From IMG/VR virus record IMGVR_UViG_2049941000_000702: DNA of 22,356 bases. One strand, written 5' to 3'. The DNA comes from an uncultured virus (IMG/VR IMGVR_UViG_2049941000_000702) (Duplodnaviria > Heunggongvirae > Uroviricota > Caudoviricetes). The stretch's first letter is position 1; each line of letters starts with the position of its first letter. A program made the translations under genes and the position numbers. This document shows positions 1 to 22,356 of the stretch, piece after piece. The notes under the pieces are model-generated. The model was given only the letters and a program-made list of their open reading frames with translations, was not told the origin of the DNA and made no database searches.

Positions 1-9
1 GCGCCCTGG

Positions 10-117
10 GAAGGCATGACAAGGCACGGTGGAGTGCACCGGTGTGGGGGAACGGTTTCCCGTTTCCTTGCTCCGTATGCATCCCGCCGCCTTAATGCGC
101 ATCTCAGGCTTTGAGAT
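10..117 (-). repeat. Copy 1 of a 108-nt direct repeat; candidate structured leader RNA
   Basis: Aligns without gaps to 2880-2987 with 5 mismatches (positions 39, 50, 67, 68, 70). The minus strand contains an ATCTCA-AAGCC-TGAGAT hairpin and an AACGG-GAAA-CCGTT tetraloop hairpin. Confidence 0.9.
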
Positions 118-277
118 TTATTTCACAGGAGATCAGGATATTGAGCTGATCGCTTGTCGTTGACTAAAGGATATCCTTTTGAATGGCGCTTGTCAGTCTC
201 AGCAGCTGGCACCATAAATGAGGGGCTTAACAATTTGAAAACTGCCATTTCCCAAGCGAACGTTGGCNNNNNNNNNN

Positions 278-484
278 TATGAGCTCATGAAGACGCATCC
301 GTTTTCTGAGCTTGAGAAGTTTTTCGGCATATTCCGGATCTGCAGGGTCAAGGCTGGCAAAATGAATCGCGTCGTCAAGTGTCTGGACTGCTTTGCTATC
401 TCCCTTTTTGAGCTCTTCGAGCTTGGCGTTGAAAAGGAACTTGATCAATTCTTTTTTCCTATTTGGGCTTATGGTATTCTGCAT
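278..484 (-). CDS. Hypothetical protein, 3' end runs into an N gap
   Basis: Strong RBS AAGGAGGAG upstream of ATG at 484 (MQNTISPNRKKELIKFLFNAK...). No recognisable motif. Confidence 0.55.
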
Positions 485-534
485 ATTCTCCTCCTTGATA
501 ACTCTGTTGACTGTAACGGGGCACATGATCGGCA

Positions 535-1014
535 TCAGAAGCCGCTGTTGCCCCAGGGCAGTTCAGGATCCTTGGTTTCCACCAGGCCCTTGGGATCGTC
601 GCAGTCAATAAAGTTCTCCACATTGTTGGCCTGGCGTTCTTCGCCGTTCTTACCCGTATATGAGCGCGGCTTTATGTGCGCTTTGCCCCTGGCGCCCACG
701 ACTTTAGTCCAGTCCATGACCACCTGCTCGCCGTGCTTCTTCATGCCTATGGAGCGGAAGAAGGATGCTATCCTCCATTCAAGAGTGCGGTAGAGTATAA
801 GGTCGACGCGCGCAGTAGCGATGCCCTTATCGTTATCTATGTCCAGGGACAGCGTAGCCTTATTGCAAGCGGGGATCTTGGCGGAGCCGGGAAAACGCGC
901 GCGCTCGAAATCCGTTACGGTAAAATAGTAATCGCCTTCGGGCAGGATGATGAATTCCCTGCCGTCATCCTGAATGGTATCGTTCCAATCCATTATCCTG
1001 TTATCTTGTGCCAT
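535..1014 (-). CDS. DUF669-like phage protein (putative ssDNA-binding partner of the Sak4-like ATPase)
   Basis: MDWNDTIQDDGREFIILPEGDYYFTVTDFERARFPGSAKIPACNKA..., acidic/aromatic tail ELPWGNSGF, RBS GGAGG, directly downstream of the AAA ATPase as in Firmicute prophage replication modules. Confidence 0.8.
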   Translation of the reverse strand: MAQDNRIMDWNDTIQDDGREFIILPEGDYYFTVTDFERARFPGSAKIPACNKATLSLDIDNDKGIATARVDLILYRTLEWRIASFFRSIGMKKHGEQVVMDWTKVVGARGKAHIKPRSYTGKNGEERQANNVENFIDCDDPKGLVETKDPELPWGNSGF

Positions 1015-1049
1015 ATGTGTGTTTTCCTCCTGTTACTGATCGTGTGAAT

Positions 1050-1959
1050 TTAGAATGGAGTATATTCGGGGTCATTGTGAATAGCGGTGACCACCCGCGA
1101 CCAGTTGTGCATGAGCCAGTCAGTGACGAACTTCTCGGGATAACGGTCTATGGGCGTATCGGCGGAGAAGTGGCCCTTCTGGGAAACCAGTCGCTTTAGG
1201 TCACTGTCGTCCACGCCCGCTTTCGTCATCCATTCCCTGAGCGTAGCCAGCGTTTCGGGAGTAACTGTCGCAAGCTGCTGGGTGTCTTTGGAAGCTGGTG
1301 CAGGCTGTGCGGGATCGGCGGTTGCGCGCTGGGTATCGGCTGCCGTCCGTGACTGTGTGCCCAGCGCTAACGCGACAGAAGTGTCTCCGAATATGGGTGC
1401 GNNNNNNNNNNGTCTTATAGTTGATGAACAGCAGCGCGTCGGGCCATTCCTTGAGCAGCGGGGCGCACTGCTTGGAGAGCTTAAGCCCCCATACGTCAAA
1501 ACCTCCGGTCTCATCGGGCAGTTCTACCCGGCGCTGCCTGGCATGAGCGGTGATGACCACGTTCTTCCCAGACAGTATCACGTCGTCGCAGGCGGCCAGC
1601 ATGCGGGAGAACTCTTCTGCCAGGAAGGTATAGCCCTTACCGTAACCGAATGACTCCAGTCCGGGCTGCTTGTACTTCTGGCAGATATGGTCTATGGCCA
1701 TCTGTTCCGCCCAGTCTGCGGTGTCGATCACCAGGGTACGGCACACCTCCAGAGTCTGCGCCACTTCGTTTATGAGCGAAATGAGCTCGCTCCAGTTCTG
1801 CGGCTTCTGCAGGCGGCGTACGTCCAGGTGCGCGGTGCCGCCTTCGGTGTCAATGAACAGCGGTTCGGGGGTCTGCGCGGCGAGGCTGGTCTTGCCTATA
1901 CCCTCGACTCCGNNNNNNNNNNGGGGACGCGCCACGCGTCCCGATGTGATATTCAGCAT
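1050..1959 (-). CDS. Phage ATP-binding protein, AAA_24/Sak4-like recombinase; split by N gaps at 1402-1411 and 1913-1922
   Basis: Walker A GVEGIGKT, LFIDTEGG, Walker B LVIDTADW, ESFGYGKGY. After the gap the C-terminus continues in the frame ending ...HNDPEYTPF. RBS AAGGAGG. Confidence 0.85.
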
Positions 1960-2111
1960 TTATTGCTTCCTCCTTTATTAAGGCTGCGGGAACGGTTCTC
2001 GATTACCGCGCAGCCTGGGATCTCCTGTCCGACGCTCAGGAGTTTTTTGACCTCTGGCTTGTACAACATGTGCTCATGCAGCCTGAACGCGTTCGTTCCC
2101 ATGGCTGGCAT
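1953..2111 (-). pseudogene. Siphovirus Gp157-like C-terminal remnant
   Basis: 52-aa frame absent from the ORF track: MPAMGTNAFRLHEHMLYKPEVKKLLSVGQEIPGCAVIENRSRSL... It resembles the Gp157 C-terminus and sits in the usual place upstream of the AAA gene. The N-terminal coiled coil is missing and no gap explains it. Confidence 0.55.
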
Positions 2112-2266
2112 TCGTACTCACTCAATAGTGGTTCCTCCTTTCTGAGGACCAGTGTTGTTTTGGTGTCCTCAATACTTACTGGACAAAACAGGCAATTTTG
2201 AACGAAATAATTAGAAAATAAGCTTGCCTGCCTAAGAATTGTCTTTACGGAGGTCAAATTGAGGTG

Positions 2267-2791
2267 TTAGATGAGGTCTTTCAGAGCTTCACGAAGAATG
2301 AAAAATACCTTATTTTTTCGGTAGTTGATGGTGGACTGGCGTTTCCCCATGTCGGCAGCGATCTCGCGCTCAGACTTGCCCTGCATGATGAGTTCGCAGA
2401 TGCGCCTGCTGTCTGGGTCGAGCTTTTCTAGCTCGTCGTAGAGTGCTTCAATCAACTCCTTATTCATAAAGATGTATTCTGGGGATGGTGTGACGTCTAC
2501 CAGCGTTTCGCCAATGGTCAGGTCTTCAGCATCTTTAACGGGTGCATCAAAGTCGAGCATGTTATCGGCTGCATGATAGGGGCAGAAATCACAATCGGAA
2601 TCACAGGCCCAGAGCATTGACTTTGGGCAGGTGCAACGGCAACTGCGCTGCATGCGCTTTTGCGTCATCCAGATATCCGGCATGATACGGTGATAGATGT
2701 GCTCAGGGATCGGCTCAAGGCGGACCTTGTAAGGGTCCCGAGCGTCGCGGACGGGATAGAAGAATTGTCTGTTACAGGAGCTAGTTTTCAT
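2267..2791 (-). CDS. Sigma-70 region 4-like transcriptional regulator of prophage/ICE type with a Cys-rich N-terminal motif
   Basis: RBS AAAGGA before ATG at 2791 (MKTSS...). Cys cluster CTCPKSMLWACDSDCDFCPY. C-terminal HTH LDPDSRRICELIMQGKSEREIAADMGKRQSTINYRK. Confidence 0.85.
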   Translation of the reverse strand: MKTSSCNRQFFYPVRDARDPYKVRLEPIPEHIYHRIMPDIWMTQKRMQRSCRCTCPKSMLWACDSDCDFCPYHAADNMLDFDAPVKDAEDLTIGETLVDVTPSPEYIFMNKELIEALYDELEKLDPDSRRICELIMQGKSEREIAADMGKRQSTINYRKNKVFFILREALKDLI

Positions 2792-2792
2792 G

Positions 2793-2870
2793 ATGTGTCC
2801 TTTCCGCCCGGGGCATATAGGCGGGGGACACATAAAGAGCCGGTCAGTGACGCACTGTCACCGGCCGGCT
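2793..2870 (-). promoter_or_regulatory. Terminator-like hairpin (2838-2870) followed by an RBS-sequestering hairpin (2793-2833) in the sigma-gene leader
   Basis: Minus strand: AGCCGG..GTGAC-agtgc-GTCAC..CCGGCT then CTTTAT; next ATGTGTCC-CCCGCC...GGCGG-AAA-GGACACAT, which pairs over the Shine-Dalgarno sequence. Confidence 0.55.
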
Positions 2871-2879
2871 TCACGTTGA

Positions 2880-2987
2880 GAAGGCATGACAAGGCACGGT
2901 GGAGTGCATCGGTGTGGGGAAACGGTTTCCCGTTTCAGTACTCCGTATGCATCCCGCCGCCTTAATGCGCATCTCAGGCTTTGAGAT
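2880..2987 (-). ncRNA. Copy 2 of the 108-nt repeat; candidate structured leader RNA of the sigma-like gene
   Basis: Ends about 90 nt upstream of the sigma-like ATG. Stems: ATCTCA/TGAGAT, AAGGC/GCCTT, TGCAT-a-CGG/CCG-ATGCA, GAAACGG-GAAA-CCGTTTC. Confidence 0.6.
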
Positions 2988-3008
2988 ATNNNNNNNNNNC
3001 AGGTTATT

Positions 3009-3369
3009 CTAAGATGATTCACCCTGCCTGATTCTTCCGGGACTGCATCCATAACGCCTTTTGAAAGCTTTGTAGAAGGTGTTGAAATTCGCATAACCGC
3101 AGTCCACGGCGATATTTTTCAGGGATCTGTCTGACTCGGTGATATATGTATACGCTCTTTGCATACGCGCTTCGTCCACATATTCCAGGAAGCTCTTTCC
3201 GACAAGCCGGTGCATCATCCGCTGCAGGGAAGTTGCTGATATCGAAAACTCGTCGATGATGCTCTGCACACATAATTCGGAAGACGACAAGTGCGAGTCT
3301 ATATAGTTCAGGATCTTTTTCTCGAAATCATCAATATTATGCTTATTATATGAGCGCGCGAAACGGATT
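3009..3369 (-). pseudogene. AraC-family regulator, DNA-binding domain only (5'-truncated)
   Basis: KILNYIDSHL...GKSFLEYVDEARMQRAYTYI...IAVDCGYANFNTFYKAFKRRYGCSPG is the AraC signature. An in-frame stop lies just upstream, with no ATG/RBS and no N gap. Confidence 0.7.
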
Positions 3370-3616
3370 CACGTTTATGAATGTACCCCCACTATACGCG
3401 CTACATGTCAAAAAGTATCGAAAAATAAGGCTTTCTGAGGTGTGATAGTCAAATTGTTTATTCCACTATCATCCGGAATTTCCAGCAATGAAGTAATTCG
3501 ATATAACCACCATTTGCTGGGGGCATCATATTCATATACTCGTACATGATGTAATTGGACATTTATGTGATGGTGCAAAGTTCTTTTTCTTAGCTAAGAT
3601 CTTAGGCTTTGAGTGA

Positions 3617-4180
3617 TTAATCGAGTTTGAGAGATTCTATTACAGCCATTGCATCCTTCAGTATCTGTCCTGCGTCTACGCCGACTTTATCCAGGTTTTC
3701 GGCTTTTATCAATTGACAGTCATCTATGCCGAAAAAATTATGACAAAGGGCTTTAACGTATCCGAATCCGTATTCTTCGTTGACGATATTGCCGCCGGCA
3801 GTAGTGACATAATACAGCTTTTTCGCCCGGCACATGCCTTTGGGAAGGTCGTCATCATAACAGAATGTGAGCCCTATCACGCACACATGCTCCAGGTATT
3901 GCTTTAGTATAGCAGGAAAGGACAAGTCCCAGTATGGGGCAGCTATCACAATGGTGTCAGCTTTGGCAAAGTCCTGAGCTAAATCAAACACTGGGGAAGA
4001 AAAGTCGCCTTTCGCGCTTTGCTCTATCCGCCATGAGATGAACGCGTCATCGGTTTTCGGTAGTGCGGTTTCATAAAGCCTGACTTCCTTTACACTGTCT
4101 GTAAAACGTTTGAGAAGGCAGTCTGCCAGCCTTTTTGTACGGGATACCTTCCTTGCACAGGCATTTATATACAGAATCAT
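3617..4180 (-). CDS. FMN-dependent NAD(P)H oxidoreductase (AzoR/AcpD-like, flavodoxin fold)
   Basis: ILYINACARKVSRT, ADTIVIAAPYWDLSFPAILKQYLE, YYVTTAGG. RBS GAGGAG. Confidence 0.85.
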   Translation of the reverse strand: MILYINACARKVSRTKRLADCLLKRFTDSVKEVRLYETALPKTDDAFISWRIEQSAKGDFSSPVFDLAQDFAKADTIVIAAPYWDLSFPAILKQYLEHVCVIGLTFCYDDDLPKGMCRAKKLYYVTTAGGNIVNEEYGFGYVKALCHNFFGIDDCQLIKAENLDKVGVDAGQILKDAMAVIESLKLD

Positions 4181-5767
4181 CTAAGAATTCTCCTCTNNNN
4201 NNNNNNNNNNNNNNNNNNNNNNNNNNNNNNNNNAGAGCGTGGGATAGCCAAAATGCGCTTGACTCTTGTTCCACTCATCTGCCAGACCATAGTTCCTAAG
4301 CAAATCCTGCCATGGCAGGAAGCCGTCGTATTTGTTTACCTCGATCTCAAGCAGTTGTTTAAGGTTCCCACCCGCGAACGGGTTGGATGGAAGCAGATTG
4401 TTGAACTCATACGGATCAGTATCCAGGTCGTACATAGCCAGAGGAGAGGCATCTTGGTTGGCAACATAAACGATATGGCCGTCGGTTATCGCTCTCCATG
4501 AAAATATCTCCCTTCGCCATGCCTGGTGCGCGGGTACGATATTGTACAGATATGCGATGTTGGACATGTCAGCATCCCGATCCAGAAAAGCACGGCTGAT
4601 GTCAGCACCGTCATATTTGTCATTGGATCTGATGCCCAGCAGACCGAGCAGGGAAGGGACCACGTCCACCAGACTGATAACCTGGTCCCGTCGACCGGAA
4701 GTGATCTTGCCAGGCCAATTGATCAAGAAGGGGACGCGTACACTCTCTTCAAAGTACCACTGCTTGTTTAAGCACCCATGGCTGCCTAGCATATTGCCAT
4801 GGTCGCTGGTATATACGATCACTGGTATTCTGCATATTCTCCTCCTTGATAANNNNNNNNNNNNNNNNNNNNNNNNNNNNNNNNNNNNNNNNNNNNNNNN
4901 NNNNNNNNNNNNNNNNNNNNNNNNNNNNNNNNNNNNNNNNNNNNTGCCCTGCTCCTTCAGCAGGTCAATGACCCTGCCCATCTGCTCGTCGAGCTTTTCT
5001 ATATGCCGATAATAGCCTGAAAGGTCGCTTTTTAGCTTATCGGTCGTCACTTCTTTGCGGTATTTAGCCCAGGGATCAGTGGTGCCGTATGCGTGGTGCC
5101 CCTTGGGAGGGACATATTTGTCCTCCGTTATTTCGGACACATTTCTTCGGAGACGGACATGCGGCGCCCTTGTTTCGCACAATGCGACGTCTTCCGGCGG
5201 CATCAGAAGGTAAGGATCATGAGGCGGAGAGTAACTGAGAAACATGGCAAACGGTTTTTTGCCAGATGCCTGCTCCTTAATGTATGATAGCGCTATGTCA
5301 GTAAAGCCAATGGGGCTGTATCCGTCTATTTCGTGCCGGACATTGTCATTATCAAAGTAATAGGAATGCATATAGTCGTGACAGCAGTTATTGGCTCTCC
5401 AGAACTCAAAACCCAACCGCTCATTCCTGTCTATATATCTGTCCCTGGGTACGCCGCCAAGATTCCACTTGCCTATGTAGGCGGTACGATAGCCTGCTTC
5501 TGATAATGAATTGCCTATGCCGCGGGTGACGGCTAAACTCATATCATTTGCTGCGGCACCGTGATTAAAAGCATGCAGACCCGTCAGCAATGTACCTCTG
5601 GCGGGGACGCAGACAGGACAGTTTGAATACGCATGCTCGAAAACAGCTCCGCCCGCTGCCAGCCGGTCCAGGCAGGGAGTACTGAGTTGGGTGTTGCCCA
5701 TAAACCCTGAATCGCAGAAACGGTGCTGGTCGCTCAGTATGAACACGAGATTGGGTTTTTTGCTCAT
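4181..5767 (-). CDS. Formylglycine-dependent (Cys-type, S1) sulfatase, with internal N gaps
   Basis: PNLVFILSDQH, CxPxR motif CVPARGTLLTG, PPHDPY, YTSDHG, FEESVRVPF, YDLDTDPYE. Confidence 0.92.
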   Translation of the reverse strand: MSKKPNLVFILSDQHRFCDSGFMGNTQLSTPCLDRLAAGGAVFEHAYSNCPVCVPARGTLLTGLHAFNHGAAANDMSLAVTRGIGNSLSEAGYRTAYIGKWNLGGVPRDRYIDRNERLGFEFWRANNCCHDYMHSYYFDNDNVRHEIDGYSPIGFTDIALSYIKEQASGKKPFAMFLSYSPPHDPYLLMPPEDVALCETRAPHVRLRRNVSEITEDKYVPPKGHHAYGTTDPWAKYRKEVTTDKLKSDLSGYYRHIEKLDEQMGRVIDLLKEQGXXXXXXXXXXXXXXXXXXXXXXXXXXXXXXXLSRRRICRIPVIVYTSDHGNMLGSHGCLNKQWYFEESVRVPFLINWPGKITSGRRDQVISLVDVVPSLLGLLGIRSNDKYDGADISRAFLDRDADMSNIAYLYNIVPAHQAWRREIFSWRAITDGHIVYVANQDASPLAMYDLDTDPYEFNNLLPSNPFAGGNLKQLLEIEVNKYDGFLPWQDLLRNYGLADEWNKSQAHFGYPTLXXXXXXXXXXXXXEENS

Positions 5768-5792
5768 TGGCTCACGCTCCTGTAGAATGGTT

Positions 5793-7579
5793 TCAGGTGA
5801 ACTGTGCGCTGTTTTTCTTGTATTGTATGGGCGTCACGCCGTAATAGCCTTTGAATGTTTTTATGAAATAAGAAGTGCTGCGGTAGCCGGTCTGCTCTGC
5901 CACGCTCCCGACGGAAACATCTGTGCCTAAGAGCAGCTCCTTTGCCTTTTGCATTCTCAGTAATATCACATATTCCCTGAAACCGTAACCTGTCATGGTT
6001 TTGAATATATTGGTGACCTGGTTGGCGGATATCTTGAAACAAGCCATGACGAGTTCTATGCTCATGTCAGCGTTGCAGCAGTTCTCCGCTACATAGGAGA
6101 CGATGCGGGTCGAGAGATTGTCATCGGCCGGAGAAGCGTTTCTCAGCGCGGGGAATCTGGCATACTGGTTTACGATGTTCATGACCGTTGACTTGAACTC
6201 GCCGCGTGTGAGAAGACCGCCGATATCCACCTGCAAGTAGCGGACCAAGTCAGGTTTATTATGTTTGGAGAAAGCCAACAGCGCCTCTATCATATTTGAA
6301 TACGCGCAGCGCTTGGTGAGCGAAGAAGTGGTGACGGTGTCGATCTCGTCCAGTACGCGATCCACCAGGTCGCTTAAGTCGTTTTCGCCATCATTACCCA
6401 GCACTGTAAGCAGGTNNNNNNNNNNGTCGGCCAGAGCCCTGCTGCTCGAGCTGTCCCAGAAGAACAGGTCGGCCTGATCTGACGCGAATATACTTATCCG
6501 GTCGGCATTCCTGTCCAGCAGGCTTGCCTCATGATAGGAACGGTTGATAACATCTATGGAATCCACGCATCCGCCTACACATACAGCACAGCTCAAACCG
6601 TTTTGGGCAGTTGTATCCAGCAGCAGTCGACTCAGCCGTTCACGGAGATTGGGGTGCGAGCCGTCAAAACCGACTATGCCGGCTATGGCTTCAATGTGGT
6701 ATATCTCAACTATCGACATTTCAATTTCAGCAGGCAGGGCGATGCTTTCCAGCAGATGCAGCGCCTTATCATTAGAAACGGAGACGTCGCCACTGTCCAA
6801 ACAGTACAGAATAAATGCAAAGTAATGGGCGCGTGAATCGTTCACGCCTATCATTCTCAAGGTATCCAGATTCTTATCGTCACTGAACCCCAGCAGAAGC
6901 AGGGTCAGAGCATTCTGACGGATCGTATTTCTTTGCTCATCTATCTTGGAGCTTTGCAGAAAGCGAACGTCAAGAATATCGTCCATTATGTCACTTAGTT
7001 CTTCAAACTCGTTTTTGCGTGAAGGCTGGACTTCATCACGTTTATAAGGAAGCAGGTCTTTGAGAATGCGTTTTAGGGGCTTGGCGTGCTTCTGGCTCAT
7101 AACTATGCCCAAAAGAACAGAAATGACTATGGCGGCAGCCATTCCGACATAGAACAGCNNNNNNNNNNNNNNNNNNNNNNNNNNNNNNNNNNNNNNNNNN
7201 NNNNNNNNNNNNNNNNNNNNNNNNNGCCAGCCGTGAATCCGTGGAGGCAGAGGAGGTATCGACACTTAAGTACAGCTGGTTTTCGGCGGAATAAACACTA
7301 TAGCGGTTGGGACTTGCGGAATGCGTGAGATCCGGGGCGTCTTCATCGGTCATTGAGAATGAGACTACGCAGTCCTTCTGCACAAGAGGAAGCACGTCAT
7401 TGATAATCGCGGCTTTGTTGATAAGCATGAAAAAGCCCCCGTACTCATTCGCGTTCCTTATAGTGAACGTCCTGAAGGGGAACATATACATAAGGGTATC
7501 TTCGCCGGATCGCCCCAGATATTTCTTGATCAGAATTGTGTCTGAAAGCAGGTCCTTTTTTGCTTGAGTTGCGGCATCC
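5793..7579 (-). CDS. Membrane-anchored AraC-family regulator; N-terminus lost in the gap at 7580-7982
   Basis: Putative extracytoplasmic part 7579-7226, transmembrane helix LFYVGMAAAIVISVLLGIVM, HAMP-like linker, C-terminal AraC HTH (LRMQKAKELL...TGYRSTSYFIKTFKGYYGVTPIQY). Confidence 0.85.
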
Positions 7580-7982
7580 NNNNNNNNNNNNNNNNNNNNN
7601 NNNNNNNNNNNNNNNNNNNNNNNNNNNNNNNNNNNNNNNNNNNNNNNNNNNNNNNNNNNNNNNNNNNNNNNNNNNNNNNNNNNNNNNNNNNNNNNNNNNN
7701 NNNNNNNNNNNNNNNNNNNNNNNNNNNNNNNNNNNNNNNNNNNNNNNNNNNNNNNNNNNNNNNNNNNNNNNNNNNNNNNNNNNNNNNNNNNNNNNNNNNN
7801 NNNNNNNNNNNNNNNNNNNNNNNNNNNNNNNNNNNNNNNNNNNNNNNNNNNNNNNNNNNNNNNNNNNNNNNNNNNNNNNNNNNNNNNNNNNNNNNNNNNN
7901 NNNNNNNNNNNNNNNNNNNNNNNNNNNNNNNNNNNNNNNNNNNNNNNNNNNNNNNNNNNNNNNNNNNNNNNNNNNNNNNNNN

Positions 7983-9527
7983 AAAGTATTCCTCGTACTC
8001 GTCGAGACCCATATCCTGAAGCGCCTGATAATATGCGTCAAAGTTGTCCATGCTTTCTTTGCCCGCTATGAACTTTGCTTCCATGCTGGCAATNNNNNNN
8101 NNNCTGGCAATGTAGTTGAGCAAGGGAGTCTGGAGCTCGATAATACGGGCATTGATGTCTTCTTCAAAGTAGATGTCTGGATACACGGGGGTGTAATATG
8201 GCACATCGTTTGCATCCATCTGTTCGCGCCAATATTTAGATGCACCCTTGGACTTGTTCTCTACTTCGAAACCAAGCACATAATCGGCTGCCTCGTTGGA
8301 GGCGCTTATGCCAGCGTGCTCATGAGTGCCGGTAGAGATGCTCTGACGGTACTGCACATCGGAGGTGACGCCGGGCAGGTAGTGGTATGCCTGTGCCTTT
8401 TTCTCAGCGTCATAATACCAGCCTTCGCACATGCCCAGCAGGTCCTCGCTGCCCTCCATGGGACCGTCCCAGGTGTACAGGGCGCCTTCCAGGGTGAAAT
8501 GCCAGTCGGCGAATTTCATAGCCGCTTCCAGATCTTTGCAGTCTCTGCTTATGGAGAACTGGCCGTGGGTGATGGCTGCGGACTCGGGCCAATGGAACTC
8601 ATCGCAGAACTCGCTGGTCATGGGCTTGATGGCTACCCAGTCGTCGTAAGCCGTAGTGGGCATTACGTGAGGCGCGCTCTGGACGTGTACGCCAACGCGA
8701 TCCTCTGTCGTATCGGACTGCATCTGGGTCAGGTTCAGAGTGAAGAGGTCTTGGTTGAGCAGGCCTTCCTCATAAAACTCGTGCATGGTTGTGAGCAGGG
8801 CCTTATAAAAATCGTAGTTGTTGGCGGGGATTATGGCTTCGCCGTTTAATACGGCAGGCTNNNNNNNNNNGTCAAGCGGGATCTCATCGTCGGGATCGCC
8901 GTTGCCGTTAGCGTCCTGCTCTTTGAACGCTTTGAGCACTTCGTGGAAGTCTTCCAGGTTATCAGGATTGGTGAGGCCCAGATTTTCCATCCAGCGGTTG
9001 TTGATCCAGGCACGTAAAGTGGTATAGTTCTGGTTATGATTGTAACCGGTAAATCCGGAGAAGGTATATATGTTGCCGTCGATGTAGTACCAAGTGGCGG
9101 CCACGCCGGGTTCATACTCCATGAAGGCCTTAATGTTGGGGGCATATTCATCGATAAGGTCATTCAAGGGGATCAGCTGCTTCTCTTTGTAGCCGTACTG
9201 CACGATCTCGCTCTGTGTGAGCTCGCAGTTGTAGAAAATGTCAGGAAGGGAGTCGGAAGCGAACAGGAGGTTGAGTTTTTCGTCACGGTCGTTCTCCTCG
9301 ATATCGGTCACGGTGATATCGATGTGCATGGCTTCCTTGACCCACTTATAGAACCATCTGTCCTGGGAAGGCACGTCTTCTCCCGCGAAGCGTATGGTGA
9401 CTATGTCAAGCTTGTGGATATCGTCGAAGAACGGGTATTCACTGGACCATGGCACATCTTCCAACGCGGCCATGGCGGGAGTCGCGCACAGCATCAACGC
9501 GAGCAAGAGGATAAGTAATCTCTTCAT
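7983..9527 (-). CDS. Carbohydrate ABC transporter extracellular solute-binding protein (family 1); stop codon in gap
   Basis: Signal peptide MKRLLILLLALMLCATPAMA, LLFASDSLPDIF, WINNRWMENLGL, FKEQDANGNGDPDDEIPL. Confidence 0.9.
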
Positions 9528-9595
9528 TATTCGATCGCTCCTTTATATTATTATACTACTCATGAGGTCGCAGGTGAAGTAAGTTTCCTCCTTTC

Positions 9596-10501
9596 TTATC
9601 CTTTTACCGCGCCCATCATGATGCCTTTCACAAAATATTTCTGTACGAATACGTACGCTACCATTACGGGGAAGCTCGCTATAAAGATAAGGGAGTATTT
9701 CATGGTCTCAGCCAGCATCGCACGCTGCACCGCGTTTTCGATTTCTTCGTCAGTGGCTGACAGACCCAGCGTCTGCAGGGCATTCTGGCTGGAAGACAGT
9801 ATGTTCTTTAATATCAGCTGAAGGGGATACATGGCGTCTTTTGACAGGTAGATCATGGCGGTAAAATAACCGTTCCAGTGTCTTACCGCGTAGAACAGGC
9901 CCATGACCGCGATTATCGCTCCAGAAAGGGGAAGCGCGATCTTGGCGAAGATGCCTATGTCTGAGCAGCCGTCGATCTCTGCCGCTTCATAGATATCGTT
10001 GGGTATGGAAGTCTGATAGAAGTTGCGCGTGACGACGAGATTGAATATGTCAACACCGTTTAGAAAGATCAACGCGTACCAGCTGTTTACAAGGCCGACC
10101 TTTTTTACTACTATGTATGTGGGAATGAGACCGCCGCTGAAGTACAGGGTAAACATGAACACCCATATGAACACACGCGAGCAGGGCAGCTCCTTTTTGG
10201 CCAGCGCATAGGCAGCGGGAATGGTCAGGATCAGGTTGAACAAAGTTCCGAATACGGTATAGATGATCGTATTTTTATAGCCTGTCCAGATGCTCTTGCT
10301 CCTGATGACGTTTTCATATGCCTTCATTGTAATGCCTTTGGGCAGCAGGAATGTCTGACCGTTGGCAGTCGCAATAGGGTCTGATATGGATGCTACGATC
10401 GTGAAATAAAGCGGATAAACGATTATCAGCAGCGTAACTGCCAGAAGTATGTACACCACTAAGTCGAAAGCTTCCAGAGGACGGCGTTTATGCTTCAACA
10501 T
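9596..10501 (-). CDS. Carbohydrate ABC transporter permease (MalG/LplC type)
   Basis: FSGGLIPTY, EAA motif IYEAAEIDGC, WNGYF, C-terminal FVQKYFVKGIMMGAVKG. RBS GGAGG before ATG at 10501. Confidence 0.93.
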   Translation of the reverse strand: MLKHKRRPLEAFDLVVYILLAVTLLIIVYPLYFTIVASISDPIATANGQTFLLPKGITMKAYENVIRSKSIWTGYKNTIIYTVFGTLFNLILTIPAAYALAKKELPCSRVFIWVFMFTLYFSGGLIPTYIVVKKVGLVNSWYALIFLNGVDIFNLVVTRNFYQTSIPNDIYEAAEIDGCSDIGIFAKIALPLSGAIIAVMGLFYAVRHWNGYFTAMIYLSKDAMYPLQLILKNILSSSQNALQTLGLSATDEEIENAVQRAMLAETMKYSLIFIASFPVMVAYVFVQKYFVKGIMMGAVKG

Positions 10502-10512
10502 TTTGACACCTC

Positions 10513-11436
10513 CTATATGGACGTTTCCGAATAGCGCCGGGCAAGCATGTTGACGCATATAAGGAGGATAAGGTTGGTCACATTGTTTACAAGTCCTATG
10601 GCAGTGGTGTAGCTAAACTGAGCTCCAGCAAGGCCGACCCGGTATACGTAAGTGGAGATGACATCGGAGTAATCCATATTGAGGTCGTTCTGCAGCAGCA
10701 GCACTTTCTGAAAACCAACAGTAAGCAGCTGACCTACTTTAAGGATCAGCTGGGTGATGGCTATCGGCTTCAGACACTGGAAATTAATGTGGTACATTAT
10801 GCGGGTGCGGCCGGCGCCGTCTATCTTCGCGGCTTCGATCAGGTTGGAGTCCACAGCGCTGAGTGCAGCAATGTATATGACTGAAGCGTAGCCGGACTCC
10901 TGCCAGATGCCCGACCAAACGAATATGTGCTTGAACAACGGGCCCTCTGACAGGAACGCTATACGTTCCTTGCCCATCAACACCCTAAGCGCGTTGAAAA
11001 TGCCGGCGGAACGGTCCATAAAAAGGATCACCATTCCGCACATTGCGACCATGGAAATAAAATGGGGGAGGAATACCACCATCTGCACGGTTTTTTTGAA
11101 CGCCACGTTCCTGACTTCATTAAGCAGCAGCGCGATTATAATTGGGAAGGGAAAGCCAGCTACCAGGGTGTAGCCGCTGAGTACCAGGGTATTCTTGACT
11201 GTCTGCCAGAAAAAGGGATAGTTGATGAAACGTTTGAAATACACAAGGCCTAGATAGTGGCTTTTCCAGAAACCAAGTGTAGGGCTGTAGTCCTTGAAGG
11301 CGATTTGGAGGCCTATCATGGGCCAGTAATTGAATATGAGGATATAGACCAAGGCGGGCAGCAGCAAAAGCAGCAACTGCCAGTGCCTGAATCGTTTTCT
11401 AAGCCTCGCGCTGATACTGTACTTTGTTGCCTGCAT
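10513..11436 (-). CDS. Carbohydrate ABC transporter permease (LplB/YteP type)
   Basis: GLQIAFKDY, LPHFISMV, EAA motif LIEAAKIDGAGR, DVISTYVYRVGL. Confidence 0.93.
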   Translation of the reverse strand: MQATKYSISARLRKRFRHWQLLLLLLPALVYILIFNYWPMIGLQIAFKDYSPTLGFWKSHYLGLVYFKRFINYPFFWQTVKNTLVLSGYTLVAGFPFPIIIALLLNEVRNVAFKKTVQMVVFLPHFISMVAMCGMVILFMDRSAGIFNALRVLMGKERIAFLSEGPLFKHIFVWSGIWQESGYASVIYIAALSAVDSNLIEAAKIDGAGRTRIMYHINFQCLKPIAITQLILKVGQLLTVGFQKVLLLQNDLNMDYSDVISTYVYRVGLAGAQFSYTTAIGLVNNVTNLILLICVNMLARRYSETSI

Positions 11437-11505
11437 AGTTCAGCACCTCGGAAATGTTTNNNNNNNNNNTTATGACGTTTAATGCCAAAGTTTTTTGCTC
11501 GGCTT

Positions 11506-13730
11506 TCAGCTCGCCGATTTGCCGTATTCGACTTCGGGGTCGAAATTGAGCCTGAGTTCCGGATACCCGTTGTCTTCCAGAAATTTCTGTACCTCCTTTA
11601 TGGTATCCATGTAGAAGCAATCCAGTATGACCCCGTAGTATCCTTTCGGGCCGTAGCGCTTGACCGTCAAACCGGCTTTGTCAAGCAGGATCTCCGACAG
11701 CCAGGGCGGCAGATTAAGCCCTATGCATAACGCAATTACCTGATCCAGCTCGTATGACGGACGCTCTTCGGTACGCAGTCTTAGAATGGTGTTGCGGGAA
11801 AGTGGGATACGATCCTTCAGGTCGTCAACGGTGACTCTGCCTTTCATGATATACGACAGCGCACCATGGAATGACAGCGGCATATCTTCCATAAGTCGGT
11901 CTTTCATTTTCTGCGCGTCTTTTACGGACAGTGTGCCGGCAGAGCTCAGGAATCTCATTGAATTCTTCAGATCTTCATCACTATTCATCTGCCTGTATGA
12001 ATAGCGGCACTTGTGAGCTTCAGTGTACTTTTTGTCAAAGGGCAGGCAGACTTCGTCCGCGTGCGCGTTGGCCCACGGCGACAGCCGCGCGCGCCGGAGG
12101 CGGTGNNNNNNNNNNNNNNNNNNNNNNNNNNNNNNNNNNNNNNNNNNNNNNNNNNNNNNNNNNNNNNNNNNNNNNNNNNNNNNNNNNNNNNNNNNNNNNN
12201 NNNNNNNNNNNNNNNNNNNNNNNNNNNNNNNNNNNNNNNNNNNNNNNNNNNNNNNNNNNNNNNNNNNNNNNNNNNNNNNNNNNNNNNNNNNNNNNNNNNN
12301 NNNNNNNNNNNNNNNNNNNNNNNNNNNNNNNNNNNNNNNNNNNNNNNNNNNNNNNNNNNNNNNNNNNNNNNNNNNNNNNNNNNNNNNNNNNNNNNNNNNN
12401 NNNNNNNNNNNNNNNNNNNNNNNNNNNNNNNNNNNNNNNNNNNNNNNNNNNNNNNNNNNNNNNNNNNNNNNNNNNNNNNNNNNNNNNNNNNNNNNNNNNN
12501 NNNNNNNNNNNNNNNNNNNNNNNNNNNNNNNNNNNNNNNNNNNNNNNNNNNNNNNNNNNNNNNNNNNNNNNNNNNNNNNNNNNNNGTTTCATGCGCGCCT
12601 TTATCCGGGCTTTTGAGAGCTGGTACTTCTCCGAGATCATGCGTATCATATATTCAAACCTGAAACCGTCGTGATCGAAATACCCTTTCTTGCGGGCATA
12701 GGGTTTGTNNNNNNNNNNCCGGCACCAGGTATTTGTCCAGTCTCCAGGAATAACGGAGGTATTTCCTGTTTTCCAGCAGCCCGAACTCGTGCAGCGAGCA
12801 TTCTTCGTCCACGTCGTCGAAGCAGAACCAGAAAATGACATAGAACCAGAAAAAGTCCGTATCTGTTTCGTTTCCGGACTTTACCTTGAGTTCTAGCCTT
12901 ACCTCGAGATCGACATAAAAGGTCTGCCTGCTTTCGCCCCAGTAGCGGATGCTTTTCACGCTGCACTCTTCGGGCAAAATGCGCTCGGACACGATATCCC
13001 GGCCGGTCTTTTCGGCTATGCTCCCGTCGGCCAGCAGTTCGTTAAGTTCTGTGAGCAGCTGTTTATCGTAGTGCTTATGGNNNNNNNNNNGCCTTGGGCA
13101 TCATAAGGCAGTAACTGCCCAGGCGTGCCTGGCTCTCCATAAAACTTACCGGCCCGGAAGAGGCCTTGTCCTTCTTTACGGTCAACTTGCTGGTACTGAG
13201 CTGCTCGATATCGCTGTTGTGCATGGATTGCAGCTTATAGAACAGATAATGCCACTCGTAGTGGATACACTCATGGTACAGGTCCAGGTTGTAATCGTAA
13301 TCGCTGTCCGTATCGCTGTTGAGCACTATTGTCTTCGCCTTCACCTGTACCTCGACAGGGTCTTTCCGTCTGCAATTGAAAGGCTCTGACTGGGTGAGCA
13401 GTCTGCCGTCTTCGAAGAATATGATACCTCTGGTATGCGGACGGTCGGAGAGCCTATGGTAGACCACAGTGAGCCCCATCGCGTTGCAAAGGTAATTCGG
13501 ATGCCGCGCTTCCGGATTGTCCGCGGCTTCCGGCAGATACTTTTTCCAAATCTNNNNNNNNNNTGTTTATCGTAGTGCTTATGGAAATATGTGTCCATGT
13601 CGATGACGTTGGGGACGAGTACAGTCTTTTCGTGATTTTCCTCATCTTCGTCGTCATCATCTTCTACTTCAACAAATTCGAACCGGGAATCTTCCTCTCG
13701 TTCCTCTTCGGAAATGTATTCTTCTTCCAT
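11506..13730 (-). CDS. Large ImmA/IrrE-type zinc metallopeptidase with C-terminal HTH-like domain; contigs out of order in the scaffold
   Basis: HExxH motif (YHECIHYEWH) plus ESQA in 13553-13091. An exact 21-bp overlap (13564-13584 = 13060-13080) joins ...FHKHYDK to QLLTELNE... in frame. The frame is open from 12105 to the stop at 11506 and contains LSRNTILRLR...VIALCIGLNLPP. Confidence 0.75.
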
Positions 13731-13749
13731 TCTCGCTATNNNNNNNNNN

Positions 13750-14925
13750 GAGGCAGGCGTTGAATACGGCCCTGTAGCCGTAGCGCGCCCGTATATCGTC
13801 TATGGCGTCGTCGAGGCTGCGCTGTTTATCCCTTCGCGCGTAATCGTTGAATAAATCAGTCTGCACCGCGCAGGAGGCGTTTGCAAGCTTGATGCCGCGT
13901 ATCGTGAGCGCGCGTATGGGCTTGTACCACATGTACCGCTCATGGAAAAGAGCGTAGCCCGCGCAGGCGATCTCGTAAGGGCTCTGTGTAGGGTAGTGGA
14001 GCGGCATCTGCCACATGTACCAGCCAAGGTCCTTGTCTCTTACGGAGACCTCCACGCCCCGGGCCATGAAGCCGTGTTTGCGTAATCTGTGGCCCACGTC
14101 CTGCGCCAGTTCCAGCAGCACCAGCCAGGCTTCATAATTGGTGTCCAGGTCGCGCACGCATGTGGTGCCGTGGCCTATGGTCTTTATGGGACACTCGTAG
14201 TTCTCCGGCATGACGGGGGAGTAGTCCGTGCCGTTGGCGAAGTGCCACAGCATCGCGCCGTTCTTGCCAAGCTTGCGGAAGATATAGTTTATGTCCGCTC
14301 TGGCCAGGTCGCCTATGGTGCGTATGTTCCACTCCAGCAGTTTCCTGGTGGTCGCCGGGCCTACGTACAGCAGGTCGGATACGGGCAGTTTCCACGCCTT
14401 TTCGCGGAAGTTCTCTTTGCTTACTACTGTGACGGCATCCGGCTTTTTCATGTCGCTGCCCAGCTTGGCGAAGATCTTGCTGAATGAGACGCCTATGCTT
14501 ACGGTCAGTCCGGTTTCTTCCTTGACGGTTTCGCGTATTTCCTCGGCGATAGCCAGTCCGTCGTTTTCCACGTTCCTGCAGCCGTCCAGCAGTATCCAGT
14601 TCTCGTCCATGCCGAAGGGCTCGATATCGTTGGCGTATCTTTTATATATTGAGCGCACTATGCTGCTGTAATGCAGGTAAAGGTCATAGTGCGGGTCTAC
14701 TATTATCAGGTCAGGACACGCCTGCTTCGCCTGCCAGTTGGCCATGCCCGTCTTCACACCTGAACGCTTGGCGGGATAGCTGGCGGTGAGCACGATGCCG
14801 TGACGGTTCTCTGTGGAACCGCATACCGCTATCTTCTTTCCCTTAAGTTCAGGATGCTCGTTCATCTCCACGCTGGCGTAGTAACAGTTCAGGTCACTGT
14901 GAAGTATGACAGCCTCGTTCCTCAT
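13750..14925 (-). CDS. dinB: Y-family DNA polymerase IV / UmuC-like; last residues in gap
   Basis: ILHSDLNCYYASVE, ASYPAKRSGVKTGM, IEPFGMDE, SIGVSFSKIFAKLGSDMKKPD, IDDIRARYG. Alternative ATG at 14940. Confidence 0.93.
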
Positions 14926-14944
14926 TTTGTTCCAGCCCATGCAG

Positions 14945-15047
14945 AATATTTTTGATAACTTCACNNNNNNNNNNACAGCACGAATTGTAGCAGATGTGAT
15001 GTGATTAGTCAAGAGGAAATGTGAAGTTACGGCAAATATTATTTCAC
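14945..15047. promoter_or_regulatory. Inverted repeat pair flanking the dinB promoter; candidate XRE operators
   Basis: AATATTTttgaTAACTTCAC (14945-14964) versus GTGAAGTTAcggcAAATATT (15021-15040), 16/20 complementary. Also GTGAA-N17-TTCAC at 15021-15047. Confidence 0.55.
14984..15012 (-). promoter_or_regulatory. Sigma-A promoter for dinB
   Basis: TTGACT (15012-15007), 17-bp spacer, TACAAT (14989-14984), with extended -10 TGn. Confidence 0.75.
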
Positions 15048-15065
15048 ACGGACGGAGGAAAGGGA

Positions 15066-15807
15066 ATGGGTAGTCTTTCAGAGAAACTGTACAGGGCCCG
15101 TGTAGTCGCGCATTTGAACCAGGAGGAGCTCGGAGCACAGGTCGGCGTGTCCAGGCGATCCATAATCGCATATGAGGGCGGTCAGTCGATCCCGCGCAAG
15201 GCCGTGCTGCGCAGGCTGGCCCAGACGCTGGGAGTTACCGAGTATTACCTGACGCACGACGACTGCGACGATCCCGACGAAGGGCAGGCACGGGAGAAGA
15301 ACTTGAACATGGTGCGTGAGCGGTTCGGTGCCAAAGGCGCGAAGGAAGCGGCTGCGTTACTGGAAAAGGGGAGCGTCTTCTTCGCGGGCGGGGATATTTC
15401 CCAGGAAGACAAGGACGCGCTGTTCGACGCGCTCATGANNNNNNNNNNNNNNNNNNNNNNNNNNNNNNNNNNNNNNNNNNNNNNNNNNNNNNNNNNNNNN
15501 NNNNNNNNNNNNNNNNNNNNNNNNNNNNNNNNNNNNNNNNNNNNNNNNNNNNNNNNNNNNNNNNNNNNNNNNNNNNNNNNNNNNNNNNNNNNNNNNNNNN
15601 NNNNNNNNNNNNNNNNNNNNNNNNNNNNNNNNNNNNNNNNNNNNNNNNNNNNNNNNNNNNNNNNNNNNNNNNNNNNNNNNNNNNNNNNNNNNNNNNNNNN
15701 NNNNNNNNNNNNNNNNNNNNNNNNNNNNNNNNNNNNNGACAGCGAAGAATGAAGCGAGGGCAAAATTCACTCCCAAGAGCGTCAAGGCCGCGGTGAAGAA
15801 TAAATAG
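15066..15807 (+). CDS. XRE/ImmR-like HTH repressor; the internal N gap is probably over-estimated
   Basis: LNQEELGAQVGVSRRSIIAYEGGQSIP HTH; FFAGGDISQEDKDALFDALM. After the gap, TAKNEARAKFTPKSVKAAVKNK* fits the C-terminus of this family. Confidence 0.85.
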
Positions 15808-15844
15808 TAAGTTCATATCTGGTCGATTGGAGACGGATGCAGAA

Positions 15845-16358
15845 ATGATTAACTACGATTTGATCACAGACGAGGTCCGGCGCCTCAGGCGGGAATATGA
15901 GGAGACAGATCCCGACCGCTTATGCCGGCTCATGGGGATCACGGTCATTGACTATGACACCGCGGTAGTGCCTGCGAACTTTAAAGGGCTGACCCTGATC
16001 CAGTCACGCAGGCCTGTGATACTACTGAATTCCAAGCTGAGCGAGAACCTCCGCCAGATCGTACTGGCGCATGAGCTGGGGCACGCTGTGCTGCATGGGG
16101 AACTGGCGGACCTGCGCGCGTTCACCGATTTTGACATGTTCGGCATGAACGACCAGTGTGAGCACGAGGCGAACGTTTTCGCTGCCGAGCTGCTACTGGA
16201 CGACGACGTGGTGCTTGATGCGCTGAACGACGATATGACTTTCTTCGGCGCCGCGAAGACACTGTGCGTTCCTCCGGAGCTACTGGACTTCAAATTCCGG
16301 GTGCTAAAGCATCAGGGGTATAAAATCAGGCCCATAATGATAGCGAACAGCAGGTTCC
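15845..16358 (+). CDS. ImmA/IrrE family metallo-endopeptidase (anti-repressor); stop probably in gap
   Basis: IVLAHELGHAVLH (HExxH) and EHEANVFAAELL, immediately downstream of the XRE gene. Confidence 0.92.
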
Positions 16359-16477
16359 NNNNNNNNNNNNNNNNNNNNNNNNNNNNNNNNNNNNNNNNNN
16401 NNNNNNNNNNNNNNNNNNNNNNNNNNNNNNNNNNNNNNNNNNNNNNNNNNNNNNNNNNNNNNNNNNNNNNNNNNNNN

Positions 16478-17035
16478 GATGACGATTTACAGAGTGTTGT
16501 CAAAAATGCATTCGAGACGGAAGAAGCTGCCAGGAAAAAAGCTGATGAGGAGCGCATGACCTTGGAGGAGGAACGAACTGCCACTGCGGCGACACCTGTA
16601 AAACCAAGAGTAATGGTTGATCCTTTGTATACGGGAACAAAGTCTGTAATGATTTACTTCGAGCCCGTTAATCTGAAGCAGTGGAACATGTTTGAAAAGG
16701 TGAGTGGAATTGGTCATGTTGAGCCGTTCCTTGCAACACAGAGCATGGAATACGGTGATCGTGTTCTCCTTCATGTCGGTCAACAGGATAAGCGCTACGA
16801 AAGCGGTATATATGCTTACGGCACTGTGATCAAAGGCCCATTCGTTTTGAGAGGACACCCTGATGATTACTGCAACTACAAAAACACAGTTATGATCCGA
16901 TTCGATAGGATCAGCTACACATCACCGCTGATTACCCACGATGCGTGTACCGAGTTTATACGTCAATTCAGGACTGTGCATAGGATCGATCCGGAATACT
17001 ATGATATGATTGATAATCTCTTGCATATCCGATGA
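16478..17035 (+). CDS. Protein with C-terminal EVE/PUA-like domain; start in gap
   Basis: Charged helical linker followed by W...SMEYGDRVLLHVG...SGIYAYGTVIKGP...VMIRFD, a pattern resembling EVE domains. Confidence 0.55.
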   Translation, partial: DDDLQSVVKNAFETEEAARKKADEERMTLEEERTATAATPVKPRVMVDPLYTGTKSVMIYFEPVNLKQWNMFEKVSGIGHVEPFLATQSMEYGDRVLLHVGQQDKRYESGIYAYGTVIKGPFVLRGHPDDYCNYKNTVMIRFDRISYTSPLITHDACTEFIRQFRTVHRIDPEYYDMIDNLLHIR

Positions 17036-17152
17036 ATGTTTCCCAAACCCTCCTAGCAGTGGCGAATATAAGTAACCAAGAATTCCACTATTCATCATTC
17101 AAAAACAAAGTAGAAATGAATACGAGAGCTATGCATTGATGGAGATGGAAAT

Positions 17153-17434
17153 ATGAAGCAGGTAAACGAATACAAAGTATACGTCCCAGTGGAAGTGCGG
17201 TTCACTGAAGACGGTACCATGCTTCCCAAATATATCGTCTGGGAAGACGGAAAGAAATACAAAATCGACAAGGTCACCGACATCCGGCCGGCACATGCTA
17301 TGAAGGCCGGAGGTATGGGGGACAGGTACACTATAATAGTGAATGGCCAGCAGAGCTATATCTTTTTCGAGCGTTGCTCCATGGTGAGCGGGTGTAACCT
17401 TGGCAAGTGGTTTGTTGAGAGGAAAACAGCATAA
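17153..17434 (+). CDS. Small conserved protein of the type usually found next to clostridial dinB/umuC genes
   Basis: KVYVPVEVRFTEDG..P..IVWEDG..Y.ID.V.D.R.A.A.KAGG.G.RY...WFVERK; RBS GGAG. Confidence 0.75.
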   Translation: MKQVNEYKVYVPVEVRFTEDGTMLPKYIVWEDGKKYKIDKVTDIRPAHAMKAGGMGDRYTIIVNGQQSYIFFERCSMVSGCNLGKWFVERKTA

Positions 17435-17638
17435 TTTTCTCAGTGGTGCTTTGTATGTTGGATGGTCGACAAGAGCGCAAAAACCAGTGCCGTTTTCAGT
17501 AGCAAACGTGGGGGAACGCTGAATAAGATCCGGTATGAGAGAAAAGAAAGGTGACGGTTGAGTTTTATATAATCTGATATCGATGAATAGATAGCGCGGG
17601 CACTCGAAGTCATGTTTGCGCTGGCATGTGAAAGGCTT

Positions 17639-17668
17639 TCTGTTTATCAGATTATCATGATAAACAGA
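17639..17668. terminator. 11-bp stem hairpin between convergent genes
   Basis: TCTGTTTATCA-gattatca-TGATAAACAGA, 12 nt past the AAA_25 stop. No clear U-tract. Confidence 0.35.
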
Positions 17669-17680
17669 GAATTGATAAAC

Positions 17681-19039
17681 TCACATCCAGACCGATGATT
17701 CTCTTGACACACGCTTGCTCGTTTTGCCACACTGCCGCTTGGCCCTGTTCAGCGTCGTGAGCGAGATGCCTTCTGCTTCTGCCATCTGTTTGATCAGTGA
17801 ATGCTCTACCGGACCGTTTGCCAGCATATCTCTCAAGAAATCTATAGCCCTTTGTAGTTCTTTTCCGGGTTGTTNNNNNNNNNNCCTCTGTACGGTGCAG
17901 TGTTATTCTTCACCCCTTCAATATACAATGCAAGCCCATCACGATCGATTTTGAAAAGAGACCGTGCAATATTCTTCAGATTTGATGCTCCGATCCCCGC
18001 GTCGATATCCAATGAACCACTCTTTGTTAGGTTATTCATCAGGATGTATGCTGCACCTGTATCCCTGGCGACAATCTCAAAGTTATGCATGGCTCTAGCC
18101 ACATCGTCATTGTTTGAAAGGCGGCCTTCAATGAACGGAAATATGGGATCGACAACGACCAGTTTCGCGTCCCCTGTTAGCCTTTTGATTTTCTCGACCG
18201 TTGTAGTAAACAGTTCATCCGACTCATCTTCGACACTTAAATAACCTTCTCGTCCGCCATACTCTTCATACTTCGCTCGGATGGTGTTGCCGNNNNNNNN
18301 NNNNNNNNNNNNNNNNNNNNNNNNNNNNNNNNNNNNNNNNNNNNNNNNNNNNNNNNNNNNNNNNNNNNNNNNNNNNNNNNNNNNNNNNNNNNNNNNNNNN
18401 NNNNNNNNNNNNNNNNNNNNNNNNNNNNNNNNNNNNNNNNNNNNNNNNNNNNNNNNNNNNNNNNNNNNNNNNNNNNNNNNNNNNNNNNNNNNNNNNNNNN
18501 NNATAAGGATACCACAGGTATGAATACTTCTCTTTGGGCACCGTTTCGATTCCAACCCTTGACATGATACAGTCAGTCCTCTTTATATCTGATTATTATC
18601 GTTTTCTGTTGCATCTTCGTTGATTGGACGGCCTGTTTTCTTATAGAAGAGTTTTCTACCGACAAAGTAAACTTCTTCTCCAATTACGTACTTCTNNNNN
18701 NNNNNCGAGATATAGGCAGTTTTGACAGGTTCTCCACAGGGTCGCATGAATGGGCGATCCATTGGTATTACGTAATCGCTGACCACTAACTTGTCTTCAT
18801 TATCCTGGCCGTCCACTTCCATCCCGTTGATCGTTATCTGTTGTATTGTGGATCCATTGGGTTCTGTACTTAACGGTTCATTCATTATATAATCGATGGC
18901 GTCAATCTGCCAAACCGTCATGGTTTCTCTGGCTTTGATGGTCCCATGGACCATCCTCGGAGGATATATCCCTCGGCTCAGTTCTGCCATGATCTTGCAA
19001 AGGAGAGTTGTCTTTCCGTAACCAGCTTGCCCTTGGAAT
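17681..19039 (-). CDS. AAA_25 / RepA-like P-loop ATPase; contigs out of order, probable true start at 18565
   Basis: N-terminus MSRVGIETVPKEKYSYLWYPY (18565-18503); Walker A FQGQAGYGKTT (19039 onward); Walker B LVVVDP; IARS; KNN; C-terminal wHTH-like AIDFLRDMLANGPV...GISLTTLNRAK...VWM* ending at 17681. Confidence 0.75.
18583..18696 (-). CDS. C-terminal fragment of a small hypothetical protein upstream of the AAA_25 gene (start probably the ATG at 19119)
   Basis: KYVIGEEVYFVGRKLFYKKTGRPINEDATENDNNQI*, followed by RBS GAGG and the AAA start. The ATG at 19119 has RBS AAAGGA and runs into a gap. Confidence 0.45.
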   Translation of the reverse strand, partial: XKYVIGEEVYFVGRKLFYKKTGRPINEDATENDNNQI

Positions 19040-19201
19040 NNNNNNNNNNNNNNNNNNNNNNNNNNNNNNNNNNNNNNNNNNNNNNNNNNNNNNNNNNNNN
19101 NNNNNNNNNNNNNNNGCATAGCTTATATCCTTTCAGATTGTCGTTACCCATTGAATTACCTCCGATATGATGTAATTACATTCAGATGAACTTATAACGA
19201 T

Positions 19202-19230
19202 ATTATATATCAGTTATTACTGTTTTTCAA
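19202..19230 (-). promoter_or_regulatory. Sigma-A promoter for the hypothetical/AAA_25 unit
   Basis: TTGAAA (19230-19225), 17-bp spacer, TATAAT (19207-19202). Confidence 0.65.
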
Positions 19231-19299
19231 GTACCTATTATAGATTGTAGACAAAAAGTTTTCATGTGGTGGTAATAGCAAACTCAAACCGATTTTAAT

Positions 19300-19496
19300 A
19301 CTGGTAGAGGTGAAATCTAGCTAATAGATGTATTTCTACAGTACTAGCTGGTTCGACAGAATGAACACTAGTGATATATAGCATTTTACATACCGAAAAC
19401 TATGAAGATGCTGTCAGAATGGCCATCAACTTCGGATATGATACAGATACGAATGCAACCATAACTTGCTCTATCGCAGGAACAATGTATGGCTAG
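19300..19496 (+). pseudogene. ADP-ribosylglycohydrolase (ARH/DraG family) C-terminal remnant
   Basis: 19365-19496 translates TLVIYSILHTENYEDAVRMAINFGYDTDTNATITCSIAGTMYG*, carrying the GxDTDT metal-binding motif. EVKSS* upstream resembles the KSxG motif. Stops interrupt it and there is no start. Confidence 0.7.
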
Positions 19497-19564
19497 GATG
19501 TAGGAACAGCATCGGCGTGCTTCATGGAGCAGTTATGAAATGATCCCACACTTCGCGTGTGCCC

Positions 19565-19593
19565 TTGACGGCCTGACGGTTTCCTGCTATCAT
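19565..19593 (+). promoter_or_regulatory. Sigma-A promoter for the kinase gene
   Basis: TTGACG, 17-bp spacer, TATCAT, with extended -10 TGn. Confidence 0.6.
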
Positions 19594-19691
19594 GTAATCA
19601 AGAAGTGCTCAGCAAACCCGTCTGTATACTAAATTTGCCTTGCTTTGAACAAAGAAGGCATTTTTGCATAGGAATAGAAGAGGACACATTT

Positions 19692-20842
19692 ATGTCGAAG
19701 GATTGGAATTACAGATTGCCAACTGGTACTATATTAATGCAGCGGTATCGCATTGAGGCAGTTTTGGGGGAAGGCGGTTTTGGAATAACATACAAGGCGA
19801 CGGATACCCTTCTGGAAATAAAGGTTGCCATAAAAGAATACTATCCTCGTGGTTGTGCAATCAGATACGCTAATTCGAGTCTGAATGTGACCATTTCGGA
19901 TACTGAAAGCTCGGATTTATATGTGCAGTGGAAAGAGCGTTTTCTTCNNNNNNNNNNGGAAGCGCGAATCCTGGCACAGTGCAGCAGCATACCAAGCATT
20001 GTTTCCGCATTTAATTTTTTTGAGGAAAACGATACTGCATATATTGTCATGGAGTTCCTTGACGGCATACCGCTAAAGAAGCTAGTCAAAGAAAAGGGCG
20101 TCATGGATGGGCGCGAGCTGGCCAGTTTGATGCTGCCGCTGATCAGGTCGCTGCATAGGGTCCACAAACGCAGCCTGCTGCATAGAGATATTTCTCCCGA
20201 AAACATAATGCTGATGCCTGACAGTACGCTGAAGCTTTATGATTTCGGAGCGGCTCGAATGTTTGATCAGGAGCAAAAACGCAGCATGTCTGTCGTGCTC
20301 AAGCATGGTTATGCTCCTCCGGAGCAATACCGGATCCATGGCGAGCAAGGGCCGTGGACAGATATTTATGCACTTTGTGCCACGATGTATTTTTGTATCA
20401 CCAGTATGGCACCGGAGAGCTCGATAGACAGAATGCTTGATAACGGTAAGCTGGCAAGGCCGTCTGATTGCGGGCGAATCGCTCCTGTTGATAAAGAGCT
20501 GGAAGACATTATAATTCGAGGACTTAGTATAAGGTATGAGGATAGGTATCAATCAGCGGAGCTCTTAGCTACAGCTATTGAGCACTATCTTAATCAAGAA
20601 AAAGGGGAGGAAGAAACTCCAAAAAATGATGATAATGACAGAACGATAGTGATTCACAAAATCCCTGATAAGAGAGACTATATTGAAACAGAAGTGGACC
20701 AAAATAAGAAACGAAGTTCTTGCATAGTTAATGATAGTACCACCGAAGTTATCAGCAAAACCGAGGTGGCAGATAAGCGAAATATACAGAATAAAGAAGG
20801 GCCATCTTCTACAAATGATGATAATTCAGGAGATAAAGTGGA
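19692..20842 (+). CDS. Hanks-type Ser/Thr protein kinase (kinase domain plus polar linker; continues into gap)
   Basis: LGEGGFG, VAIKE, HRDISPEN, DFG, GYAPPEQ, TDIYAL. RBS GAGG before ATG at 19692. Confidence 0.93.
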
Positions 20843-21559
20843 NNNNNNNNNNNNNNNNNNNNNNNNNNNNNNNNNNNNNNNNNNNNNNNNNNNNNNNNNN
20901 NNNNNNNNNNNNNNNNNNNNNNNNNNNNNNNNNNNNNNNNNNNNNNNNNNNNNNNNNNNNNNNNNNNNNNNNNNNNNNNNNNNNNNNNNNNNNNNNNNNN
21001 NNNNNNNNNNNNNNNNNNNNNNNNNNNNNNNNNNNNNNNNNNNNNNNNNNNNNNNNNNNNNNNNNNNNNNNNNNNNNNNNNNNNNNNNNNNNNNNNNNNN
21101 NNNNNNNNNNNNNNNNNNNNNNNNNNNNNNNNNNNNNNNNNNNNNNNNNNNNNNNNNNNNNNNNNNNNNNNNNNNNNNNNNNNNNNNNNNNNNNNNNNNN
21201 NNNNNNNNNNNNNNNNNNNNNNNNNNNNNNNNNNNNNNNNNNNNNNNNNNNNNNNNNNNNNNNNNNNNNNNNNNNNNNNNNNNNNNNNNNNNNNNNNNNN
21301 NNNNNNNNNNNNNNNNNNNNNNNNNNNNNNNNNNNNNNNNNNNNNNNNNNNNNNNNNNNNNNNNNNNNNNNNNNNNNNNNNNNNNNNNNNNNNNNNNNNN
21401 NNNNNNNNNNNNNNNNNNNNNNNNNNNNNNNNNNNNNNNNNNNNNNNNNNNNNNNNNNNNNNNNNNNNNNNNNNNNNNNNNNNNNNNNNNNNNNNNNNNN
21501 NNNNNNNNNNNNNNNNNNNNNNNNNNNNNNNNNNNNNNNNNNNNNNNNNNNNNNNNNNC

Positions 21560-22116
21560 AAGATGCTTTGCAAACAACAACGGTGAATAACAGCAAGAGT
21601 CATGGTAATAGCAGTTGGTATCCAAGTAATAACGCAAATACATTGGACAAAGCTGATTACCCACGATGCGTGTANNNNNNNNNNNNNNNNNNNNNNNNNN
21701 NNNNNNNNNNNNNNNNNNNNNNNNNNNNNNNNNNNNNNNNNNNNNNNNNNNNNNNNNNNNNNNNNNNNNNNNNNNNNNNNNNNNNNNNNNNNNNNNNNNN
21801 NNNNNNNNNNNNNNNNNNNNNNNNNNNNNNNNNNNNNNNNNNNNNNNNNNNNNNNNNNNNNNNNNNNNNNNNNNNNNNNNNNNNNTAATACAGAACATTT
21901 TGCAAACACGGCATATGCGCATAAAAAACTGGGGCAAATATATAAAAATAATAGATTCATTAATGCCCAGGATTGTGGTTGGTGGCTTCGTTCACCAGGA
22001 GAGAACTACACGTCGGCAACACAGGTTTATAAAAACATAGCGATATCTAAGGGGGTTAACTGGTACTCTTACATACGGCCTGCAATATGGATAAAGATAG
22101 AAAAGAGTCTAGATTN
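21560..22116 (+). CDS. DUF6273-like domain fragments, probably the kinase C-terminus
   Basis: DALQTTTVNNSKSHGNSSW...NTLDK (21560-21651) and TAYA...GWWLRSPG...A..V...IRPAIWI (21886-22116). Same strand as the kinase, separated from it only by N gaps. Confidence 0.6.
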
Positions 22117-22126
22117 NNNNNNNNNC

Positions 22127-22264
22127 TTCGTCACCGTAATGCCTGTAGGCTTGGTGATGGAGTTCAGGTCGACGGTCGCCGCGACCTGCTCGCTGCCCCT
22201 GAGGGCGATGATCTGTGTGGTGCAGCTGCCCGCNNNNNNNNNNGTCTGCCGATTTGATTGCCAT
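22127..22264 (-). CDS. Probable phage tail-region protein, N-terminal fragments
   Basis: RBS GGAGG plus MAIKSAD, then after a gap AGSCTTQIIALRGSEQVAATVDLNSITKPTGITVTK; resembles clostridial siphovirus tail proteins. Confidence 0.5.
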
Positions 22265-22281
22265 GATAAGCCTCCATAATG

Positions 22282-22356
22282 TTAGTCGGTAATGAGCTCG
22301 CACATGAACGTGACCTTGACGTCCACGTCCTCGGGCGAAAGGGTAAAACAAAACCC
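22282..22356 (-). CDS. C-terminus of a probable phage tail/minor structural protein
   Basis: GFCFTLSPEDVDVKVTFMCELITD*, directly upstream of the MAIKSAD gene. Confidence 0.5.
   Translation of the reverse strand, partial: GFCFTLSPEDVDVKVTFMCELITD

Follow-up and report, generated by a model that had tools for sequence, protein, structure and literature searches.

A structured leader RNA with a self-complementary loop ahead of sigma-like genes in prophage-like elements: a candidate two-state attenuator

What does an intergenic sequence do that occurs twice near one end of a viral DNA record, once directly ahead of a sigma-like gene? The window, the whole 22,356-nt stretch of DNA analysed here (an uncultured virus of the Caudoviricetes, IMG/VR IMGVR_UViG_2049941000_000702), has 103 of 108 letters identical between positions 10-117 and 2880-2987, with the five differences where a preliminary description made from the sequence had placed them. 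This pair is the longest direct repeat within the window (111 nt). It had been taken for a local duplication of a candidate cis-regulatory RNA.

The locus and the origin of its repeat

3..121, minus strand: leader copy 1, 5' half only, cut by the window edge; R1 95.9 bits; contigs of X2 and X3 connect its upstream flank with window 3000
246..277, no strand: left scaffold junction (N gap 268-277); 245-to-3000 joint, loose ends at 245 and 278
1414..1959, minus strand: AAA_24 phage-type NTP-binding gene of the same block, broken by N gaps; PF13479, E 2.6e-42; order matches L453
2267..2791, minus strand: sigma70-region-4-like HTH gene, 174 aa, first under the leader; Pfam Sigma70_r4_2 (PF08281), E 4.7e-5, short of the cut-off; contig-contiguous with the leader
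2791..2987, minus strand: full leader RNA of copy 2, spanning conserved AUCUC through start codon (2791); R1 100 bits at 2873-2991; alignment A4
2990..2999, no strand: right scaffold junction (N gap), adjoining the 5' end of copy 2; multiple differing loose ends behind 2989

Contigs from two deeper runs of the window's probable source sample (X2 and X3), which share that one sample and are therefore not independent, speak against a local duplication. In both, one contig runs from window 245 to 3000 through 236 other letters, with 246-2999 absent. The block 278-2989 carries other flanks in contigs, among them 3,440 nt of unrelated sequence ahead of 278 in X3. A 54-nt contig over the 5' half of the element has a depth of 199.6, its flanks about 25, and both junctions fall on 10-N gaps (268-277 and 2990-2999). 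The 2.87-kb spacing of the two copies is most likely a scaffolding artefact. Mis-assembly, raised from the start as a possible source of the pair, most likely explains the joints; the repeat itself is real. RNA repeats present at many loci yield false tandem duplications in scaffolded metagenomes, of which this window is probably an example.

The assignment of copy 2 as the 5' leader of the sigma-like gene holds, since the X1 contig spans 1932-2989 without differences and leaves leader and gene unbroken. Across the family, 26 of 40 proteins directly downstream of the leader match Sigma70_r4 families at E<=0.01, at a median mutual identity of 23%, and a DUF2800 gene lies downstream in 8 of the 13 loci whose downstream proteins were scanned. 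To judge by sequence, the leader's usual gene, sigma70-region-4-like, is the opening gene of a phage-type replication-gene cluster; what follows the leader is a set of phage regulators and replication genes, with no metabolic functions. The genes upstream of the leader differ among loci, and the leader sits at a module boundary beside variable cargo. A tandem replacement scar is seen in L446.

A leader family in prophage-like elements

The 108-nt element proved to be the 5' half of a longer leader of about 200 nt. A structured leader element, as first described, is supported, but the unit extends further and takes in two downstream hairpins, one terminator-like and one holding the SD. The family comprises 239 distinct sequences collected, with a core of 58-71 nt, and in 65 of 68 representatives a same-strand ORF of at least 110 aa begins 150-200 nt behind the anchor, a consistent 5' placement. 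Together with covarying stems, this placement agrees with the proposal of a cis-placed structured leader of sigma-like genes in prophage- or ICE-like elements. The family is found in prophage-like elements of gut Clostridia; carriers include Oscillospiraceae, Lachnospiraceae, Acetobacterium, Syntrophomonas and Megasphaera records and one Ca. Heliusvirales phage, and among cultured strains Acetobacterium carbinolicum DSM 2925 and Anaerotignum neopropionicum DSM 3847. Searches with the element returned one record from a phage database and none from a plasmid database, and the element was absent from the 36 loci of the closest sigma-like homologues.

Several choices define these counts. The loose search pattern was unspecific (about 1600 estimated stretches) and contributed three loci. 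Excluded before counting were L504, L509, L537, L553 and L556, which are pattern matches without the 5' module (R1 24 bits or less), and two rows with less than 30 nt upstream. Window copy 1, being cut off, was left out of the alternative-pairing and MFE calculations and of A4, as was L428 from A4 (its leader stops after the core). A promoter scan of the window gave nothing exceeding chance, and no conserved promoter was seen by eye in the 60 leader upstream stretches inspected out of 79. Three RNA sequencing runs contain only 5-12% of the sequence words and carry no weight as evidence.

The element had at first not been assignable to a known riboswitch class, and of the Rfam 15 covariance models (riboswitch, ribozyme, C4, sRNA) none matches the leader in the window or in the homologue loci scanned. 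The only Rfam matches at the scanned loci are the DUF2800 and gut-2 RNAs, both at positions other than the leader. The gut-2 RNA (RF02990) is the element's immediate upstream neighbour in L098, L039, L453 and L654; its loops likewise hold palindromes, of the CAAUUG type, but it is a separate 48-nt motif without overlap with the element. Literature searches by motif strings, with the whole supplement of Weinberg 2017 and the alignment archives of Fremin 2021 and 2023 beyond their scope, returned nothing on the leader, and one for 'DUF2800' with 'RNA motif' found no paper. The family, which has no Rfam counterpart, may have been described before as HMP2_2216 (Fremin & Bhatt 2021), a 69-nt candidate from Clostridia and Negativicutes including Pseudoflavonifractor sp. 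AF19-9AC, with DUF2800, Bro-N, SNF2 and type I RM genes as neighbours (PMC8040213). Its length falls within that of the leader core, and Pseudoflavonifractor sp. AF19-9AC is the host of L434. This comparison is with the candidate's table entry, which gives no function, palindrome or switch (PMC8040213).

Predicted alternative folds and a self-complementary loop

All parts of the copy 2 leader lie on the minus strand:

2959..2979, minus strand: 5' hairpin, GCCU (2976-2979) with AGGC (2959-2962), closing the palindromic loop; 96.3% of cells paired
2965..2972, minus strand: self-complementary loop AUGCGCAU; palindrome of at least 6 nt in 79/80 rows vs 58/1040 background windows
2948..2961, minus strand: core 5' strand, partner of the core 3' strand (OFF) or, as predicted, of the anti-SD (ON); core helix 99.0% paired
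2919..2936, minus strand: variable apical hairpin, with a GAAA loop unique to this copy; 5/5 pairs changed on both sides
2897..2910, minus strand: core 3' strand, which as antiterminator is predicted to pair with the 5' arm and loop of the terminator; 87-90% paired
2877..2887, minus strand: distal 3' strand, pairs with the palindrome region in OFF; about 84% paired, window fold
2832..2870, minus strand: terminator-like hairpin (2838-2870) and short U tract (2832-2837); 91.7% paired, 6/8 pairs doubly changed
2794..2832, minus strand: SD-sequestering hairpin, anti-SD 2820-2832 and SD arm 2794-2808; 80.1% paired

The OFF fold is 89.8% paired across the family, and 16 of its 33 pairs are doubly changed vs 10.1 in shuffles (1/500). 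Family alignments show covarying core, terminator-like and SD hairpins, which supports the OFF fold. Fixed bulges and a C.A mismatch interrupt the near-invariant core strands, and RNAalifold recovered the core stem alone from alignment A3. Predicted monomer folds form the core in 69/81 and the terminator in 66/81, and the SD is paired in the MFE structure of 66/77 leaders. The U tracts are weak (median 4 of 8), and a terminator scan of the window did not call the hairpin at 2838-2870.

At the 5' end, the AUCUCA/UGAGAU hairpin first proposed is 94% pairable, but a single one of its pairs is doubly changed, and the CUAGUG/CAAGUG variants break it. The GCCU/AGGC helix is better supported: C-G becomes U-A in 13/80 rows and U-A becomes C-G in 14/80, GUCC/GGAC compensation comes mostly from one clade, and the hairpin is present in the predicted early fold of 80/81. 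The GAAA tetraloop does cap the apical hairpin of this copy, but that hairpin's sequence varies in the family. The long irregular stem of the window copies folds on the minus strand as described (z -2.4 and -4.7). The plus strand, however, folds better (z -4.2 and -5.0), so that energy alone cannot fix the strand; it is gene orientation and the many G-U pairs of the OFF fold, found on one strand only, that retain the minus strand as the transcribed one.

The alternative, ON pairing begins with the core 5' strand and the anti-SD, which are 97.3% pairable at -23.9 vs -13.3 kcal/mol when shuffled, with z<-2 in 65/66. This pairing is strand-biased (-23.9 vs -17.3 on the opposite strand), and where a G of the core 5' strand is changed to A it faces U in 8/12 cases, whereas the G faces U in 1/58. 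A predicted sequestered SD together with a strand able to sequester the anti-SD marks the leader as a putative attenuator. For the core 3' strand and the terminator arm, the cognate partner beats the mean non-cognate one in 61/81 (control 36/79), a modest antiterminator signal that is equally strong on the opposite strand. A nested ON fold is possible in 78/81, at a median of 8 kcal/mol above OFF, and its doubly changed pairs are not above shuffles (6 vs 5.3, 216/500). In these models the ON fold is less well supported than the OFF fold.

The loop of the 5' hairpin changes its letters while staying self-complementary. UGCGCA is carried by 65 of 80 representatives, a majority that, like the core conservation, is partly inherent in the search patterns used. 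Of the 15 other rows, 14 hold another perfect hexamer (UGGCCA in 9, GUCGAC in 4, GUGCAC in 1), and distant homologues, recovered solely via the SD hairpin, bring in UUGCAA and UGUACA. UGCGCA and UGGCCA swap at least four times on well-supported tree branches; three lineages (L445, L613 and L647) have a 4-nt or broken palindrome. A self-complementary hexamer is thus kept in the hairpin loop through six sequences, suggesting that two RNA copies likely pair to flip the leader. Self pairing is stronger than cross pairing in 6/6 representatives, as extended-duplex energies of a kind that any hairpin partly shows. A partner for the palindrome in cis was also sought and rejected, a second hexamer copy lying nearby in just 1/70 upstream and 4/80 downstream sequences. 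In the HIV-1 DIS, too, a hairpin loop carries a 6-nt palindrome, which one fold hides and another exposes (PMC7357161), and one leader homologue shares its GUGCAC. The DIS, as described there, serves genome packaging and the leader bacterial gene control, and the loop size and flanks of the leader vary; no homology is implied.

What may flip the leader

Tentatively, and with somewhat less than even confidence, the leader is read as a two-state attenuator that would be OFF by default and likely flipped ON by RNA-RNA self-pairing, as in IsrK. In the predicted OFF state the core strands pair together and the terminator and SD hairpins form. In the predicted ON state the core strands find other partners: the 3' one captures the 5' arm of the terminator and the 5' one the anti-SD, which frees the ribosome site. 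Leaky termination would yield a short RNA of about 155 nt and a translationally closed long transcript. Build-up of the short RNA, through induction or extra element copies, would lead to loop-loop pairing, which would hold the 5' hairpin, weaken the long OFF stem and favour ON; differing palindromes would define groups without cross-talk. Equilibrium cofolding, which cannot represent kissing loops or kinetics, predicts a paired SD in 57/65 monomers, in 60/65 with the short RNA and in 51/65 with a 44-nt 5' fragment. It leaves the SD closed, so that both the trigger and the direction of the switch are proposals.

C4 antisense RNAs are phage-leader RNAs complementary to parts of their own leader that govern early genes. 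P4 CI RNA, of the seqA-seqC immunity, likewise derives from a phage leader, is complementary to other parts of it and controls early genes (PMC4825925), as is proposed for the leader; CI is described as processed and repressing, and the leader has no Rfam match. IsrK of Salmonella Gifsy-1 is a prophage leader with a terminator and two alternative folds, whose short isoform opens the RBS of its own read-through mRNA in trans (PMC4825925). The leader has a terminator-like hairpin and two predicted folds as well, and trans action is proposed for it, but it differs in host phylum and sequence and in a predicted contact that begins at a palindromic loop. The DUF2800 RNA (RF02960) occupies the same slot: in 3 of 4 loci scanned it heads the sigma-like genes most closely related to that of the window, and like the leader it lies upstream of DUF2800-type phage gene clusters. 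An SD-mimic strand and an anti-SD occur in it too, along with a recognition-like loop; this loop is complementary to a hairpin further upstream, whereas that of the leader is complementary to itself. No sequence or model match exists in either direction, and the RF02960 model matched neither the window at E<=1 nor the element in the scanned homologue loci.

A bolder extension, possible but doubtful, is that the leader counts its own copies: homodimerisation of palindromic loops would flip an early-operon attenuator, making a protein-free copy-number or kin sensor with orthogonal palindrome channels, of which the DUF2800 RNA would be the hetero-pairing version in the same slot.

It is unlikely that the same attenuator is instead flipped by an element-encoded or host RNA-binding protein, with the palindrome a dimeric site or incidental. 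Near-invariant core strands with fixed bulges and a C.A mismatch are what a protein site typically shows, reaching the ON fold takes just about 8 kcal/mol, and cofolding does not open the SD. Such a protein, however, would leave the self-complementarity of six different loop sequences unexplained, and the adjacent proteins are merely 23% identical and the upstream genes variable. Less likely again is the reverse direction, in which a resident element's terminated short RNA pairs with nascent leaders and locks them OFF, an immunity like that of P4 CI RNA, whose pairing with seqA and seqC in its own leader causes termination (PMC4825925). The SD that stays paired in 60/65 with the short RNA fits this, and palindrome groups would equal immunity groups; yet the monomer is already predicted OFF, leaving little to repress, and one palindrome in 65/80 representatives is probably below usual immunity diversity.

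A metabolite or ion riboswitch is improbable. High conservation, 5' position and a terminator and SD platform would suit one, and both 5' helices are 94-96% pairable, so that the 108-nt part could be an aptamer, possibly with an H-type pseudoknot of AUCUC/GAGAU and GCCU/AGGC. Downstream, however, lie phage regulators and no coherent metabolic genes, conservation falls mostly on letters that have two pairing partners, none of the Rfam riboswitches matches, and the palindrome is left unexplained. Still less probable is that the sequence acts as DNA, be it as repressor operator, cruciform or recombination site, with the RNA folds as by-products: the palindromic core, the better-folding plus strand in the window, the module boundary by variable cargo and the L446 scar are set against G-U pairs confined to one strand, strand-biased anti-SD complementarity and a distance from palindrome centre to flanking arms that varies and is often asymmetric. 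Least probable is a self-cleaving ribozyme or processing signal releasing the operon 5' end, for although the 5' module is pseudoknot-compatible, an A-rich linker and hairpin lie just upstream in 39/70 and no conserved promoter was seen there by eye, no Rfam ribozyme matches and the sequence directly 3' is an expression platform capable of alternative pairings.

The leader is a compact candidate RNA control point heading the replication cluster of widespread prophage-like elements of the gut and other anaerobes. Naturally occurring RNA homodimers that serve regulation are described as rare (PMC7357161). If the self-pairing switch is true, it would let the copy number of the element be sensed directly, with UGCGCA, UGGCCA, GUCGAC, GUGCAC, UUGCAA and UGUACA as orthogonal channels, and it would suggest a function for the orphan DUF2800 motif. 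Such self-sensing would serve decisions on induction or superinfection.

A conserved leader RNA with a palindromic loop

The element belongs to a real and well-conserved family of leader RNAs, unusual for the palindrome conserved in its loop, and is very probably a structured cis-leader in front of a gene. A Ca. Heliusvirales phage carries a copy that is 73% identical and reaches the start codon. Pattern scans found 76, 71 and 92 overlapping stretches in viral sequences, 72 in genomes (mostly Clostridia) and at least 119 among the matches listed from metagenomes, where the total is estimated at ~470. The family comprises at least 239 distinct sequences, which reduce to 82 representatives under 90% identity.

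The loop palindrome spans at least 6 nt in 79 of 80 rows, compared with 58 of 1,040 background windows. The predominance of the hexamer UGCGCA stems in part from two of the search patterns; the evidence lies in the 15 rows without it, 14 of which carry another perfect hexamer. On a tree made without the loop columns UGGCCA changes six times, at least four of them on supported branches, and module swapping could explain some of these changes. In distant homologues that were reached only via the SD hairpin, the palindrome is UUGCAA, UGUACA, UGGCCA or UGCGCA, except for two that have only GUAC (palindromes of loci L626, L613 and L647 read by eye). GCCU/AGGC to GUCC/GGAC changes occur in 13 and 14 cells, mostly in one clade. 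The AUCUCA/UGAGAU hairpin of the preliminary description stands as a 94% pairable structure, not as an invariant one, as several variants break it; it could add a pseudoknot. In 39/70, against 10% expected, the stretch 40–70 nt upstream of the anchor holds a small hairpin that is not conserved and, after it, an A-rich linker; this may be a signal for processing or for upstream termination.

Two predicted folds and a candidate switch

In the OFF fold the core strands pair with each other and the SD is closed. On the 80 rows of family alignment A4, pairing reaches 99.0% in the core stem, where A-U and G-C exchange (52/27), 91.7% in the terminator-like stem and 80.1% in the SD hairpin. Homologues bear out the covariation expected of a structured RNA for this fold: 16 of the 33 pairs are doubly changed, compared with 10.1 in shuffles, which ignore relatedness, and the apical hairpin is freely variable yet covaries at 5/5 pairs. 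The MFE structure is the OFF fold for most sequences (core 69/81, terminator 66/81, SD paired 66/77). Both strands of the element beat shuffles in folding, the plus strand by more; G-U pairs fix the minus strand as the RNA strand.

The predicted ON fold would place the core strands on the terminator arm and the anti-SD. The anti-SD is complementary to the core 5' strand at 13 or 14 of 14 pairs in 65/70, at −23.9 kcal/mol against −13.3 when shuffled and −17.3 for the other strand. Cognate preference is weak (41/66) because both parts are conserved. Terminator arm and loop are complementary to the core 3' strand (−19.3 cognate, −17.2 non-cognate, −13.6 shuffled), the cognate partner being better in 61/81, with a control of 36/79 and a similar result on the opposite strand. 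When folding forbids the core and holds the SD open, the anti-SD pairing forms in 78/81 and the antiterminator in 61/81, and the predicted ON fold lies a median 8 kcal/mol above OFF. Its doubly changed pairs are not above shuffles (6 against 5.3); its doubly changed cells are (49 against 17.8). The U tract is weak and a terminator scan left the window's terminator-like hairpin uncalled, so translational control may be more important than termination.

The favoured reading, held at somewhat less than even chances, is an attenuator that is OFF by default and turned ON by self-pairing. The leader would be OFF until its RNA paired with itself, a step modelled on IsrK, whose own read-through mRNA is activated by a short isoform according to PMC4825925. 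The predicted nascent 5' fragment exposes the loop in 70/81, and like loops are the best predicted pairing in 6/6 representatives; no second in-cis copy of the palindrome was found near the leader. Equilibrium cofolding leaves the SD closed in 57/65 alone, 60/65 with the short RNA and 51/65 with the 5' fragment, which counts against a self-pairing switch. A protein as trigger is a less likely alternative, and P4-CI-like repression by the leader RNA is slightly less likely than that.

Gene context and the repeat in the window

A same-strand ORF of at least 110 aa begins 150–200 nt behind the anchor in 65 of the 68 representatives with enough DNA, in agreement with the expected position 5' of genes. 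First-gene proteins (n=40) match Sigma70_r4 families in 26 cases at E≤0.01, mostly below cut-off, other HTH in 3, other families in 2 and nothing in 9; median identity is 23% (57 proteins). A neighbour-gene scan of 54 hand-picked proteins gave, downstream at 13 loci, DUF2800 (8), SNF2 helicase with a Pam3 gp33-like gene (3), BRO antirepressor (1) and AAA_24 (1), and upstream at 16 loci, ABC-3C (5), DinB (5), type I RM methylase (3) and nothing recognised (3). In L391, L395, L398, L405, L422, L424, L434 and L450 the slot upstream of the leader is filled by defence cargo of varying kind, namely ABC-3C systems and type I RM methylases.

The window, a scaffold with 29 N gaps probably from a bovine gut metagenome, contains:

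10-117, minus strand, copy 1 of the 108-nt element
2880-2987, minus strand, copy 2 of the 108-nt element
3009-11436, metabolic cargo (AraC regulators, flavodoxin-like gene; by eye, sulfatase-like gene and sugar ABC transporter), bounded by the regulator module and copy 1's true upstream flank
13756-17035, DinB-like polymerase, Xre HTH and ImmA/IrrE peptidase genes, the damage-inducible module that in L037 and L453 lies upstream of the element
19605-21590, ORF that by eye has motifs like those of Ser/Thr protein kinases, interrupted by N gaps

The 103/108 identity reported between the copies is confirmed, and the pair is the longest repeat within the window; the local duplication read from it is not upheld. 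Contigs (not reads) of four runs were compared with window 1-3400. One contig each from X2 (11,289 nt) and X3 (2,790 nt), runs of the same sample, joins 245 to 3000 via 236 other letters. Either end of block 278-2989 continues into other sequence, and the loose contig ends behind 2989 are of several kinds. A short contig covering the 5' half of the element is 199.6 deep, compared with ~25 for the flanks. Both copies thus exist; the AraC/cargo side leads to copy 1, and the sigma-gene block was most likely put into the gap by the repeat, which makes the local duplication a probable artefact of scaffolding. Both blocks are equally deep, which allows one organism with two elements.

A close pair is present at 1 of 72 genome loci, in the MAG locus L446:

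3968-4091, first element, preceding a sigma-like gene truncated after ~23 codons
4542-4664, second element, 574 nt apart, with a different palindrome

This pair looks like a module replacement scar. In L428, L481 and L530 the leader ends after the core or terminator and other sequence follows, which suggests deletion or recombination at the leader.

Relation to known RNAs

Rfam 15 scans of the window and homologue loci matched no family at the element, DUF2800 and gut-2 included, consistent with its earlier description as unassigned. No description of the motif was found in the available parts of the literature, including PMC5737381 (passages), PMC10690425 supplement tables, PMC8040213, PMC7357161 and PMC9226167. 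HMP2_2216, as described in PMC8040213, is alike in length, hosts and neighbours and, on that description, may be the core of this family. The gut-2 RNA lies ~60–100 nt upstream of the element in four loci:

L453, 3493-3540
L098, 3113-3160
L039, 2029-2076
L654, 1791-1839

Behind positions 2989 and 123 of the window, the loose ends of contigs are similar to the hairpin that comes after gut-2 in L453.

The element is absent from the 36 closest homologue loci of the window's own sigma-like gene, and the DUF2800 RNA takes its place at 3 of 4 scanned. Leaders of the DUF2800 type were seen at:

L001, L002, L033 and related loci, DUF2800 leaders before a sigma-like gene, core strand mimicking the SD arm

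Across 12 distinct leaders the DUF2800 RNA parallels the element, with an SD mimic and an anti-SD, and its loop matches an upstream hairpin by complementarity in two versions that covary. This suggests that the orphan DUF2800 RNA motif is also an RNA-RNA-triggered switch.
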